IMG/VR virus record: IMGVR_UViG_3300037780_000034
Coordinates: 1 to 64,000 of that record
Length of the DNA stretch: 64,000 nucleotides
Strand: one strand, 5' to 3'
Source of the DNA: a virus
Lineage: Duplodnaviria > Caudoviricetes
Shown: positions 1 through 64,000 of the stretch, one piece after another
Position numbering within the stretch: the first letter of the stretch is position 1
How the letters are laid out: each line of letters opens with the position of its first letter
The notes under the pieces: model-generated
The model's database searches: none
Told to the model about the DNA's origin: nothing
The model's input: only the letters and a program-made list of their open reading frames with translations
Translations under genes and position numbers: made by a program

Positions 1-94
1 TTTGTTATGTAGGAAATAATTGTTGTGTAGGATATTATTCATCTTGTAGTTTATTATATTTGTTATGTAGGGAATAATTGTTGTGTAGGATATT
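1..94. repeat. 36-bp direct repeat (1-36 and 59-94, one mismatch)
   Basis: TTTGTTATGTAGG(A/G)AATAATTGTTGTGTAGGATATT read twice, 58 nt apart; truncated by window edge. Confidence 0.8.
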
Positions 95-176
95 TTCTAT
101 TATGTGTTTATTATTATGTTTGTTAAGTGTGATATTTTATTGTTAAATACTTTTATCATATAGGGAAATTTTTATT

Positions 177-1028
177 ATGCGTTATTGTGAATTATTTGAG
201 GGATTGAGTAGTATTTTATATCATTCTACGAGTATAAAAAGTGTATTGGAAATATTATCTAGTAATATGTTTAGATTGACTCCTGATTTTGGCACTAGTC
301 GTGAGACAGAATTGCGATCTAGTGATAAGATTTATTATATGAGTTTTAGTCGTAGTCGTATAAATGATTATCGTAGTTATAGTGGTGGCAGTTGTTTATT
401 AGTATTGGATGGTGATAAATTAAATCAAAGGTATAGTGGAAAGAGTGTTGATTATTGGGGTGGAAGTTTTAACAAGGATGAAATGGAAGATCGTTTATTT
501 TCCAAGGATGCATATATAGAGAATGCGGATAATTATATTCGTGAGATACATTGTTTTCCAAGATTATCATATGAGGATGACAAAAATCGTAATTTAAGTT
601 GGATTAGAAAAATATATATTATGGCCAACAGAATGAATATTTCGGTATATGTTTACAGTGATAGTAATTCGTATCGTTTATTAGATAAGAGAAAAAGTGT
701 TAAGTTAAGTTCTTTTGGTAATATTAAGAATGACTTAAAGTCTTATGTTGGTTATGGTCGGGGTCGTCGTAATTATTATGCTGGATTTATGGAATTATTG
801 TCTGATATTGATCGTGATAAATTAAGTAAGGTTGGCAAAGATTTATTATATAAAATAAGTTATGACAGTTATGGTGATGTAAAGCGTGGTTTAAGTGCAG
901 ATATTCACAATGATAGAATGGGTCGGGGTCGTGAAAATTTAGATAAGTTTTTATCTAGGTTGCAGCAATTAGGGATAAAAAATATAGATCAATTATTGGA
1001 TTATATTAAAGCAAGATATGATTTATAA
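177..1028 (+). CDS. putative virion-packaged protein, possible ADP-ribosyltransferase fold
   Basis: N-term MRYCELFE; LYHSTS..VLEILSS, SFS and EMED motifs resemble ART strands; TAAATA upstream. Confidence 0.5.
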   Translation: MRYCELFEGLSSILYHSTSIKSVLEILSSNMFRLTPDFGTSRETELRSSDKIYYMSFSRSRINDYRSYSGGSCLLVLDGDKLNQRYSGKSVDYWGGSFNKDEMEDRLFSKDAYIENADNYIREIHCFPRLSYEDDKNRNLSWIRKIYIMANRMNISVYVYSDSNSYRLLDKRKSVKLSSFGNIKNDLKSYVGYGRGRRNYYAGFMELLSDIDRDKLSKVGKDLLYKISYDSYGDVKRGLSADIHNDRMGRGRENLDKFLSRLQQLGIKNIDQLLDYIKARYDL

Positions 1029-1049
1029 TTTGATATTATCACAAGATAT

Positions 1050-1523
1050 TTAATATTCTTCTACTTTTACAATTATTGCTTTTGTTGTTAGGTATTCCCA
1101 AACATTTTCATCGTGATGTGGTATTCCATTCCAGTAATTATTTGCAGCATTTATTATTTCTGGTGAATTTATATTGTATCCTTCACTAACGAGTGCTGAT
1201 ATTTCGCTACTCCAATTAAGGTCGTGTTTTTGTATTGGTCCTAATGGTTTTAGTGTAAAGATATAATCGGTTGCGCCTCCAGCGATGTCTATATCATCTT
1301 CATTATCTACCATAAATACTGATTCTTTATGACTCAGCATATTATTTGGTTTATATTTTTCTAATATGGTATAGAAGTCTGTATTTTTCCAATCATTTTC
1401 ATAATTGTCATATCTTGGTGTTAATACTGTTCCTACTGGTAGGTTATCGAAACTTCCGTGATAATAATATTTTTGTTTTATATCTTCTTTATTATTTTCT
1501 GTTATGATTTGATTTATACGCAT
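1050..1523 (-). CDS. Arr-like ADP-ribosyltransferase fold protein
   Basis: YYHGSFDNLPVGTVLTP and IFTLKPLGPIQ resemble Arr motifs; N-term MRINQIITE. Confidence 0.55.
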   Translation of the reverse strand: MRINQIITENNKEDIKQKYYYHGSFDNLPVGTVLTPRYDNYENDWKNTDFYTILEKYKPNNMLSHKESVFMVDNEDDIDIAGGATDYIFTLKPLGPIQKHDLNWSSEISALVSEGYNINSPEIINAANNYWNGIPHHDENVWEYLTTKAIIVKVEEY

Positions 1524-1918
1524 TATTGTTCACTTTCGGGTTCATCATATATGTCAATATACTTTGTGGGATTATTTGTGAGTATAGCTGCGATTAGGTG
1601 ATGATTTCCATCTATTACGGTATTATTGGCTATAACTATTATTCTGTTATGATCGTAATTTTTTGATTTATATTTTACTAATTGTTTTTGTTCACTGTCT
1701 GCGAATTGTTTGAATGCATCTAATACGGTCATATCGTTTTTTGGTGTTTTTAATTTTTTTAATTGTTCTGGTTGCATAGTTTTTACTGTGAAAGGTATAT
1801 AGTGATCTTGTGGCGTGGTCCAATGGTATAGCATTTCGCTTTCCGTATTTAATTCATCATAATCATATAGATCATTTAGTGTTACGGTATTTTCACTTAT
1901 GATTTGATTTATTTTCAT
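1523..1918 (-). CDS. ParB/Srx-like domain protein
   Basis: IIVIANNTVIDGNHHLIAA motif; N-term MKINQIISE; AATAAATA upstream. Confidence 0.55.
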   Translation of the reverse strand: MKINQIISENTVTLNDLYDYDELNTESEMLYHWTTPQDHYIPFTVKTMQPEQLKKLKTPKNDMTVLDAFKQFADSEQKQLVKYKSKNYDHNRIIVIANNTVIDGNHHLIAAILTNNPTKYIDIYDEPESEQ

Positions 1919-1963
1919 ATTATATTATCCTATGCATATTAATATTTATTTTTAATAATACGA

Positions 1964-2242
1964 TTACGCATAATGTAATACCAATTCACATATTTGTTCT
2001 TTTGATAATTTCAGTTCAATACAATAATCAGTAAAAGAATATTCTTTACCATTTATCCACCAACTTTTTGTTCCATCTGCTTCTTCAATGGCAGGGCCAT
2101 CACTCCGATGAATTTGGCCATTATGAAACCACATTTTTGTTCCATTTGCTAGTTCAACTGCAGGACCATCACTCCGATGAAGGTTGCCATTTATATACCA
2201 CATTTTTCTTCCATCTGGATATTCAACAAGTCCATTAAGCAT
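1964..2242 (-). CDS. HRxDGPA (MORN-like) repeat protein, 2 repeats
   Basis: 23-aa repeats plus conserved tail YSFTDYCIELKLSKEQICELVLHYA. Confidence 0.85.
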   Translation of the reverse strand: MLNGLVEYPDGRKMWYINGNLHRSDGPAVELANGTKMWFHNGQIHRSDGPAIEEADGTKSWWINGKEYSFTDYCIELKLSKEQICELVLHYA

Positions 2243-2582
2243 AGGTCAATACCAATTCACATATTTGTTCTTTTGATAATTTTAATTTAATACAATAATC
2301 AGTAAAAGAATATTCTTTACCATTTATATACCACTCCTTTGTTCCATTTGCTCGTTCAACAGCAGGGCCATCACTCCGATGAAGTTTGTCATTTATATAC
2401 CACCATTTTGTTCCATCTGCTTCTTCAATAGCAGGGCCATCAATACGATGACGTTTGCCATTTATCCACCAACTTTTTGTTCCATCTGGAAATTCAATGG
2501 CAGGGCCATCAATGCGATGAAGTTGGCAATTTTGATACCACCTTTTTGTTCCATTTGTGTGTTCAACAAGTCCATTACGCAT
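2235..2582 (-). CDS. HRxDGPA repeat protein, 3 repeats
   Basis: Start reassigned to MRNGLV (ATG overlapping the upstream gene stop). Confidence 0.85.
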   Translation of the reverse strand: MRNGLVEHTNGTKRWYQNCQLHRIDGPAIEFPDGTKSWWINGKRHRIDGPAIEEADGTKWWYINDKLHRSDGPAVERANGTKEWYINGKEYSFTDYCIKLKLSKEQICELVLTYA

Positions 2583-2853
2583 AATGTAATACCAATTCAC
2601 ATATTTGTTCTTTTGATAATTTTAATTCAATGCAATAATCAGTAAAAGAATATTCTTTATCATTTATCCACCACATTTTTGTTCCATCTGGATATTCAAC
2701 TGCAGGACCATCACTCCGATGAAGGTTGCCATTTATATACCACCTTTTTGTTCCATCTGCTCGTTCAACGGCAGGGCCATCAATACGATGACGTTTGTCA
2801 TTTTGATACCACCTTTTTGTTCCATCTGGAAATTCAACAAGTCCATTACGCAT
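2575..2853 (-). CDS. HRxDGPA repeat protein, 2 repeats
   Basis: ORF track; same architecture. Confidence 0.85.
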   Translation of the reverse strand: MRNGLVEFPDGTKRWYQNDKRHRIDGPAVERADGTKRWYINGNLHRSDGPAVEYPDGTKMWWINDKEYSFTDYCIELKLSKEQICELVLHYA

Positions 2854-3331
2854 AGGTCAATACCAATTCACATATTTGTTCTTTTGATAAATTTAATTTA
2901 ATACAATAATCAATAAAAGAATATGGTTTGTCATTTATATACCACCATTTTCTTCCATCTGGATATTCAATGGCAGGACCATCACTCCGATGAAGGTTGC
3001 CATTTTGATACCACCTTTTTATTCCATCTGCTTCTTCAATGGCAGGGCCATCAATACGATGAAGGTTGCCATTTTGATACCAACATTTTGTTCCATTTGC
3101 TCGTTCAACGGCAGGGCCATCAATCCGATGAAGGTAGCCATTTATATACCACCATTTTGTTCCATCTGCTTCTTCAATAGCAGGGCCATCACTCCGATGA
3201 ATTTGGCCATTATGAAACCACATTTTTGTTCCATTTGCTAGTTCAACGGCAGGGCCATCAATACGATGACGTTTGTCATTTTGATACCACCTTTTTGTTC
3301 CATCTGGATATTCAACAAGTCCATTAAGCAT
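2846..3331 (-). CDS. HRxDGPA repeat protein, 5 repeats
   Basis: ORF track; same architecture. Confidence 0.85.
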   Translation of the reverse strand: MLNGLVEYPDGTKRWYQNDKRHRIDGPAVELANGTKMWFHNGQIHRSDGPAIEEADGTKWWYINGYLHRIDGPAVERANGTKCWYQNGNLHRIDGPAIEEADGIKRWYQNGNLHRSDGPAIEYPDGRKWWYINDKPYSFIDYCIKLNLSKEQICELVLTYA

Positions 3332-3671
3332 AGGTCAATACCAATTCACATATTTGTTCTTTTGATAAATTTAATTTAATACAATAATCAATAAAAGAAT
3401 ATGGTTTGTCATTTATAAACCACCATTTTCTTCCATCTGGATATTCAATGGCAGGACCATCACTCCGATGAAGGTTGCCATTTTGATACCACCTTTTTAT
3501 TCCATCTGCTTCTTCAATGGCAGGGCCATCAATGCGATGACGTTTGTCATTTTGATACCAAATTTTTGTTCCATCTGGATATTCAATGGCAGGACCATCA
3601 CTCCGATGAACTTGACCATTTTTATACCAAATTTTTGTTCCATCTGGAAATTCAACAAGTCCATTACGCAT
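3324..3671 (-). CDS. HRxDGPA repeat protein, 3 repeats
   Basis: Start reassigned to MRNGLV. Confidence 0.85.
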   Translation of the reverse strand: MRNGLVEFPDGTKIWYKNGQVHRSDGPAIEYPDGTKIWYQNDKRHRIDGPAIEEADGIKRWYQNGNLHRSDGPAIEYPDGRKWWFINDKPYSFIDYCIKLNLSKEQICELVLTYA

Positions 3672-4218
3672 AATGTAATACCAATTCACATATTTGTTTT
3701 TTTGATAATTTTAATTCAATGCAATAATTAGTAAAAGAATATTTTATACCATTTATAAACCAACTTTTTGTTCCATAACTATATTCAATGGCAGGTCCGT
3801 CACTCCGGTGAAGTTGGCCATTTTGATACCACATTTTTGTTCCATCTGCTTTTTCAATGGCAGGGCCATCAATGCGATGACGTTTGTCATTTATATACCA
3901 CCATTTTGTTCCATCTGGATATTCAACGGCAGGGCCATCACTCCGGTGAATTTGGCCATTTATATACCACATTTTTGTTCCATCACTATATTCAACGGCA
4001 GGACCATCTGTTTTATGAATTTTGTCATTTTGATACCAAATTTTTGTTCCATTGGGATATTCAATGGCAGGGCCATCAATACGATGAACTTGACCATTTA
4101 TATACCACTCCTTTGTTCCATTAGGATATTCAATGGCAGGGCCATCACTCCGATGATATTTGCCATTTTGATACCACCTTTTTGTTCCATCTGGAAATTC
4201 AACAAGTCCATTACGCAT
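3664..4218 (-). CDS. HRxDGPA repeat protein, 6 repeats
   Basis: Start reassigned to MRNGLV. Confidence 0.85.
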   Translation of the reverse strand: MRNGLVEFPDGTKRWYQNGKYHRSDGPAIEYPNGTKEWYINGQVHRIDGPAIEYPNGTKIWYQNDKIHKTDGPAVEYSDGTKMWYINGQIHRSDGPAVEYPDGTKWWYINDKRHRIDGPAIEKADGTKMWYQNGQLHRSDGPAIEYSYGTKSWFINGIKYSFTNYCIELKLSKKQICELVLHYA

Positions 4219-4903
4219 AATGTAATACCAATTCACATATTTGTTCTTTTGATAATTTTAATTCAATGCAATAATCAGTAAAAGAATATGGTTTGTCATT
4301 TATCCACCAACTTTTTGTTCCATAACTATATTCAATGGCAGGGCCATCACTCCGGTGAAGTTGGCCATTTATAAACCAACTTTTTGTTCCATCTGCTTCT
4401 TCAATGGCAGGGCCATCAATGCGATGAAGTTGGCCATTTTGATACCACCTTTTTGTTCCATCTGGAAATTCAATGGCAGGGCCATCAATCCGATGAAGTT
4501 TGTCATTTTGATACCACCTTTTTTTTCCATTTGGATATTCAACGGCAGGGCCATCAATGCGATGAAGTTGGCCATTTTGATACCACCTTTTTGTTCCATC
4601 TGGAAATTCAATGGCAGGGCCATCAATCCGATGAAGTTGGCCATTTTGATACCACCTTTTTGTTCCATTTGTGTGTTCAACGGCAGGGCCATCAATGCGA
4701 TGAAGTTGGCCATTTTGATACCAACTTTTTGTTCCATCTGCTAGTTCAATAGCAGGGCCATCACTCCGGTGAACTTGACCATTTATATACCACATTTTTG
4801 TTCCATCTGCTTCTTCAATGGCAGGGCCATCAATGCGATGATATTTGCCATTTTGATACCACCTTTTTGTTCCATCTGGAAATTCAACAAGTCCATTACG
4901 CAT
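4211..4903 (-). CDS. HRxDGPA repeat protein, 8 repeats
   Basis: ORF track; same architecture. Confidence 0.85.
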   Translation of the reverse strand: MRNGLVEFPDGTKRWYQNGKYHRIDGPAIEEADGTKMWYINGQVHRSDGPAIELADGTKSWYQNGQLHRIDGPAVEHTNGTKRWYQNGQLHRIDGPAIEFPDGTKRWYQNGQLHRIDGPAVEYPNGKKRWYQNDKLHRIDGPAIEFPDGTKRWYQNGQLHRIDGPAIEEADGTKSWFINGQLHRSDGPAIEYSYGTKSWWINDKPYSFTDYCIELKLSKEQICELVLHYA

Positions 4904-5243
4904 AGGTCAATACCAATTCACATATTTGTTCTTTTGATAATTTTAATTTAATACAATAATCAGTAAAAGAATATGGTTTGCCATTTATATACCACCTTTT
5001 TGTTCCATCTGCTTCTTCAATGGCAGGGCCATCACTCCGATGAATTTGGCCATTATGATACCACCTTTTTGTTCCATTAGGATATTCAATGGCAGGGCCA
5101 TCAATGCGATGAAGTTGGCCATTTTGATACCACCATTTTCTTCCATTTGTGTGTTCAACGGCAGGGCCATCAATACGATGAAGGTTGCCATTTATATACC
5201 ACCTTTTTGTTCCATCTGGAAATTCAACAAGTCCATTACGCAT
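4896..5243 (-). CDS. HRxDGPA repeat protein, 3 repeats
   Basis: ORF track; same architecture. Confidence 0.85.
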   Translation of the reverse strand: MRNGLVEFPDGTKRWYINGNLHRIDGPAVEHTNGRKWWYQNGQLHRIDGPAIEYPNGTKRWYHNGQIHRSDGPAIEEADGTKRWYINGKPYSFTDYCIKLKLSKEQICELVLTYA

Positions 5244-5646
5244 AGGTCAATACCAATTCACATATTTGTTCTTTTGATAATTTTAATTTAATACAATAAT
5301 TAGTAAAAGAATATTCTTTACCATTTATATACCAACTTTTTGTTTCATCTGGATATTCAACGGCAGGGCCATCAATGCGATGATATTTGCCATTTTGATA
5401 CCACCTTTTTGTTCCATCTGCTACTTCAATGGCAGGGCCATCATCACTCCGATGAATTTGGCCATTATGATACCACATTTTTGTTCCATTTGGATATTCA
5501 ATGGCAGGGCCATCACTCCGATGAAGGTTGCCATTTATATACCACCTTTTTGTTCCATCACTATATTCAACGGCAGGACCATCTGTCCGATGACGTTTGT
5601 CATTTTGATACCAAATTTTTGTTCCATTGGGATATTCAATCAGCAT
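5236..5646 (-). CDS. HRxDGPA repeat protein, 4 repeats (first gene of array)
   Basis: Purine-rich RBS upstream; one repeat has a one-codon insertion (SDDGP). Confidence 0.85.
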   Translation of the reverse strand: MLIEYPNGTKIWYQNDKRHRTDGPAVEYSDGTKRWYINGNLHRSDGPAIEYPNGTKMWYHNGQIHRSDDGPAIEVADGTKRWYQNGKYHRIDGPAVEYPDETKSWYINGKEYSFTNYCIKLKLSKEQICELVLTYA

Positions 5647-5671
5647 TCCTGTATATTGCCTCTATAAATCA

Positions 5672-5703
5672 CACTTTATTATACGACTGTAACCTATGTC
5701 AAG
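5672..5703 (-). promoter_or_regulatory. sigma70-like early promoter for repeat-gene array
   Basis: TTGACA followed by TATAAT/TAAAGT-like box on minus strand; spacing not canonical. Confidence 0.5.
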
Positions 5704-5721
5704 TCGAAAGTCAACAACAAC

Positions 5722-5757
5722 AAAGAGGGACCGACTAAGGCCCCTCTCTTTTTTTTA
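5722..5757 (-). terminator. intrinsic terminator
   Basis: GAGAGGGGCC-loop-GGTCCCTCTT stem with U tail after 5759..6229. Confidence 0.7.
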
Positions 5758-5758
5758 A

Positions 5759-6229
5759 CTATCCATAGAATGCTTGGTGCCAGCGATGTGCCCCGCGCCA
5801 TTGTGACTTTGGGATAGTATCAATGATAATTTCAATTATTGGTTCCAATTCTTCGCTGATATATTTGCGGCGTTGCTCTCCGCGATGCATCATATCCCAC
5901 GTTTTTGCTGACCAGTTGTCAACAGTTTGTTGGCAATTTTCTGTCAAAAGCTTGGGAATATATTGATCTGTGCGGTGTGCGAACTCAGAATCTTTAATAT
6001 AAAAATCTGCTCCGACCGGCATACAATGGTGTTGCGGATTTGTGGAAACGATAAAGGCCACCATACGCCAAACATACTGTGTTGCACCGCTTGCCTTTGT
6101 GGGGCGTGATGTGCGAAGGCGTGATGCACCTTTGCTCTTTGCAAAGCAAGGCGCAGCCAATTCCCATTGGTCTGCTGTCATCTTGGTTTGCAGTGCTTGG
6201 GTATCAATGATTGGCATCAGTGCGGGCAT
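5759..6229 (-). CDS. hypothetical phage protein
   Basis: AGGAG RBS; YVWRMVAF..S....H.CMP motif; GC-richer codons. Confidence 0.75.
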   Translation of the reverse strand: MPALMPIIDTQALQTKMTADQWELAAPCFAKSKGASRLRTSRPTKASGATQYVWRMVAFIVSTNPQHHCMPVGADFYIKDSEFAHRTDQYIPKLLTENCQQTVDNWSAKTWDMMHRGEQRRKYISEELEPIIEIIIDTIPKSQWRGAHRWHQAFYG

Positions 6230-6268
6230 TGTGCTTGTCTCCTGTCCGGTATTGGTTTCGTTGGGGAA

Positions 6269-6297
6269 TCATTACTATAATGACTCCTCAATGTCAA
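6269..6297 (-). promoter_or_regulatory. early promoter with two GANTC sites
   Basis: TTGACA-N17-TAATGA; GACTC 6282-6286 and GAATC 6266-6270. Confidence 0.55.
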
Positions 6298-6307
6298 CCG
6301 CAACATT

Positions 6308-6502
6308 TCAGAAAATTCCGCTTTCACCGATTTCAATATCTTCCATAATAATTTCCCGCACATCTTCGCTGGAAACAAATTGTTCTTCGCTGATTTCGTT
6401 CATGCTTTCAGTGTAGTCTACTTGCTTGACGATAGTTTCCACTCCGTCAATTTCAATCACAAGTTTCAGGATTACGCTATTCCACTTGTTAGGTCCGGGC
6501 AT
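6308..6502 (-). CDS. small acidic hypothetical protein
   Basis: Start reassigned to MPGPNK after CAGGAG RBS. Confidence 0.6.
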   Translation of the reverse strand: MPGPNKWNSVILKLVIEIDGVETIVKQVDYTESMNEISEEQFVSSEDVREIIMEDIEIGESGIF

Positions 6503-6650
6503 TGTGTGAGTCTCCTGTTGCCACAAAGATAAATCGGCCTTTGTCAAAGCCTGCAATATAGTGAGACTGGAACCTTTCAAAGCTTGTCCAGTCATACCAC
6601 AACAAATCCCCACTGTTGGGACATTTGAGGTATATATCACCATATTGCAT
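6489..6650 (-). CDS. 53-aa hypothetical protein (not in ORF track)
   Basis: AGGAAAC RBS, then MQYGDIYLKCPNSGDLLWYDW... to TAA at 6489. Confidence 0.55.
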   Translation of the reverse strand: MQYGDIYLKCPNSGDLLWYDWTSFERFQSHYIAGFDKGRFIFVATGDSHNART

Positions 6651-6677
6651 TTTGTGTTTCCTTTTTCTGTAGTTTGA

Positions 6678-6953
6678 TCAATTCAATTTTGTGAGATTGA
6701 TATTGTTGATGATGAATTTTGCATCATCGCCATACCAGCGAACAACACGATTTGATGTAATCGGAATATTTGTAAATTGCCGTTTGATCAATTCAAGTTC
6801 GTGACCATCGGCTTGCACCATCAGTTGTGCTTCAGCCCCAAAAATATCAGTGATATTTTCCTTGATACGACCTTCACCAACATACAGATAAACATCATAC
6901 CGATCAAGACTTGAATTTTCATATCCGACGATGAGTGCCAATTTGCGATCCAT
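6678..6953 (-). CDS. hypothetical protein
   Basis: ORF with RBS and upstream promoter. Confidence 0.7.
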   Translation of the reverse strand: MDRKLALIVGYENSSLDRYDVYLYVGEGRIKENITDIFGAEAQLMVQADGHELELIKRQFTNIPITSNRVVRWYGDDAKFIINNINLTKLN

Positions 6954-6976
6954 CCTTTGACTGGCGTGTTTATATG

Positions 6977-7008
6977 GAATCAGTATAGTAATCGTGCGCT
7001 TGTGTCAA
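6977..7008 (-). promoter_or_regulatory. early promoter, GANTC next to -10
   Basis: TTGACA 7008-7003, TATACTGATTC. Confidence 0.6.
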
Positions 7009-7083
7009 TTGTTTTTTCGTGCATTGACAATCTTTTTTTGCTATGCTATCTTATGCCAAATAGTGTATTTTTGGAGTATAATT

Positions 7084-7377
7084 ATGGAAGAAAATAATAT
7101 ACAAGAATTTAATATTGTTGATTTTGTTGGAAATAATTTATGTGTTGGTGACTGGGTTGCATTAAGTATGGAATCACAAACCGCTCTTACATATGGAAAA
7201 ATTGAAAAAATAAGTTATGGAAAAACTCAAAAAAAGATAAGTCTTCATATTAAATTAAATATATATGACAATACAATAAAACGCATCAACAAAAACTCAG
7301 TAAGAATTCGTCGTCCACATAATGTTATTAAAATTTCAAAAGAAGTATTAATTGAAAAAGTTTTATGTGACAATTAA
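7084..7377 (+). CDS. hypothetical protein
   Basis: Start reassigned to MEENN after GGAG; TTGACA-N17-TATCTT upstream. Confidence 0.65.
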   Translation: MEENNIQEFNIVDFVGNNLCVGDWVALSMESQTALTYGKIEKISYGKTQKKISLHIKLNIYDNTIKRINKNSVRIRRPHNVIKISKEVLIEKVLCDN

Positions 7378-7421
7378 CGGAAAGAAATATGTGGGGAATT
7401 TCTCCCCCCATATTTTATTTT

Positions 7422-7786
7422 TCAAAGATATTCTGTTCCAGTCCAGCGAACCCAAGAAAAATCACCATTCAAAACATTTCCACGAGCTTTGTTTCGTGCT
7501 GGTGTTTTCCAAGATGCAGCTTTCAAAATGTCTCCATATTGGAAAAGTTTATCTGAATTTGTGTTTACCACAAATCCCCATACACTGTTTCCTGTAATTA
7601 TTTTCACATATTTTTTCCAATATCAATTTTAATATTGTTGTTAAATTCTGTGATCATTGTTTTGTTGATTTCAGAAAGTTCAATCGGATCACGCCCGCGA
7701 AGTGTCCAACGATAATAGTCTTCACGAATTTTTTGCATCAGGGTGTCCAGTGCAATATTCATCTGTTGATCGTCAGTTTTCATCAT
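7422..7786 (-). pseudogene. conserved phage protein split by a -1 frameshift at an A6 run
   Basis: GGA AAA AAT ATG TGA; a -1 shift restores GKKYVKIITG..GDILKA, matching intact paralog 13115..13525. Confidence 0.65.
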
Positions 7787-7857
7787 TGTGTGATTCCTTT
7801 TGTAGTGGTTTGGCGCTGCTTTACCAAACAATACTTTATTTGTGTATGCCAGTCAAT

Positions 7858-7889
7858 AAGAAAAGAGGGACCGAAAGGCCCCTCTTTTG
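7858..7889. terminator. intrinsic terminator
   Basis: AAAAGAGGG.CC-GAAA-GGCCCCTCTTTT. Confidence 0.75.
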
Positions 7890-7907
7890 TCTCACTGAAT
7901 ATGTGAA

Positions 7908-8135
7908 TTAAAATTCATCATACAGAAAATCTTCTTCTGCTACACGTTTCCATTCGGAAACAAATTCGCCGTCATTTTCGTGATACGCGACTTCCACCAC
8001 GTCAAAACCGCCCATATCATCACGTTCGCAGTAGGTTTCTGCCCAACGGATTGCAGCTTTCAGATTGTTGGTGGTGTAGAGTTCGGTTTCGGTGTTATAG
8101 CCGTAGTCACCATAGACGGTATATTCGCGGGACAT
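7908..8135 (-). CDS. small acidic hypothetical protein
   Basis: AGGAG RBS and upstream promoter. Confidence 0.7.
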   Translation of the reverse strand: MSREYTVYGDYGYNTETELYTTNNLKAAIRWAETYCERDDMGGFDVVEVAYHENDGEFVSEWKRVAEEDFLYDEF

Positions 8136-8176
8136 TTTTTTCTCCTATCTTGTCCAAGTCTTGTTTCAGTAACATA

Positions 8177-8205
8177 CTTATATAATGCGATTCGCTTCGT
8201 GTCAA
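8177..8205 (-). promoter_or_regulatory. early promoter, GANTC in spacer
   Basis: TTGACA-N17-TATAAG; GATTC 8189-8193. Confidence 0.7.
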
Positions 8206-8240
8206 TAAAAAAGAGGGCAAATCTGCCCTCTTTTCTTTAT
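8206..8240. terminator. intrinsic terminator
   Basis: AAAAGAGGGCA-aatc-TGCCCTCTTTT. Confidence 0.75.
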
Positions 8241-8257
8241 TTATGTTCGCTCGGAAA

Positions 8258-8758
8258 TTATGCCATTTCGGCGTTGGTTTCCTGCGATTCTTCTGCGACA
8301 ATCATTGCCTCAGACGATTCGGCTTCATCAGCGGTTTCCGTGTTTCCGACATCTGCCAGTTCTGCATTGCCGCCAGCTTCATCGTCGTCAACCATCGTAT
8401 TTCCGGCAGAGGTCAGGCGATAGACCTTCATCGGACGCCCACGGCCTTCACGCGGCAGGTCAACGGCTTCCACAAGCCCCATTTCCACGAGTTGCAGCGT
8501 CAGCACGCGGGAAACAGAACCAGTTTTGTAATGGTATTCACCATCAGCCGAGTCGATGATTTTCAGGGTAGAGATCAGCTTGGCGTTGTCCGAAAAAGTT
8601 GTTGCTTTTCCGGGGCGCTTTTTCGGCGCGGCTTCGGTGGCTTCGGCTTCGGTGGCTTCGGCTTCGGTGGCTTCGGCCTCGGTGGCTTCCAGATCGGTAT
8701 CCATTTCGGCAGCGATTTCGGTGATTTGATCTTCGGTGATTTGTGCGATATCGTTCAT
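8258..8758 (-). CDS. acidic protein with central winged-helix-like domain
   Basis: LTLQLVEMGLVE..GRGRPMKVYRLT resembles a wHTH wing; EAEAT repeats. Confidence 0.6.
   Translation of the reverse strand: MNDIAQITEDQITEIAAEMDTDLEATEAEATEAEATEAEATEAAPKKRPGKATTFSDNAKLISTLKIIDSADGEYHYKTGSVSRVLTLQLVEMGLVEAVDLPREGRGRPMKVYRLTSAGNTMVDDDEAGGNAELADVGNTETADEAESSEAMIVAEESQETNAEMA
8631..8690. repeat. 4 x 15-bp coding tandem repeat
   Basis: GCTTCGGTGGCTTCG units encoding the EATEA/EAEAT repeat. Confidence 0.9.
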
Positions 8759-8814
8759 TGTGTTTCTCCTACAATGTATGTAAGGCGGGATTGCCTTGCT
8801 TCTTCGTGAGACAA

Positions 8815-8843
8815 TACTTAAACCCGAATCAGTGGCAAGTCAA
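8815..8843 (-). promoter_or_regulatory. early promoter, GANTC in spacer
   Basis: TTGACT-N17-TAAGTA; GAATC 8826-8830. Confidence 0.65.
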
Positions 8844-8920
8844 TAAGAAAATCATCGTCAGGGCAACTTTTCTTAATGTTGCATACATACAACACTAACA
8901 CATATAGTAAAAATACAAAA

Positions 8921-8958
8921 AAAATAAATGACTGCCAAAAATAGCAGTCATTTATTTT
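8921..8958. terminator. 15-bp perfect hairpin terminator
   Basis: AAAATAAATGACTGC / GCAGTCATTTATTTT. Confidence 0.8.
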
Positions 8959-8984
8959 AAACGGTTATAATTTGTTTTTACAAA

Positions 8985-9236
8985 TTATACTTTGTATAAC
9001 TCACCATCTTGGATAATTTCATCATAGTAGTTTTTCAAAGTTTCCGGATTGAACAACATATTATTGGATTTTATGTTTTTACGATCATATTCTTTGCGAT
9101 ATACGGCATCATCGGTTGTTGCATTTATTACTACAACTTGATCATAAAGATAAACACAAATACATTTTTTTCCAGCGTCGCAGGACGCAAACAGATAAGA
9201 AAAGTTTGAGAACACTTTAAGGTCACGAATTTCCAT
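8985..9236 (-). CDS. hypothetical protein
   Basis: Start reassigned to MEIRD after AGGAG. Confidence 0.65.
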   Translation of the reverse strand: MEIRDLKVFSNFSYLFASCDAGKKCICVYLYDQVVVINATTDDAVYRKEYDRKNIKSNNMLFNPETLKNYYDEIIQDGELYKV

Positions 9237-9304
9237 CACATTTCTCCTTTGATTCGTTGTTCCATACTTATTATTAATCCCAATGACACAGAATGTCAAC
9301 TGAT

Positions 9305-9577
9305 TTATTTTTTCTTGTTGGGTAACGTATATGTTAACTTTGAAACTCTTATGTCAATATTTTCAAACGGAAATGTAAGAGTAAATAATATTAATGTATT
9401 TTCATCTGCACGAAATATAAAAGAGTCATTAATAAATTGGCTGTCAACAGATTTTATATCTCCTCCACATTCTAACCAAAATAGTTTTACTAAAGCTGCA
9501 TCTGAAAATGAAACAGATTTGTTGTTATGTTTATATTTCATTGATATTATATATTGTTTTATTATATTATTTGTCAT
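9305..9577 (-). CDS. hypothetical protein
   Basis: ORF in operon. Confidence 0.6.
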   Translation of the reverse strand: MTNNIIKQYIISMKYKHNNKSVSFSDAALVKLFWLECGGDIKSVDSQFINDSFIFRADENTLILFTLTFPFENIDIRVSKLTYTLPNKKK

Positions 9578-9579
9578 TT

Positions 9580-9870
9580 TTACCCAACATAATGATCTAT
9601 TGTTTTTACCAAATCTTCCACAAAAATATGTGAAACACTGTTGTCAACAATCCATTCACTTTTACGAACACGAGCATAAATGATTTCATAAAGATCATTC
9701 GCGTGATCATAACGAATATAAACCCAACATTTACGCTTTACCATTCCGCTTGTCTTGAATTTAAGACCATCACCCATATTCACAAAATCTTTTGCACCCC
9801 AAGCAAAAAGCGCCATAGGGTCAAGAGTTTTGATCTGGGTCAGGATGATTTTTGCGATGTTGTTTTCCAT
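9580..9870 (-). CDS. hypothetical phage protein
   Basis: ORF downstream of TTGACT-N17-TAAGTT. Confidence 0.7.
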   Translation of the reverse strand: MENNIAKIILTQIKTLDPMALFAWGAKDFVNMGDGLKFKTSGMVKRKCWVYIRYDHANDLYEIIYARVRKSEWIVDNSVSHIFVEDLVKTIDHYVG

Positions 9871-9938
9871 AGTTTTGTATCACCTTTGATTCTGCTTGCG
9901 TTCATATGAACTTAACGTAGAACCAAGGCACAGTCAAC

Positions 9939-10199
9939 CTACAAAATTTCTTTTATGTTAACTTCTATGTCTTTGTAATCTTTATTAAATTTTTCAGGAA
10001 TAAAATAAGTAAGTATAAATTCTGCTACTTGTTTATCTGTTCCTAATACTTTCATATCGCTAAGATGTGTAAATCCAATATCATAAAGATATGGAGCAAT
10101 ACTATTTTTCCATAAACTAAATCCTGAAGCTATATCATGCGGAATATACGGAGCAATACTATTTTTTATCCGTAAGTTTATTTGATATTGTTTTTTCAT
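9939..10199 (-). CDS. hypothetical protein
   Basis: ORF; internal KNSIAPY duplication. Confidence 0.6.
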   Translation of the reverse strand: MKKQYQINLRIKNSIAPYIPHDIASGFSLWKNSIAPYLYDIGFTHLSDMKVLGTDKQVAEFILTYFIPEKFNKDYKDIEVNIKEIL

Positions 10200-10428
10200 A
10201 TGGTTTTAATTTAATTTCAAAGTTTTCGTTATAAAAAGTTAAAAGAAATTCCATAGCGATTTCTTCTGTTCCGTATAATATAGTGTTAAAGTAAAAAATA
10301 CTATGATCTACTGTTCCACCAAGTTCTTTCCAATACTTTATTGCGATTTTATAAGATTCAATATGGTTTTTGTATTTATGTTTATTATTTGTATAAACAG
10401 GAATTATGAATAAAATATATGTGTTCAT
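10159..10428 (-). CDS. hypothetical protein
   Basis: ORF in operon. Confidence 0.6.
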   Translation of the reverse strand: MNTYILFIIPVYTNNKHKYKNHIESYKIAIKYWKELGGTVDHSIFYFNTILYGTEEIAMEFLLTFYNENFEIKLKPYEKTISNKLTDKK

Positions 10429-10429
10429 T

Positions 10430-10621
10430 TTAAATTTTATTATCTTTCTGTGCTTGTTGATATCCTAATCTATACGCGGTTTCTATTGCTTCTTTTATTT
10501 CCCAAATAGCAACATCGTGAAAATCAAGACGGTCACTGTTTTGGTTTTCTATTGAATCAATAGAGTTAAAACAGTTAAACACAATGTTTTCAATTTGAGA
10601 TTTTGTAATTCTTGTTTCCAT
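10430..10621 (-). CDS. small hypothetical protein
   Basis: SDRLDFHDVAIWEIKEAIETAY motif typical of small phage proteins. Confidence 0.65.
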   Translation of the reverse strand: METRITKSQIENIVFNCFNSIDSIENQNSDRLDFHDVAIWEIKEAIETAYRLGYQQAQKDNKI

Positions 10622-10625
10622 AATA

Positions 10626-10829
10626 TTAATCCCAATCTTTTACATTAGGCCAGCGATCACGAATCCGTTTCATATGTTTTTCATAAAACTGGGTATTGGT
10701 TCCAGCTTTTTCGGCAAGCTTTTTCATCTTAGAAAACCGATTATAAGACTCAATATCCCATTTCCAATATTGAATCTCACGTTCTTTGCATTTCAAAGAA
10801 AACTCTTTGAGAATCTTGTTATCATACAT
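10626..10829 (-). CDS. small hypothetical protein
   Basis: ORF with AGGA RBS. Confidence 0.55.
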   Translation of the reverse strand: MYDNKILKEFSLKCKEREIQYWKWDIESYNRFSKMKKLAEKAGTNTQFYEKHMKRIRDRWPNVKDWD

Positions 10830-11028
10830 ATTATGTTTTCCTATCGGTTAAGATATGTAAGGATATAAGATAAAAAACTGAAGAACAGCACCTACAAAAA
10901 GTAAAATCTTTGACAAAGTATAATTTACCTTTGCCATAAGATAAACACAAAATGTAAACAATGCGAAATTTAGTAACATTAAGTTACTCCTTTTGTCAAG
11001 TGAGATTTATACCATTGATCTACAGAAA

Positions 11029-11316
11029 TTATTCTGCTACCGTATGATAATGTTCAAGGTGTTCATTCACCCTTTCATCTTCGCTGGAATAAAACACATA
11101 TTCGCCAACTTGTGTCACATAAGTTTGGTCACAATATTCAAAGCCACCATAGTAGCGAAGGCTTTTGTTATTTTTTGTGGCGATAAAATCTTCTCCGACC
11201 CAGACCATACCACACCGACGCTCAAGGCCAATCTTTTCCGGTTCAACATAGTCGGCATTTTCAAGGAACTTTGTTGCCTGCTCATTCATTGAACAGATAA
11301 AGTCATCAAGTTGCAT
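11029..11316 (-). CDS. hypothetical protein
   Basis: Start reassigned to MQLDD after AGGAG. Confidence 0.65.
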   Translation of the reverse strand: MQLDDFICSMNEQATKFLENADYVEPEKIGLERRCGMVWVGEDFIATKNNKSLRYYGGFEYCDQTYVTQVGEYVFYSSEDERVNEHLEHYHTVAE

Positions 11317-11344
11317 AGTGTGTTCTCCTAACTGAGTATTCTTT

Positions 11345-11373
11345 CTTATACCCGATTCGGTTGGAAATGTAAA
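11345..11373 (-). promoter_or_regulatory. early promoter, GANTC in spacer
   Basis: TTTACA-N17-TATAAG; GATTC 11354-11358. Confidence 0.6.
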
Positions 11374-11375
11374 GA

Positions 11376-11399
11376 GAATAGGGGCCGCAGCCCCTATTC
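11376..11399. terminator. intrinsic terminator hairpin
   Basis: GAATAGGGGC-cgca-GCCCCTATTC. Confidence 0.75.
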
Positions 11400-11801
11400 T
11401 TATTCTTGAATGTAAGGTTTGTTCCAACTTCCCACATTGAGAGAAATGTAGAAAGCTGTATGAAAATAGTCCGATTGCGAATCACTGTCGTCAAACCATT
11501 CACGCCCATCGGGAACGGTTGCAGGTGCAGATTTGATTACCTCGATAATTTCACGGAAAAGTTCAGCGTGCTTGCCATAGTTGTGCAAATGATACTGGTT
11601 GATTTGTTCATAGCCAAACCCATAATCACCGGGTTTATTTTTCGACCACAAATCAGAAAAATCGGTTTTGCCTGATTTTATGCTAACGATGACTTCCGTC
11701 TTGTTCGCATTGCGAACAGAAAATTTCAGGCCAAGTTTGCCGAACTTTTCTTTCAGTTGATTGCGGATGGCGCGAACTTCTTCAGTAGTGATGTAGGCCA
11801 T
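11400..11801 (-). CDS. LPD29-like phage protein
   Basis: IRNQLKEKF..KFSVR, INQYHL and DSDSQSDYFHTAFY motifs. Confidence 0.55.
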   Translation of the reverse strand: MAYITTEEVRAIRNQLKEKFGKLGLKFSVRNANKTEVIVSIKSGKTDFSDLWSKNKPGDYGFGYEQINQYHLHNYGKHAELFREIIEVIKSAPATVPDGREWFDDSDSQSDYFHTAFYISLNVGSWNKPYIQE

Positions 11802-11836
11802 TGAGATTTCCTAGGTTTGCACTGTCTATGTAAAAC

Positions 11837-11865
11837 ACATTAAACTATTGATTCTGCCTTGTCAA
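11837..11865 (-). promoter_or_regulatory. early promoter, GANTC in spacer
   Basis: TTGACA-N17-TAATGT; GATTC 11850-11854. Confidence 0.65.
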
Positions 11866-11963
11866 CAACAAAATAAATTCATTGACTCACTAAGATTCTA
11901 CTAAGATAAACCCATATGAAAACAAAATAAAATATTTCAAGTGAAATAAAAAAAGAAAAAAAT

Positions 11964-12212
11964 AATTTCTACGAAAACTTTACGAAGTGAAACGAAGTAA
12001 ATTTCGTAGAAATTTATGATTACTTAGGTTTGACTGAAAGGAAAACCTAATGTTCATTTCAAAGAAATGAACTTGATTCAGCACAGAATCCCCCTAATAG
12101 TCCAAAATATGATAATATAATTAAGTAATACTTGTTCATTTCATTCACAAGTATTAGTAATAAAATGATTAAATTCACTCCATTTCATTCCGTTCATTTT
12201 AATCATTTTATT
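11964..12212. other. symmetric cluster of five hairpins; candidate replication origin
   Basis: Inverted repeats 11964-12014, 12024-12050, 12052-12072, 12126-12156 and 12159-12212 with TGAAA-containing loops. Confidence 0.5.
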
Positions 12213-12220
12213 TTTTTTGA

Positions 12221-12525
12221 TTCTCTATGATTCAGGACATACTTCGGCTTCCGATACGCAAAGTATATTCTGAATTAAATTCAGGACATATTCTTACAGA
12301 AAAACCTTGTAAAGTCAGGGAAAGGCGGTTGGGCGATACCTTTTTACTTTCTACTTCGCGGAATGTTTCCGCCAACGCATATTATTTTATCAGCAGTAAG
12401 AATTACCGATAAATTTTTTGCAGGTTGGGATAGTGACCAGAGCCTGCTCATTCAATTTAACTATTATTTTAGTAGAATGCAACATGCACAACGAATCACT
12501 CGGGCTAGGGTTGCTATGAATAATA
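12221..12525 (-). ncRNA. candidate structured non-coding transcript
   Basis: No credible ORF; promoter TTGACG-N17-TAGATT at 12559-12531; locally GC-richer with short stems. Confidence 0.35.
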
Positions 12526-12760
12526 CAGTGAATCTATCATAGTCTAAACGATTCGTCAAGTTTTTTATATTATTAAAGCCATAGTATTTCTACTATGGCT
12601 CATTTTTCTAAGTTTAATATTTAAGTAATTATAATAAATTAACACTCTCCGTAAGTGCTACTTTGCGGCCACGGAGCAACAGCCAATATTATAAAATAGT
12701 CACTAGATTAGTATTTATAGTTTTAGAACCTTTTTATATCTTGCTCAGGATATAAGATAC

Positions 12761-12913
12761 CTATTCTTCTTCACATACACCAGTTATTGCAGCATAAAAC
12801 GCGCCATTTCCATATAGAAATGCTTTTGTGCCACATTGTTGAAATATGTAAACAAGTAAGGATAACATAATAAGTAAACAAAATGCCAACCAGATATGAA
12901 AAATTCTGTTCAT
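12761..12913 (-). CDS. small membrane protein
   Basis: Hydrophobic N-terminal helix; start uncertain. Confidence 0.45.
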   Translation of the reverse strand: MNRIFHIWLAFCLLIMLSLLVYIFQQCGTKAFLYGNGAFYAAITGVCEEE

Positions 12914-13114
12914 AGTTTTATCTTTCATTTTGTTTTGCAGCACCATAAAAAGCAATCAAACAAGCATTTACAACAACAAATGCCCAGAACTGCCATCCGC
13001 CTTCATCCGCAGGATAAGACATAGAGACAACATAAGCGAACAGAAGAGCTTGAGCAATCAGCAAAATCGTAGACATTGTGTTTCCTTTCAGGAGATTTGT
13101 TGTAGCTTACAATA

Positions 13115-13525
13115 TCATACAGAATCACCACTGTCAAGAGGTAAAGGACGATACCAAGTTGCACGATAACTTTCAGGATAAAAAACATTTCCATATGTTC
13201 TGTCACGAAAAGGTTGAAAATAATAATCTGCCTGTAATATATCACCCTTGACAAAATTCTGTCCAAAAGTATTATCGTCACGATTTAATATAAAACTATG
13301 AACAATAGGTTGCCTAAATAGTTTATCCATAGTAAGTATTTTTGTATATTTTTTACTTGTAAGAGTGTCAATCTTTAAACTGTTTTCAAATTTTTGCTTC
13401 ATTCTCTCTATGCTAGTAGTAGGCAAATCATCAACAGGTGTTTCTTCAATGTAAATATAAAATTGTTCTCTTATATATTCTACATATTCTGCTATATAAT
13501 ACGAAATATGTCTGCTTTCTGTCAT
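13115..13525 (-). CDS. conserved phage protein, paralog of 7422..7786
   Basis: SKKYTKIL..HSFI..KGDILQA..GNV. Confidence 0.65.
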   Translation of the reverse strand: MTESRHISYYIAEYVEYIREQFYIYIEETPVDDLPTTSIERMKQKFENSLKIDTLTSKKYTKILTMDKLFRQPIVHSFILNRDDNTFGQNFVKGDILQADYYFQPFRDRTYGNVFYPESYRATWYRPLPLDSGDSV

Positions 13526-13576
13526 AAAACTCTCCTGATAAATTAAATATACAGTTATTTATTATAATGTGTTTCT

Positions 13577-13584
13577 TATAAATA
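13577..13584 (+). promoter_or_regulatory. T4-type late promoter
   Basis: TATAAATA 27 nt upstream of ATG 13611. Confidence 0.7.
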
Positions 13585-13610
13585 TTTGTAATAACTGAGG
13601 TAAATGTATT

Positions 13611-15458
13611 ATGCGATACAATGAAATAAAATTAGTTGAAGATATAGTTAATGAAATTAATATGTCTCCTAAAAGTTTACAAAAATTAACCAGTGTAATA
13701 GATGCAAAGGTTGGTATAGAGTTTGAATTCATATATCGCAAAGATTATGATTATCTTGAATATGTTGATAAGAATGATGTTGGTGCCAGTTCTATTCGTG
13801 GTGTTTTACAATTTTTTACTGATAGTGATATAGAATTAGATAATGATGATGCAATAGAAGAATTAAGTGAAAAGTTAGATGAAGAATATGACCAATGGAG
13901 TTCTGATATAATTGAAAAAACTTTGAATGATCCTGATGAACAATACGTTATAACAGAAACTTTAAGAAAATATTTTTATGAAACAAAACGTGACCCTATT
14001 TTAAGTCAATTGGAAAATCGTATAACACAAACAACTGGATATGAACAAGGTAGTGAAGAATTTCGTAAAATTTTTAGATGGCATAACAGTATGAGTGATG
14101 GTCGTCGTTCTATGATGAATAACGATGATGTATTAACTAATGTAAACAATACCAGTAACAGTGATGAAATAGGTTTAAAAGATTATTATGAAATTCGTAA
14201 ACCTATATATGATAAAATAGATGAAAAAATAACAGACTTTTTAGAGGGGAAAAAGATACCAGAAGTTGTTAGTTTAACAAGTCATTTGAATAGTGAAGTA
14301 AAAAGAAGGTTTGCCAATCAACTTATTTTCTTTAGGGAAAATTATCCACTTATGAGTGATGTTTATAACAAATTTAGTGATGATATACCAGAATTATCGT
14401 GGCCACAAATAAAAAGTGAAATAGAAATTGATGATATACTTAGTGAGTTTCAATCTGAAGTTGGAAGCAATTATGAAATTGAAACAGATTCTTCTATAAG
14501 AGCAGATGATGATTTTGATGATACTGCTGTTGAAATAAAAACAGATGGCGCATTACCTTTAGAACAAGCTTTAACCGAATTACGAAAAGCAAAAACGTTT
14601 ATAGAAAATAATGGCTATACAAATGATACAACTGGATTACATATAAACATTTCTATTCCGTCATTTAATCGTAGTGATTTAGATTATGTTAAATTGGTAT
14701 TGTTATTGGGCGATGAATATATATTAAAAGAATTTAATCGTAAAAGTAATACTTATGCACAAAGTTCTATGAAAGAAATTAGTAAAAAAGCTTCTTCTGA
14801 TGATATTACAACTGCTTTGGTTCAATTACAAGATTCTTTGGAAAATATTGCAGGAAGAATTATACACGATGGCTGGACAGACAAATATACAAGTGTTAAT
14901 ATTCACAGCAATCGTGTTGAATTTCGTGGAATGGGTGGTGATTGGATAGAAGATCAAAGTATTGATAATATTATTGATAATATAAGAAGAATGGTAGTTG
15001 CTTTAGATGCTGCATTAGACCCAACAAAATACCAACGAGAATATGCTAAAAAACTTTATAAATTTTTTAAACCATACAGTGAGTATGATGATTTAATAAA
15101 AGTTTTTGCAATGTATGGAAGTAATAAAATACCAAAAGCTGCACTAAAAAGTTGGATTAATAAATTTAAAAGAAACCGCCCAGTAATAAACTCACAAAAC
15201 TTATATTGGGCATTTGGTGATAAAGATTTGCGATATACTTGGGGAAGTGGTAAAACAAAATCAGAAGCAATGGATAATTCACGAAATGAAATAATGTCAT
15301 TCATAAGTGACAAACCTAATAAGATTCGTGCTTGGAATGAAGAAATACAAAATTGCACATTTTTGCCTATTGATAAAGCTGCTCACGACAAAATTCAAGA
15401 TTTCGGAACAATAGAATTAAGAAAAGATAGAACTACTGGAATATATGTAGAAAGATAG
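13611..15458 (+). CDS. putative amidoligase (COOH-NH2 ligase, GS/GCS-like fold)
   Basis: GIEFEF, ETDSSI, AVEI, TNDTTGLHINIS, KYTSVN, RVEFR motifs. Confidence 0.7.
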   Translation: MRYNEIKLVEDIVNEINMSPKSLQKLTSVIDAKVGIEFEFIYRKDYDYLEYVDKNDVGASSIRGVLQFFTDSDIELDNDDAIEELSEKLDEEYDQWSSDIIEKTLNDPDEQYVITETLRKYFYETKRDPILSQLENRITQTTGYEQGSEEFRKIFRWHNSMSDGRRSMMNNDDVLTNVNNTSNSDEIGLKDYYEIRKPIYDKIDEKITDFLEGKKIPEVVSLTSHLNSEVKRRFANQLIFFRENYPLMSDVYNKFSDDIPELSWPQIKSEIEIDDILSEFQSEVGSNYEIETDSSIRADDDFDDTAVEIKTDGALPLEQALTELRKAKTFIENNGYTNDTTGLHINISIPSFNRSDLDYVKLVLLLGDEYILKEFNRKSNTYAQSSMKEISKKASSDDITTALVQLQDSLENIAGRIIHDGWTDKYTSVNIHSNRVEFRGMGGDWIEDQSIDNIIDNIRRMVVALDAALDPTKYQREYAKKLYKFFKPYSEYDDLIKVFAMYGSNKIPKAALKSWINKFKRNRPVINSQNLYWAFGDKDLRYTWGSGKTKSEAMDNSRNEIMSFISDKPNKIRAWNEEIQNCTFLPIDKAAHDKIQDFGTIELRKDRTTGIYVER

Positions 15459-15526
15459 TATTGATTGACATACTTGCCTTTGTATGATATTGATATGTTA
15501 TACATTCTTGCAAGGTTAACTGTGAT

Positions 15527-15790
15527 ATGGTAGATAAGATAAACATATATGAGTGGAAAACTAAAATAATAATAACAAAATATATTTCATATGATAATAA
15601 AAATAAAATGTTATATGAAACATTAACAGAATTGCGTAACTGTGGATTTACAGACATAAATTGTTTTGGAGGAAATACGATTTATGCTACTGGCTTAGAA
15701 GAAAAATGGGTAGATTTTATATTATCAAGACCAGACCTTTATGAATATTTAGAAAAACCAAGAAGGGTTTATTATGATGATACCAAATAG
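15527..15790 (+). CDS. hypothetical protein
   Basis: Downstream of TTGACA-N17-TATTGA (15465-15493). Confidence 0.6.
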   Translation: MVDKINIYEWKTKIIITKYISYDNKNKMLYETLTELRNCGFTDINCFGGNTIYATGLEEKWVDFILSRPDLYEYLEKPRRVYYDDTK

Positions 15791-16055
15791 AAATATATTT
15801 CAACATTCAATTCGTGGATTTAAAAATATACCTCATTGTGGTCCGCATCCGGGTGTTCCTATATTCTTTTATCTTGTTGTTATTACAAGCTTATATGGAT
15901 TAAATAATGGCATTGTTGGTGTTACAATTGGTTTCTTTCTCAGCATAACTTTTTATCTTCCAATAATTATAATTGGCAGTATTCATCGTAGCAAATTTAG
16001 TGACAAACTTGAACTAAAAAGAATTGAGAAAATTGAAAATATACTTTTTAATTAA
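15774..16055 (+). CDS. small two-helix membrane protein
   Basis: Two hydrophobic segments. Confidence 0.55.
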   Translation: MMIPNRNIFQHSIRGFKNIPHCGPHPGVPIFFYLVVITSLYGLNNGIVGVTIGFFLSITFYLPIIIIGSIHRSKFSDKLELKRIEKIENILFN

Positions 16056-16621
16056 AAATTAACTGGTGTTACTTTTACATTGGTATTAATTATAGAATAA
16101 AATTTTGAAACACTTTCATATAATCCATCAATCGGAATAAATTTATTCCATCCAGTTACTAAATCTATAACAGAAGATGCATCTGCAAGTTCTATCTGCC
16201 AATTTCTTATTTCTTGATCTTTCATTGCATTAAAAAGCATTTGTAAATGATAAGGTTCAACATCTTCTGGACCAGTTATTTCTATATTATAATCAGTTAT
16301 AAGATACCAAAAATTTTCGTTATTTTCATTAAGATAGTTTAATAATTTCAACGCATCTGACTTTTTTACTGCATTTTTTACTGACATACGACTATTGACT
16401 ACTTTCAAACCTTCTGTAGATATTTGAGATATTTTGCTTCCATATGTTTTTGCAACTTCTATTTCAGGTGTGAAATATATTCCTACACCTTCCTGATTAT
16501 TACTACGTTTATTTGTAAATCTTTCTCCGTGCATCATCCATTGTGGTGTTAATGCAGTAGTTCCATAATCATCACCGTGATATAATACTTCATTACTTTC
16601 TGTTAATTGATTTATTCTCAT
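16052..16621 (-). CDS. putative ART-fold virion protein
   Basis: MRINQLTE; VLYHG...QEGVGIYFT..IEVAKTYG. Confidence 0.55.
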   Translation of the reverse strand: MRINQLTESNEVLYHGDDYGTTALTPQWMMHGERFTNKRSNNQEGVGIYFTPEIEVAKTYGSKISQISTEGLKVVNSRMSVKNAVKKSDALKLLNYLNENNENFWYLITDYNIEITGPEDVEPYHLQMLFNAMKDQEIRNWQIELADASSVIDLVTGWNKFIPIDGLYESVSKFYSIINTNVKVTPVNF

Positions 16622-17586
16622 TGTTTTTCACCATTATAATTTGGAACATCTAATAGATTTCCGTTTTTATCTACTAATCCTGTAAAATCGCCTATACGAC
16701 TTGTATATTCATCCATAAACTTTTTTGGTAATGTTTTACTGTTTCCATAATGTAAAATTAATGGAGGTTGAACAAATTTTTTATTTTCATCAAAATAATG
16801 TTTTGGTATTTCTAATATGTGTGTTATACGATTTGCACCACTAAATGTAACTGGTTCTGTTATTCGTAAAGTATGTGAAAACTTTCCACTATCTTCTGTA
16901 GTTTCGCGATAATACTTAGTAAGTTTATCTTTTATATTTAATAACTGTTTTTCAATTTCATCTGTTTCTGGAACTTCATTTGGTTTATTTTTTATTCTGT
17001 TTAAAGGATTATAATAACTATCAGTTCCAGCTTCCTTAACTCCATATGAAATTATTCTTAGTGTAAATGTATCAAATAAATTACTTAACAATTTTGTAGG
17101 AACAGGCTTATTTGGATTTTCAGTAAATGAATTATGTATATTTTTTATAAAAATTTCTTTCTTTTCGTTATAATAATCACGACTGTCATAATAAACTCTT
17201 GCAACTAAATCTGGGTTGTTGCTATAAACTCCACCAAAAGCATAATCATATTCACGAGGAATGTCAAAACTAATTTGGTCTTCATCTGCTTTTGCATCTT
17301 GTGTTTGTATTTGTGCAATTATTAAAAGACTGTTTCCGCCAAATTTTCCTGTTGTATTTAAGGCACTACTGGTTGCAGTCATAAGTCTTCCACTCCAATA
17401 TGATCCTGTTAAACTAACACGAGATTGTGTTGTTAAACTTGCACCAGGATCAACGTCCCATTTTTTATCACGCGGATTAGGAACCATACCTGTTTTTAAT
17501 ATACTTCTTAAAAATTTAGTTGAAGTTCCGTGGAACATAGTTATTGGTTTACGAAACTTTGCTTCTAATAATTGATTTATTCTCAT
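16618..17586 (-). CDS. putative ART-fold virion protein
   Basis: MRINQLLE; MFHGTSTKFLRSILKTGMVP, GSYWS. Confidence 0.55.
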   Translation of the reverse strand: MRINQLLEAKFRKPITMFHGTSTKFLRSILKTGMVPNPRDKKWDVDPGASLTTQSRVSLTGSYWSGRLMTATSSALNTTGKFGGNSLLIIAQIQTQDAKADEDQISFDIPREYDYAFGGVYSNNPDLVARVYYDSRDYYNEKKEIFIKNIHNSFTENPNKPVPTKLLSNLFDTFTLRIISYGVKEAGTDSYYNPLNRIKNKPNEVPETDEIEKQLLNIKDKLTKYYRETTEDSGKFSHTLRITEPVTFSGANRITHILEIPKHYFDENKKFVQPPLILHYGNSKTLPKKFMDEYTSRIGDFTGLVDKNGNLLDVPNYNGEKQ

Positions 17587-17592
17587 AATATA

Positions 17593-19491
17593 TTACTCTG
17601 GTTCAAACTTTAAATTATCTAAATCGGATTCTTCTTTATATTCTTTTATTAATCTTTGTAACATAGTATTATCATCTTTTTTGGCAGCCTTTTCTGCATA
17701 ATCTACAACACGATCATATAATTTTTTATATGTAAACGAAATACTTAAAATATATATTACGTCACTATTAAATCCTTCTTTTATAAGACTATCAATTGCA
17801 TTTTTAAATGACATAAATGTAGGAAATGCTGTAAATTTATCTTTTCCCATATTTTTCTTTAAAGAATTAAAATATTTCATCATCATTACAGTTAAACTTC
17901 CTGTAGATTTGAATGCTTCTTCCACAGCATAATTGGAAACATCTATTAATTTTCGGGTAGTTATAATATAACGATGCGTGTTTGAAAGAAATAAACTACC
18001 GCTTTCTTTTGCTGAAACCATTTGAACTGCTTCACTAACATTACCGTCATATATTGAATATAGATTATATATTACACCTGGATCGTTATTCACTGCAGCA
18101 ATTTGCGCAGATGTAGAAATGTTATAACCTTTATTATTCAAAATACGAATAAGTTGACCTGCATCATATGTGTTTACCATAGCGTTTATTATAATTTCAT
18201 CTGTTATTTTTATTCCGTTATACATCATCGTATCAATTGCACTGATTGCATTTTCATTAGACACACTTGCAATCAATACTTGTTTACTTGGAGTTATCTT
18301 ACTCGGATTAATTAATAGGTCATATAATACAGTTCCATTATTTTTAACTGCCAGTATTTGCAGTTCTTCACTAGGATTTTCAATAGATTTTATTGATCTG
18401 GGACTTTTCTGGATAGCAAGTAATTTTAATTCATCACTTATAGGAGGTTGTATAAACTGCATATTTACATAACCTGTTTCTATAGCAGCACGTTTTAATT
18501 CTTCAGTTTGATTTTTTAGATTACGGATAACTTTTGGTTCCTCTTTTATACATAGTAATTTAACTTCATCACTTATATTATCTTCACCATATATATCAAG
18601 TAAATAATCTAATGTTATGGCTCCATTTTTTTTTGCTGATATAATTTGAACCCGTTCACTTGGATTTTTTATATAAGTAATTGCGGATGGTATTCCAGAA
18701 CTTACTGCAAATATTTCTAAATTTTTATTAAAGTTTGCAGGCCCTACTGCTGACATATATTGATCTAATAATTTTGTATTTTTAGTATACCATAACAATT
18801 TTTCAATCTCAATATTTTGTGTTCTTGTTTTGGTTACTTCAGGCATAAGAAACTTTATTCTGTCTAATGCAGCAGAATATCTTTCTCTACTTGTTTTTAC
18901 CTCATCTTGTGGTTTTTTTCCAAATGCAATGCTTAAAATTTTATCAGTATTTAATCCAGTTTGTTTTTCAAATTGTGATTTTTTTAATGGTTCATCATTT
19001 ACATCAAAATATTCAGTATTATTCAACATATCTTTATGTGCAGCAATTGCCCATTTATTTCCAGATTGCTTTTGTATACAGTATATTAGAGTTATTTTCT
19101 TATCATAAAAATAATTTTCATAATATCCGCGAAATGGCTTGGTGGTGCACCAATCAGTTGTTTTTCCGTGAAAACAACTTGCATCTTTATCAAGAGGTAT
19201 TACTATTAACCATTCATTATTTTCAGTAATATTGTAACTGCGACCTGTTTTTTTACCAATTTGACTCTTTGTTGGTATTCCCTCAAAGTTTATAATATAT
19301 TCTTCTAATTGACTAAAATCACGGTTCTTTGCCCACCAGTCAATATTTTTTAAATTAAGATCACTTATTCTTGGTTGTATTTTACGAAATTGATTTAATA
19401 CATTTTTTACTTTTTCTGGTGATACTCCATTTTTTTCATAAGTTTTTGCAGCAGTTTTATAATCTTCTAATAATAGTTCTATATACCTCAT
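17593..19491 (-). CDS. large protein with NPSExVQ repeats (DUF4116-like)
   Basis: MRYIELLLE; NNEWLIVIPLDKDASCFHGKTTDWC domain shared with 27343..28587. Confidence 0.65.
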   Translation of the reverse strand: MRYIELLLEDYKTAAKTYEKNGVSPEKVKNVLNQFRKIQPRISDLNLKNIDWWAKNRDFSQLEEYIINFEGIPTKSQIGKKTGRSYNITENNEWLIVIPLDKDASCFHGKTTDWCTTKPFRGYYENYFYDKKITLIYCIQKQSGNKWAIAAHKDMLNNTEYFDVNDEPLKKSQFEKQTGLNTDKILSIAFGKKPQDEVKTSRERYSAALDRIKFLMPEVTKTRTQNIEIEKLLWYTKNTKLLDQYMSAVGPANFNKNLEIFAVSSGIPSAITYIKNPSERVQIISAKKNGAITLDYLLDIYGEDNISDEVKLLCIKEEPKVIRNLKNQTEELKRAAIETGYVNMQFIQPPISDELKLLAIQKSPRSIKSIENPSEELQILAVKNNGTVLYDLLINPSKITPSKQVLIASVSNENAISAIDTMMYNGIKITDEIIINAMVNTYDAGQLIRILNNKGYNISTSAQIAAVNNDPGVIYNLYSIYDGNVSEAVQMVSAKESGSLFLSNTHRYIITTRKLIDVSNYAVEEAFKSTGSLTVMMMKYFNSLKKNMGKDKFTAFPTFMSFKNAIDSLIKEGFNSDVIYILSISFTYKKLYDRVVDYAEKAAKKDDNTMLQRLIKEYKEESDLDNLKFEPE

Positions 19492-19520
19492 TGCCAGTAT
19501 ATCCTTCTTATAACATAATG

Positions 19521-19544
19521 TATTTATTCATACGCGAATAAATA
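19521..19544. promoter_or_regulatory. divergent pair of late promoters
   Basis: TATTTATTC..GAATAAATA inverted repeat between divergent genes. Confidence 0.65.
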
Positions 19545-19567
19545 ATAAAACATAGTAGGAAACAAAA

Positions 19568-20998
19568 ATGCGGTATCACGAAATAATAAATGAAATAAAA
19601 ATGTCTACAAGTAGTTTATCAAAATCTGTTTCAAATTTGAATCCTTTAATTGGAATAGAGTATGAGTTCGTATTTGTAAACAAAGAACAAAAAAATTTAA
19701 ATATCTCTGTTTTTGGATTACAACAAATAGAAAAATACTTTGAAGATACTTATAACTTAGATGAATTTAGGAGAGATTATAATCAATGGTTAAAAAATAC
19801 ATTTAATGAATATTATCCAGAATTTATTAAAAGTTTCGGTGATTATGCATATGAATATATTCAATATAAAAGTGAAGATGATTATATAGAACCAAAAGTA
19901 ATTGAAAACTTGGATCAATATTCAAAAGTTATAGAAAAAATTGGTCCCGCTAATGTATGGGATGATACTACTTTTGAATTATCAAAAACAGATAAAAACA
20001 GAATACTTGACTTGTATGATTCTACAAAAAAGTATTATGAAAGCAGAATAGAAGATAGATTTTTTAATGACTTTTTAGAACAAAACAATATAAAAACTAT
20101 GCGTGACATCAGAGACAAATATGAATTAGACGTAACAGGATTTGATACAGATGATTTAATTACATCTTTAAAAAATAAATTCAATGCGTTTGTCAATCCG
20201 GTTAATCCATATAAATTTACAATTGATGCAAGTGTATATACCCAGACTGGACGTGCGCCTAAATCTGAGCTTGGTGAGCTTGGTGCAGAAGTGATAAGCC
20301 CGCCACAAAGCCTTAAACAGACCCTTACTGACCTTTCCAAGATAAGAGAGTTCATCAAAGCTAATGGATATACAAACACTTCAACTGGTTTGCATATAAA
20401 TGTTTCGTTGCCAAACTTTAGCAAAGAAAATCTTGATTATGTAAAATTAATATTGTTAACAGGTGATTCTTATGTATTATCAAAATTTGATAGGATGATT
20501 GCTTATTATGCTAAAGGAACAGAAGCAGCATTAAGACAAAAAATAAAAACAAATTATATAGATATATTAGATACATTAGATGTGTTAAAAAAACAATTAA
20601 ATCAAAATGCACATAATATGTTTACAAGTTTATTTAAATTTGAAAAAGAAATAAGCATAAGTTTTCGTGAAAATCGTATAGAATTTCGTGGTCCTGGTGG
20701 TAATTGGGTAGAAAATATAACACCAGAATTTTTAGAAAACACTATTATGAGATTTATAGTTGCGCTTGATGCAGCATTAGACCCAAATAAATATCAACGT
20801 GAATATATAAAGAAATTGTATAAACTTTTTAGTAAAACTAAATCCAATGATTATTCAAATATATCTACTTTGTTTTCTCTTTATTTTTCAGGAGCAATAT
20901 CAAGAGATATGCTACAAAAAAAATTAATACAAGCTAAAGCAAAGAAAAAAAAATTTGATGAATTTTTAGATAGCATTGATATAAGTGAATTAAAATAA
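19568..20998 (+). CDS. putative amidoligase, paralog of 13611..15458
   Basis: GIEYEF, GAEVISPP, TNTSTGLHINVS, RIEFRGPGG, ALDAALDP.KYQREY. Confidence 0.7.
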   Translation: MRYHEIINEIKMSTSSLSKSVSNLNPLIGIEYEFVFVNKEQKNLNISVFGLQQIEKYFEDTYNLDEFRRDYNQWLKNTFNEYYPEFIKSFGDYAYEYIQYKSEDDYIEPKVIENLDQYSKVIEKIGPANVWDDTTFELSKTDKNRILDLYDSTKKYYESRIEDRFFNDFLEQNNIKTMRDIRDKYELDVTGFDTDDLITSLKNKFNAFVNPVNPYKFTIDASVYTQTGRAPKSELGELGAEVISPPQSLKQTLTDLSKIREFIKANGYTNTSTGLHINVSLPNFSKENLDYVKLILLTGDSYVLSKFDRMIAYYAKGTEAALRQKIKTNYIDILDTLDVLKKQLNQNAHNMFTSLFKFEKEISISFRENRIEFRGPGGNWVENITPEFLENTIMRFIVALDAALDPNKYQREYIKKLYKLFSKTKSNDYSNISTLFSLYFSGAISRDMLQKKLIQAKAKKKKFDEFLDSIDISELK

Positions 20999-21077
20999 AA
21001 AGAAAAAACTCTATCTGGACAAACTACAAAAACTTACCCAAACTACACTAGATGACACAGCGATAATTGTAAATATA

Positions 21078-21109
21078 AAAAACAAACTAGGTATACCTAG
21101 TTTGTTTTT
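21078..21109. terminator. bidirectional terminator
   Basis: AAAAACAAACTAGG-tata-CCTAGTTTGTTTTT between convergent genes. Confidence 0.8.
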
Positions 21110-21121
21110 ATTTAAAAATGA

Positions 21122-21547
21122 TTATTGATTCACTTCGCTGTGATTTGTAGTCAAATTTTCAAAGCTTCCGCGAAGATCAATGTCAGGAATAATCTGTTGT
21201 GGACGAAAAGTAACGCGATAATGGTTAGTGCTTACATCAATTGTTTCAAGTTGTTCAGCAAAATAAGTTACGTTGTCACTGAGTCCAAGTTGATGCCGAA
21301 CAAATTTGTTGTTATCAATTTTACATGTAACTTGAATAGCATCAGTGCGAGGGTTTAAAGAACAAAGTCCGATAATTTCCAACATATATTCATCGGTGAT
21401 GCCGTTCATAAATACCACACGCCTCATTACTTCAAAATTGTCAGCAGCCTTGCTGATATTTTGAGAAGCAATAGTAGCATCATCTTGACAGCCTGCCAAA
21501 CCAAAAACGGATACGAAGCATACTGACGCAATAAGAAGTTTTTTCAT
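21122..21547 (-). CDS. conserved phage lipoprotein
   Basis: MKKLL..LAGC lipobox; ASQNISKAADNFEVMRRVVF. Confidence 0.7.
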   Translation of the reverse strand: MKKLLIASVCFVSVFGLAGCQDDATIASQNISKAADNFEVMRRVVFMNGITDEYMLEIIGLCSLNPRTDAIQVTCKIDNNKFVRHQLGLSDNVTYFAEQLETIDVSTNHYRVTFRPQQIIPDIDLRGSFENLTTNHSEVNQ

Positions 21548-21576
21548 TTGTAAACCTTTCATACGTTATATGCGTT

Positions 21577-21605
21577 ACTATATCAAACCAGAGAATCAGT
21601 GTCAA
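21577..21605 (-). promoter_or_regulatory. early promoter, GANTC in spacer
   Basis: TTGACA-N17-TATAGT; GAATC 21593-21597. Confidence 0.75.
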
Positions 21606-21958
21606 TACCTAAAAAAATCTATGTCATCAAAAAACTTTGATTCATTGTAAATATTTTTTATTTCTTGTGCTTCGTTTTCAGAACTTCTTCCGCTTACACC
21701 GGCCATATATATTTGATCAGCATCTGGATTTGCCAAAAAAATACAATTAACCCATCTTTCTGGTTCATCATCCTTTACAAAAAGTATATCTATAATTCTA
21801 TGTATTTTTATATTGTTATATATATACGTAGGAATACTGAATGGATTTTTTATTATTTTTTTATTTATAACGGCAACATAATTTTTAGAATATAACATTC
21901 TTAAAAATGTTATTTGTCTCTTTGGTAATTTACATTTTTTTATATTTTTTTGTTTCAT
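21602..21958 (-). CDS. hypothetical protein
   Basis: ORF in operon. Confidence 0.55.
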   Translation of the reverse strand: MKQKNIKKCKLPKRQITFLRMLYSKNYVAVINKKIIKNPFSIPTYIYNNIKIHRIIDILFVKDDEPERWVNCIFLANPDADQIYMAGVSGRSSENEAQEIKNIYNESKFFDDIDFFRY

Positions 21959-22407
21959 TTTTTAATAAAATCACTATCTATAATAAAATCATCAAAAGAT
22001 ATATTAATTAAAAATTCTGCTTCTGTGAATAAATCAAAAATTTGTTCAGTATACTCTGAATTCCTTTTTATATTCATTGGTGTAAAGCTTACAACATCAT
22101 CTTCATATGAATAAATGAATTCAACTTTATTCTGATAATTATCAACAATATCAATAATATTTTTGGAACCTTTATTGCTTGAGTTAAAATAAAAACAAAT
22201 AACACCAGTTTTGTATTCTATTATTTTATCTATAAACTCGCCAATATTTGTTCGTTTAAAATTAAATGTCAATATTTTTATTTTATCTACTGTTGTTTTG
22301 ATAACAACTGTATGATTGCTATTCTTTTCTAAGAATAATTTAGTCATAGCAAACATTTGCTTTTGAATTGGGTTTAACTCTGGTGTCATATTAATTTTAT
22401 TTTTCAT
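21955..22407 (-). CDS. hypothetical protein
   Basis: ORF in operon. Confidence 0.6.
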   Translation of the reverse strand: MKNKINMTPELNPIQKQMFAMTKLFLEKNSNHTVVIKTTVDKIKILTFNFKRTNIGEFIDKIIEYKTGVICFYFNSSNKGSKNIIDIVDNYQNKVEFIYSYEDDVVSFTPMNIKRNSEYTEQIFDLFTEAEFLINISFDDFIIDSDFIKK

Positions 22408-22723
22408 ATAAGTTTGATAAAAAAATTGCTTCTTTCAGTAATTCATCTGCAAATACAGAATTACATATACTCTTTATAATGTCATTTCGATAATCAAACT
22501 CTACATAAGCAGATGTATAATTATTTTGTCCATTTTGACCATATTTGTATATAGCTATACGACCTTTTGGTATGTGTTTAAATTTGTTCCATATTATGTC
22601 TTTATCATTTGTATCAAATATTCTATTCAACCGTGGCAAGGAATACATTGCAACGGTATAGTTTTTTGATATAGAATAATACATCAATGCTTTGATTATT
22701 TTTTGTGTGTTATTTTTTGGCAT
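22397..22723 (-). CDS. hypothetical protein
   Basis: ORF in operon. Confidence 0.55.
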   Translation of the reverse strand: MPKNNTQKIIKALMYYSISKNYTVAMYSLPRLNRIFDTNDKDIIWNKFKHIPKGRIAIYKYGQNGQNNYTSAYVEFDYRNDIIKSICNSVFADELLKEAIFLSNLYEK

Positions 22724-22731
22724 AGATTATC

Positions 22732-23130
22732 TCATTTAAAAAGCAAAAGTAGAAACACAGGCATTACCAATGTTATAACAATTAATATTTTTGTTGCATT
22801 ATACCAAATATCTTTTTCTCTTTGCAGAGATTTTATCTTGAACAAACTGTTATTGAGTTTGATCTGAAGATCAATTATTTCTTTAGTCTTCACACCAAAT
22901 GAAAGTTCATAACGCAATTTGTTTATGATCTGTTCTTGTTCTTTGTATTTTCTGTATAAGGTATGTGCTTTGGATTTCCAGTCTGTAGTATCAGCCTGTG
23001 TATTTGTGGTAGTTGTATAACTGCCACCATTCTCTTTAAATTTTTTTCTTGCAATAGCCAGCGCATTGCGTGCTTCATCGTCGCTTGATGTGCTAAGTGC
23101 TTTTGCAATAAGTTTATCAATTTGACTCAT
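22732..23130 (-). CDS. DUF2786-like N-domain, coiled coil and C-terminal TM
   Basis: IDKLIAKALSTSSDDEARNALAIARK; hydrophobic C-terminus. Confidence 0.55.
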   Translation of the reverse strand: MSQIDKLIAKALSTSSDDEARNALAIARKKFKENGGSYTTTTNTQADTTDWKSKAHTLYRKYKEQEQIINKLRYELSFGVKTKEIIDLQIKLNNSLFKIKSLQREKDIWYNATKILIVITLVMPVFLLLLFK

Positions 23131-23321
23131 CTGATATTATCCTTATACCCATTCAATTTGCCAACGATTACAATTTAATGTTATATATTTGTTTCTCATT
23201 GTTGGTTTGTTTGTGCTATACCAGTCAAACTTGCACATAATTTGGTTTAGTTGTGCATCACGATAAATGATAACATCATATCCCATATTGTGATATACTT
23301 TTTTTGCATACACTTTGAGCA

Positions 23322-23861
23322 TTATGATTCTCCATATTTGGTTATCAACTGTTCACGAGTATCATACGATATTCCACGCAATGATGCAAGCCATTGTGAA
23401 AACGAAATTTGATTTCCATTTTCATCAATCCATCCAGTGTTATGAAACTTTTCTGCTCTCCGAAGATAACGCCGTTCACGCTTCTCACGCTGCCGCTCAC
23501 GGGCATTCAGCGACCTTTCTACCACGACCCCTTCCATAAAGTCTTGGACTGTCTGCGACCCTCTGCGCGAATTACAGGAGTGACACGCCATTGCGAGATT
23601 TTCCCAATCATCACTTCCGCCTACTGAACGCGGAATGATATGCTCAACCGTTGTTGAATTCTTTTTTCCACGTTCTTCAGTCGTATGACATCCACACCAG
23701 CAACATTTCCAGTTTTGTGATTCACTCAGCCTTGTGCGAATATATACCCACTTTGCATTTTTGTATGCAAGCTTTGCACGAAGTATAGAATCAGTATAAA
23801 TTTCCTTCCATTGTTTCAGGGAAGGAAATTCATTGATAACAGTAGGAACGTGATATTTCAT
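23322..23861 (-). CDS. HNH endonuclease
   Basis: CCWCG..TVEHIIPRSVGGSDDWENLAMACHSCNSRRG. Confidence 0.85.
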   Translation of the reverse strand: MKYHVPTVINEFPSLKQWKEIYTDSILRAKLAYKNAKWVYIRTRLSESQNWKCCWCGCHTTEERGKKNSTTVEHIIPRSVGGSDDWENLAMACHSCNSRRGSQTVQDFMEGVVVERSLNARERQREKRERRYLRRAEKFHNTGWIDENGNQISFSQWLASLRGISYDTREQLITKYGES

Positions 23862-24002
23862 CTTGTGCCTCTTTTTCTTCTATACACAAGATAGCACATA
23901 CTGCAAAGCGTGTCAAACAGATTTTAATCCTACCATAGCCTTAACATCTTGTTGTCAGTCATTGGTATTTCTTTTATTTTTAAATTTTATTTTTTAACTA
24001 AA

Positions 24003-24078
24003 TTACTGCACTGACATGCACACACTTAGATCGGCAAAACATTTGCGTGTTCCAAGATAGTGACAGTCAGTGCAGTAA
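24003..24078 (-). ncRNA. stem-loop immediately 3' of tRNA(CAT)
   Basis: 13-bp perfect closing stem TTACTGCACTGAC/GTCAGTGCAGTAA. Confidence 0.45.
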
Positions 24079-24082
24079 ACTT

Positions 24083-24159
24083 TGGTAGGGGATGACGGAC
24101 TCGAACCGCCAACCGACCCGTTATGAGCGGGTAACTCTCACCAATTGAGCTAATCCCCC
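24083..24159 (-). tRNA. tRNA-Met or Ile2 (anticodon CAT)
   Basis: GGGGGATTAGCTCAATTGG..CTCATAA..GGTTCGAGTCC..ACCA cloverleaf. Confidence 0.9.
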
Positions 24160-24331
24160 AAAACTTAGTCATAAACCCAATACCCCGTAAAGGCATTTAT
24201 CTTTTACGGTCCCTTGTGGTTAGCAAGTTTGGTTTTGTTAGCAGATTACCAATCTGCTTTTTTGTCCCTTTATACCTCACCTTTGGACTGGCCAATGACC
24301 AAAGATTAGTATTGGGCTTGTGACTAAGTTT
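24160..24331 (-). ncRNA. structured RNA bounded exactly by two tRNAs
   Basis: About 23-bp terminal stem plus three internal hairpins. Confidence 0.55.
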
Positions 24332-24407
24332 TGGTAGGGATAGCGGGACTCGAACCCGCAAACTCGAATTTTAAGTTCGATATGTATACCAGTTCCATCA
24401 TATCCCC
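24332..24407 (-). tRNA. tRNA-Leu (TAA), short variable loop
   Basis: GGGGATATGATGGAACTGGTATACAT..CTTAAAA..GGTTCGAGTCCC..ACCA, 76 nt. Confidence 0.9.
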
Positions 24408-24715
24408 AAGTTTGTTGAGCAGTTTTTATTCTTGCTCAGGAACGGATGATTGCTTCTACGACCGTAAGTCTCCACAAATCATACTCTTATTCTCTCTAAA
24501 GTCTTCTCTATTTAACACTACTTATCTAAGGTTGTCTACTAACTGATGTATCAGCTTTCGATCTTCGCAGGCTCACCCTGCGGCGATACAGAGTTTGTTT
24601 TTCATCTAAGGGGTTTCCAGATTAGGTTACACTTTTTCTAGAGTTTATTACGAATTAACTTGTTTACGTGGGATCGCGGATATTAAACATATCTGGCTCA
24701 CTCTTTTGTTTCGTG
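24408..24715 (-). ncRNA. structured leader or ncRNA upstream of tRNA-Leu
   Basis: Non-coding; CGCAGG/CCTGCG inside TGTATC/GATACA stem, TGAGCA/TGCTCA stem. Confidence 0.4.
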
Positions 24716-24720
24716 CCACT

Positions 24721-24749
24721 ACCTTAACCGATTCTGGTTTTGGTGTCAA
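24721..24749 (-). promoter_or_regulatory. promoter of tRNA cassette, GANTC in spacer
   Basis: TTGACA-N17-TAAGGT; GATTC 24730-24734. Confidence 0.7.
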
Positions 24750-24805
24750 CACTGTTTTGTCTCTGGTCTGGAAGGTTTGTTTCTTCTTCGCCTTCCGTGA
24801 AACTA

Positions 24806-24834
24806 TGTATAGGTGATTCTCGCACAGTGGTCAA
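24806..24834 (-). promoter_or_regulatory. second tandem promoter, GANTC in spacer
   Basis: TTGACC-N17-TATACA; GATTC 24815-24819. Confidence 0.6.
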
Positions 24835-24849
24835 CACCTAAATCAACCG

Positions 24850-25047
24850 TTACCCGAAAAGATACCATCCGCTCACAAACCACGCCAACACAGTGATATA
24901 CATCTTTGAATTCCAAAAAGTGCGACGACCATAAAGGGCTTCTTCGAGTTTATTGACACGGCGATTCAAAATCGAATCAGCAATGATACCAACAAAAATT
25001 AATGAGCAACCAACAAAAGCCGCCCAAGCTACGATAGTTGTGAACAT
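24850..25047 (-). CDS. small membrane protein
   Basis: Two hydrophobic segments; AGGAAA RBS. Confidence 0.6.
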   Translation of the reverse strand: MFTTIVAWAAFVGCSLIFVGIIADSILNRRVNKLEEALYGRRTFWNSKMYITVLAWFVSGWYLFG

Positions 25048-25124
25048 CTTACTTTTCCTTTGTAGTTTTCTGCTTATGTAACTACTATAACATCAACAAA
25101 CCAGTTGTCAACAAGTTTTTTGTG

Positions 25125-25532
25125 TCAGTTGTAAACTTTATGAAGTAGTGTTAGCAACTCTATATTGTTGTCGTATTCACCTGTATAAATGTCTTCAACA
25201 TCTACACCTTCACAATCTAAACTATCAATAACAAACTGACAGGCAATACCATTTTCTTCACAAAACTCAGAAAACTCTCCAGAAGCTGATTCTCCTCCGC
25301 TATCGCTAACAATAGTAAGTAGTTTGCCGTCAACATTAAATACTACCGTTGCTGACGCAAAATCAGTATATTCTGGATCAGCATCAGACTCAAACATTGA
25401 CAGCCATTCATCGAGTTGTTCTTGAGTTAGAACAGCAATATAGCTATCACAGCACTCGAACACTTGTTCTAGTGTCATTTTTTCATCATCGTAATGATTA
25501 ATCACAACTTGTTGTATTGGAGTAAGCTTCAT
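25125..25532 (-). CDS. acidic hypothetical protein
   Basis: ORF with AGGA RBS. Confidence 0.65.
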   Translation of the reverse strand: MKLTPIQQVVINHYDDEKMTLEQVFECCDSYIAVLTQEQLDEWLSMFESDADPEYTDFASATVVFNVDGKLLTIVSDSGGESASGEFSEFCEENGIACQFVIDSLDCEGVDVEDIYTGEYDNNIELLTLLHKVYN

Positions 25533-25633
25533 GATTTCCTCTGTGTTGCTTTTTACTTATGTAACTACTATAACATCATTAAAAAGTAGTTGACTATGTG
25601 ATTCTTTTATCATACCAAAGGATACGGTATAAG

Positions 25634-25984
25634 TCAAGTAGTCAATGCCTCATAAAATTTATGTTGTTTTAAACGGTAAGCATAATTTGATCTTATATTA
25701 TTTTTGTCATTACACCAGTCTTCAATAGCTTGATAGCTTCCTATGCTTTCCGGAGGCATATTGAAAATTATCCAATTTACTATTTGAGGAATAAATTGTC
25801 TATTGATTCCATCTGCACGACCAACTGCAAGAAATATATCATTTGCAAGTATAGAAGTAACAAATCCACCAGGACTAAATCCGTGAATTAAATAATTTTC
25901 AAAACTGTGTGCAATATGTTCTGGTATTCCGTAAGATTTATCTAATAAAGCAAAATCAGAATTATAATCGTGCAAATATTTCAT
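25634..25984 (-). CDS. hypothetical phage protein
   Basis: NYLIHGFSPGGFVTSILANDIF motif. Confidence 0.65.
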   Translation of the reverse strand: MKYLHDYNSDFALLDKSYGIPEHIAHSFENYLIHGFSPGGFVTSILANDIFLAVGRADGINRQFIPQIVNWIIFNMPPESIGSYQAIEDWCNDKNNIRSNYAYRLKQHKFYEALTT

Positions 25985-26106
25985 ATTATTTTACCTTATT
26001 GGTAAATGACAAACTGAACAGTTTGCATCCCACAAATTGATTCGTTGATTTCCACAGCCATCTTTTTTACAATTTCTCACTGTAAAAAGTTTTTTAATCA
26101 TTTTAA

Positions 26107-26433
26107 TCATAAATCTTTCCTTATTTTTAAATAGTTGTTTAAATAAGTTTCTATGTTTTGTTTTCCGATTGGATTTTGACTATGAACATAAAATTGAAAA
26201 TTAATAGGAATAGATATGATTCCGTCCATATCTGCTTCTACTATCCATTTTGCGATATCATATCCAGTTTGTTCATTTTCACCAAGATCGTGATCAAAAC
26301 TTATGAATGATGGTGCAATCTTATCGTGGTCAAAAATTGCAGAAATTACTTGCATTTTTGTCCTACAAATAACCCAATCTTTGCCATCATCTGCTGGAAA
26401 TCTTTCATCATCAATGAACATATTCCATTTCAT
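26107..26433 (-). CDS. cyclic-phosphate-processing receiver domain protein
   Basis: MFIDDERFP, ISFDHDLG, GYDIAKW, VHSQNPIGKQNI. Confidence 0.7.
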   Translation of the reverse strand: MKWNMFIDDERFPADDGKDWVICRTKMQVISAIFDHDKIAPSFISFDHDLGENEQTGYDIAKWIVEADMDGIISIPINFQFYVHSQNPIGKQNIETYLNNYLKIRKDL

Positions 26434-26810
26434 TTTATGATTCTCCATTCACCGAATTCTCCATAGTAATTAATCTTTCCATCTTGATCTTCTTTATTGC
26501 GACATTCACGGATTGTCAACTCTTTTTCAATGTTGTGCTGAGTTGATACAACCACAGTTGAATATTTGCACTCACTTACCATTTGTAATTGCGCAACAAT
26601 TGGTCCCATTCCAGCAACAATAGAAAATCCCAATGCTATAACAAATATAAAAGGAAGATATTTTGTTGTAGTAAAGATAACCGGACTGGCAGATACAATA
26701 ACTAAAACAATTATGTATGGTATAAAAAGCAACATATTGTCAAAGACTAAAACCCCGCGTGTTAGCTGAAATAATAGTTCAGCGCCCCAAATAGAATAAT
26801 CACGATACAT
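26430..26810 (-). CDS. membrane protein
   Basis: Two TM segments; start uncertain. Confidence 0.55.
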   Translation of the reverse strand: MYRDYSIWGAELLFQLTRGVLVFDNMLLFIPYIIVLVIVSASPVIFTTTKYLPFIFVIALGFSIVAGMGPIVAQLQMVSECKYSTVVVSTQHNIEKELTIRECRNKEDQDGKINYYGEFGEWRIIK

Positions 26811-27234
26811 CTTGTTTTTCCTTTTTAAGATGTGTTTCTAACATTTCAAATTGATTTGTTTTGAAATTAAAATATCTCCATTTACCATCAAGTTCCATAA
26901 GGTAAATGTGGTTAACTTCATTATAGTCTACGTATTCATCAATAAATTCAGATTTATTGTTATACGATATCGAATCTATTCCTGTTTCTCCACGATCACG
27001 GCCATATACTAAACACCAATCTTTATTTGTTGGATTATCAAAATCTTGTTTTTCTCCAATTTCTTTTCCAAGAGTGCTAATGTCTCCTAATTCTATTAAT
27101 TGTTCTGTTTTGTTTCTGTCATAATGTTCATACAAAATTTTACCATTATGATTTAAATATCCATCCCAATTACATAAAATTGTATCTACAGTTCCTGCAA
27201 TTGTGTGAATTGCAATTAAGCTTTGTGTTCCCAT
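26800..27234 (-). CDS. conserved phage hypothetical protein
   Basis: MGTQSLI..CNWDGY..NGKILYEHY. Confidence 0.7.
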   Translation of the reverse strand: MGTQSLIAIHTIAGTVDTILCNWDGYLNHNGKILYEHYDRNKTEQLIELGDISTLGKEIGEKQDFDNPTNKDWCLVYGRDRGETGIDSISYNNKSEFIDEYVDYNEVNHIYLMELDGKWRYFNFKTNQFEMLETHLKKEKQDVS

Positions 27235-27342
27235 AATAAATTCTTTCTTGCTACCGAATCATACTACATATTCATATCACTCGGTTTCTGTTAAGTCAAT
27301 AGTCAAAATATCCATAAATAATGTGATATGAGGGTTATTGAT

Positions 27343-28587
27343 ATGAGACTTAACAAACTAAATGAAGCAAGTTATCGTCAACAAAAAAGTGAAACAGGAC
27401 GTAGTAAGTTACTGTTTGAAAATAATGAATGGTTGGTTATCATACCATTAGATAAAGATAGTAGTTGTTTTTATGGAAGTGACACTAAATGGTGTAGTGC
27501 AAAAGTATTTCATAACAAATATGAAGAATATTTTTATGATAGTGAATTAATATTAATATATTTTATAAACAAGTTGACAAATAAAAAATATGCATTAGTA
27601 GTCAACGAACGTGATCGTGAAGATATAGAGTATTTTGATGAAAATGATGAAAAAATTAAAAAAGAAAAGTTTTTAAATAATATAGGTGATATTCAACTTA
27701 GCCAAATATTAAACGATGCTTTGGGATTAGATACTGCAAAACAAGTAGAAACCAATAGAAAAAAATATCGTGAAAGTATTGCAAAAATAGACAGACTTAT
27801 GCCAAAAGTAGAAAATGGCAAACACGTTGTAGAGATAGAAAACTTATTAATATATACTAAAAACAGAAATAGAGTGTTTGAATATATTAAAAAAGTTGGA
27901 AGAAGTGATAATTACAGAGTGGAACTGCAATTTGTAGCAGTCAATATGCTCGGGAAACTGATTAAGTATTTTAAAAATCCACCAGAATTAGTTGTGTTGG
28001 AATCAATTGAACAAAATCCAAGATCAATACAATATGTAATTAATCCAAGTGAACAAATGCAATTAGCTGCTGTTGCACAAAATGGCAGTGTTATAGAATA
28101 TATAAAAAATCCAAGTGAAAAAGTTCAACTAGAAGCAGTTGGTGATGATGGATTAAGTATACGTTTCATACAAAATCCAAGTGAAGAAGTAAAGTTAGCT
28201 GCATTGTCACAAGCAGGACTTGCAATTCAATTTATTGAAAATCCAGATGAAAAATTACAGTTTACCGCAGTGAAACAAACTGGAAAAGCAATCCGTTATA
28301 TTGAAAATCCTACTGAGCGAGTTCAGATGATGGCAGTTAGTCGCAACGGATTGGCAGTTGAATATATTGAAAACCCCAGTGAACGAGTTCAAATGATGGC
28401 CGCTAGTCGTAACGGAAGAGCATTGCAGTTCTTTGAAAATCCCAGTGACAAAGTTAAAATAACTGCTCTTAAAAATAACGGAAATGCAATTCAATTCATT
28501 GAAAATCCAACAGATGTTATGAAACGAATCGCCGTTCAACAAAATCCAAATTCTTACAAATTTATAAAAAAACACGGTGGACAATAA
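27343..28587 (+). CDS. NPSExVQ repeat protein, paralog of 17593..19491
   Basis: About 24-aa repeats; MRLNKLNE start; CATAAATA at 27313-27320. Confidence 0.7.
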   Translation: MRLNKLNEASYRQQKSETGRSKLLFENNEWLVIIPLDKDSSCFYGSDTKWCSAKVFHNKYEEYFYDSELILIYFINKLTNKKYALVVNERDREDIEYFDENDEKIKKEKFLNNIGDIQLSQILNDALGLDTAKQVETNRKKYRESIAKIDRLMPKVENGKHVVEIENLLIYTKNRNRVFEYIKKVGRSDNYRVELQFVAVNMLGKLIKYFKNPPELVVLESIEQNPRSIQYVINPSEQMQLAAVAQNGSVIEYIKNPSEKVQLEAVGDDGLSIRFIQNPSEEVKLAALSQAGLAIQFIENPDEKLQFTAVKQTGKAIRYIENPTERVQMMAVSRNGLAVEYIENPSERVQMMAASRNGRALQFFENPSDKVKITALKNNGNAIQFIENPTDVMKRIAVQQNPNSYKFIKKHGGQ

Positions 28588-28588
28588 A

Positions 28589-29002
28589 ATGATTAAAAAA
28601 TACTTTTTTATGACAATGGGATTCTTATCTCTTATTATGGCGTATGTTGGTCTAGTAGTTCCTGGAATACCATTTAGTATATTCTTGGTATTTGCTGCAT
28701 ATTGCTTTTCAAAAAGCAGTAAACGTATGCACGATTGGATTTATAATCACAAACACTTTGGACCGTTTCTTACCAATTGGAGTGAAAAAAGAATATTTCC
28801 AACAAAAATGAAATATGTTATGGTTTTTGTTATGGCAAGCACTTTAGTATTCACTTGGATTACTACACACAATGTCAATGCAGTTGTGTGGTCAGGCGGA
28901 TTTATGGCCTTAGTAGCGTTATGGGCTTGGCGATTTCCAGGATCAATTGAAGAATGGAATAAAAGAAAGCAAGATGGTAAGAAGATTGGATGGTTAAAAT
29001 AA
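28589..29002 (+). CDS. YbaN/DUF454 family membrane protein
   Basis: GLVVPGIP..F..FAAYCFSKSS.RMHDWIYNHK.FGP.L.NW. Confidence 0.75.
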   Translation: MIKKYFFMTMGFLSLIMAYVGLVVPGIPFSIFLVFAAYCFSKSSKRMHDWIYNHKHFGPFLTNWSEKRIFPTKMKYVMVFVMASTLVFTWITTHNVNAVVWSGGFMALVALWAWRFPGSIEEWNKRKQDGKKIGWLK

Positions 29003-29026
29003 AAAAGGGGCAGAAGCCCCTTTTTT
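29001..29026. terminator. bidirectional terminator
   Basis: AAAAAAGGGGC-agaa-GCCCCTTTTTT. Confidence 0.8.
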
Positions 29027-29753
29027 ATCCTGTGATCATTGTTTGTCCACCGGATGCGCCGTCTTTTACTTTTTTATTGAACTGAACATTGTTTCCAGCC
29101 GCTTGACCAGCATTATATGAACTATTTTTGTCATAATAAACTTTCCGTGCGCTTGCTTTGCGAATACGCACATTATGTTCATTCAATGCCTGAACAACCA
29201 TCTGATTTTTCAAAACAACAAGTTCTGTTCCGTTGCTTTGAATATGATCGGATTTCATATCGGCAAGACGTTTCACAATGCGCTGGCTCATACCGATCAT
29301 AAAGTTTTTACGATGGCGGCGCTTGTGACCAACCAAATCAGCAGTTGACGAAAACATTTTCCATTCTGTTTCCATTGCACGCTTGCAAACTTCACGAATA
29401 TATTCAGCAAGTTCTACATCGGGGTTGTATCCGAAGAATACAATTGTTGCATCTTCATTTACTTTTTTTGTTTTGTAAACAGTGGTATCAGTGAATTTTG
29501 CAATCGCATTGGCAATGCCATAAAGATCAACTTCGTGAAGATTATTGCGACCTTCTTTGATCTTTTTTTCAGAAAAATCCGTGTTTTTGCTCGGGGTGTT
29601 CTTGATTTCTTCAAGAGTGATTCCGTGTTCTTGCATCAACCGTTGCGCCATTTGGAATGCATTGTTTGCTTCATTCTCGGTTGCTCCAGCTTCTTCATTC
29701 TGTTTCAGAAGGGCAGCAACTTTCTTCCGGATGGATTCGATATTTGCAGACAT
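29025..29753 (-). CDS. DUF2786-domain protein
   Basis: IRKKVAALL..GATENEANNAFQMAQRLMQEHGI; start reassigned to MSANI. Confidence 0.7.
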   Translation of the reverse strand: MSANIESIRKKVAALLKQNEEAGATENEANNAFQMAQRLMQEHGITLEEIKNTPSKNTDFSEKKIKEGRNNLHEVDLYGIANAIAKFTDTTVYKTKKVNEDATIVFFGYNPDVELAEYIREVCKRAMETEWKMFSSTADLVGHKRRHRKNFMIGMSQRIVKRLADMKSDHIQSNGTELVVLKNQMVVQALNEHNVRIRKASARKVYYDKNSSYNAGQAAGNNVQFNKKVKDGASGGQTMITG

Positions 29754-29792
29754 TTCATGCACTCCGTTTGGATTCGGTTTCCTTATGTAAGC

Positions 29793-29821
29793 ACCATACC
29801 AAACGATTCTGTGAGTGTCAA
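29793..29821 (-). promoter_or_regulatory. early promoter, GANTC in spacer
   Basis: TTGACA-N17-TATGGT; GATTC 29805-29809 and 29771-29775. Confidence 0.7.
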
Positions 29822-29847
29822 ACAAAAAGTAAAGGCACTGAAAACTT

Positions 29848-30105
29848 TTACGTTTCCAGTATGTTGCATATATTATCAATATAATTTTTATAATCGTGAT
29901 GAAACTTTTTAATAGAAAAAGATACTACAAAACAATTAAAAAACATAGTTAAATACAAAACAACTAATGCTTCAATAGAAAAGTTATTATTATAATATGC
30001 AACAATAAAAAGATTTACTATGTATGCTAATAAATTAACAATACATATAGATAGTTCACATAGATCAAATCTTAATCTAATAAAATTATACTTTTTGTAA
30101 ATCAT
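29848..30105 (-). CDS. membrane protein
   Basis: Hydrophobic ORF. Confidence 0.45.
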   Translation of the reverse strand: MIYKKYNFIRLRFDLCELSICIVNLLAYIVNLFIVAYYNNNFSIEALVVLYLTMFFNCFVVSFSIKKFHHDYKNYIDNICNILET

Positions 30106-30481
30106 TTAATATTGTTCCTACTTTTTTCATATCTACAAGAACACCAAAATGAGATTTTACTGCTCCCATAATTTGACCTTTGTTCATTGAAGTTAGGTCA
30201 AGCGCAGACAAAAATTCTTTTATTTGTTCATCCGTTGCCATAGAAGGAAGAAGTGATTCTAAAACTACAATTTCTTCTACATTAGAATATGAATTTTCTT
30301 TTAATTTTTGAACAGTCTTTTTTAAATACTGAATTACTTCATCATCTTGTGTATCACGGTTTCCAGAATTTTTTCCTATTTGAGAAACTTCACTCAAATG
30401 AAATTGCATAACCGGACTCAATGATGATCTTTCTTTCCGTAATTGAAGAGTTTTTGATTTTAGTTGATTCAATAGTGTCAT
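30086..30481 (-). CDS. GatB/YqeY domain protein
   Basis: LKSK.LQLRKER, LESLLPS, KGQIMGAVK..G..VDMK. Confidence 0.7.
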   Translation of the reverse strand: MTLLNQLKSKTLQLRKERSSLSPVMQFHLSEVSQIGKNSGNRDTQDDEVIQYLKKTVQKLKENSYSNVEEIVVLESLLPSMATDEQIKEFLSALDLTSMNKGQIMGAVKSHFGVLVDMKKVGTILNDLQKV

Positions 30482-30711
30482 TTTGTTTCCTTACGTTTTT
30501 CTAAAAGGTTATAATATTCTGGTTGATTTAAAACCCACATATAATATATGTATTCTTTTCTTATTTCATTTTTTAATTGTAAATTTTTTACAACAGGTAA
30601 TCTTATTTGTTTTGTTAGATTTTTTTCATCTTTAATTGCTTTTTCAAGTAATTTTAATTTTTCTTTTTTATACTCTGAATATTCTTTTTTATTTAAAAAA
30701 TTGTAATTCAA
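30478..30711 (-). CDS. hypothetical protein
   Basis: ORF in operon. Confidence 0.55.
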   Translation of the reverse strand: MNYNFLNKKEYSEYKKEKLKLLEKAIKDEKNLTKQIRLPVVKNLQLKNEIRKEYIYYMWVLNQPEYYNLLEKRKETK

Positions 30712-30721
30712 TTAATATCCT

Positions 30722-31129
30722 TTACTGGTGTAAATTAAACTTTTTTAATAGTTCTAAATCTTTTTCATTTTCGTCACAAACAAAAAACCAAGAACCAGTT
30801 AATTCTTCTGTTAAGAATAAAGTGCCATACCAATTTTTCCAAGGATATGTTGGATCAACAAAACCTCCACTAAAATCAGTTATTCTTATAGTTTCTAAAA
30901 TTTCATCTTTTGTTGCACTTAAACAAATAGTTGTTCCACAACTTATTGCACCTTTCCTCCACTCAGCTATTTGGTAAAGCAACTCAGAATATTGGTCCGG
31001 TTGAGATTCTATATGCTTTACCCAGTGTTCAAAATCACTGGCAACGTGTGCAGCTTGTGCAGCAAGTTTTCCTGGATTCATATCAGGAATGTCACTTCTC
31101 ATAATAATATATAGTATTGGTTCCATCAT
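30722..31129 (-). CDS. Pth2-family peptidyl-tRNA hydrolase-like protein
   Basis: LYIIMRSDI.DMNPGKLAAQAAH; D...T. Confidence 0.7.
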   Translation of the reverse strand: MMEPILYIIMRSDIPDMNPGKLAAQAAHVASDFEHWVKHIESQPDQYSELLYQIAEWRKGAISCGTTICLSATKDEILETIRITDFSGGFVDPTYPWKNWYGTLFLTEELTGSWFFVCDENEKDLELLKKFNLHQ

Positions 31130-31139
31130 ATCCTCTTTA

Positions 31140-31532
31140 TTAAATTTCTTCCCAATTTCCAGTTACAGGATTACTTCTGCAAACAGAATATGGTTTTATT
31201 TCTTTTATGTGATATATTTCTAGTTTTTCAAGTTCTGATTTTGTCATTTTTTTATAAGGATTGTCACGTCTTTCATATCGTGATCCAGTCCATTCATCCC
31301 AATAATCAAATTTTGCCTTATATTGTTCTATTTTTTTTGATTCACAGTTTTTCTCAAAGAAAGGACGACTATGTGGAACTTGATTTTTGTAATAGTCTTT
31401 TTGTTGTTGCTGACATTTTTTCATATCTTCAATTATAGACAAAGGTTTTCCATATTTCTCTAATCTATATTGATTTCCTTCTTTTATACTGTCAAAACAA
31501 AAGCTTATCAGTTTTATTATTTTGTCAAACAT
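31140..31532 (-). CDS. hypothetical protein
   Basis: ORF track. Confidence 0.5.
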   Translation of the reverse strand: MFDKIIKLISFCFDSIKEGNQYRLEKYGKPLSIIEDMKKCQQQQKDYYKNQVPHSRPFFEKNCESKKIEQYKAKFDYWDEWTGSRYERRDNPYKKMTKSELEKLEIYHIKEIKPYSVCRSNPVTGNWEEI

Positions 31533-31747
31533 TATATGTTATTGTCCTCATTGCAAAAACCATGTGTATTACCTTCGCTATATAAATTATATGTCAACTA
31601 TTTTCTTGAACAGTTTACTAAACATAATTTATTAGCAATTCGCATATTTTTTCTTTTGACATCAAAAGAATAATATTTGTCATTTATCCATAATTCAATC
31701 ATAAACAAGAATTGTATGTGGTTTTGCAAGACATTTACTTTTTTTAA

Positions 31748-32257
31748 TTAAATTTCTTGAAGTCTATATTTGACTCCATCAATCACAACAATTTTTCCAG
31801 AACAAGTGAGGTTCTTTTTATTAAATTCAGATTCAGTTAGCTGCTTGTCATTTATATACCACTCCTTTGTTCCATCTGGATATTCAACAGCAGGGCCATC
31901 AATACGATGAAGTTTGTCATTTATATACCACCATTTTGTTCCGTCACTATATTCAACAGCAGGGCCATCTGTTCTATGAAGTTTATCATTTTGATACCAC
32001 CTTTTTGGTCCATCTGGAAGTTCAACGGCAGGTCCATCAATGCGATGACGTTGGCCATTATGATACCAATGACGGGTTCCGTCTGGATATTCAACAGCAG
32101 GGCCATCTGTTCTATGAAGGTTGCCATTTATATACCAACATTTTGTTCCATTTGCATGTTCAACAGCAGGGCCATCTGTTCTATGAAGTTTACCGTTTTG
32201 ATACCAATGACGGGTTCCGTCATTATGGACATGAACTACATATTCTTTGTAAGACAT
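31748..32257 (-). CDS. HRxDGPA repeat protein, second family, 5 repeats
   Basis: MSYKEYVVHV head; LTESEFNKKNLTCSGKIVVIDGVKYRLQEI tail. Confidence 0.85.
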   Translation of the reverse strand: MSYKEYVVHVHNDGTRHWYQNGKLHRTDGPAVEHANGTKCWYINGNLHRTDGPAVEYPDGTRHWYHNGQRHRIDGPAVELPDGPKRWYQNDKLHRTDGPAVEYSDGTKWWYINDKLHRIDGPAVEYPDGTKEWYINDKQLTESEFNKKNLTCSGKIVVIDGVKYRLQEI

Positions 32258-32271
32258 TTTAATCTCCTTTT

Positions 32272-32850
32272 TCAAATTTCTTGGAGTCTATATTTGACTC
32301 CATCAATCACAACAATTTTTCCAGAACAAGTGAGGTTCTTTTTATTAAATTCAGATTCAGTTAGCTGCTTGCCATTTATATACCACTCATTTGTTCCATT
32401 TGCTCGTTCAACAGCAGGGCCATCACTCCGATGAAGTTTGTCATTTATATACCACCATTTTGTTCCACCTGCTTCTTCAATAGCAGGGCCATCAATACGA
32501 TGACGTTTGCCATTTATCCACCAACTTTTTGTTCCATCTGCTTCTTCAACGGCAGGACCATCACTCCGATGAAGTTTGCCATTTATCCACCACATTTTTG
32601 TTCCATCTGCTTCTTCAATAGCAGGGCCATCACTCCGATGATATTTGCCATTTTGATACCACATTTTTGTTCCATCTGGAAATTCAATGGCAGGGCCATC
32701 ACTCCGATGATATTTGCCATTTTGATACCACATTTTTGTTCCATCTGGAAATTCAATGGCAGGACCATCTGTTCTATGAAGTTTACCGTTTTGATACCAA
32801 TGACGGGTTCCGTCATTATAGACATGAACTACATATTCTTTGTAAGACAT
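32272..32850 (-). CDS. HRxDGPA repeat protein, second family, 6 repeats
   Basis: Tandem paralog of 31748..32257. Confidence 0.85.
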   Translation of the reverse strand: MSYKEYVVHVYNDGTRHWYQNGKLHRTDGPAIEFPDGTKMWYQNGKYHRSDGPAIEFPDGTKMWYQNGKYHRSDGPAIEEADGTKMWWINGKLHRSDGPAVEEADGTKSWWINGKRHRIDGPAIEEAGGTKWWYINDKLHRSDGPAVERANGTNEWYINGKQLTESEFNKKNLTCSGKIVVIDGVKYRLQEI

Positions 32851-32915
32851 TTTAATCTCCCTTGATCTACTAACTAGAGTAGACGATTAGAACAATGGTG
32901 TCAATAGTAATTATG

Positions 32916-33113
32916 TTACCCCAACATGTTTTCTTCTATAGTTTTTCTTTTTTTGCAATAAAAATCAGTCCACAATCTAAATAATAATCCAATTGCAAAT
33001 CCTGAAAATATAATTTGCCAAGCAAGTTCGGCTTGAAAAGTTGAATAGAATAACAATGCTGTAATCAAATCTGCAAACAAAAATGCAAAACAATAATCAT
33101 ACCATCTAACCAT
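32916..33113 (-). CDS. small membrane protein
   Basis: Two hydrophobic segments. Confidence 0.55.
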   Translation of the reverse strand: MVRWYDYCFAFLFADLITALLFYSTFQAELAWQIIFSGFAIGLLFRLWTDFYCKKRKTIEENMLG

Positions 33114-33126
33114 TTCAACAGTTCCT

Positions 33127-34299
33127 TTAATTATGCATAAAATTATTTAATACATCAAATACATCTTCTAATGCAGTTGTTGTATTATCTACTTTTTTTT
33201 CTATATTAATGTTACTATGAACACGAACGAAATCAGACTTACACATAGATATATTATCAACATTATACGACACTAAAAATAAACCTTTATTTTTAATAAA
33301 GTTTTTTTCATAAAATTGTTTATTATTATATACATCAATTGTTTGATATCTACTGAAAGTTTTTTTAAAATCTAAAACTTTGGTTTCATCTAAACTTATA
33401 TAACCAAAGAGTTTGCTGGGATTTCTTTTTTTGAAATTACGAGTTCCCGCAAATTCTATTAAATGCTTACTTACTCTATTTCCCAAGAAAAACTCATTTT
33501 CAATAAAATGGCATAGCTTATTATTGTAAACTTCTGTATACTCTTTTTCTTCGTCGGTGAAATACTGTATTATTTCTTCAATACTAACATCACTATACGA
33601 ATCATTATCTTGTTCATTTTTTAGATAATAATCTGGATCAAACTCAAGTTCGCTTAATACAGAAATAGCATTTTCGTATGAATATTCTAAACGATCTTCA
33701 CCTTGCTGTAGTTTAATTTCTTTTCCATACACCCCACCAATTTCTCTTTCTAATTCTTCCCAAGAATTAGGCAATCCTTTTTTTGCAATTGCAAGAGCAA
33801 TTTTTGTGTATTCAAATTTGCCTATATGGTATCCTTTGTTTTTATATTTTGAAACACGCATCAAACTGTTTAAAGGAAATTTTGTATTATGATTGAACCT
33901 CAGAGTTTTAGATGCTATATCTCCGTAGAAATCTTCGTGGAATACGTATTCTTGTGTGTCGCAATCATATGCACCCATACACACAGTAAAGTCAAAAACA
34001 TCAAAAATACTTTTTGCAGTTTCAAACCACTTAAAAAACATAATTTGAACTATAACTCGGTTTCCTGTTTTTGGGTCTTTTACATCATTAACTTTTAATG
34101 TTATAGCACGATCACTTATATTACAGATAAACGAACTATGATCTTCCATTAACACATATAATGCAGATTCTAAACCATTTTTGTTTTTTGGATACACGTC
34201 ATAATCTGCTACATCTGTTTTGGTAACAGTAGACAATATTGATCCACCTGCAATAAAACAGTTTTCAAATTCAAAAGGCATTTTTGGCAGTCTTTTCAT
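33127..34299 (-). CDS. nucleotidyltransferase (Pol-beta / CCA-enzyme head-like)
   Basis: CFIAGGSI..DYDVY and FDFTVCM motifs. Confidence 0.65.
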   Translation of the reverse strand: MKRLPKMPFEFENCFIAGGSILSTVTKTDVADYDVYPKNKNGLESALYVLMEDHSSFICNISDRAITLKVNDVKDPKTGNRVIVQIMFFKWFETAKSIFDVFDFTVCMGAYDCDTQEYVFHEDFYGDIASKTLRFNHNTKFPLNSLMRVSKYKNKGYHIGKFEYTKIALAIAKKGLPNSWEELEREIGGVYGKEIKLQQGEDRLEYSYENAISVLSELEFDPDYYLKNEQDNDSYSDVSIEEIIQYFTDEEKEYTEVYNNKLCHFIENEFFLGNRVSKHLIEFAGTRNFKKRNPSKLFGYISLDETKVLDFKKTFSRYQTIDVYNNKQFYEKNFIKNKGLFLVSYNVDNISMCKSDFVRVHSNINIEKKVDNTTTALEDVFDVLNNFMHN

Positions 34300-34312
34300 A
34301 TTATAAACTCTT

Positions 34313-35155
34313 TCATAAAAATAAGTTATCTATGCTTTCTAAAAGTTTTTTTGTATCTAAATTATTATACCATCCACTAGTAGGGACAGCATTTACTTCT
34401 ATTATTTTATATTCTTCTTTATGTTTTGCAATATCAATTACCCACTCACCACCAATATTTGAAAGATAATCACCTGCCTTTTCTGTTAACTGGACTATTG
34501 GTTTTGTAATGTGAGTAGGTAATTGTATTGTGGTATCCCACGAATATGGAACACCAGTAACAAACTGTTCATCTATATAGTAGCACCGCCATTCTACTTT
34601 GTCAATCTCTTTATAACGTGATACAGCAACTATTTCTGATTTAAATAAATTTTCTAAATTTTTGCGACAATTTATTTCAAATTGTATATCACTTGAAACG
34701 CAGTCAAATCCTGTAAATGATTTCCAAGGACTCAATGGTCTAATAAAAATTCTTTCCCAATCTTTGGGCCATACAATATGATTAGATAATATATCACCTA
34801 TAGTTGTAAAATATACCAAATCATTTAATAATAATTCTTTTGGAATTTGCGAATACCAGTGATTCATATATAGTGGATTACGAACATCATTCATAATAAA
34901 AGTATTTGGAAACAATAAACCATTTCCAATTCTTTCATATTTTTTAACTTTCAAAATTCTTGCAATTTGAATAGAAACAAATGGAATGATAATTTTATTT
35001 TGTTCTGCTGTTTCGCATATATTTGTAAAAATATTATTAATATTATCATTTCCAGAAAAGAAAGTGAAATCCCATTCATCTTTAATATATGGGGTTACTT
35101 CTTTTATTATTTCTTTTTGAAATACGAAATGTCTTTTATTTTGCTTCATAATCAT
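34313..35155 (-). CDS. ATP-grasp domain protein (R2K/DUF4343-like)
   Basis: FIRP..WKSFTG, EWRCY, VIDIA, IIEVN. Confidence 0.7.
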   Translation of the reverse strand: MIMKQNKRHFVFQKEIIKEVTPYIKDEWDFTFFSGNDNINNIFTNICETAEQNKIIIPFVSIQIARILKVKKYERIGNGLLFPNTFIMNDVRNPLYMNHWYSQIPKELLLNDLVYFTTIGDILSNHIVWPKDWERIFIRPLSPWKSFTGFDCVSSDIQFEINCRKNLENLFKSEIVAVSRYKEIDKVEWRCYYIDEQFVTGVPYSWDTTIQLPTHITKPIVQLTEKAGDYLSNIGGEWVIDIAKHKEEYKIIEVNAVPTSGWYNNLDTKKLLESIDNLFL

Positions 35156-35432
35156 AATTTATGTCGTCATCATAATCGCTGTGTCTGATATCATAAAATT
35201 TAGAATGCAAACTAAATCCAAATAAACCAATATCAAAGCCAACACCCCAATGATCTTGAGATTTGTCACTCCAAGTAAATGTTATATCAAACAATTCTTT
35301 CCAATCAAATGCATCAAGTTGGATACATATAGCTTTATTTTTTGTTATTCTTGGTTCATACCAAAAAATTGTTTTTCCTGAGTTATTTTTTACAAACGGA
35401 TTGCTAATTGTAAATCCAAAATATATACTCAT
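35136..35432 (-). CDS. hypothetical protein
   Basis: ORF in operon. Confidence 0.6.
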   Translation of the reverse strand: MSIYFGFTISNPFVKNNSGKTIFWYEPRITKNKAICIQLDAFDWKELFDITFTWSDKSQDHWGVGFDIGLFGFSLHSKFYDIRHSDYDDDINYDYEAK

Positions 35433-35860
35433 TTTATAGTCCTCTTATATTCATATTTGTCACAATCTGTTATGCCCGAAACATATCTATTTTTTATATC
35501 ATCCCAAAACAAATCATTTGGTTGGCTTATTCTATATGCAAATTTACCATCAAAATAAACTAATACTTCCCTAGACCCACTATGTTGTGATTGAATCACG
35601 ATAGTATATGCCGTAGTCATCGCCGCCCCGCCTATACCATCAAACCCTAATGATGTGCTTCCCCACGTTTGAGGAAACATTGCGACGATTGCAAATTCAT
35701 TTTTATAAGGATTTCTGGTCTTTGATTCATATATTTCTCTACCTTCTACTTTACTTTGATGCCATTGTTTTTGTTCGTAATGTATCAAACTTAAACCAAA
35801 ATGTTGAGCATGATATATACATTCACTTACTGTTTCTATAGGATTACTTAAACGATCCAT
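35429..35860 (-). CDS. hypothetical phage protein
   Basis: MFPQTWGSTSLGFDGIGGAAMTTAYT motif. Confidence 0.7.
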   Translation of the reverse strand: MDRLSNPIETVSECIYHAQHFGLSLIHYEQKQWHQSKVEGREIYESKTRNPYKNEFAIVAMFPQTWGSTSLGFDGIGGAAMTTAYTIVIQSQHSGSREVLVYFDGKFAYRISQPNDLFWDDIKNRYVSGITDCDKYEYKRTIK

Positions 35861-35912
35861 AATCTATTTCCTTTAATATCAAACTAACCCAGATTTTCCA
35901 GACCCACAAAAA

Positions 35913-36641
35913 TTATATTTTACTTTTTCCATATTCAAATTTATATGTATCTGGTATTTCTTTTAAGTCTAACAATATTTTTTCAGTTACATTATCTTTA
36001 TGAATTTTGTATAACTCTGGCCAATCTTCTGCAAACAAAATAACACTATATCTGTAGTGACCATTGCGACTACTACCGCCAGAACCAGTGTTAATTCTTA
36101 ATTCTTTTAATACTCGTGTCTCAAATGACGATGAACACTTCACTTTAAATTCAATACTTCCTGTCCAACCTGGATATCCTCGTGGCGCAGGACTTTTGTC
36201 TTTCAAAACTGTTCTTCCACCCCAATTTGTTACACCATTATGCGGACAAGTGTGAGTGTTACTACAACGTTCATTCCACGTTAATTTTAAGTATGTTATA
36301 TTAATACTAAAAATATCACGGCTTTCTTCTAACTTTTTTCTGTCACTCATAAAAGAATGTTTTAAAAGCCGATTAAATATAAATTCTGGATGCAAAGAAA
36401 TCCAGTTTATAATGTCATTAAATGTAGGTTGATTCCATAAATCTTGTTTAATTTTGTTATCAACTATTTCTCTGGCACGTTTATGCATACGGGTTTCTCT
36501 TAAATTTTTAAGATGACTTACATATGATTTTTTTGTTAAATATACCTGTTTTGTCCAAGGACATTGATATGCCTTTGTTTTTTTAGCTTCACAAATAGGT
36601 ATAACATTGCCAGCGCCTTTGTAAACTTCTATTTTTGGCAT
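35913..36641 (-). CDS. hypothetical phage protein
   Basis: SNTHTCPHNGVTNW..RGYPGWTGSI. Confidence 0.65.
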   Translation of the reverse strand: MPKIEVYKGAGNVIPICEAKKTKAYQCPWTKQVYLTKKSYVSHLKNLRETRMHKRAREIVDNKIKQDLWNQPTFNDIINWISLHPEFIFNRLLKHSFMSDRKKLEESRDIFSINITYLKLTWNERCSNTHTCPHNGVTNWGGRTVLKDKSPAPRGYPGWTGSIEFKVKCSSSFETRVLKELRINTGSGGSSRNGHYRYSVILFAEDWPELYKIHKDNVTEKILLDLKEIPDTYKFEYGKSKI

Positions 36642-36657
36642 ATCACATTTTCCTATA

Positions 36658-37752
36658 TTATTCGTTTTTCAATAACCATTTATTGCTGATAGTTTTAAAC
36701 ATTATAGTATTATCAGTTGTGCATTTCCAAACAAGACCTTCTCGTTCAGTTCCATTGATTATACTCTTTCCTTCTGCGAATGCAAGCATTTCTTGAACAC
36801 CATCAAAATCACGTATAGACAATTCGTCTGCAATACGTGGTGCGTGAAGTAATCCCAATTTTTCGCAAATTTCTATTCGCTTATGCGGCTCCATATATCC
36901 ATGATTATCAATATCGTAAATATTGAATACCCGAAGTTCTGGCGGAATCTTAAATTGGCCACTTTGAACATTTTGGCCAATAATTTCACCTTGAATAGAA
37001 ATATTCAAACCAAGTTCTTCTACTTTATTGATAATATCATATTTCCTTGCAATTTGCCAATATAGATTTTCTTCGGTTTCTTCCAAACTTAGGTTCCGCG
37101 AACATACATGCGATTCGTAATGATCATCCCCATATTTAAACCTAACATATGTAAAACTAGTTCCGTCTAGTTTTTCAGTTACTTCAAATTTAAGATCACG
37201 ATCTTTCCATCCCTGAATACGATTGGTAAGATTTTGAATGCGTTCTGCATCCGTCTTTGGTGAAATATGTGTTGGAAAATTTCCTTTTGCAACACCTTGT
37301 AGTTGTGCAGAAATGGGTTTTTCCCATTTTTGAATTCCAAGAATTTCTGTTAGGTCAGAACCTTCCTCAAACAGGCGAACAGGATCAGCCTCTCCAAATT
37401 TAATATAACCACCATCAAGATATTGAATATCTTCTTTTGGTATTTTGTTTATAACTTCATCAATCGGTAAAAGTAGTCCCTGTGAAACTACGCCCCGCAT
37501 TTTTTTGCTACGAAGACGTTCACCCTTTACACCATTATATTCACGTGGTTCTTTTCCATTAGATAAAAATTCCGCCAGTTCAGTTGGAATCCACGAATCA
37601 ATTTCAAAATATACCGCAAGATCATTTGCCTTATATTCACCTTTTTTAACAATTACGTACCATCCGCCTACAACAGCGATTTCAATCAAGTCAGCACCTT
37701 CGATTGGGCGAATTTCATTTATCTTGCGGATACTTGCTAGTTTACGTTCCAT
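36658..37752 (-). CDS. RNA ligase, Rnl2/DRB0094-type with N-terminal OB domain
   Basis: RKLASIRKI..I.PIEGADLIE; TEKLDGTS; QGEIIG; EGLVWK; FKTISN. Confidence 0.85.
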   Translation of the reverse strand: MERKLASIRKINEIRPIEGADLIEIAVVGGWYVIVKKGEYKANDLAVYFEIDSWIPTELAEFLSNGKEPREYNGVKGERLRSKKMRGVVSQGLLLPIDEVINKIPKEDIQYLDGGYIKFGEADPVRLFEEGSDLTEILGIQKWEKPISAQLQGVAKGNFPTHISPKTDAERIQNLTNRIQGWKDRDLKFEVTEKLDGTSFTYVRFKYGDDHYESHVCSRNLSLEETEENLYWQIARKYDIINKVEELGLNISIQGEIIGQNVQSGQFKIPPELRVFNIYDIDNHGYMEPHKRIEICEKLGLLHAPRIADELSIRDFDGVQEMLAFAEGKSIINGTEREGLVWKCTTDNTIMFKTISNKWLLKNE

Positions 37753-37778
37753 ATTATGTCTCTTTCATCTAAAATTAA

Positions 37779-38165
37779 TTATTTTTTGTAAAGAATAGGG
37801 TCGCCAAAAACATCTATTTTTCCTACATAACATAAAGCAGGAACATAAAATTTACGACCACTGGTTTGATTCGTATAGATAGAACTTGGATAGTCACTAT
37901 CTTGGCTCATTTCAACCAAATGTTCTGCCATTTCTTCACTTGTTTTGATTCCTGTGCGATAAAAGTCACTATCTTTATTATAATGAATGATAGTATCAAT
38001 CATCATTTGTTCAAATCCAAATTGAGGATATGAATGTATTGATAGATTTGTGATACAAGGGTTCGGAGCAGTATGCCGTTCATATAGAATTCCACTATAA
38101 ATTGCAAGTGCAACCGTAGCACAAGCAATGGCGGCACCAGTAAAGTATCCATAACGATCAATCAT
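37779..38165 (-). CDS. membrane-anchored hypothetical protein
   Basis: N-terminal TM segment. Confidence 0.55.
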   Translation of the reverse strand: MIDRYGYFTGAAIACATVALAIYSGILYERHTAPNPCITNLSIHSYPQFGFEQMMIDTIIHYNKDSDFYRTGIKTSEEMAEHLVEMSQDSDYPSSIYTNQTSGRKFYVPALCYVGKIDVFGDPILYKK

Positions 38166-38397
38166 TTTTCTCGGTCCATTTCAAACTATTACGCATTGCT
38201 TCATATGCTGCAATTTTTTCATCGTAGAATTTCAACATATGTTCATTGTTGATTTGTTCTCTTTCGGTTGCAGTATCTTTTTCTTTGTGGATTTTTACTA
38301 TGAATTCCATTTTCATAAGAAGACATTGTGATATTGCGTCCTGAAAAAGGGTTCCAAGATAATCACTGTCTTCATATTCCATTATTACTTTTGTCAT
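38158..38397 (-). CDS. hypothetical protein
   Basis: ORF in operon. Confidence 0.55.
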   Translation of the reverse strand: MTKVIMEYEDSDYLGTLFQDAISQCLLMKMEFIVKIHKEKDTATEREQINNEHMLKFYDEKIAAYEAMRNSLKWTEKND

Positions 38398-38810
38398 ACT
38401 GATTCTTTTTCTGGACGAACACGTTCAATATATTCTTCTATAGTATAAATTTGAAATCCCGATCTTTCAAATGCTTCTTGTTTTTCGCAAGTCATTGTTT
38501 CATCAAATAAGGCAATATTATATCCAAATACAATAAAATTGCTTATGTATGGATTATTTTCATAGAATTCATTGAGTTTAATATGATATTCTTTATACTG
38601 TTTTTCGCCAGCATTTGCTGATTTTGGACGAAATTGTTCATCAATTTGTTTCCGATCTTCTCGGTATTTTGTTTCGTATGCAACATATGTATCAAAAGCT
38701 TTGCTGATTTCTTCATACAATGATTTTTTGGATTCTGCATCAATTGCATACACATGCTCGCAATATGAGTCATATTCGCCAGTATTGTAAGTTACAAAAA
38801 ATGTTTCCAT
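38394..38810 (-). CDS. hypothetical protein
   Basis: ORF in operon. Confidence 0.6.
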   Translation of the reverse strand: METFFVTYNTGEYDSYCEHVYAIDAESKKSLYEEISKAFDTYVAYETKYREDRKQIDEQFRPKSANAGEKQYKEYHIKLNEFYENNPYISNFIVFGYNIALFDETMTCEKQEAFERSGFQIYTIEEYIERVRPEKESV

Positions 38811-38815
38811 AATAT

Positions 38816-39079
38816 TTACCCCGGTAATCCTTTAACAAAATGTGCCAACCAAATTCGTTTCGCAAGGTCTTCATCAAACTGTGCAACAACTTCTACCATA
38901 TTTGTTTTCAGTGTGACTGCTTTGTTGCAAGAACAAAGTCGTTCCCCTTTTGCTGGCCCCATGCATCCACACGCACCATAGAAGACTTGATAATTAATCA
39001 ATCCTTCTTCGCCCTTGCGGGCAAGAATCCGTTTTGCAAGATCAACCAATTCAGGAAGTGAAAATTCATCAAACATCAT
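38816..39079 (-). CDS. small Cys-rich protein
   Basis: ACGCMGPAKGERLCSC. Confidence 0.6.
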   Translation of the reverse strand: MMFDEFSLPELVDLAKRILARKGEEGLINYQVFYGACGCMGPAKGERLCSCNKAVTLKTNMVEVVAQFDEDLAKRIWLAHFVKGLPG

Positions 39080-39392
39080 ATACTTCCTTTCCGATTAGTT
39101 CAAGTTCGATTACTGAATTTTTTATAGTTTCATAAGACTTTAACAATTTTTTATTAATTTTTTGTTGTTCTTCTAATTTTTTCAATAAGTTATCTCTTTC
39201 ACTTTTATAAGGATTTATATTATTTTGATACTTATTAAAATAATATGACCTTTCTTTTTTGAGATAATTTATTCGTTCATATGCTTCTTTAAGAAGTTTT
39301 GCTTCTGTCATTTTTCCTTTTTGAACAAGCCATATGCCATTTTCTGCCATATATAATTTTTGAATTTTTTCTTCAACACTTAGGTCTGACAT
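39069..39392 (-). CDS. coiled-coil hypothetical protein
   Basis: ORF in operon. Confidence 0.55.
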   Translation of the reverse strand: MSDLSVEEKIQKLYMAENGIWLVQKGKMTEAKLLKEAYERINYLKKERSYYFNKYQNNINPYKSERDNLLKKLEEQQKINKKLLKSYETIKNSVIELELIGKEVYDV

Positions 39393-39407
39393 TTTATATC
39401 CTTTTGA

Positions 39408-39602
39408 TTATTTGTTTGCAACATACTTATTCCATATATAGGTGATCACATATGGTATTGATAAAAAGATTGCAAGTGACCCAAATACAATTATTAACAA
39501 GATAAAAAGTTCAAATGTATATATTGCAGTAACTATTAATCCTATAGCAAAGAGCATCAAAATCCAAACAATACCTACAGTATTAACGTCAAGCTTTTTC
39601 AT
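39408..39602 (-). CDS. small membrane protein
   Basis: Two TM segments; start reassigned to MKKLD. Confidence 0.5.
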   Translation of the reverse strand: MKKLDVNTVGIVWILMLFAIGLIVTAIYTFELFILLIIVFGSLAIFLSIPYVITYIWNKYVANK

Positions 39603-39743
39603 TTCAAACATACTTTCTTTTATAGTGCATTTACGAATCACACTATATATTACGTGTTTATCTGTGTCAAGCATAAAACCACTTTCTAAAAAAGTCAATA
39701 AAATAATAAATACCATTAAAGAAATCCAAAGGAGATTAAAAAT

Positions 39744-40349
39744 ATGGCTATTCTAACAAATATGAGTGTTCCTACCACCAGTGGAAATAACTTGCTACTT
39801 ATGCCAAAGTTGCAAAACAGATTTCGTGTTTCGTTCTTATTTGATAATGCGCAAATAATAACTGGAAACGTGGTTAGTGTTACCCGTCCTACTTTAACAT
39901 TTGAAGAAGTTCAATTACACGCATATAATTCAAGGGTTTATGTTGCTGGTAAACACGAATGGAATGCTGTTACTGTTGTCATTCGTGATGATGTAAATAG
40001 TCAAACAATTCGTGAACTTGATCGTCAGTTAAATAGACAAATTGATATGGCAAGCCAAAGCACACCTACTGCGGCTTCTGCTTTTAAATTTGTAACACAA
40101 ATTGAGACATTAGATGGAACAAACGGAACAGACCCCGGTGTATTGGATCAGTGGAGTTTAGTAGGAACATTTATTCAGAATATAGAATACGGAAACAATG
40201 ATTATAGTGATTCTACTCCAATTCAAGTTAGTGTTACCTTAAGATATGATAGTGCCATACATAGCATACCTGGTGATGATGATACACTTAGCGGACAATT
40301 CGTTCAAACAAATGAACAGAACGCAACTGGTGGTGGTGTCGGTCAGTAA
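39744..40349 (+). CDS. gp19: tail tube protein (gp19-like)
   Basis: LMPKLQNRFRV, RPTLTFEE, HEWNAVTVVIRDD, W.LVG.FIQ..EYG; AATAAATA at 39705-39712. Confidence 0.8.
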   Translation: MAILTNMSVPTTSGNNLLLMPKLQNRFRVSFLFDNAQIITGNVVSVTRPTLTFEEVQLHAYNSRVYVAGKHEWNAVTVVIRDDVNSQTIRELDRQLNRQIDMASQSTPTAASAFKFVTQIETLDGTNGTDPGVLDQWSLVGTFIQNIEYGNNDYSDSTPIQVSVTLRYDSAIHSIPGDDDTLSGQFVQTNEQNATGGGVGQ

Positions 40350-40366
40350 TATTAGTATATAAGTAA

Positions 40367-41173
40367 ATGTCAATAACAGTTGCAAATCAATTTTATGGAA
40401 GTATGGACCACGGAGGGGATTTAGTTAATCCCTCTCCAATGGTTAGTTCACCACGTTTAAAATTTAAATATACTGCTACTTTTGAAGGATTTGAAAGCGT
40501 TAATGTGCCATTTCCATTAAAATCTGTAACTATACCAGATATATCATTTGAAACAAAAGTAGTTCAACAATATAATATAAAAAGAGTAGTTCAACAAAAA
40601 ATAAATTATGGGCAAGCTACTATGACATTAGTAGATACATTTGATAATAGATTTACAGATAATATATATATCCCATATGTATCTAATTACTATAATAATG
40701 GAAAAGGTATAAGTTTACCAAATACATCTATCCAGCCCAGTCAAAAATCTCCCGTAATAGGAGACTTTTCAACAACATTAGGATATACTGCACCATCTAA
40801 TACGAATAGGTTTAATATTCCTTCTATAAAAATAGCATTAGATGGTGGACCTAATCCAAAAGTTTATACATTACATAATTGCTTTTTTGTTACCATTAAT
40901 AATGACACTCTTGATTATGAACAAAGTCAGCCTGTTATGTATACTTTAACTATACAACCAGAATTAATAACTATATCTACCCCATTTTCGGATACGGTAA
41001 GTGATGGAACTCAGGAAGAGCCTCAAGAACCGTTTATATTGATTCCTGCTCCTTTTGTAAATGATGAAAATACATTTTTGGAAAGTTTACAAACTACTAC
41101 AACAACACCAACATTATTAGACGTTGTGGAGTCCCAACTGGATCAGGCAAATATAAATTTTAATATTGCATAA
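40367..41173 (+). CDS. tail-tube-like baseplate protein (gp48/gp54-like)
   Basis: PRLKFKY, SVTIPDISFET..QYN, Y.LHNCF, LDYE; next to tube gene. Confidence 0.55.
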   Translation: MSITVANQFYGSMDHGGDLVNPSPMVSSPRLKFKYTATFEGFESVNVPFPLKSVTIPDISFETKVVQQYNIKRVVQQKINYGQATMTLVDTFDNRFTDNIYIPYVSNYYNNGKGISLPNTSIQPSQKSPVIGDFSTTLGYTAPSNTNRFNIPSIKIALDGGPNPKVYTLHNCFFVTINNDTLDYEQSQPVMYTLTIQPELITISTPFSDTVSDGTQEEPQEPFILIPAPFVNDENTFLESLQTTTTTPTLLDVVESQLDQANINFNIA

Positions 41174-41201
41174 TTTGTAAATAATACTAAAGGATATAAA
41201 A

Positions 41202-41636
41202 ATGTCTACTAAGTATTATCAAGGATATTATGAATTAAAAAATCCATCAAAATATGTTGGAAAAAATAAACCATATTTTAGATCGTCTTGGGAAAAGCAC
41301 GTTATGAAAATGTTTGATGAACATCCCAGTATAACATTATGGGCGAGTGAATCCATAAGAATTCCATATAGAAATCCTTATACAAACAAAATGACTACAT
41401 ATGTTCCAGATTTTTTAATAATATATGTTGATCAAGATGGAAATAAAAAAGCAGAATTGATTGAAGTTAAACCACATAATCAAATATTAGGAAATTCAAA
41501 AAGAAAACGCGATAAACATTTTGCATTATTGAATGAAGAAAAATGGAAAATGGCAAGATTATGGTGCAAAGAACAAGGTATGGAATTTAGAATAATAACT
41601 GAAAATGAAATTTTTAGATCACCGAAAAAAGGATAA
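41202..41636 (+). CDS. gp4: head completion nuclease (gp4-like, TnsA fold)
   Basis: YFRSSWE, WASESI.IPY, YVPDF, ELIEVKP. Confidence 0.85.
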   Translation: MSTKYYQGYYELKNPSKYVGKNKPYFRSSWEKHVMKMFDEHPSITLWASESIRIPYRNPYTNKMTTYVPDFLIIYVDQDGNKKAELIEVKPHNQILGNSKRKRDKHFALLNEEKWKMARLWCKEQGMEFRIITENEIFRSPKKG

Positions 41637-41639
41637 TTT

Positions 41640-42203
41640 ATGAAACATAAACTTGAAGAAATATTAAATTTACCAGAATATAATGAAACATCTGATGAAT
41701 TTAAAATTGATATATCAGAAGATGAAGAAGATACCCAAGAGTTAAATACGTATGATATTCAAGATTTGCAAGACATTTATTTGGAAATAGATAAGATAGA
41801 TCAATCTTTAGGAACAGTTCGCGGATTGGATATGCTAGACAGCGAAATGGATGATCTTGCTAACAAATCATTAGATACATTTGATAAACTTATAAAGATG
41901 GGTGATCAATTAGAAGATAGACATATAGCTTCTGTATATGATGCAGCATCTAAACTTATGGGAAATGCTATAAGTGCAAAACAATCAAAGATGGATAGAA
42001 AATTAAAGGCTATACAATTGCAAATACAAAAAGCAAAAGTAGATCACGAAAACAGAAAATTAGATTTCAAAATAAAAGAAAGAAGAGATAGAGGTGATGA
42101 TGCAAGACCATTAGAAGGAAATGCAGAATCTATAGAAATAAGTAGAACTGAATTACTAAGACAAATTCTTTCAAAAAATATAAATAATTCAAAAGAGGGA
42201 TAA
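41640..42203 (+). CDS. helical protein, possible small terminase
   Basis: Helical; upstream of large terminase; context only. Confidence 0.4.
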   Translation: MKHKLEEILNLPEYNETSDEFKIDISEDEEDTQELNTYDIQDLQDIYLEIDKIDQSLGTVRGLDMLDSEMDDLANKSLDTFDKLIKMGDQLEDRHIASVYDAASKLMGNAISAKQSKMDRKLKAIQLQIQKAKVDHENRKLDFKIKERRDRGDDARPLEGNAESIEISRTELLRQILSKNINNSKEG

Positions 42204-42206
42204 AAA

Positions 42207-42737
42207 ATGAAAAGATTGCATCATTACTTAATGGAAAGTCAAAAAATAAACGAGTTTCGTCTTAAAACTATTGTAGAACTTTCAGAAGATCAATTAGATA
42301 AACTTGAAAGTCATTTAAGAAAATACGAAGCATTTGATATAGAAACTCCAAAAAGAACTATATTACAATCTGCTCCTTTAGATTTTTATAACAGAGGGTC
42401 AAATGAAGTGTATATAATAGATTTTAAAACTAAACTTCCATTATCCCCAACTGTTTTGGTAAATGAATTAGTTTCAAAATTAGGAATATCAGAAGGTGAT
42501 GTTCGTGTTAGAAATCGTGCAGAACCTGCTGAAGAACTTGATCAAATACACAGAGAAGAAAATGTAGAAGGTTATAAAGAACCAAACTATAAGCCAAGAT
42601 TGCTTGATCCTGATTATAAAGAATATAAAAATCCAAAAGCAGAAGATTATCACGGAGAAAAACATAAAACTAAATTTTTGCGTGATATAGAAAAATCAAG
42701 AAAAGATTTAACAAAAGAATACAAGATAAAAAAATAA
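42207..42737 (+). CDS. conserved hypothetical, possible head protein
   Basis: MKRLHHYLMES start resembles a head-targeting signal. Confidence 0.6.
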   Translation: MKRLHHYLMESQKINEFRLKTIVELSEDQLDKLESHLRKYEAFDIETPKRTILQSAPLDFYNRGSNEVYIIDFKTKLPLSPTVLVNELVSKLGISEGDVRVRNRAEPAEELDQIHREENVEGYKEPNYKPRLLDPDYKEYKNPKAEDYHGEKHKTKFLRDIEKSRKDLTKEYKIKK

Positions 42738-42749
42738 TAGGAGAAAAAT

Positions 42750-43187
42750 ATGACAATTACGATAAATGCAGATTCTGTTGAAGAATTAAAATATTTAGCA
42801 GGATTGATTAACAAAAGTGATACTATGCAAAATGATCCTGTTATTGATGATCCAAAAGTTAATTCTTACAGTGATAATGATATGATGCCTATGCCTACTA
42901 AAGCTGCTGCTCCTTGTGGAACATCCGATCCTATGAGCGACATATTGTCAAAATTAAAAAATATAGAAGCACGTGATCCAAAATTAGTTGGAGAAGAATG
43001 GGCAAACAGCACAGATTCTTTTGACGGAGAACCAAGAGAATTAGAACAGCCAAAAGGTGAAATAGTTGATACAAGTTTAAGACGCTATCTTAAAGCAAAA
43101 GGCGATCACGTTACGGTTGATGAAGGAACCCACACTATACATTCAATGGTAGAATCATATAATAAATTTAAAAATAACACAAAATAA
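42750..43187 (+). CDS. hypothetical protein
   Basis: ORF with AGGAG RBS. Confidence 0.65.
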   Translation: MTITINADSVEELKYLAGLINKSDTMQNDPVIDDPKVNSYSDNDMMPMPTKAAAPCGTSDPMSDILSKLKNIEARDPKLVGEEWANSTDSFDGEPRELEQPKGEIVDTSLRRYLKAKGDHVTVDEGTHTIHSMVESYNKFKNNTK

Positions 43188-43217
43188 CACAAAATAACAC
43201 AAAATAACACAAAATAA
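43171..43217. repeat. 4.7 x 10-bp tandem repeat AAAATAACAC
   Basis: Read directly; spans the stop codon. Confidence 0.9.
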
Positions 43218-43277
43218 TATATAATAAACTAAAAAATCTGGCTTGGTCAGATTTTTTAATGACATAAATTAGTTATC

Positions 43278-43285
43278 TATAAATA
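43278..43285 (+). promoter_or_regulatory. T4-type late promoter
   Basis: TATAAATA upstream of terminase. Confidence 0.7.
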
Positions 43286-43309
43286 TAATTAAATATCAAG
43301 GATAATAAA

Positions 43310-44884
43310 ATGTCAACTGTCAATAATTCATTAATAAAAATACCACACAAAGATGATATATTAAATGCTCATCAAATAACGGAATTTGCAAAATGTGTAG
43401 AAGACCCAAAGTATTTTATAAAAAATTATTGTTATCTACAACATCCAACAAAAGGCAAAATGAAGTTTTCATTATATGAATATCAAGAGAGACTCATTGA
43501 TGTATATCACGGATACAGAAATAGTATAAGTATGTTGCCTAGACAAAGTGGCAAATCACAATGTGCTGCTGCATATTTGCTATGGTATGCAATGTTTAAA
43601 CCAGATAGCACTATTCTTATAGCTGCTCACGTCTTCCGTGGTGCACAAGAAATTATGGGAAGAATACGTTTCATTTATGAAAATATTCCAAACCATATTC
43701 GTGCTGGTGTTGTTGCATATAATCGTGGTAGTATAGAATTTGATAATGGTAGTAGAATTGTTGCACAAGCCACAACAGAAAATACAGGTCGTGGTATGGC
43801 ACTTACCCTTGTATATTTGGACGAATTTGCATTCGTTGGACCTAATATTGCAAGCGAATTTTGGACTTCACTTAGTCCTACTTTATCAACAGGTGGGCGT
43901 TGTATAATAACCAGCACACCTAACCAAGACAATGATCAATTTGCACAAATTTGGCATCAAGCTAATAAAAATATTGATGAATTTGGTAACGAGCGTGATG
44001 TAGGCATTAATGGATTCAAACATTTTATTGCACATTGGAATGAACATCCTGATCGTGATGAAAAATGGGCAGAAGAAGAACGTGGAAAGATTGGCGATGA
44101 AAGATTTTTAAGAGAATTTGAATTAAAGTTTATTGCATATGATGAAACACTAATAAACAGTATATTTTTAAGTAATATGTTTGAAGGATTTGAACCAAAT
44201 CATAAAACAGGTCAAGTAAGATGGTATAAACCAATTCAAGATGATAAAACTTATATAGTATCACTTGACCCGAGTCTCGGGACTGGTGGTGATTATTCTG
44301 CGATACAAGTATTAATATTACCAGACCTTGAACAAGTTGCAGAATGGCAAAGTAATATGACTCCTATAAAAGGACAAATAACAGTATTAAAACAAATTTG
44401 TGAATATATTAAATCTGAAACAAAGGCAAGTGAAATATATTGGAGTGTAGAAAACAATAGTATTGGTGAAGCTTGCTTAGTAACTATACAAGAATTAGGT
44501 GAAGAAAATATTCCCGGTTTATTTTTGTCACAACCTAAGAAGATGGACGGTATTAAAAAATCTAAAAAATATAGAAAAGGATTTACTACTACTCATACCA
44601 GCAAACTTGCTGCTTGTGCAAGATTAAAAAATTGGATTGAAAGTGACAAATTAAAAATAAATAGTAAAAATTTAGTTAGAGAATTAAAAACATTTGTTTC
44701 CAGAGGAACAACATATAAAGCAAAAGAAGGCGAAACTGATGATCTAGTTATGGCACTTATATTAAGTGTAAGAATGATAGAAGTTATTGCCAGATATGAC
44801 GAAGATATGTTTGAAGATATAAAAAATACATTTGATGACGACGACGAATATTATAATGAACCAATGCCGGTTGGATTTTTATAA
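43310..44884 (+). CDS. gp17: terminase large subunit
   Basis: PRQSGKS Walker A, VYLDEFAF Walker B, ITSTPN, SLDPS.G.GGDYS, DDLVMAL. Confidence 0.95.
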   Translation: MSTVNNSLIKIPHKDDILNAHQITEFAKCVEDPKYFIKNYCYLQHPTKGKMKFSLYEYQERLIDVYHGYRNSISMLPRQSGKSQCAAAYLLWYAMFKPDSTILIAAHVFRGAQEIMGRIRFIYENIPNHIRAGVVAYNRGSIEFDNGSRIVAQATTENTGRGMALTLVYLDEFAFVGPNIASEFWTSLSPTLSTGGRCIITSTPNQDNDQFAQIWHQANKNIDEFGNERDVGINGFKHFIAHWNEHPDRDEKWAEEERGKIGDERFLREFELKFIAYDETLINSIFLSNMFEGFEPNHKTGQVRWYKPIQDDKTYIVSLDPSLGTGGDYSAIQVLILPDLEQVAEWQSNMTPIKGQITVLKQICEYIKSETKASEIYWSVENNSIGEACLVTIQELGEENIPGLFLSQPKKMDGIKKSKKYRKGFTTTHTSKLAACARLKNWIESDKLKINSKNLVRELKTFVSRGTTYKAKEGETDDLVMALILSVRMIEVIARYDEDMFEDIKNTFDDDDEYYNEPMPVGFL

Positions 44885-44908
44885 ATAATATAATAAAAAG
44901 GATTCAAA

Positions 44909-46204
44909 ATGGCAATAGACGTAAGTAAACTTTCTGAAAAAGTATTTAAAGCATTAAAATCTTATCAACTTTCTTTAACTTTGTATACTGATACTGGGGA
45001 ATCAACTGTGTCACCAAGCGAAGCAACCAGATTTTATAACGAAGAAAACAACATTATGGTTAATTTAGAGTTATCACAAGATATATATAAATTAAAAGTT
45101 AATATTGGTAACAAAAATGATATAAATGATATACGTCCATTGCTAGATATACTTAAAAACATTGCAAAAACTTATAATATACAATATTTTTTAAGAACTT
45201 ATAACAAAAAAATAACACCAAAAGATTTTTCATATCAATCAATTACTAAACCAGTTACCGAAGGATTTACTAAACCTTGGGGAACGGTAAAGACCAGTCG
45301 TAGAAAATTTGAAAATGCAACTTTGTATATAAAGCACAGCAAAAGAGTAGATGAACAAAAAAGAGGAAGTCGTTCTCGTAATATTAAATCTATGTTCATA
45401 GAAAATTCAGAAGGAGAAAGATTTAAATTTCCTTATAAAAATATATCTGCTGCAAAGTCAATGTGTATTCATATCAATGAAGGCGGAACACCATATGACG
45501 AAGCAGGAAGAGCAATATTAAATATAACAAAAGAACACGAGCAATTAAAAGAATATTATTTTAAAGTAACAAAGCAAGGTTCTTTGAATGAAAATGCTAC
45601 CCTGCTAATAGAAAAAATTAAAGATAGAATTTTTGAGTTAAAAACAAAAATAAAATCTATGAACAGTAAATCAGGATATAAAAACTTTTTTGAAAATTAT
45701 TCAGAAAATGTGTCAGAAAGTGATTTTTCTGTTGACATATTACAAGAGTATGATATAGTATCAGAAGATATAAACGAAGAAGTAATACCATACTTGAAAA
45801 GTATAGCACACAACCTAAAAGAATCTACTGAAAAAGAAAAAAGTTTAGAAGACTTTTTTAAGCAATTTGCAAACGGAAAAGAATTCATAATATCTTCTCC
45901 GATTGTAAACACTGATCCAGATAATCCGGTAAATCTTAAGTTTAATGATATTAAATCAAGATTATCTTCTTTGTCTGGATATCTATCAACTTTGGCATCT
46001 GACCAAGATACATCTAATTATTTAAGACAACTAAGTGATGATGTTTATCGTTTCGGAAAAAAACACATAGATTTTGCAGAAAAACTATTGACATTTCTGA
46101 AAAATTATGCTAAAGTTAATTCAGATTTAGAGATTAAAAAAGAATCAATTTCTGAATCTGCGGTTAACAAAGTTATTAAAGAATTAAATAAATTTGATTT
46201 ATGA
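44909..46204 (+). CDS. conserved hypothetical (likely structural) protein
   Basis: TATAAATA at 44880-44887; RSRNIKSMFIENSEGERFKFP. Confidence 0.7.
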   Translation: MAIDVSKLSEKVFKALKSYQLSLTLYTDTGESTVSPSEATRFYNEENNIMVNLELSQDIYKLKVNIGNKNDINDIRPLLDILKNIAKTYNIQYFLRTYNKKITPKDFSYQSITKPVTEGFTKPWGTVKTSRRKFENATLYIKHSKRVDEQKRGSRSRNIKSMFIENSEGERFKFPYKNISAAKSMCIHINEGGTPYDEAGRAILNITKEHEQLKEYYFKVTKQGSLNENATLLIEKIKDRIFELKTKIKSMNSKSGYKNFFENYSENVSESDFSVDILQEYDIVSEDINEEVIPYLKSIAHNLKESTEKEKSLEDFFKQFANGKEFIISSPIVNTDPDNPVNLKFNDIKSRLSSLSGYLSTLASDQDTSNYLRQLSDDVYRFGKKHIDFAEKLLTFLKNYAKVNSDLEIKKESISESAVNKVIKELNKFDL

Positions 46205-46292
46205 CTAACATTAACTAATATAGACTAATATAGACTAATATAGACTAACATTAACTAATATAAACTAATATGGCTAACATTAACTAATATAG
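46204..46292 (+). repeat. about 9 x 10-nt repeat leader of SSB gene (putative translational operator)
   Basis: ACTAATATAG / ACTAACATTA units running into the AGGAG RBS. Confidence 0.75.
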
Positions 46293-46301
46293 GAGAAAAT
46301 A

Positions 46302-47285
46302 ATGGCAACACTAGCAGAAATTAGAAAAAACCTTCTTGAACAAGAAAACAAAAATAAGAATAATTCAGGAGGTTATTCCGACAACACAATTTATCCATTC
46401 TGGAACATACCAGAGGGTAGCACTGCAACCCTTCGTTTCCTACCAGATGGCGATGAAGAAAATATATATTTTTGGCGTGAACGTCAAATGATCAAAATAC
46501 CTTTCAGTGGTGTAAAAGGTATGGATGAAACAAAATCAGTAACAGTAACAGTTCCTTGTATGGAAATGTGGAATGAAAAATGTCCAGTTCACGATGAAAT
46601 TCGTCCTTGGTTCAAAGATGCAAGTATGGAAGATATGGCAAGAACTTATTGGAAAAAACGTAGTTATCTTTTCCAAGGATTTGTCGTAGATTCACTATAT
46701 AAAGAAGATACACCACCAGAAAATCCAATTCGCAGATTTATAATTGGTGCAGAAATCTTTAACATAATTAAAGCTGCACTAATGGACCCAGACTTTGATG
46801 AAATTCCTACTGATTTTGAAGGCGGAACTGATTTTCGTGTTACAAAAACACAAAAAGGTCAATATGCAAGTTATTCAACTTCATCTTGGGCACGTAGGTC
46901 TCGCAGTCTATCACAAGAAGAAAGAAATAACATTGATCAATTTGGTTTGTTTAATCTAAACGATTTTCTTCCAAAAAAACCAGGAGAAGAAGAGTTAAAA
47001 GCTATTTTTCAAATGTTTGAAGATAGCGTTGAAGGCCAACTATATGACCCAGAAAAATATTCTAAATTTTATAAACCATCTGGGGTAGAGTTAGATAATA
47101 ATTCATCACCAACAGCAACAGAAGAACAAGAAAGTATTAAACCTTCAACTTCAAAACAAAAAGTCAAAGAAGTTACAGAAGTTACAGAAGTTGCTGATAA
47201 TGACGAAACTGAAAAATCTTCAAAAACAAAGTCTGCACAAGATGTATTGGCAATGATTCGTAACAGAAACACCACTGCACAATAA
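46302..47285 (+). CDS. gp32: single-stranded DNA-binding protein
   Basis: LRFLPDGD..N..FW, VPC.EMW..KCPV, WKKRSY.FQG, acidic tail. Confidence 0.9.
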   Translation: MATLAEIRKNLLEQENKNKNNSGGYSDNTIYPFWNIPEGSTATLRFLPDGDEENIYFWRERQMIKIPFSGVKGMDETKSVTVTVPCMEMWNEKCPVHDEIRPWFKDASMEDMARTYWKKRSYLFQGFVVDSLYKEDTPPENPIRRFIIGAEIFNIIKAALMDPDFDEIPTDFEGGTDFRVTKTQKGQYASYSTSSWARRSRSLSQEERNNIDQFGLFNLNDFLPKKPGEEELKAIFQMFEDSVEGQLYDPEKYSKFYKPSGVELDNNSSPTATEEQESIKPSTSKQKVKEVTEVTEVADNDETEKSSKTKSAQDVLAMIRNRNTTAQ

Positions 47286-47310
47286 AATTATCTTTAAAAC
47301 TATAAACATA

Positions 47311-47336
47311 TTAGGAGCAGTTTATATTGCTCCTAA
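47311..47336 (+). terminator. hairpin terminator
   Basis: TTAGGAGCA / TGCTCCTAA followed by T-rich tract. Confidence 0.65.
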
Positions 47337-47359
47337 CTTTTAATTATTTGGAGAAAAAT

Positions 47360-48451
47360 ATGGTAAAACCATTTGACGTGTCAAAATTTAGAAAAAATAT
47401 AACAAAAAGTGTTCCGGGTATGAGTGCAGGATTTCGTGATCCAAAAGTGTGGATTTCTACTGGAAATTATGTATTAAACAAATTAATAAGTGGAGACTTT
47501 TATAAAGGTATTCCACTCGGAAAAGTTTCTGTTTTTTCTGGTGAGTCAGGTGCGGGAAAGTCGTATATGGCAAGTGGCAATATTATTAAACACGCACAAG
47601 AACAAGATATATATTGCATTCTCATAGATACAGAAAACGCACTGGATGAATCTTGGCTAAAGGCATTGGGTGTTGACACAAGTGAAGATAAACTATTAAA
47701 ATTAAATATGGCAATGATAGACGATGTTGCTAAAATAATCAGTGACTTTGTAAAAAGCTATAAAGAAGATTATGGCGACAAACCAGAAGATGAAAGACCA
47801 AAAGTATTGTTTGTTATTGATAGTATCGGTATGTTAATGACACCTACAGATGTTGATCAATTTAATAAGGGTGACTTAAAAGGGGATATGGGCCGCCGCC
47901 CTCGTGCATTGAAAGCATTAGTTACTAATTGTGTTAATATGTTTGGAGAATACGATATTGGTATGGTGGCGACTAACCATAGTTATGAAAGTCAAGATAT
48001 GTTTAATCCCGATCCAAAAATGTCTGGCGGAAGTGGATTTCAGTATGCCAGTAGTATACTCATAATGTTAAATAAATTAAAATTAAAAGTAGATGAAAAA
48101 GGAACTAAAACATCTGCCGTTCACGGTATTCGTGCAGTATGCAAAGTAATCAAAACACGTTATGCAAAACCATTTGAAAAAGTTGAATTAGAAATTCCAT
48201 ATTCAACTGGACTTGATCCATATAGCGGAATGTTTTCTTATTCACTTAGTAAAGGTGTTTTATCTAAAACAGGAAATAAGTATGAATATATTGATAAAAA
48301 TGGAGAGGTTCATAAATATTTTCAAAAAGAATATGACAAAAATACTAATGGTATACTTGATTTAATACTTTCTGAATGGGATGAACAATATGACACAAGA
48401 GAACAAGATTTATCAGCAGAACAAGAATACCCTGATACAAATGATAAATGA
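47360..48451 (+). CDS. uvsX: RecA-like recombinase
   Basis: STGNY.LN..ISG, GESGAGKS, IDTENALD, VIDS.GM; start reassigned to MVKPF. Confidence 0.95.
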   Translation: MVKPFDVSKFRKNITKSVPGMSAGFRDPKVWISTGNYVLNKLISGDFYKGIPLGKVSVFSGESGAGKSYMASGNIIKHAQEQDIYCILIDTENALDESWLKALGVDTSEDKLLKLNMAMIDDVAKIISDFVKSYKEDYGDKPEDERPKVLFVIDSIGMLMTPTDVDQFNKGDLKGDMGRRPRALKALVTNCVNMFGEYDIGMVATNHSYESQDMFNPDPKMSGGSGFQYASSILIMLNKLKLKVDEKGTKTSAVHGIRAVCKVIKTRYAKPFEKVELEIPYSTGLDPYSGMFSYSLSKGVLSKTGNKYEYIDKNGEVHKYFQKEYDKNTNGILDLILSEWDEQYDTREQDLSAEQEYPDTNDK

Positions 48452-50168
48452 CGCCAATGGCGTCATTCCTAATAGAATAATATTAAACTGTCATCATCCT
48501 GAAATTTTATCAGAAATAGAAAAAAATTGGCCAACAGAGTTGACACCAAAAAGATTTTCAGAAAAGGTGTATCACTATTTGTTTCCAGAAAAAACAATAT
48601 GTGATTACGGAAATCACAAAACTTTTGAAAGTTATAACAAAGGTTATTTTTTTTGCCAAAAGCATTGTAATTGTGCAAAAGAATCCAGAAAGAAAACAAT
48701 GATTGAAAGATATGGAACGGAATATCCGTTACAATCTGAAACATTAAAAGAAAAATTTAAAAATACTCTAGTTGAACGATATGGTGTTGATAATATAAAT
48801 GCAATGACTATAGAAAAACGTGAAACAACAAATTTGAAAAAATATGGTGTCAAATATCCTTTACAATCTAACGAAATTCTTTTAAAAATTGAAAAAACAA
48901 ATGTAGAAAAATATGGTATAAAATATCCATTTCAAGATAAAGAAATTCAAGAAAAGATAAAACAAACTATTTTAGAAAAATATGGTGTATCTACTGTGTT
49001 GGTATTAGAGGAAAATCAAAAAAAATCAAAAAAAGTAATAAACGAAAAATATGGGTCAAATAGTTCATTTTCTTCATTAGAAGTTCAAAACAAAAGAAAA
49101 GAAACTTTGTTAAAAAAATATGGAGTAAGCCATCAATCACAAATACATATTGACCCAATTAAAGTAAATGAACTAAATGATGAAACAAAATTCATAGAAA
49201 TATATAATTCATTTGAACGAGTTAGTGAAATTATGAAATATTTCGGAGTTGGTGAAACCACTATTCATCAACGAGCAAAAAAACTTGGACTTCCTTTAAA
49301 GTATAATACTATTTCTAATGAAGAAGCAGAATTAGTAGATTTTTTATCTAATTATACTATTGTAGAACAGAGTAGGCGTGATATAATTTCTCCTAAAGAA
49401 ATAGATATTTGGCTACCTGAATATAATATTGGAATAGAATATGATGGACTTTATTACCACAGCACAAAAAATGATAGAATTACACCTACATATCATTTAA
49501 AGAAAACAGAAAATGCTAACTGCTTAGGACATAGACTAATACATATTTTTTCAGATGAGTGGATATATAAAAAAGATATTGTTAAAAGTAGATTGTTAAA
49601 TATATTGAACAAAACTGAAAACATTATATATGCAAGAAATACTAAAATAAGAAATTTGAATAATTTACAAAGCAAATCTTTTTTAGAACAAAATCATATA
49701 CAAGGAAATTGCAATTCACATCACAAATATGGATTGTTTTATAATGACGAATTAGTTTCTGTTATGACGTTTGGGGTTCCTCGTTTTAACAAAAACTATG
49801 ATTGGGAATTATTAAGATTCTGTAATAAAACCAATTTTTCTGTCGTTGGCGGTGCCAGTAAACTATTAAATCACTTTATAAAAAATCATAATTCATCAAT
49901 AATATCATATGCAGACCGTAGATGGAGTGATGGAAATTTATATAACCAGCTTGGATTTGTGTTTTTACATAATTCAACTCCAAATTATTATTATATTATC
50001 GGAACAAAAAGAGAAAGTAGAAACAAATATCAAAAACACAAATTAAAAAAACTTTTACCGATATATGATTCATTATTATCGGAAAAGATAAATATGGAAA
50101 ACAATGGTTACTACAGAATTTATGATTGTGGCAATTCTGTATGGGAATATAGAAATAAGGAAAATTAA
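48441..50168 (+). CDS. free-standing Hef-like endonuclease with KYG repeats
   Basis: T.LEKYG repeats; EIDIWLPEYNIGIEYDGLYYHS; LIHIFSDEW; ELLRFC..VVGGASKL. Confidence 0.75.
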   Translation: MINDANGVIPNRIILNCHHPEILSEIEKNWPTELTPKRFSEKVYHYLFPEKTICDYGNHKTFESYNKGYFFCQKHCNCAKESRKKTMIERYGTEYPLQSETLKEKFKNTLVERYGVDNINAMTIEKRETTNLKKYGVKYPLQSNEILLKIEKTNVEKYGIKYPFQDKEIQEKIKQTILEKYGVSTVLVLEENQKKSKKVINEKYGSNSSFSSLEVQNKRKETLLKKYGVSHQSQIHIDPIKVNELNDETKFIEIYNSFERVSEIMKYFGVGETTIHQRAKKLGLPLKYNTISNEEAELVDFLSNYTIVEQSRRDIISPKEIDIWLPEYNIGIEYDGLYYHSTKNDRITPTYHLKKTENANCLGHRLIHIFSDEWIYKKDIVKSRLLNILNKTENIIYARNTKIRNLNNLQSKSFLEQNHIQGNCNSHHKYGLFYNDELVSVMTFGVPRFNKNYDWELLRFCNKTNFSVVGGASKLLNHFIKNHNSSIISYADRRWSDGNLYNQLGFVFLHNSTPNYYYIIGTKRESRNKYQKHKLKKLLPIYDSLLSEKINMENNGYYRIYDCGNSVWEYRNKEN

Positions 50169-50169
50169 A

Positions 50170-50403
50170 ATGGAAAAAATTGAAATGATTTTAGAAATAT
50201 GGGATTTAATGAAATCAAACGTAAGTTCCAAAGATAGAACTATAATTGCAGAAAAATATTTGGAAATTGTTTCCAACTATGATATTGAAATAGAAAAATT
50301 TAAAGATGATTTTTCTGATCATTGCACTATACTTGCATCTGTAATAAGAGAAAATTATGAAGATAGCTATTATGATGAGTATGAAGAAGATTATGAGGAA
50401 TAA
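50170..50403 (+). CDS. small acidic conserved protein
   Basis: Start reassigned to MEKIE. Confidence 0.65.
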   Translation: MEKIEMILEIWDLMKSNVSSKDRTIIAEKYLEIVSNYDIEIEKFKDDFSDHCTILASVIRENYEDSYYDEYEEDYEE

Positions 50404-50405
50404 TT

Positions 50406-50864
50406 ATGTCCGGTTGGCTAACCAAAGTAAGAGAAGATACTACTAATATAGTAAACGCTATATCATATTATGAAAAACAAATTCAAGAAGGCAGAAAAGA
50501 ATTATCTTTAAAAGGTGTGTTGGAAAAGCACGCAAGAGATATGCCAGGAATTGTTGAGTATAGATTTTATCAACTTCAAGAGATAGAATCTATACTTGAA
50601 TATCTTAATATAGAGTTAAAAAAATTAAGAAGTAAAGAATTTAAAAAGTTTATAGAAAATTATAATCGTCAACTTTCCAGTCGTGACGCAGAGAGATATG
50701 TTGATGGTGTAGATGAGGTAGTAAATATGCATCATCTTATTAACGAGTTTTCTTTAATAAGAAATCAGATGCAAGGAATTATTAAAGCGTTAGATCAACG
50801 TTCTTTTTCTATCAATAATATAATAAAATTAAGAGTTGCAGGATTAGAAGATATAGAGTTGTAA
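50406..50864 (+). CDS. uvsY: recombination mediator
   Basis: YRFYQLQEIE.ILE, Y.RQLSSRDAERYVDG, IIKLRVAGLED. Confidence 0.8.
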   Translation: MSGWLTKVREDTTNIVNAISYYEKQIQEGRKELSLKGVLEKHARDMPGIVEYRFYQLQEIESILEYLNIELKKLRSKEFKKFIENYNRQLSSRDAERYVDGVDEVVNMHHLINEFSLIRNQMQGIIKALDQRSFSINNIIKLRVAGLEDIEL

Positions 50865-50927
50865 ATCTGCTTGACACCTTATGCGATCTTGTGTAGTGTA
50901 TAATCCAAAATACAGGATGGCAGTAAG

Positions 50928-51644
50928 ATGAAAGATTTTACATTACCTACAAGCGCAAACACATATTCAATTCAAAATTACAAATATGTTTCTAAGGTTC
51001 ACGCAATAATGTTGGCCTTCAACTTGTATAACATACATGGTGAACAAAATAATTTAATAAAATTTGATATAGTTCATTATTTGTTTGAACCCAAATACAC
51101 AATGGTCAATTCCAGCATACCAATATTATGCAGTAAAAAGATCACAAAAATTCCAGATATTGTAGATTTTATTAAATTTGGTTTACTTGTTAAAGTAATT
51201 GAAGATAGTCTTAGTTCATATGAAAAAGCATTACATAATTTTCTTGAAAAAATGGACGATCACGTAAATCCTCGTGATCTTGGTATTATTTCTTCTATTC
51301 CAAAATATTATTATCAACTTAAAGAACGTGAATACTTTGATGGTATAATTGAAACAGTAAAAAATTCAGGAAATGAATACTATGGTAGAGTAGGAAATCG
51401 TGAAGATTTTGTATTGACTTTAGTTTCAAAAAGACTTGCAAATTCTGCTACATATAATAAATTTTGGGTGATAAATGCGTTAAACAGTGAAAATAAGTTG
51501 TTTACTTATTTTGACTCACGCGATGTTATTAAAAACGTAGAAGTTAAAAATAATTTTAAAATAAGAGCAACAATTAAAAAACATAACTTTTCTACATTTT
51601 TGAAATGTAAAGAAACACAGTTAACAAGAATCTCGTATGTCTGA
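50928..51644 (+). CDS. hypothetical protein, possible C-terminal OB fold
   Basis: TTGACA-N17-TAGTGT upstream; IRATIKKH..KETQLTRI. Confidence 0.6.
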   Translation: MKDFTLPTSANTYSIQNYKYVSKVHAIMLAFNLYNIHGEQNNLIKFDIVHYLFEPKYTMVNSSIPILCSKKITKIPDIVDFIKFGLLVKVIEDSLSSYEKALHNFLEKMDDHVNPRDLGIISSIPKYYYQLKEREYFDGIIETVKNSGNEYYGRVGNREDFVLTLVSKRLANSATYNKFWVINALNSENKLFTYFDSRDVIKNVEVKNNFKIRATIKKHNFSTFLKCKETQLTRISYV

Positions 51645-51735
51645 CTTTTTTGTAGATTCTTGTTGACACGGTGCCTGATTATCCTTATAAAGGTGTCAGT
51701 AACCAAGACAACACTCCTTAAGGAAGGAATCACAA

Positions 51736-52785
51736 ATGACAAAAGTCCTCGTAAAGTCTGGCTATGTCCGCAAGATTCAGGTTGAAAATATGACTTTCAA
51801 GATGATCAGCGGCATCAAGTCCGGTGCAAGCGGAATGTGGATTACGGTTGATCCCAAATCTGCACAAGGTGAGAATTCGCATCTTATTCACGAACTGAAT
51901 GCCAACGTGATTCGTGTCAAGATCGACTCCAAATCTTCATTTGAATTTATCGGTGATGCTGGCGGGTTTGATGGTTCTGATATGTCAGATGAAACCGATA
52001 TGGAACCCGTCACTCCGGAAACAGATGAAGAAATTATGACCCGTATTCGCACACGGTTCTCTATTCTGGATGATATGACGAATGCAGCCGTTGATGGTCT
52101 TATCAAAGGGCTTGTTGTATCTGGACCTCCAGGCGTTGGCAAGACATACGGCATCGAAAAAATCCTTGAGAAAGCTGAAATGCACGCGGTAATCACAAAT
52201 TCTAAGGCAAAGTATGGGGTAGAACGTGGTTCTGCAACTCCTATCTCGCTCTATAAGTTGCTGTATGAATACAGCGAAGAAAATAGCGTTCTCGTTCTGG
52301 ATGACAGCGATTCTATTTTGTATGATGAAGTCTCGCTGAACCTTTTGAAAGCTGTTCTTGACAGCGGGAAAAAGCGTCGTGTAGCGTGGCGTAGCGAAAC
52401 GCGGGCACTTGAACGTGATGGCGTTCCGGATACGTTTGAATTCAAGGGCAGCGTTGTGTTCATCACTAACCTGAAACTTGAAGACACACGCGGAAAAATT
52501 GGTGATCATATGAAGGCACTTCTGTCACGGTGCCATTACATTGATCTTGAAATCAACAATACCCGTGAAAAGTTTCTTCGCTGTAAGCAAATCATCAAGG
52601 ATGGGATGCTTATCAACAAAGGATTCACATACGAACAACAGAATGAACTCCTTGAATTCATTTATGATAACAAGGACAAATTTCGTGAACTTTCCCTTCG
52701 TATGGTGTCCAAGGTCTCTGACCTTTATAAAATGTCGCCGCAACGCTGGAAAGAATATGCGGAAAATACCTGTATTCGTCGGTAA
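51736..52785 (+). CDS. AAA+ ATPase
   Basis: VSGPPGVGKTYG Walker A; VLVLDDSD Walker B; FITN; ALLSR. Confidence 0.85.
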   Translation: MTKVLVKSGYVRKIQVENMTFKMISGIKSGASGMWITVDPKSAQGENSHLIHELNANVIRVKIDSKSSFEFIGDAGGFDGSDMSDETDMEPVTPETDEEIMTRIRTRFSILDDMTNAAVDGLIKGLVVSGPPGVGKTYGIEKILEKAEMHAVITNSKAKYGVERGSATPISLYKLLYEYSEENSVLVLDDSDSILYDEVSLNLLKAVLDSGKKRRVAWRSETRALERDGVPDTFEFKGSVVFITNLKLEDTRGKIGDHMKALLSRCHYIDLEINNTREKFLRCKQIIKDGMLINKGFTYEQQNELLEFIYDNKDKFRELSLRMVSKVSDLYKMSPQRWKEYAENTCIRR

Positions 52786-52800
52786 TTTCCAATAAACATA

Positions 52801-52854
52801 TTGACTTTTCCTTGAAACTATAATATACTTGGGGTTTATAATCCCAAGTATATT
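52801..52854 (+). promoter_or_regulatory. promoter overlapped by terminator-like hairpin
   Basis: TTGACT-N17-TATACT; stem AATATACTTGGG/CCCAAGTATATT. Confidence 0.55.
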
Positions 52855-52869
52855 TTTTTAGGAGAATCA

Positions 52870-54321
52870 ATGAAAATAAAAATAGTATTGAAAGACGAAG
52901 TTAACTGTAGGATAGAAAATTTACCGTTACCAGATAGAAAGTTTCTTTCAAAAAAGTATGCATTAAGGCTTCCATATGCATATCACACCGAAAAATTTAA
53001 GTTGGGTAGGTGGGATGGCAACGTCAACTTTTTTTCGTTAGGTGGCGGAACATATAGCAACATTCTACCAGAAATTTTAAAGTATCTTTCAGAAAAAAAT
53101 TATGAATTTGAACTTGAAGACCATCGTGTTAAACACGATTTCAGTAAAATAGAACCAGTCAACGAAAACAGCTTATCCCATATCAAATGGCCAGTGGGTC
53201 ATCCTCACGAGGGTCAGCCGGTTACTCTGCGTGATTACCAAGTCAATGCAATCAATATGTTTATCAACAACACTCAGGCATTGCAAGAATTATCTACATC
53301 AAGTGGAAAAACTATTATAACTGCAACTCTTTCTAAGCTTGTTGAACCGTATGGGAAAAGTATTGTAATTGTCCCAAATAAAAGTCTGGTAGAACAAACA
53401 CTGGAAGACTATGAAAATATTGGTCTTGATGTTGGTGTATATTATGGTGACAGGAAAGATTTAGACAAAACACATACAATATGCACTTGGCAAAGCTTAG
53501 AGGCTATGGAACGTCAGATGCGTGCAGAGAAACGCAAGGACGGACTAAAAGAGTTTTCCAAGGGTATCATTGCAGTAATTGTAGACGAAGCACACGGTGC
53601 TTCTGCCGACATATTGAAACGTATTCTTACCGGACCATTTGCAAACGTTCCTTTAAGATGGGGATTGACTGGCACAATCCCAAAAGACGATGTTTCCAGA
53701 ATGAGTTTAAAAATAAACCTCGGGGAAGTTGTAAACAAAGTAAAAGCATCTGAGTTACAGGATAAAGGTGTTCTGTCAAGTTGTAATATAAATGTGTTAC
53801 AGACCCAAGACAACATTGTTTATCAAAATTATCAAAGTGAAATATCTTATTTAACAACCAACACTAAACGAATAGAATGGATGGCATCACAGATAATAGA
53901 AATATGTAAGTCTGGAAATACCCTTATATTAGTAGATAAGCTTAAAACAGGGAATGAATTAAAAAAATTAATTCCAGATAGTGTATTCTTAAGTGGAAAA
54001 GATAAACAAAAAGATAGAAAAGCAGAATATAAAAGTATTAATCATAGTGAAAACAAACCATTAATAGCTACATTCGGTATTGCATCAACGGGTATTTCTA
54101 TTACAAAATTACACAATGTAGTATTAATAGAACCAGGAAAAAGTTTTGTTAGAACTATACAAAGCATTGGTAGAGGATTGCGAAAAGGATTCGACAAAGA
54201 TCATGTAGAAATATGGGACATATGTTCAGATTCAAAATACAGTAAAAAACATTTAACAGAAAGAAAAAAATACTATCGTGAAGCTGGATATAGCTTTAAA
54301 GTTAATAAAATTACTTATTAA
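52870..54321 (+). CDS. uvsW: SF2 DNA helicase
   Basis: LRDYQ, STSSGKT, VDEAH, GLTGT, STGISI, QSIGRGLR. Confidence 0.9.
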   Translation: MKIKIVLKDEVNCRIENLPLPDRKFLSKKYALRLPYAYHTEKFKLGRWDGNVNFFSLGGGTYSNILPEILKYLSEKNYEFELEDHRVKHDFSKIEPVNENSLSHIKWPVGHPHEGQPVTLRDYQVNAINMFINNTQALQELSTSSGKTIITATLSKLVEPYGKSIVIVPNKSLVEQTLEDYENIGLDVGVYYGDRKDLDKTHTICTWQSLEAMERQMRAEKRKDGLKEFSKGIIAVIVDEAHGASADILKRILTGPFANVPLRWGLTGTIPKDDVSRMSLKINLGEVVNKVKASELQDKGVLSSCNINVLQTQDNIVYQNYQSEISYLTTNTKRIEWMASQIIEICKSGNTLILVDKLKTGNELKKLIPDSVFLSGKDKQKDRKAEYKSINHSENKPLIATFGIASTGISITKLHNVVLIEPGKSFVRTIQSIGRGLRKGFDKDHVEIWDICSDSKYSKKHLTERKKYYREAGYSFKVNKITY

Positions 54322-54359
54322 ATAGTAAGTAAAAATATAAAAATTATAAAGGATAATAA

Positions 54360-54860
54360 ATGAATATACTAACGCTAGAAAATGAATTATATGACATAGA
54401 TTTTGTTCCAGAAGAAATTGATGATCTACGATATTCTGTTCTTGACTACAGTAATAAGAATGATGTAGACTATACATTCCAGTCATTGGTTTTTTTAGAA
54501 ATATTTTCTGCACCAGCGGCTGTATTACAAATAGGTAAAAACATAATTAAAGTTCCATTAGATTGGAATATTATTGTAGGAGACGATAACATAGTTGATC
54601 CAGAGATTGTTCCAGTATCATCATTGACAACACGAGGATTTAAGGCATTCTCTTTTAATCCTCTTTCCAGTGTGTTACCATCTTATCCAGAAATAAAATT
54701 AGTGAATATATACAAACAAATGAAATGGTATTCTCCGAAATTAAAGTATGGACACTTTTTGACTACTCCTATACAAAAATCAAAAAATCCGGATTGTGTT
54801 TTCTTTATCAAAGAAATTACAAAAATCCCAGAAATTTTAAATTGCAAAGATTTATGGTAA
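54360..54860 (+). CDS. conserved hypothetical protein
   Basis: ORF in replication block. Confidence 0.7.
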   Translation: MNILTLENELYDIDFVPEEIDDLRYSVLDYSNKNDVDYTFQSLVFLEIFSAPAAVLQIGKNIIKVPLDWNIIVGDDNIVDPEIVPVSSLTTRGFKAFSFNPLSSVLPSYPEIKLVNIYKQMKWYSPKLKYGHFLTTPIQKSKNPDCVFFIKEITKIPEILNCKDLW

Positions 54861-54864
54861 AAAA

Positions 54865-55332
54865 ATGAAAAAATCTAAATTAGATATTAAACAGGTTATG
54901 AATGCCATTGATAAAAAAGATGTAGAATGGTATAAAAACTTAACGGATGAAGAAAAATCTCAAGTAACACCTTGGCAACTTATGCGTTTTTTAAGTAGTG
55001 CTGACAACAAAAATAAAAAAATTGTAGAATACTATTTGGAATTAACAAACGAGTTAGTTAATTTAGATTTTAATATTTTAAGAAATCATCCTGAATTACA
55101 AATAAGATTAATGCAAGCAATAGGATTAGGAATTAATATGTTTCATCCTTGGATACCTCCTGCAAAAAAAGAAAAAAAAGACAAAATTCACGAATTCTTA
55201 GAGTTGATTTTTCCAGACTGTAATTTTGACGAATTGGAAATAATTAAAACCAAAAACAATAAAGAAGACTTAATAGAACTTGCAAAGCTTTATGGATTAG
55301 ATGATAAACAAATAGCAGAGATTTTTAAATAA
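54865..55332 (+). CDS. clamp-loader small subunit-like (gp62-like)
   Basis: DIKQVMNAID.KD, PWQLMRFLS; context. Confidence 0.5.
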   Translation: MKKSKLDIKQVMNAIDKKDVEWYKNLTDEEKSQVTPWQLMRFLSSADNKNKKIVEYYLELTNELVNLDFNILRNHPELQIRLMQAIGLGINMFHPWIPPAKKEKKDKIHEFLELIFPDCNFDELEIIKTKNNKEDLIELAKLYGLDDKQIAEIFK

Positions 55333-55994
55333 TGTTTACTTGTGATTTTTGTAATAAAACGTTTAAACGCGAAACTACAATGTTTAAACATATGTGTAAA
55401 AAGAAGCAAAGATATGTGAATAAAAATTCAAAAGAAAGTCAAGCAGGATATTTAACATACTTATATTGGTATTCAAGATCATATGGAAAGAAAGTTTCAT
55501 CAAAAACGTTTGATAACTTTATTAACAGTTCTATATATAATGATTTCTTTGATTTTGGAAAATATATTGTTGATTCCAAGATTAACAATTGGGAAAAATA
55601 TGTAGATTGGTTAATTAAAAATAAAATTCCTATTAAAAAATGGAATAAAGATTCTACATATTATACCTTTAATGATGAATTATTAAAAACAGAAAGTGTG
55701 TCACGTGCACTTGAACGTTATGTATTATTTTTACAAGAGTGGGAAGAAAAAACAAACACAAGATGGGATATGTTTTGGAAAACAGAAAATGAATTTGCAA
55801 TTATAAATTATATAAAAGAAGGGAAAATAAGTCCTTGGATATTGTTTTCTTCAAGTGATGCTATTGATTTTGTTAATACGATACCAGATGAATTGATTAT
55901 TGAAATACACAAATCTATTGATCTTTCATATTGGAATAATAAAATATCAAAAAGAAAAGAGGATTTAGAATGGGCGAAATCACTGTTAAAATAA
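55332..55994 (+). CDS. C2H2-type zinc finger protein
   Basis: FTCDFCNKTFKRETTMFKHMC. Confidence 0.65.
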   Translation: MFTCDFCNKTFKRETTMFKHMCKKKQRYVNKNSKESQAGYLTYLYWYSRSYGKKVSSKTFDNFINSSIYNDFFDFGKYIVDSKINNWEKYVDWLIKNKIPIKKWNKDSTYYTFNDELLKTESVSRALERYVLFLQEWEEKTNTRWDMFWKTENEFAIINYIKEGKISPWILFSSSDAIDFVNTIPDELIIEIHKSIDLSYWNNKISKRKEDLEWAKSLLK

Positions 55995-56563
55995 CAACAA
56001 CTGATGTAGACATAGACACTTCTGATAGAAATAAAGTATTAGAATTATTTGAATATACTAATGCATCTATAGTAAAAAACAAAACTTATAAAAAACATAA
56101 CACTGGCGTATATTTCCATCAAGTTCCAATAAATCCATATAACAATTTATGTAGTATAGATTATGAAGAAGCAGAAAAAAATGGCTTTTTTAAAATTGAT
56201 ATTTTGAATGTTAATATATATAAAGATATAAAATCAGAAGAACATTTATTAAAATTAATGAATACTGAACCAATATGGGAATTGTTAGAAGAAGAAGAAT
56301 TTTGTGATATTCTGTTTCACATGAAAGGACACCATTCAGTTTGTAAAAAAATGAAACCTAAATCAGTAACACAATTAGCTGCTGTTTTGGCAATGATAAG
56401 ACCATCTAAAAGGTATTTAATAGGAAAAGATTGGAACACAGTTTTTTCTGAAATTTGGGAAAAACCAAAAGATAATAGCTATTACTTCAAAAAAAGTCAC
56501 GCACATAGTTACAGTATTGCCGTAGTTGTTCATATGAATTTATTGTGTGAACAGCTTATTTAA
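55970..56563 (+). CDS. miniature DnaE (Pol III alpha)-like protein
   Basis: DVDID, KHNTGVY, GFFKIDIL, LAAVLAMIRP, YYFKKSHAHSY. Confidence 0.75.
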   Translation: MGEITVKITTTDVDIDTSDRNKVLELFEYTNASIVKNKTYKKHNTGVYFHQVPINPYNNLCSIDYEEAEKNGFFKIDILNVNIYKDIKSEEHLLKLMNTEPIWELLEEEEFCDILFHMKGHHSVCKKMKPKSVTQLAAVLAMIRPSKRYLIGKDWNTVFSEIWEKPKDNSYYFKKSHAHSYSIAVVVHMNLLCEQLI

Positions 56564-56948
56564 CTTTTTTAATTAATTGAACATTTTTCTTCTTTGATCT
56601 TGTTTTTAACAAATCACGAATTCTTACGGTTGGACCAGAAACAAATTCAAGATTTTTATTAGAAAATGTAATAAGGCAATATTCAAACATATCAAATCTT
56701 TTTCCAATGACAATATTAATAGGAAGTTGTCTATTTGTTTCCCACCACCATTCAGTTGCTAACTTAATAAAATACTTTTTTTCTTCTTCTGTTTTAATAT
56801 GTTCGATTGAATACAAACTAGTTATATTAATATCTTCATTTTGTATAATCCCTACATATTCTCGTTGACCGCATCTGACGATTGTAAGAAATGGAAAGTT
56901 TTGCAGTAAATCATTATTATCATTCATTATTATATTAATCCTTTTCAT
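56556..56948 (-). CDS. conserved hypothetical protein
   Basis: PFLT..GQREYVGIIQN; WWWETNRQLPINI. Confidence 0.7.
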   Translation of the reverse strand: MKRINIIMNDNNDLLQNFPFLTIVRCGQREYVGIIQNEDINITSLYSIEHIKTEEEKKYFIKLATEWWWETNRQLPINIVIGKRFDMFEYCLITFSNKNLEFVSGPTVRIRDLLKTRSKKKNVQLIKKVK

Positions 56949-56953
56949 TTCTT

Positions 56954-56965
56954 TATTTATAAATA
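56954..56965. promoter_or_regulatory. palindromic bidirectional late promoter
   Basis: TATTTATAAATA between divergent genes. Confidence 0.7.
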
Positions 56966-56988
56966 TAAGTATTAGGAGTTTATGTTAT

Positions 56989-57762
56989 ATGGCTAAAAGA
57001 GAAAGTGTATCTGGTTTTACTTTTCCTCAAAAGGGTAATGTTATTTATGGAACATCAAGAACAGGAAGAAATGTATCAACTCCTTTTAGAATTTTAAAAG
57101 GTGTAGACACGTATATACAATTTTCTATTCAAGAAGCAGTAGGAAAAGCAAAAAAATTATACAATAAAACATTAAAAGCTACTGTAGTAAAATCAAAATC
57201 AAATGACATAATTCTTACCAGAAATCTAAAAATAGAAAATTATGATCTTGGTATAGCATCATTAACTATACTATCAACCGACACTATTGCAAAAGATGCA
57301 GGCTATTATGATTTAATTTTAACTATAACAGAGGAAAATTCAAATACATATCCTGTTTATGTAGATTCTACCTATAAAACAGATTATTCTTTAGAAATTT
57401 TAGAAAATTATGTAGATACTACTCCTAACTTATTTGAAGTCACAAGTTTTACAACTATAAACGATATTGAATATTCTGACAAATTATTATCAACTTCACA
57501 AGTTGCTAATACATTCGGAAATCTAACTGTTGTATTTTATGCTACGGATTTTACAGGTAGTGTAGGGATTGAAGCTAGTTTGGCAAGTAATCCAAATGAA
57601 AATGATTGGTTTTCAGTTGACTTAACATTGGTAAATCCTAAAAAAACTTATGAAAACTTTACTGGAATTGATGCATATGCATTTGAAGGAAAATTTATGT
57701 GGGTAAGATTTTCTAAGGAAACTGTATCAGGAATCATTGACAAAATTCTTTACATAGTATAA
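56989..57762 (+). CDS. putative virion structural protein
   Basis: Beta-rich; late promoter. Confidence 0.55.
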   Translation: MAKRESVSGFTFPQKGNVIYGTSRTGRNVSTPFRILKGVDTYIQFSIQEAVGKAKKLYNKTLKATVVKSKSNDIILTRNLKIENYDLGIASLTILSTDTIAKDAGYYDLILTITEENSNTYPVYVDSTYKTDYSLEILENYVDTTPNLFEVTSFTTINDIEYSDKLLSTSQVANTFGNLTVVFYATDFTGSVGIEASLASNPNENDWFSVDLTLVNPKKTYENFTGIDAYAFEGKFMWVRFSKETVSGIIDKILYIV

Positions 57763-57772
57763 GATACTATCT

Positions 57773-58780
57773 ATGAATAATTTTGTTGAATATGTAAGAG
57801 AACATGTTCCTTCGCATTGGAAGTATACTTCTGGCGGATGGATACATGGAAATTGCCCGATGTGCATTTATAATGGAGAATCACGCCCTGATACCAAAGG
57901 GCGTGGTGGTTTCAATTTTGACAATAACAGTATTTCTTATAATTGTTTTAATTGTAGATATACTGCAAGATGGGAACAAGGAAATAATATATCAAATAAG
58001 TTAACAAACTTATTAATTCAATTTGGAGCAGAAAAATCTGATATACAAAGATTTAAATTGCATCTGAAAATGCAATCTGAATTAATATATTCTCCAAAAA
58101 CAAAAGAAGAATCAAAATGGAAGTCTACAGTATCAAACTGGAAAGAAATATCATTACCACCAAAAAGTAAAAAACTGTTTGATATTCAAAACATTAAAGA
58201 TGATTCTTTTGAATTTAATGCTATAAATTATATAGCACAACGAAAATTAGAATTAATTGATGATTGGTATATAAGTGACTATTATACTTATAAGAATAGA
58301 ATTATATTACCTTTAAGATATAACAACAAAATAGTAGGGCATACTTCACGACTAATTGTCCCCCATTCAAAATATCCAAAATATTTAAAAAATATACCAA
58401 AAAATTATGTATTTAATTTAGATGCACAAAAATCTTCAAAAAAATATATAATCCTTACAGAAGGATATTTTGATGCCGTATTTACCGATGGGGTTGCAGT
58501 AGGATCAAATTATATAAACGACGAACAGGCAGAAATTATTGAATCTTTAAATAAAGAAATAATAGTATTACCAGATGCAAACCAAGCAGGAAGAAGACTT
58601 GCTATTTCTGGAATAGAAAGAGGATGGTCCATATCATACCCTCCTTGGGAGAAAGGAATAATTGATGTAAATGATGCAGTTAAAAGATATGGAAGATTTT
58701 TTACTATATATTCAATACTAGAAAATAAAATTACTAATACTACTAAAGCCAAAGTGATGGCAAAAACTTGGTGTTCATAA
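57773..58780 (+). CDS. gp61: DNA primase
   Basis: CPMC..CFNC zinc finger; TOPRIM TEGYFDA, LPD, DVND. Confidence 0.85.
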   Translation: MNNFVEYVREHVPSHWKYTSGGWIHGNCPMCIYNGESRPDTKGRGGFNFDNNSISYNCFNCRYTARWEQGNNISNKLTNLLIQFGAEKSDIQRFKLHLKMQSELIYSPKTKEESKWKSTVSNWKEISLPPKSKKLFDIQNIKDDSFEFNAINYIAQRKLELIDDWYISDYYTYKNRIILPLRYNNKIVGHTSRLIVPHSKYPKYLKNIPKNYVFNLDAQKSSKKYIILTEGYFDAVFTDGVAVGSNYINDEQAEIIESLNKEIIVLPDANQAGRRLAISGIERGWSISYPPWEKGIIDVNDAVKRYGRFFTIYSILENKITNTTKAKVMAKTWCS

Positions 58781-58799
58781 AGCGGAGAACAAAATATAA

Positions 58800-60176
58800 A
58801 TGTCAGATGACTTTTCTACAGAAATGCAAAAACTATTTTTAGAATTTTTACAATCAGACCCAGACTTGTTTGTAAAATGCAATACTATAACACAAATTGA
58901 TTTTTTTGAGCATAAATTTCGTCCAGTAATTAAATTTATGAAGGAATATCATGATGAATATTCTGGCATACCTACTATATCACAGATTTCTGCAAAAACA
59001 GGAGTTTCGTTAAGTAATATTACTGACATTCAAGAAAACGAAAGAAATTGGTTTTTAGATGAATATGAAACTTTTTGTAGATACAAAGCATTAGAAAAAG
59101 CTATTTTGGCAAGCACTGATAAACTTGAAAAAAAAGAATACGGTGCAGTGGAACAGCTTATAAAGCAAGCAGTTTCTATTGGATTAACAAAAGATTTAGG
59201 AATGGATTATTGGAACGATCCAAAAAAACGTCTTGAAGATATTAAAGAAACTAAACCTGCAATTTCAACAGGATGGAAAACTATTGACACCGTGTTATAT
59301 GGTGGATTTGAACGTGGAACATTAAATGTTTTTGCTGCTCCTTCTGGTCACGGAAAAAGCTTAATGCTTCAAAATATAGCATTAAATTGGGCGTTAACCG
59401 GATATAATGTAGTATATATAAGTCTGGAACTTAGCACAAAACTTTGTTCAATGCGCTTAGATAGCATGCTTACCGGATACGGAACACGTGATTTGTTTAA
59501 AAATATAGATGATGTAAGTTTAAAATTAAGTATGATTTCTAAAAACGCAGCAAATCTACAAATAGTTCAGTTACCAAACGGAATTAACATAAATGACTTA
59601 AAAGCATATGTTAAAGAATATTCTACAAAAAAAGGAATTATGGTAGACGCAGTGGTAGTAGATTACTTAGACCTTATGACACCTGCACAAAAAAAAGTTC
59701 CACTAAATGATGTATTCACAAAAGATAAATTTGTAAGTGAAGAATTAAGAAATTTTACGATTGAAGGCAATTATCTTTTTGCTACAGCTTCGCAAATAGG
59801 ACGTGGTGGTATAGATGAAGCAGAATTTGGTATGCAAAACATTGCTGGTGGTATATCAAAGATATATACTGCTGATAATGTAATTGGCTTACACGCCAGT
59901 AAAGCTATGAAAGAACGTGGAAAAATTCAAATAGAATTTATGAAAACCAGAAGTAGTGCAGGAGAAGGAAGAAAGTTAGAACTATCATATGACAATACTT
60001 GTATGAGAATAAAAGATATAGACGATGAAGATAACAATAATACTTCTCAATCCACACAACCTTCTATATATGATAAATTAAAAGCAAAATCTTCAAATAA
60101 CGATGCACCCGAACCAAAAAGTGACAGTAATATAGACATAAATAAGCTTAAATCTATATTAAAACGAAGAGATTAA
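58800..60176 (+). CDS. gp41: replicative DnaB-like helicase
   Basis: AAPSGHGKS, YISLE, VVDYLD, TASQ, SKIYTAD, KTR. Confidence 0.9.
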   Translation: MSDDFSTEMQKLFLEFLQSDPDLFVKCNTITQIDFFEHKFRPVIKFMKEYHDEYSGIPTISQISAKTGVSLSNITDIQENERNWFLDEYETFCRYKALEKAILASTDKLEKKEYGAVEQLIKQAVSIGLTKDLGMDYWNDPKKRLEDIKETKPAISTGWKTIDTVLYGGFERGTLNVFAAPSGHGKSLMLQNIALNWALTGYNVVYISLELSTKLCSMRLDSMLTGYGTRDLFKNIDDVSLKLSMISKNAANLQIVQLPNGININDLKAYVKEYSTKKGIMVDAVVVDYLDLMTPAQKKVPLNDVFTKDKFVSEELRNFTIEGNYLFATASQIGRGGIDEAEFGMQNIAGGISKIYTADNVIGLHASKAMKERGKIQIEFMKTRSSAGEGRKLELSYDNTCMRIKDIDDEDNNNTSQSTQPSIYDKLKAKSSNNDAPEPKSDSNIDINKLKSILKRRD

Positions 60177-60177
60177 T

Positions 60178-61905
60178 ATGAATTTACTATATGTAGATAT
60201 AATAAAAGAAAAATGTTTTAACAATGAAAAGTTAAATCCTCATACTAATAAAAAAGAATGGTGGATTAAAAATAACTTAGAACATATATACGATGATATA
60301 TTTGTTAATACAGCATTTTTACCTTTAAGTTCAAAAATAAATCAAAGAATATATACATATGTAAATAATTTAACAGAAACTCCCAAGTGTAAAAAATATG
60401 ATTGTAACAATAATGTTAATTGGCACAACGGCAAATATTTAACATATTGTTCTCCTAAATGCAATTCTTTGTCAACATTAGAAAAAAGAAAAGAAACTAA
60501 TTCAAAAAAATATGGTGTAGACAATCCTTTTAAATCAAAAGAAATTAAAGAAAAAATACGTGAAACTACCATAGAAAAATATGGCGTAGAAAATTTCTCA
60601 AAGACTGACAAATTTAAAAAAGAAATGTCTGAAAAATGGAAAAATAATAAAGAAGAATGGCTAGAAAAAAGAAATGAAAATATACAAAATTACGGATATA
60701 AGTATCCTTTTGAAAACAAAGAAATTTTAAAAAAATCTAAAGATACACTTTTTGAAAAATATGGAAAATATCACCCATTACAGGTAGAAGAAATATTGCA
60801 AAAAGTAAAAAATACAAATATAGAAAAATATGGAGTTTCTAATTTTTTACAAAAAGATATATCAAATGTTTTTTTAGAAAACAGAAATAATAAATTGTTT
60901 TTTGAAAATCTTTTAAAAACACATTCTATAAAACAAATTTCAATTATGTTCAATATATCTTACTCATTATTATGCCAAACATTAGTTAACTTGGATTTTA
61001 ATCTAGGGAATTATTCTGGAAATGAAGTAGAAATATTTGAATTTATATCAAAAGCTGTTAATACTAATATTATAAGAAACGACCGAAAACAATTAAACGG
61101 AAAAGAATTAGACATATATATTCCTGAATATAATTTAGCAATTGAGCATAATGGGATTTATTGGCATAGCGATGAAAAGATAGACAAAAATTATCATTTA
61201 AATAAAACCAAAGCTTGTGAAGAAAAAGGTATAAATTTAATTCATATATTTGAACACGAATGGTTGAATAAAAAAGAAATAGTAAAAAGTATATTAAATT
61301 CAAAGTTTAATAAAACAAGAAAAATATATGCAAGGAATTGTATTGTTAAAAAAGTAGAAAAAAAAGTAGAAAAGAGTTTTTTAGAAAAAAATCATATACA
61401 ATCATACTATCATTCTGCTGTATGTTATGGTTTATATTACGATGAAGAACTTGTTCAATTGATGAGTTTTGGAATTCCAAGATTTGGAAAAAAATATCAA
61501 TGGGAATTGTTAAGGTTATCCACAAAATTAAATATTTCTGTTATTGGCGGTTCTTCAAAGCTTTTTAACAGGTTTATAATTGAATATGATCCAGATAATA
61601 TTGTTTCTTATTGTGACGTAAGATACTTTAGTGGAAATATATATTCAACACTTGGATTTAACTTTTTACATATCAGTAGTCCTAATTATTATTACGTTAA
61701 TAAGAATGGTGAATTTGGAAGTAGATACAAGTTTCAAAAACATAAACTAAAAACAATATTAAAAAATTATGACAATATGTTATCAGAATGGCAAAATATG
61801 AAAAGCAATGGATATAGTAGAATATGGGATTGTGGAAATAAAGTATATATTTACCAAAAGAAAATAAATAATGGTATAGCAATGGAGACCTGCAATGAAG
61901 CGTAA
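60178..61905 (+). CDS. free-standing Hef-like endonuclease, paralog of 48441..50168
   Basis: KYG repeats; ELDIYIPEYNLAIEHNGIYWHS; LIHIFEHEW. Confidence 0.75.
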   Translation: MNLLYVDIIKEKCFNNEKLNPHTNKKEWWIKNNLEHIYDDIFVNTAFLPLSSKINQRIYTYVNNLTETPKCKKYDCNNNVNWHNGKYLTYCSPKCNSLSTLEKRKETNSKKYGVDNPFKSKEIKEKIRETTIEKYGVENFSKTDKFKKEMSEKWKNNKEEWLEKRNENIQNYGYKYPFENKEILKKSKDTLFEKYGKYHPLQVEEILQKVKNTNIEKYGVSNFLQKDISNVFLENRNNKLFFENLLKTHSIKQISIMFNISYSLLCQTLVNLDFNLGNYSGNEVEIFEFISKAVNTNIIRNDRKQLNGKELDIYIPEYNLAIEHNGIYWHSDEKIDKNYHLNKTKACEEKGINLIHIFEHEWLNKKEIVKSILNSKFNKTRKIYARNCIVKKVEKKVEKSFLEKNHIQSYYHSAVCYGLYYDEELVQLMSFGIPRFGKKYQWELLRLSTKLNISVIGGSSKLFNRFIIEYDPDNIVSYCDVRYFSGNIYSTLGFNFLHISSPNYYYVNKNGEFGSRYKFQKHKLKTILKNYDNMLSEWQNMKSNGYSRIWDCGNKVYIYQKKINNGIAMETCNEA

Positions 61906-62155
61906 AACAAAATCTATTTTAGAAGAACTCAATTCAATAAGTGACTCGTATGAATCTTCTTATTTAATTGAAAATACTGGAACAAATCTTATTGCAGGAA
62001 TTTCTAATCTTATAAATTTAATTAAAGAAAATTATGATGAAGAAATATCAAATGATTTAGAAAAAAGACTAATCAATAGTATAAAATCAGGTGATGAAAC
62101 AAAATTTATAAGAGGCGTTTACGCTGCAAGAAATAAAATAAATTCTAAAAAATAA
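61895..62155 (+). CDS. conserved hypothetical protein
   Basis: TKSILEELNSI..LINSIKSGD.TKF.RG. Confidence 0.7.
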   Translation: MKRKTKSILEELNSISDSYESSYLIENTGTNLIAGISNLINLIKENYDEEISNDLEKRLINSIKSGDETKFIRGVYAARNKINSKK

Positions 62156-62216
62156 AACTATAAATAATATTATAGGTTAAAGTTATAGAATAATTTTACA
62201 AATAAGGACAAAATTT

Positions 62217-62942
62217 ATGAATTTAGAATTTATAAAAGATTTAAATGAAAGCAGTCAATATAGAACTAGCTATTCATTAAGAAACACTAATGCAAGAAAC
62301 ATAGCAGATCACGCATTTATGGATTTAATTTCATTATGGATATTATATAATGAATATGAATATGCTCCAATGGCATTAGAATATGCCAGAAAAACAGTTT
62401 CTTTTGGAAATTTTAATTCATATAGACAAAGCGGAACTGACTTGTATATAACGTTAAATGTATTATCTACAAAAAATTATACAGTATTGGGTGGAAGTGA
62501 AGCAGATAAATTATTTTTAGAAAATATGTTTATACCTACACAGAAAATAATTCAATATTTAAGAAAAATTTCATCAAATAGCTTGAATGCAATGTTTGCA
62601 AGGCAGTTATTACAAGAAGCAGAAAGAAGTTTAAAAATTTCAAATAGTAATTATAGAAGTATACGAAGAATGGCGCAAAATTGGGGTATACTAACTGAAA
62701 CACAAAAATCACTGGTTATAACACGATTAGTTCAATATTATCGTGCAAATGCAAGAAAGAGTGAATTATTTTATCTTATATCAAAGTTGTCAACCGAAAA
62801 AGGATATAAAATAGATGATGCTGTTGATGCAGAAAATAAAGATAGCAGAAGTATGAGTTCTGCTGCAAAGCTTGCTCTTTTAGGAGCAACTACTGTTGCA
62901 TCATATCACATAGGTAAAAATATAGCAAAAAGCTTACTATAA
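62217..62942 (+). CDS. putative virion protein
   Basis: TATAAATA at 62159-62166; MNLEFIKDLNES start. Confidence 0.65.
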   Translation: MNLEFIKDLNESSQYRTSYSLRNTNARNIADHAFMDLISLWILYNEYEYAPMALEYARKTVSFGNFNSYRQSGTDLYITLNVLSTKNYTVLGGSEADKLFLENMFIPTQKIIQYLRKISSNSLNAMFARQLLQEAERSLKISNSNYRSIRRMAQNWGILTETQKSLVITRLVQYYRANARKSELFYLISKLSTEKGYKIDDAVDAENKDSRSMSSAAKLALLGATTVASYHIGKNIAKSLL

Positions 62943-62956
62943 CAAAAGGCTTAAAA

Positions 62957-63400
62957 ATGAATTCAGATAATATAATATCTGATAGTCGTGGGTTGTATGT
63001 TTTATATACGCTCATAGATATAACAGATACGCAAATAACAGACACACGAATTTCACAATCAAAAGAATACAATCAATCTCAAAATTTAAATGTTTTACTT
63101 CAAGTAATAGGATTAAGGTGCCAACCAATAAATTATAAGGTTACAGAATTAAAAAAAGAAAATATGACATCTTATACTTTTGGATCAAAATATAAATCTT
63201 TACAAACTGTTTGGAAACTAGAATTTGAAGTTGACAGAGAAGATGTATGGAAAAAAGATGATGATGACGTTTTCTACTTAAAAGAAGATATTAATGAAAT
63301 TGTCATAACAACTGATCTAAATGAAACGTGTAAAATAAAAACTGCGTGTTTTGACTCTTTTTCTTTTGAATTCAAAAACATAACATTTAATAAAATGTGA
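62957..63400 (+). CDS. conserved hypothetical protein
   Basis: LYTLIDIT.T, QSQN.N.LLQVIGLR. Confidence 0.65.
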   Translation: MNSDNIISDSRGLYVLYTLIDITDTQITDTRISQSKEYNQSQNLNVLLQVIGLRCQPINYKVTELKKENMTSYTFGSKYKSLQTVWKLEFEVDREDVWKKDDDDVFYLKEDINEIVITTDLNETCKIKTACFDSFSFEFKNITFNKM

Positions 63401-63454
63401 TTTTGTTCTAAATAAATAAAGAACAAACAAAGTTCTTTATTTAGGAGAAGTCAT

Positions 63455-63712
63455 ATGCAACAAGACTATAAAGATATATCAGAATTAAAAACTGAAGTAG
63501 CAGTTGTAAAAGAAAGACAGCGCATAATTGACGAAAGATTGAGTGAGATAGTAGAATCAAATAAATCTATTTCTGCTGAATTAAAAAAGATGCACGAAGA
63601 AAATTCCAATCCTAAAAAAGAATTTGTTACAATAGTAGTTCGTTCTTCTGCTATGGTTATTGCTTCACTTATGGCAACTATAATAACTATGCTGATAATG
63701 TTTAAAAAATAA
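63455..63712 (+). CDS. coiled-coil plus C-terminal TM protein (holin-like)
   Basis: EVAVVKER coiled coil; hydrophobic C-terminus. Confidence 0.55.
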   Translation: MQQDYKDISELKTEVAVVKERQRIIDERLSEIVESNKSISAELKKMHEENSNPKKEFVTIVVRSSAMVIASLMATIITMLIMFKK

Positions 63713-63727
63713 GGTGAGGATATTAAA

Positions 63728-64000
63728 ATGCCAATGTCAATTGATAAAAAAATAGAAAAACTTGAAGAAGAAAATGAAGAATTTCGTGATGCAATTGGAT
63801 GTATCAAAACCGATTTAGCAGTTATTAAAGAAAAATATCAATCAATGAATGATAAAATTTCTATTATAGATGATAACTTTAACCGAGTTATTCAGTCAAT
63901 GGAAACCCTTAGAGTAGAAAATAACAACCAGCACAAGGCAATGATTAAAACTTTAATAGCAGGAACAGTAACACTAGCTACAAGTATAATAGGGGCAATA
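63728..64000 (+). CDS. similar coiled-coil/TM protein, truncated by window
   Basis: MPMSIDKKIEK..DLAVIKEK..IKTLIAGTVTLATSIIGAI. Confidence 0.55.
   Translation, partial: MPMSIDKKIEKLEEENEEFRDAIGCIKTDLAVIKEKYQSMNDKISIIDDNFNRVIQSMETLRVENNNQHKAMIKTLIAGTVTLATSIIGAI

Follow-up and report, generated by a model that had tools for sequence, protein, structure and literature searches.

The plasmids ColE1 and pMB1 start replication from a pre-primer, RNA II, which is processed by RNase H; extension of the primer exposes ssiA (n'-pas), where the primosome is loaded, and a site further downstream, ssiB, acts for the other strand (PMC3167613). Phage T4 has several transcript-primed origins, such as oriF and oriG, with the non-template strand as the point of entry for helicase and primase; it also has gp59, and its R-loops are sequence-independent (PMC3016281). 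Mini-hairpins with GNA or GNNA loops, mostly closed by C-G, are strand-specific priming or polymerase signals at the G4 origin, at the two RSF1010 sites ssiA and ssiB, and at the N4 vRNAP promoter (PMC13037366, PMC8567376), and those with GNA loops are far more stable as DNA than as RNA (PMC13037366). We analyzed a jumbo-phage locus in which a predicted structured RNA and hairpins of the GNA kind stand together.

The window, which is the whole stretch of 64,000 nt that was analyzed, comprises bases 1-64000 of a 317,722-nt linear viral contig that is about 85% complete. The terminase was 55% identical to that of Pseudomonas phage PA5oct, 50% to that of Atu_ph07, and 44% to those of 121Q and GAP32, and the phage was therefore assigned to the Rak2/PA5oct-type jumbo myophages. 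Its gene products include a DnaB-type helicase (58800-60176) and a Toprim primase, together with a family B DNA polymerase (polB) and an exonuclease (5'-3') of the T4 RNase H type. The polymerase match was divided between two reading frames (764 and 338 aa; genome 211.4-214.3 kb, minus strand), and PA5oct showed the same division. The gp59_N domain, for which T4 was positive, was not detected in this genome or in PA5oct, 121Q, or GAP32. RNase HI and PriA genes were not found in this 85%-complete genome, and a PriA-3'BD search of the phage was negative.

The sequence-only reading had singled out positions 11882-12212 as a very AT-rich, ORF-free array of five hairpins. All five were confirmed as perfect inverted repeats with the quoted loops on the strands it had given, and no ORF of 40 aa or more was present between 11802 and 12226. 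The GC content was low (25%, compared with 31% for the genome), but this is merely the 10th percentile, so that the AT-richness is moderate. Dinucleotide shuffles (n = 2000) contained a mean of 0.48 and a maximum of 3 such hairpins, and five were reached in none of the 2000. The DNA fold z-scores of the cluster were -4.8 and -4.9, and its hairpin density was the second highest in the genome. The cluster adjoins, on its left, a 133-aa gene with an LPD29 polyvalent-protein domain (11400-11801, minus strand). Another neighbour, the gene at 13611-15458, is a weak Amidoligase_2 match for which no viral relatives were found, and it looks like the gene at 19568-20998 (both plus strand). Elsewhere in the window, two tandem small genes made of repeated HRxDGPA units were present at 4896-5646 (minus strand), and two perfect hairpins (15 and 10 bp), probably terminators, were present in the intergenic stretch 8921-8989. 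The features of the locus are as follows.

11933 to 11948, plus strand: small 6-bp hairpin from DNA folding
11944 to 11963, plus strand: A-rich tract before the left module, the same as ahead of other modules
11964 to 12014, plus strand: long rod of the left (orphan) module; 13-bp inverted-repeat stem, GAA/GAA zipper, 2 bp, GAA triloop; no upstream leader RNA
12024 to 12050, plus strand: short rod of the left (orphan) module; 8-bp inverted-repeat stem, GA-CT-GAA-AG-GA apex
12052 to 12072: central perfect hairpin (9 bp) with C-NNN-G triloop; similar to the hairpin in second place in many relatives; read on the minus strand, also terminator-like
12075 to 12090: small 5-bp hairpin from DNA folding
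12126 to 12156, minus strand: short rod of the right module; 10-bp inverted-repeat stem, GA-AT-GAA-AT-GA apex
12159 to 12212, minus strand: long rod of the right module (15-bp inverted repeat); stem, tandem GA, 2 bp, GGA/GGA zipper, 2 bp, GAA triloop
12204 to 12222, minus strand: A-rich tract before the right module, common to other genomic copies
12230 to 12275, minus strand: terminal hairpin of the leader, no U-tract after it
12230 to 12524, minus strand: structured leader RNA of family A, candidate pre-primer of about 300 nt, ends approximate
12324 to 12346, minus strand: most conserved core of the leader, with a GGTA-N6-ACCGCC box
12531 to 12559, minus strand: predicted sigma70-type promoter, -35 TTGACG and extended -10, 9/12 consensus match; probable driver of the leader RNA

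Folding by standard rules was equal on both strands because the stems are pure Watson-Crick. A TGAAA-centred loop motif had been proposed as the common element, but the element actually shared is a non-canonical fold with covarying inner pairs. The predicted rod has, on the purine-rich strand, tandem G·A pairs or a 3x3 GRA/GRA zipper, then two Watson-Crick pairs, and then a GNA triloop. The purine "loops" are thus predicted not to be open, since on one strand only they can be closed by G·A pairs and GNA triloops, and the complementary strand would stay an open pyrimidine loop. Closure on one strand only would be a signature of single-stranded DNA, given the predicted rod fold. A TRAP/Hfq-like RNA repeat reading was dropped because the covariation preserves inner pairs and not a repeat.

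We searched the whole genome for the rod geometry, using a detector devised after these hairpins had been inspected. Exactly ten rods were found, forming five long-plus-short modules that are all non-coding, and the reversed genome gave none. The modules are located as follows.

11964 to 12050, plus strand: left module of the cluster
12212 to 12126, minus strand: right module of the cluster
120659 to 120746, plus strand: module
252208 to 252293, plus strand: module
314857 to 314770, minus strand: module

Only stemmed rods were counted, because the bare 11-nt apex without a stem arises at chance level (16 matches vs 10 in the reversed genome). The module stems differ in sequence, and the inner 2-bp stems covary (CT/AG, AT/AT, AC/GT, and GT/AC). 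The cluster thus consists of two copies of a dispersed module, turned towards each other on either side of a perfect triloop hairpin. The strict detector is insensitive, recovering 8 of 47 family-A modules (antisense 0) and 13 of 20 family-B modules. Across about 110 nt the 120-kb and 315-kb modules are near-identical, in opposite orientation and with different leaders, which points to a recent duplication or conversion. An unrelated small phage carried two hairpins with the same GA-AC-GTA-GT-GA apex (51-92 and 398-437, minus strand), and a probable gene start follows shortly after each.

Four of the five modules, the right-hand one here included, have a promoter, a conserved leader, and an A-tract ahead of them on the same strand, and the genome has four cassettes of promoter, leader, and module. 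A profile built from 37 other phage loci matched just these four leaders in the genome (window copy 12453-12286, minus strand, E 2e-20), and the left module had no leader in this search. Two promoters had been thought to aim at the hairpins. The minus-strand one at 12559 does match the consensus with an extended -10, but it points first into the structured RNA and not straight into the hairpins, while the plus-strand one at 11882 has a -35-like hexamer and no -10. Compensatory change was seen at 17 of the 29 predicted leader pairs, with G-U pairs kept and the window copy included, and on this comparative evidence the leader is an RNA. A T-run after the last leader hairpin was present in 0 of 46 leaders. 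In a terminator scan for a GC-rich stem with a U-tract, the central hairpin alone passed, on the minus strand, and the four rods failed. About four tandem 12-nt AT-rich units, iteron-like, were present between promoter and leader of the 252-kb cassette (genome about 251.65 kb).

Loci were also retrieved by leader motifs and not by hairpins, which gave the 46 leaders, this genome contributing 4. Behind these leaders, the sense strand had 47 GNA, 13 GNYA, and 4 GNRA apical loops, 45 of them C-G closed, compared with 6 GNA loops on the antisense strand and 1 in the leaders' own sense strand. In the module stems, A·G exceeded C·T (78:21 and 81:7), an excess for which an A-rich strand may account in part, and G·T was close to A·C (43:36 and 21:18). 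Family-A leaders and modules could not be told apart by a crude G·T test.

The cultured phages 121Q, GAP32, XaC1, and PA5oct hold 3-5 such cassettes each, mostly evenly spaced. In 121Q, GAP32, and XaC1 there were 4-5 copies of a second leader family, B, every copy on the plus strand, and in 121Q GNA-capped twin hairpins were present at the end of all four copies. Of 72 matching cultured records, most had 4-5 places. Leader B had no match in Atu_ph07 or Phosso and was not found in plasmids, and a search of GTDB genomes did not recover the family-A core. Copy spacing was more even than random in GAP32 (P = 0.001), XaC1 (P = 0.022), and 121Q (P = 0.024) and not even in PA5oct (P = 0.36), these phages being related and not independent samples. 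One copy is syntenic, between the resolvase and baseplate hub genes, in this phage, PA5oct, 121Q, GAP32, XaC1, and G008, and the synteny holds even where the leader family differs. At the G008 site (130.5-131.0 kb) the leader lies outside both tested profiles, yet the same twin hairpins stand at its end. The modules occur behind at least three leader families with no mutual similarity detected. A blastn search of the region against cultured phages gave chance matches only, and exact scans for the window rods gave no convincing relative. A full 121Q-type leader with GA rods was also present in E. coli, in an island of about 10 kb inserted at ffs (4752-15300 of its record), which carries an integrase and is possibly a satellite of Rak2-like phages; Pfam showed no replication domain in four of its unknown genes.

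In PA5oct, three related leaders were found, with twin hairpins after each. Its RNA-seq-annotated ncRNA004 (246116-246734) ends about 40 nt before the rod; among the leaders, transcription was seen only for this PA5oct one, which is of a different family from the window leader. The share of ncRNA004 among phage reads was 0.08, 0.03, and 0.02%, scarce and declining, in comparison with 1-5% for ncRNA001/002 (PMC7318152). The latter two end in U-tract terminators, and tandem pyrimidine-rich short repeats are located directly after the ncRNA001 terminator (8540-8700).

The main alternative to an origin is that the leaders are multi-copy genes of a large functional RNA (GOLLD/ROOL-like, Polynucleobacter-1-containing), with the hairpins as its 3' domain or as a termination or processing signal and with no replication role. 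The strong leader covariation with G-U pairs agrees with this, as does the module lying at the terminator position with a terminator-like central hairpin. Tandem G·A pairs, which would also suit such an RNA, are common in RNA. The Polynucleobacter-1 RNA motif (RF01718; PMC2864571) formed the 5' part of the leader in 13 of the 20 family-A loci of related phages (e.g. 2498-2643 of one locus), and this too is in keeping with a functional RNA. The Rfam model spans just 141 nt and leaves the hairpin module outside, and the Rfam search gave no match in the window copy, where RF01718 was not above the gathering score, or in its three sister copies. However, the module persists while the leader families differ, the left module has no RNA, and the PA5oct RNA is scarce and ends before the rod. 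The apical loops are moreover GNA/GNYA and not GNRA, and such mini-hairpins are much less stable as RNA (PMC13037366). These observations make a purely RNA-level function unlikely in our judgement.

The hairpins could instead be other single-stranded DNA signals, acting in fork re-priming or pausing, in recombination or the cutting of cruciforms (by gp46/47 or the resolvase), or as N4-type hairpin promoters of the genes downstream. GNA hairpins do act as N4 promoters (PMC13037366), one copy is syntenic beside gp46/47 and the resolvase, and some modules shortly precede a gene start. However, the modules are tightly coupled to a same-strand non-coding RNA that precedes them, PA5oct uses the host RNA polymerase (PMC7318152), and the facing modules here have no gene between them. 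Neither RepB' nor a virion RNA polymerase was identified in this phage. We regard this set of roles as quite improbable.

The sequence-only reading had favoured a mirror-symmetric bidirectional origin around the central hairpin, with a packaging site as the alternative. Facing modules would give the geometry for two 5'-3' helicases to pass each other, ColE1 ssiB likewise serves the other strand further downstream (PMC3167613), and an opposite-strand GNA loop was present in 12 of 47 relatives. However, among about 64 related RNA copies examined there was no genuine opposite-strand module, and the facing pair was unique to this site. Relatives kept the twin hairpin module but not the mirror arrangement, and the mirror symmetry is a local peculiarity and not a defining feature. 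The cumulative GC skew had its minimum at 39.8 kb, not at 12 kb, and followed gene strand. Given that relatives do not share the symmetry, that the left promoter finds no support, and that the skew gives no signal here, "bidirectional" remains speculative. A packaging or terminus site, expected singly and at a genome end, would hardly suit five dispersed copies. An origin defined by symmetry, or a packaging or terminus site, is thus very improbable.

The explanation that we favour, with moderate confidence, is that the cluster forms the DNA component of a ColE1-like, RNA-primed origin whose displaced strand would show loading signals for helicase or primase. The cassette has the same order of parts as ColE1: a predicted promoter, a long structured RNA (here about 300 nt, without a U-tract terminator), then, past an A-rich tract and downstream of the RNA end, an n'-pas-like single-stranded DNA signal in the form of twin rods on the RNA-sense strand only, and a second, other-strand signal further on. 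A sequence scan of ColE1 found the same GA-NN-GNA-NN-GA apex once, at 1332 on the RNA II strand, about 135 nt past what we take to be the RNA/DNA switch. We placed ssiA on this apex, presuming that it lies about 120-180 nt past the switch. No sequence similarity to RNA II was detected in the phage leaders, and Rfam RNAI was found in ColE1 and in none of them. The phage cassettes also differ from ColE1 in having AT-rich twin rods, in occurring several times per genome, and in belonging to a lytic phage that encodes polB, helicase, and primase of its own. The cassette most likely works like a ColE1 primer-plus-pas origin and is not a member of that family.

T4, which had been offered as the model, was a poorer match, since it has no such GA-rod hairpins and its R-loops do not depend on sequence, whereas the phage cassette is conserved in both sequence and structure. 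In comparison with the G4, RSF1010, and N4 mini-hairpins, the phage rods are long, contain tandem GA and 3x3 purine zippers, and are coupled to an RNA that lies upstream. The part of the earlier proposal that stood is that of strand-specific loading sites served by a promoter-driven primer, which fits the polarity, the DNA-type loops, the place behind a conserved RNA, the 3-5 spaced copies, and the ColE1 parallel.

In such an origin, the leader RNA would form an R-loop, be trimmed by the encoded 5'-3' exonuclease or by host RNase H, and prime leading-strand synthesis leftwards. The displaced minus strand would fold the hairpins at 12212-12126, which may load the phage helicase and primase or the host primosome, and loading by hairpin would operate in phages without a detectable gp59 loader. 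The left module adds an opposite-strand copy peculiar to this site and may, speculatively, act like ssiB or load a return fork. Several points count against the RNA-primed origin. There is no GC-skew inflection at any cassette, and the complexity of the leaders, many of which include the Polynucleobacter-1 domain, goes far beyond the obvious needs of a primer. The insensitivity of the strict detector and its design after the fact, the crude G·T test, the uneven spacing in PA5oct, the failure to find RNase HI or PriA genes in the 85%-complete genome, and the lack of a leader-B match in Atu_ph07 and Phosso also count against it.

The element is real and clade-wide. No description of the cassette was found in a literature search that reached few of the subscription papers, and within that literature this large clade of jumbo phages, some of them therapy candidates, had no described replication origin. 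The analysis names candidate sites in the cultured E. coli phage 121Q, at about 90.3, 192.8, 247.5, and 326.6 kb. A wider and doubtful proposal is that Rak2/PA5oct-type phages replicate from 3-5 evenly spaced ColE1-like origins at which a large structured RNA acts as primer and the G·A-zipped hairpin pair replaces gp59, that this locus is a rare version made bidirectional by its second, opposite-strand pair, and that small chromosomal islands are copied by the phage through the cassette. If the origin reading is true, it would give a biological role to G·A-zipper and GNA DNA folds, which are known mostly from biophysics, and a possible function to the orphan Polynucleobacter-1 RNA.

Follow-up and report, generated by a model that had tools for sequence, protein, structure and literature searches.

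Clusters of tRNA genes in phages are now viewed as counter-measures to host defences that cleave tRNAs. In rRNA and tRNA operons processed by RNase III, and in the intervening sequences of 23S rRNA, the ends of the insert pair with each other and the flanking RNAs are brought together. Less is understood about the non-tRNA RNAs that ride in phage tRNA clusters: the T4 species 1 and 2 RNAs stay unexplained after 50 years, and GOLLD and ROOL joined them later. In T4, the genes rnaD and rnaC, of 119-139 nt, follow tRNA-Arg head-to-tail with gaps of 1 and 6 nt; the species 1 and 2 RNAs are freed by tRNA processing and are variable among T-even relatives (PMC2330249). The GOLLD RNA env-38 is found downstream of tRNA-Met (10.1101/2024.12.08.627333). 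SegB, a free-standing homing endonuclease of the T4 tRNA cluster, recognises the sequence of the T-loop and causes the tRNA region to be co-converted (PMC2330249). Two kinds of very short reading frames are relevant as well. Firstly, TnaC stalls the ribosome at its stop codon, where it covers a Rho site, and terminal prolines are common in arrest peptides (PMC8450073). Secondly, minigenes of 3-8 codons inhibit translation via accumulation of peptidyl-tRNA, which is counteracted by Pth (PMC2490762).

The window analyzed here covers the first 64 kb of a jumbo-phage record of 318 kb that comes from a pond metagenome. Its minus strand carries a cassette composed of a leader, two tRNA genes with a 172-nt spacer between them and a 76-nt hairpin at the 3´ end (Table 1). 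Orthologous cassettes were recovered from 8 lineages of related phages. An initial annotation had proposed three candidate noncoding RNAs in this region. The tRNAs, the spacer and the 3´ hairpin all stand, and the last two qualify as candidates by their folds, their homologues with compensatory changes and the lack of an Rfam match; the leader, described there as structured, does not. The spacer and the 3´ hairpin are both structured as RNA and have the same sense as the tRNAs.

Table 1. Features of the tRNA cassette and its surroundings (positions in the window)
Feature	Position	Strand	Description or basis
HNH endonuclease gene	23322-23861	(-)	Pfam HNH E 3e-12; PHROG HNH families
Promoter of the HNH gene	23888-23916		Promoter scan 10/12
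Deleted-gene remnant, 10 codons ending in nonsense codon	23930-23962	(-)	Match to L096/L097 ORF
3´ stem-loop, 76 nt	24003-24078	(-)	Perfect 13-bp outer stem, inner helices, invariant internal loop ACAC/CGA
tRNA, anticodon CAU, elongator Met or Ile2 type	24083-24159	(-)	ARAGORN + Rfam (63 bits); CCA encoded
Type A inter-tRNA structured RNA, 172 nt	24160-24331	(-)	Fold + L099 homologue
Spacer closing stem P1	Arms 24308-24331 and 24161-24184	(-)	Encloses 4 helices + unpaired core
Spacer invariant unpaired core	24258-24277 and 24227-24240	(-)	A-rich; comparison with L099
tRNA, anticodon UAA	24332-24407	(-)	ARAGORN + Rfam (62 bits); 76 nt, CCA encoded
Pre-tRNA hairpin UGAGC...GCUCA, conserved A-rich loop	24416-24438	(-)	8 nt ahead of tRNA
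Invariant 15-nt hairpin, 5-bp stem, loop GUGAG	24567-24581	(-)	Identical in 8/8 lineages
Mini-ORF c, 10 codons	24573-24605	(-)	Stop codon in loop of invariant hairpin
Mini-ORF a, 8 codons, MFNIRDPT-stop	24664-24690	(-)	Behind Shine-Dalgarno-like GAGTGAG
Promoter-like box P2	24721-24749	(-)	-35 TTGACA (24749-24744), 17-nt spacer with GAATC, -10 TAAGGT (24726-24721)
Promoter-like box P1	24806-24834	(-)	-35 TTGACC (24834-24829), 17-nt spacer with GAATC, -10 TATACA (24811-24806)

The spacer folds with a minimum free energy (MFE) of -60.2 kcal/mol (z -6.86) and 0 of 200 shuffled sequences folded equally well; other tRNA spacers of the same genome range from z -3.2 to +0.3. Its closing stem agrees with the initial annotation: 11 + 12 = 23 bp, interrupted by a single C x A mismatch and including G-U pairs, reaching from the base after the CCA of the upstream tRNA to one base before +1 of tRNA(CAU). 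All three hairpins proposed inside it are present in the MFE fold. The 3´ hairpin, with the perfect 13-bp closing stem ascribed to it, begins 4 nt past the CCA of tRNA(CAU) and is likewise stable (MFE -34.8, z -5.5). Of the 74 local inverted repeats (within 300 nt) of the 64 kb, the strongest is the spacer stem, and the 3´ hairpin takes sixth place.

Each element has one diverged homologue. That of the spacer (L099:7165-7326, 162 nt) is distant; it contains five helices in identical order, and its own MFE fold has the same layout. Pairing is retained although 10 of 25 compared pairs are altered on both sides, and the two unpaired core stretches are identical at 20/20 and 13/14 positions. The closing stem has only 8-10 bp (8+2) in L099 and lies away from the tRNA ends. 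For the 3´ hairpin, the homologue in a sister lineage (L096:3483-3605) differs by compensatory change at four pairs and keeps the internal loop and a 10-nt 5´ motif unaltered. The proposed check for covariation thus finds helices of both elements kept via compensatory changes, in one diverged homologue each and with a hand-placed helix alignment, which deprives this covariation of statistical weight; in the leader the covariation term is only -0.43. Read in the sense of the tRNAs, the helices have several G-U pairs and just one C x A mismatch, which would become G-U if the other strand were the RNA; this favours the tRNA-sense strand.

The authors of the initial annotation did not recognize these sequences, and the Rfam scan they proposed bears this out. 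At gathering score only tRNAs pass in Rfam 15 (GOLLD, ROOL, HEARO, tmRNA, YrlA and self-cleaving ribozymes included), so that neither the spacer nor the 3´ hairpin matches a non-tRNA family. With E up to 10, non-tRNA matches within 23800-25200 reach at most 20 bits against cut-offs of 40-90. In five related loci the best one is YrlA (26.8 bits vs 69), which overlaps the tRNA T arm. We also considered a Y-RNA/Ro system and rejected it, since no Ro60/TROVE gene is present in the phage record (85% complete). Exact-pattern scans for the spacer stem, the spacer core and the 3´ element gave no match in IMG/VR and GTDB genomes, and blastn of the 1-kb region against a phage GenBank collection matched the tRNAs solely. 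A search of the phage genome for antisense targets of the invariant cores returned nothing above chance matches of 11-14 nt. Weak matches of model R1 (G000 230333-230425 and L093) are A-rich and arise by chance; a 13-nt word of the 3´ element recurs in the genome in unrelated coding contexts and is therefore no motif. As for routes to further relatives, a leader-pattern scan of JGI metagenomes yielded one true cassette (L111) and six chance matches in coding DNA. The flanking proteins of 135, 132 and 419 aa have no relatives in IMG/VR, and none were found for the protein neighbouring the L099 cassette. Homologues of the upstream 65-aa protein sit in contigs without the cassette.

Of the two tRNAs, the first had been called tRNA-Leu. 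It does have the UAA anticodon, but at 76 nt it is devoid of the long variable arm of a normal tRNA-Leu. Its nearest form is a 77-nt version in L100 (84%), and its counterparts in other relatives have 82-94 nt. The call of the second tRNA is confirmed by both programs; it shares 90% identity with the L099 copy. A TilS-like gene is present in the phage.

The tandem promoters of the initial annotation are recognizable as two promoter-like boxes conserved in relatives, though a consensus promoter scan called neither. P1, including the GAATC ahead of its -10 element, is kept in L096, L099, L100 and L101, and P2 in every aligned relative. Start from P2 gives a leader of about 300 nt, and the scan called no terminator between promoter and tRNAs. 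The leader is not structured as a whole: the fold of 24408-24730 has z +0.15, and 56 of 100 shuffled sequences are as good. Its conservation seems better accounted for by the promoter boxes, by a pair of small hairpins and by mini-ORFs that vary in the manner of coding sequence. The invariant 15-nt hairpin gives no covariation evidence because it does not vary. The pre-tRNA hairpin is 100% paired in 8 sequences, with compensatory change in 2 of 5 pairs, compared with 8-38% paired in slid controls. RNAalifold on the relatives further pairs the 3´ end of mini-ORF a with the invariant 15-mer. These pairs never vary; three of them are broken in L096, and only about three can be formed in the window, as judged by reading the sequence.

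The mini-ORFs comprise 8-15 codons, have conserved Shine-Dalgarno-like boxes, and end in the majority of cases with R-D-x-Pro-stop. At the site of mini-ORF a, 7 relatives encode M-[IF]-[KN]-I-R-[DA]-[SG]-P-stop; TAA, TAG and TGA are all used as stop, and variation falls mostly on third codon positions. For mini-ORF b, variable sites are distributed 1/1/5 by codon position, with 5 synonymous-only codons versus 1 amino-acid change. The coding signature of mini-ORF c is weak (1/4/3), and in 7/8 lineages it ends ..A-G-stop inside the hairpin. In the window one of two paralogous mini-ORFs survives and ends P-T-stop instead of P-stop. Short ORFs with a ribosome-binding site and conservation at the peptide level, the marks of leader peptides, are thus found here.

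We suggest, with a probability of roughly 0.45, that the cassette is an early accessory tRNA operon with a translated regulatory leader and two selected RNA modules freed by tRNA processing. The tRNAs with anticodons UAA and CAU would be transcribed from sigma-70-type promoters in an operon common to a small clade of freshwater jumbo phages. The spacer and the 3´ hairpin would be RNA-level modules of this transcript, maintained by selection. Because both elements sit directly against tRNA ends, as rnaC and rnaD do in T4, their release by tRNA processing is plausible: RNase P cleavage at +1 of tRNA(CAU), together with 3´ maturation of the CCA-encoded tRNAs, would leave discrete RNAs. Fully paired ends may then shield them from exonucleases, as in the T4 species 1 and 2 RNAs. 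The unpaired invariant cores (the A-rich junction and the ACAC/CGA loop) present a putative surface for binding of a protein or RNA partner. No partner protein emerged from the phage record (85% complete), in which both Ro60/TROVE and RNase III were looked for and neither was found. Our best guess is of small RNAs set free by tRNA processing, like T4 species 1 and 2. The leader would be of a separate kind, translated and regulatory; we speculate that its mini-ORFs of 8-15 codons might sense translation and tune transcription into the tRNAs.

The relatives place limits on any such role. The spacer site measures about 25-26, 51, 107, 162, 172, 228 or 554 nt and elsewhere holds a hairpin alone, long hairpins of unrelated sequence, an HNH-like gene (an ORF on the opposite strand of the 554-nt version) or just some 26 nt (L088 and L116). 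Among the closest sister lineages, L096 has stem P1 alone, as a 51-nt hairpin without the spacer interior, and L088 and L116 have neither element. Because these lineages do without the spacer interior or both elements, the elements are dispensable for the phage clade. The composition of the cassette is mosaic: tRNA(UAA) is nearest to L100; tRNA(CAU) and the spacer interior to L099; the leader, stem P1, the 3´ element and the HNH gene to L096. Judged by sequence, the spacer and the 3´ element are accessory, mosaic modules.

Of the alternatives, the most probable, though in our view rather unlikely, is that both elements serve only the tRNA precursor of which they are part, in cis, and that the excised pieces are waste. 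The inter-tRNA stem would juxtapose the tRNA ends, insulate the folding of tRNAs and offer an entry site for host RNase III. A stem of 23 bp, such as that of the spacer, is long enough for RNase III. Long near-perfect stems of unrelated sequence occupy the spacer site in L096 (19 bp), L101 (23 and ~33 bp) and L111 (~30 bp, with a compensatory swap vs L101). Because unrelated long stems fill the site in relatives, selection for a stem as such is suggested. A duplex of at least about 20 bp is found in the window (with its one mismatch), L096, L101 and L111, but the full homologue in L099 falls short of it, and L088 and L116 cope with their minimal spacers. The 3´ hairpin would, under the same hypothesis, serve as operon terminator or as barrier to 3´ exonucleases. 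In L096 the 3´ element is followed by CUUUUUAUUU, a U-run, and the downstream HNH gene has its own promoter; given that tail, the hairpin may have a weak terminator role. The terminator scan, however, made no call at the hairpin in the window, where the tail UUUAGUU is a poor U-run. A role in cis does not explain why unpaired stretches of 20 and 14 nt were kept while 10 helix pairs changed, nor why the ACAC/CGA loop is invariant.

It is improbable, in our opinion, that the elements are selfish or incidental DNA insertions whose folds are by-products. The tRNA junction and the tRNA 3´ end would then be hot spots of recombination, where repair driven by a homing endonuclease deposits palindromic or foreign segments. 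The variable length of the spacer site, its 554-nt version with the HNH-like ORF and the mosaic cassette fit this notion, and T4 SegB provides a precedent of a tRNA-cluster nuclease that recognizes tRNA gene sequence and drives inheritance of the region (PMC2330249). HNH homologues adjoin the tRNA pair in L088, L096 and L100-L106. Moreover, L097 and run X4 contain an identical 3´ element, followed by an HNH gene 98% identical, directly behind a different tRNA-Met. A homing-nuclease cassette that docks at tRNA 3´ ends, with a folded RNA ahead of the nuclease gene, would give this picture; because synteny downstream of the element continues in L097, it is accounted for just as well by a genome rearrangement between the two tRNA-Met genes. 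The interval between the 3´ element and HNH has its own history: the remnant in the window matches the C-terminal end of a 116-aa ORF located there in L096, and also a decayed copy of this ORF in L097. Against insertion, each element occurs once in the 318-kb genome and in none of 21 related records, and no target-site duplication or direct repeat flanks the spacer stem. Compensatory divergence of helices around invariant cores speaks for long purifying selection on RNA, not for recent transfer, and the G-U pairs point to an RNA sense strand. A MITE-like or palindromic mobile element was rejected on the single copies, the missing target-site duplication and the lack of IMG/VR or GTDB matches.

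Two further ideas seem to us very doubtful. The first is that minigenes in spacer and leader sequester or report tRNAs as peptidyl-tRNA, in connection with RNA-repair and Pth-like genes. It can draw on the coding signature of the leader mini-ORFs, on a UUG (AUG in L099, at the same aligned position) in the apical loop of the central spacer hairpin, followed in the same frame by a conserved UAA four codons on, and on the neighbourhood, where an RNA ligase, a cREC_REC domain protein and YqeY are encoded and one gene gives a borderline PTH2 match (22.5 bits vs cut-off 23). However, the Shine-Dalgarno-like GGGA of the spacer is 12-13 nt from the start, more than is suitable; a hairpin sequesters this start, the four encoded residues are unconserved, and the final sense codon of the leader mini-ORFs (Pro; Thr in the window) mismatches the downstream tRNAs. 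The second, with equally long odds, unites mini-ORFs, spacer and the RNA ligase, cREC_REC and Pth2-like genes in one counter-defence unit. Ribosomes stalled by host nucleases or tRNA depletion on the R-D-x-Pro-stop mini-ORFs would raise transcription of replacement tRNAs, and the freed spacer would act as a decoy or sponge whose A-rich junction binds and neutralizes a host RNA-targeting defence or repair factor.

To return to the proposed operon, the locus contributes two RNA motifs that are compact, have not been described before and possess clear invariant cores. Its mosaic modules, ranging from no insert over the stem alone to the full element, form a natural series for questions about the role of the spacer. 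We found no earlier description of a tRNA-only operon whose leader contains conserved mini-ORFs that code for peptides. If they tune tRNA supply to translation stress, this would be a new use of leader-peptide control. Similarly to TnaC-type leaders, short conserved ORFs with ribosome-binding sites, the majority Pro-stop, lie in a long leader. Their peptides are far shorter than TnaC (24 residues, Pro24), however, and the genes downstream are tRNAs, not proteins. Of attenuator features, the scan called no terminator within the leader, and the mini-ORF copy of the window lacks the final proline.

Comparison with SegB is similarly two-sided. In both cases tRNA genes have a nuclease gene as neighbour and relatives differ in a mosaic fashion across the tRNA region, but SegB is a GIY-YIG enzyme and the one here is HNH, a conserved neighbour in most lineages with no clear presence/absence insertion. 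As in RNase III processing stems and 23S intervening sequences, the two spacer ends form a duplex roughly two helical turns long, from which the insert would be excisable. In contrast to the processing stems, the L099 stem is too short, and invariant unpaired cores are unexpected. GOLLD and ROOL are also phage-encoded RNAs, often near tRNA islands; they have 500-800+ nt and defined Rfam models, compared with 76-172 nt for the elements here, and these models find no match in the cassette and its relatives at E up to 10 or 0.1.

The precedents cited in the initial annotation, T4 and GOLLD, hold for T4-like contiguity with tRNAs, and not for homology to rnaC and rnaD or for a GOLLD match in Rfam. 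Against rnaC and rnaD, blastn-short gives only chance words of 7-14 nt. The folds differ too: rnaC ends in a tRNA-like T arm, absent from the two elements, and rnaD is not exceptionally stable (z -0.8), unlike both elements here. The layout deviates from that of T4 in that the spacer has a tRNA on either side and a long closing stem. The arrangement itself is nevertheless shared, for the spacer and the 3´ hairpin are, like rnaC and rnaD, contiguous with tRNA genes on one strand and in one transcription unit.

The 172-nt spacer between the two tRNA genes folds with a minimum free energy (MFE) of -60.2 kcal/mol (z -6.86; 0 of 200 shuffles were as good). The 3' element reaches -34.8 kcal/mol (z -5.5), and spacers in the main tRNA cluster of the same phage range from z -3.2 to +0.3. 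Among 74 inverted repeats within 300 nt, ranked over the 64 kb, the spacer stem comes first and the 3' hairpin sixth. Apart from the leader, the layout proposed in the initial annotation was recovered: ARAGORN and Rfam agree on both minus-strand tRNAs, the spacer closing stem of about 23 bp consists of 11+12 bp around one C x A mismatch, the three named hairpins all occur in the fold of the spacer, and a perfect 13-bp outer stem closes the 3' element.

Coordinates of cassette features and related loci (plain numbers and G000:C1 refer to the source record, of which G000 is the whole; L numbers are loci in related phages)
Feature	Position	Strand	Remark
tRNA(UAA)	24332-24407	minus	ARAGORN and Rfam agree; CCA encoded
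tRNA(CAU)	24083-24159	minus	ARAGORN and Rfam agree; CCA encoded
Leader region	24408-24730	minus
ORF a (window)	24690-24664	minus	MFNIRDPT-stop
Remnant of 116-aa ORF	23930-23962	minus	10 codons, nonsense-codon end
Spacer loop with UUG	24250-24239	minus
Spacer loop with AUG	L099:7233-7247
Long spacer hairpins	L101:4387-4614; L111:10969-11075
155-aa ORF	L100:4065-4532	minus
Short UAA tRNA, relatives	L100:3985-4061; L093:1421-1497
Canonical tRNA-Leu(UAA)	139874-139967		94 nt
CUA-anticodon tRNA	G000:C1:138544-138617; L099 2764-2847
Four CAU tRNAs	24083, 139116, 139709, 140824
TilS-like enzyme	G000:C1:79789-80274		PF01171, E 4e-32
cREC_REC gene	26107-26448 (window); L096:1535-1903	minus (window)
L097 tRNA-Met counterpart	139709-139785		main cluster
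L097 junction	L097:438-1125 vs G000:C1:139116-139785 and window 24003-24082
Second motif sites	G000:C1:139240-139310; L099:7440-7510; L100:4790-4870; L097:555-625		also L101-L105

DNA and flanking-protein searches of curated collections returned tRNA matches only, or none. Relatives were reached by three routes: the terminase retrieved IMG/VR fragments of related phages; the downstream HNH endonuclease had homologues on contigs of JGI, ENA and Logan assemblies; and a leader-derived pattern added a further metagenome contig as well as two viral ones. The orthologous cassette is present in eight distinct lineages (window, L088, L116, L096, L099, L100, L101 and L111), in the common order small membrane protein, long non-coding leader, tRNA(UAA), spacer, tRNA(CAU). 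An HNH gene lies near it in most lineages; none was seen beside the tRNA pair in L099, L111 and L116.

The site between the tRNAs is very variable. Spacers measure about 25-26 nt in L088 and L116, and those of L111 (107 nt) and L101 (228 nt) share a long hairpin from another sequence family; its stems are near-perfect over 23-33 bp, its apical sequence is conserved and its stem shows one compensatory swap. The 554-nt spacer of L100 includes an inserted opposite-strand ORF of 155 aa with a weak HNH_3/HNH match, beyond which lie a 20-bp palindrome and a new promoter serving the second tRNA.

The 162-nt spacer of L099 is homologous to that of the window. Its MFE fold has the same helix order: closing stem, hairpin, GGG/CCC helix bearing a hairpin, small hairpin and last hairpin; imposing the shared small hairpin on the window spacer costs just 1.4 kcal/mol. 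Between the two, 12 of 25 helix pairs are unchanged, 3 differ on one side and 10 on both. Pairing is kept in 10/10 two-sided changes, while two of the single-sided differences leave one window partner unpaired. The unpaired stretches AGGUAUAAAGGGACAAAAAA (20/20) and UAACAAA(A/C)CCAAAC (13/14) are nearly or fully identical. The 51-nt hairpin that forms the L096 spacer is in essence the window closing stem without its interior (the first nine and last nine bases are the same, with a C:G to G:C swap), so that closing stem and interior are separable modules. The interior and its invariant core are retained across lineages with HNH proteins only 52% identical. Just two full sequences, in a hand-placed helix alignment, make up this good evidence for a real RNA structure. 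A covariance model of the core detected no further copy in the genome, 21 related records or other loci, and pattern scans for the spacer in IMG/VR and GTDB genomes were empty.

The L096 homologue of the 3' element (123 nt), also behind tRNA(CAU), has an outer stem with six identical pairs and then two compensatory changes relative to the window. Both share the 10-nt motif CUGUCACUAU, helix P3 and an internal loop ACAC/CGA, and their apical hairpins differ by two further compensatory changes (GCAAA/UUUGC vs GGAAU/AUUCC); L096 has one additional hairpin. The element is missing from L088, L116 and L099. In L097, whose HNH protein is 98% identical, the element recurs unchanged (100% identity) behind another tRNA-Met, one that belongs to the main cluster in the window genome. 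The junction, also present in a unitig of the independent metagenome run X4, sits exactly at the common CCUACCA end and joins main-cluster tRNAs to the 3' element/HNH region. Because synteny persists downstream of HNH in L097, the junction need not record the transfer of a small cassette; two tRNA-Met genes in opposite orientation, about 115 kb apart, may instead have recombined or bounded an inversion. Between 3' element and HNH gene, L096 carries a 116-aa ORF, of which L097 holds a decayed copy.

Both spacer and 3' hairpin are co-oriented with the tRNAs, abut their ends and are exceptionally stable; their helices survive through compensatory change and their unpaired cores are invariant. As tRNAs mature, RNase P cleaves at +1, while 3' ends with an encoded CCA arise by endonucleolytic cleavage followed by trimming. 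From this we infer that maturation would free both elements, as it does T4 rnaD and rnaC, with fully paired ends that would resist exonucleases. We favour, with a probability of roughly 45%, that released RNAs act through their invariant cores; the decoy role suggested initially would be a speculative sub-case. Next in rank, though less likely, are roles confined to cis (RNase III entry, insulation, protection of the 3' end). Functionless insertion debris, which might suit so variable a site, is improbable next to helices kept by two-sided changes. Finally, in the central-hairpin loop of the spacer, the aligned triplet that is UUG in the window is AUG in L099, and a conserved UAA follows in the same frame four codons on. 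This may be coincidence or a 4-codon minigene, and a minigene mechanism is the least credible of these explanations.

The leader fared differently. It was initially taken for a third structured RNA, but its fold is on par with shuffles (z +0.15), and the covariation term that RNAalifold assigns to seven full-length leaders is only -0.43 kcal/mol; it is conserved in 8/8 lineages, but not as a fold. The presumed tandem promoters correspond to two promoter-like boxes conserved in relatives, each with a GAATC box ahead of its -10. The leader also holds an invariant 15-nt hairpin. The pre-tRNA hairpin (5 bp, A-rich loop, just ahead of the tRNA) is 100% paired with two compensatory pairs, vs 8-38% for slid controls.

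A series of mini-ORFs is conserved here. ORF a reads M-[IF]-[KN]-I-R-[DA]-[SG]-P-stop in relatives, and its stop is kept across TAA, TAG and TGA. ORF b (MKFMFKSRDQP-stop), preceded by a conserved GGAG box, has 1/1/5 variable sites by codon position: five synonymous-only variable codons, four different Arg codons among them, vs one amino-acid change. ORF a has a paralogue in the final eight codons of ORF b. ORF c terminates within the invariant hairpin, and ORF d (15 codons) is absent from the window and L096. The window leader, about 200 nt shorter than its counterparts, retains one hybrid a/b unit, which fits a deletion between two paralogous a/b units. In the leaders of L088, L099, L100, L101 and L111, 10-11 nt at the 3' end of ORF a could pair, in place of the local hairpin, with the invariant 15-mer some 300 nt further downstream (columns 49-59 and 363-373 of alignment A5). 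These pairs show no variation, and most of them are gone in the window and L096. From these sequence patterns, we read the region as a translated regulatory leader.

Different parts of the cassette have different nearest relatives: the L100 77-nt form for tRNA(UAA) (84%), L099 for tRNA(CAU) (90%), and L096 for the 3' part of the leader (75%) and HNH (77%). The cassette is therefore built from modules with different histories, which fits recombination among co-infecting relatives. T4 offers a precedent: its SegB recognises the T-loop DNA of tRNA genes and drives the inheritance of that region (PMC2330249). Neighbouring genes of this early region code for an RNA ligase with OB domain, a cREC_REC protein, YqeY and a borderline PTH2 match, a setting of RNA repair and translation upkeep. 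In window and L096 alike, the cREC_REC (cyclic-phosphate-processing receiver) gene is found some 1.7 kb upstream of the cassette.

The source record (IMG/VR; 317,722 bp, linear, completeness estimate 85%; the window, bases 1-64000, has about 30% G+C) encodes a large terminase with 55% identity to Pseudomonas jumbo phage PA5oct and about 50% to Agrobacterium phage Atu_ph07, and pond metagenomes hold near-identical DNA. Its 24 tRNA genes comprise 22 clustered at 137-150 kb and the isolated cassette pair. The short UAA tRNA (76-77 nt, also in L100 and L093) has no long variable arm and differs in this from any normal bacterial tRNA-Leu; at this site, relatives have forms of 82-94 nt, the relative G006 has both forms in tandem, and the genome itself holds a canonical tRNA-Leu(UAA) elsewhere. 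A CUA-anticodon tRNA (amber suppressor type) in the main cluster and L099 may be a sign that TAG is recoded in part of the genome. A TilS-like PP-loop enzyme is among the phage genes, so that one or more of the four CAU tRNAs is probably a tRNA-Ile2 carrying lysidine; in G006, the CAU tRNAs are directly followed by a gene in which a PP-loop-like motif, SGGxDS, was read by eye. A 924-nt contig (X4, record 12) carries a tRNA two positions off the window tRNA(CAU) (24081-24160) within wholly unlike, G+C-richer flanks, and may be a gene of the host or another phage. A second conserved non-coding motif (AATGACT..CAAAGG..GTGTTAAAAACCT.GTGGTGA..AACCAC), not present in the window cassette, lies downstream of tRNA-Met genes, both in several lineages and in the main cluster.

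Arrest peptides commonly end in proline, and TnaC, stalled at its own stop codon, controls Rho access (PMC8450073); the leader here may conceivably work in a similar way. We have not found peptide-coding mini-ORFs described in the leader of a tRNA-only operon. In the Rfam scan, the elements match neither GOLLD, ROOL nor any other family, in line with the initial annotation. They belong to a kind already known, small RNAs riding in phage tRNA operons, and behave like the T4 stable RNAs rnaC and rnaD, without homology to them.
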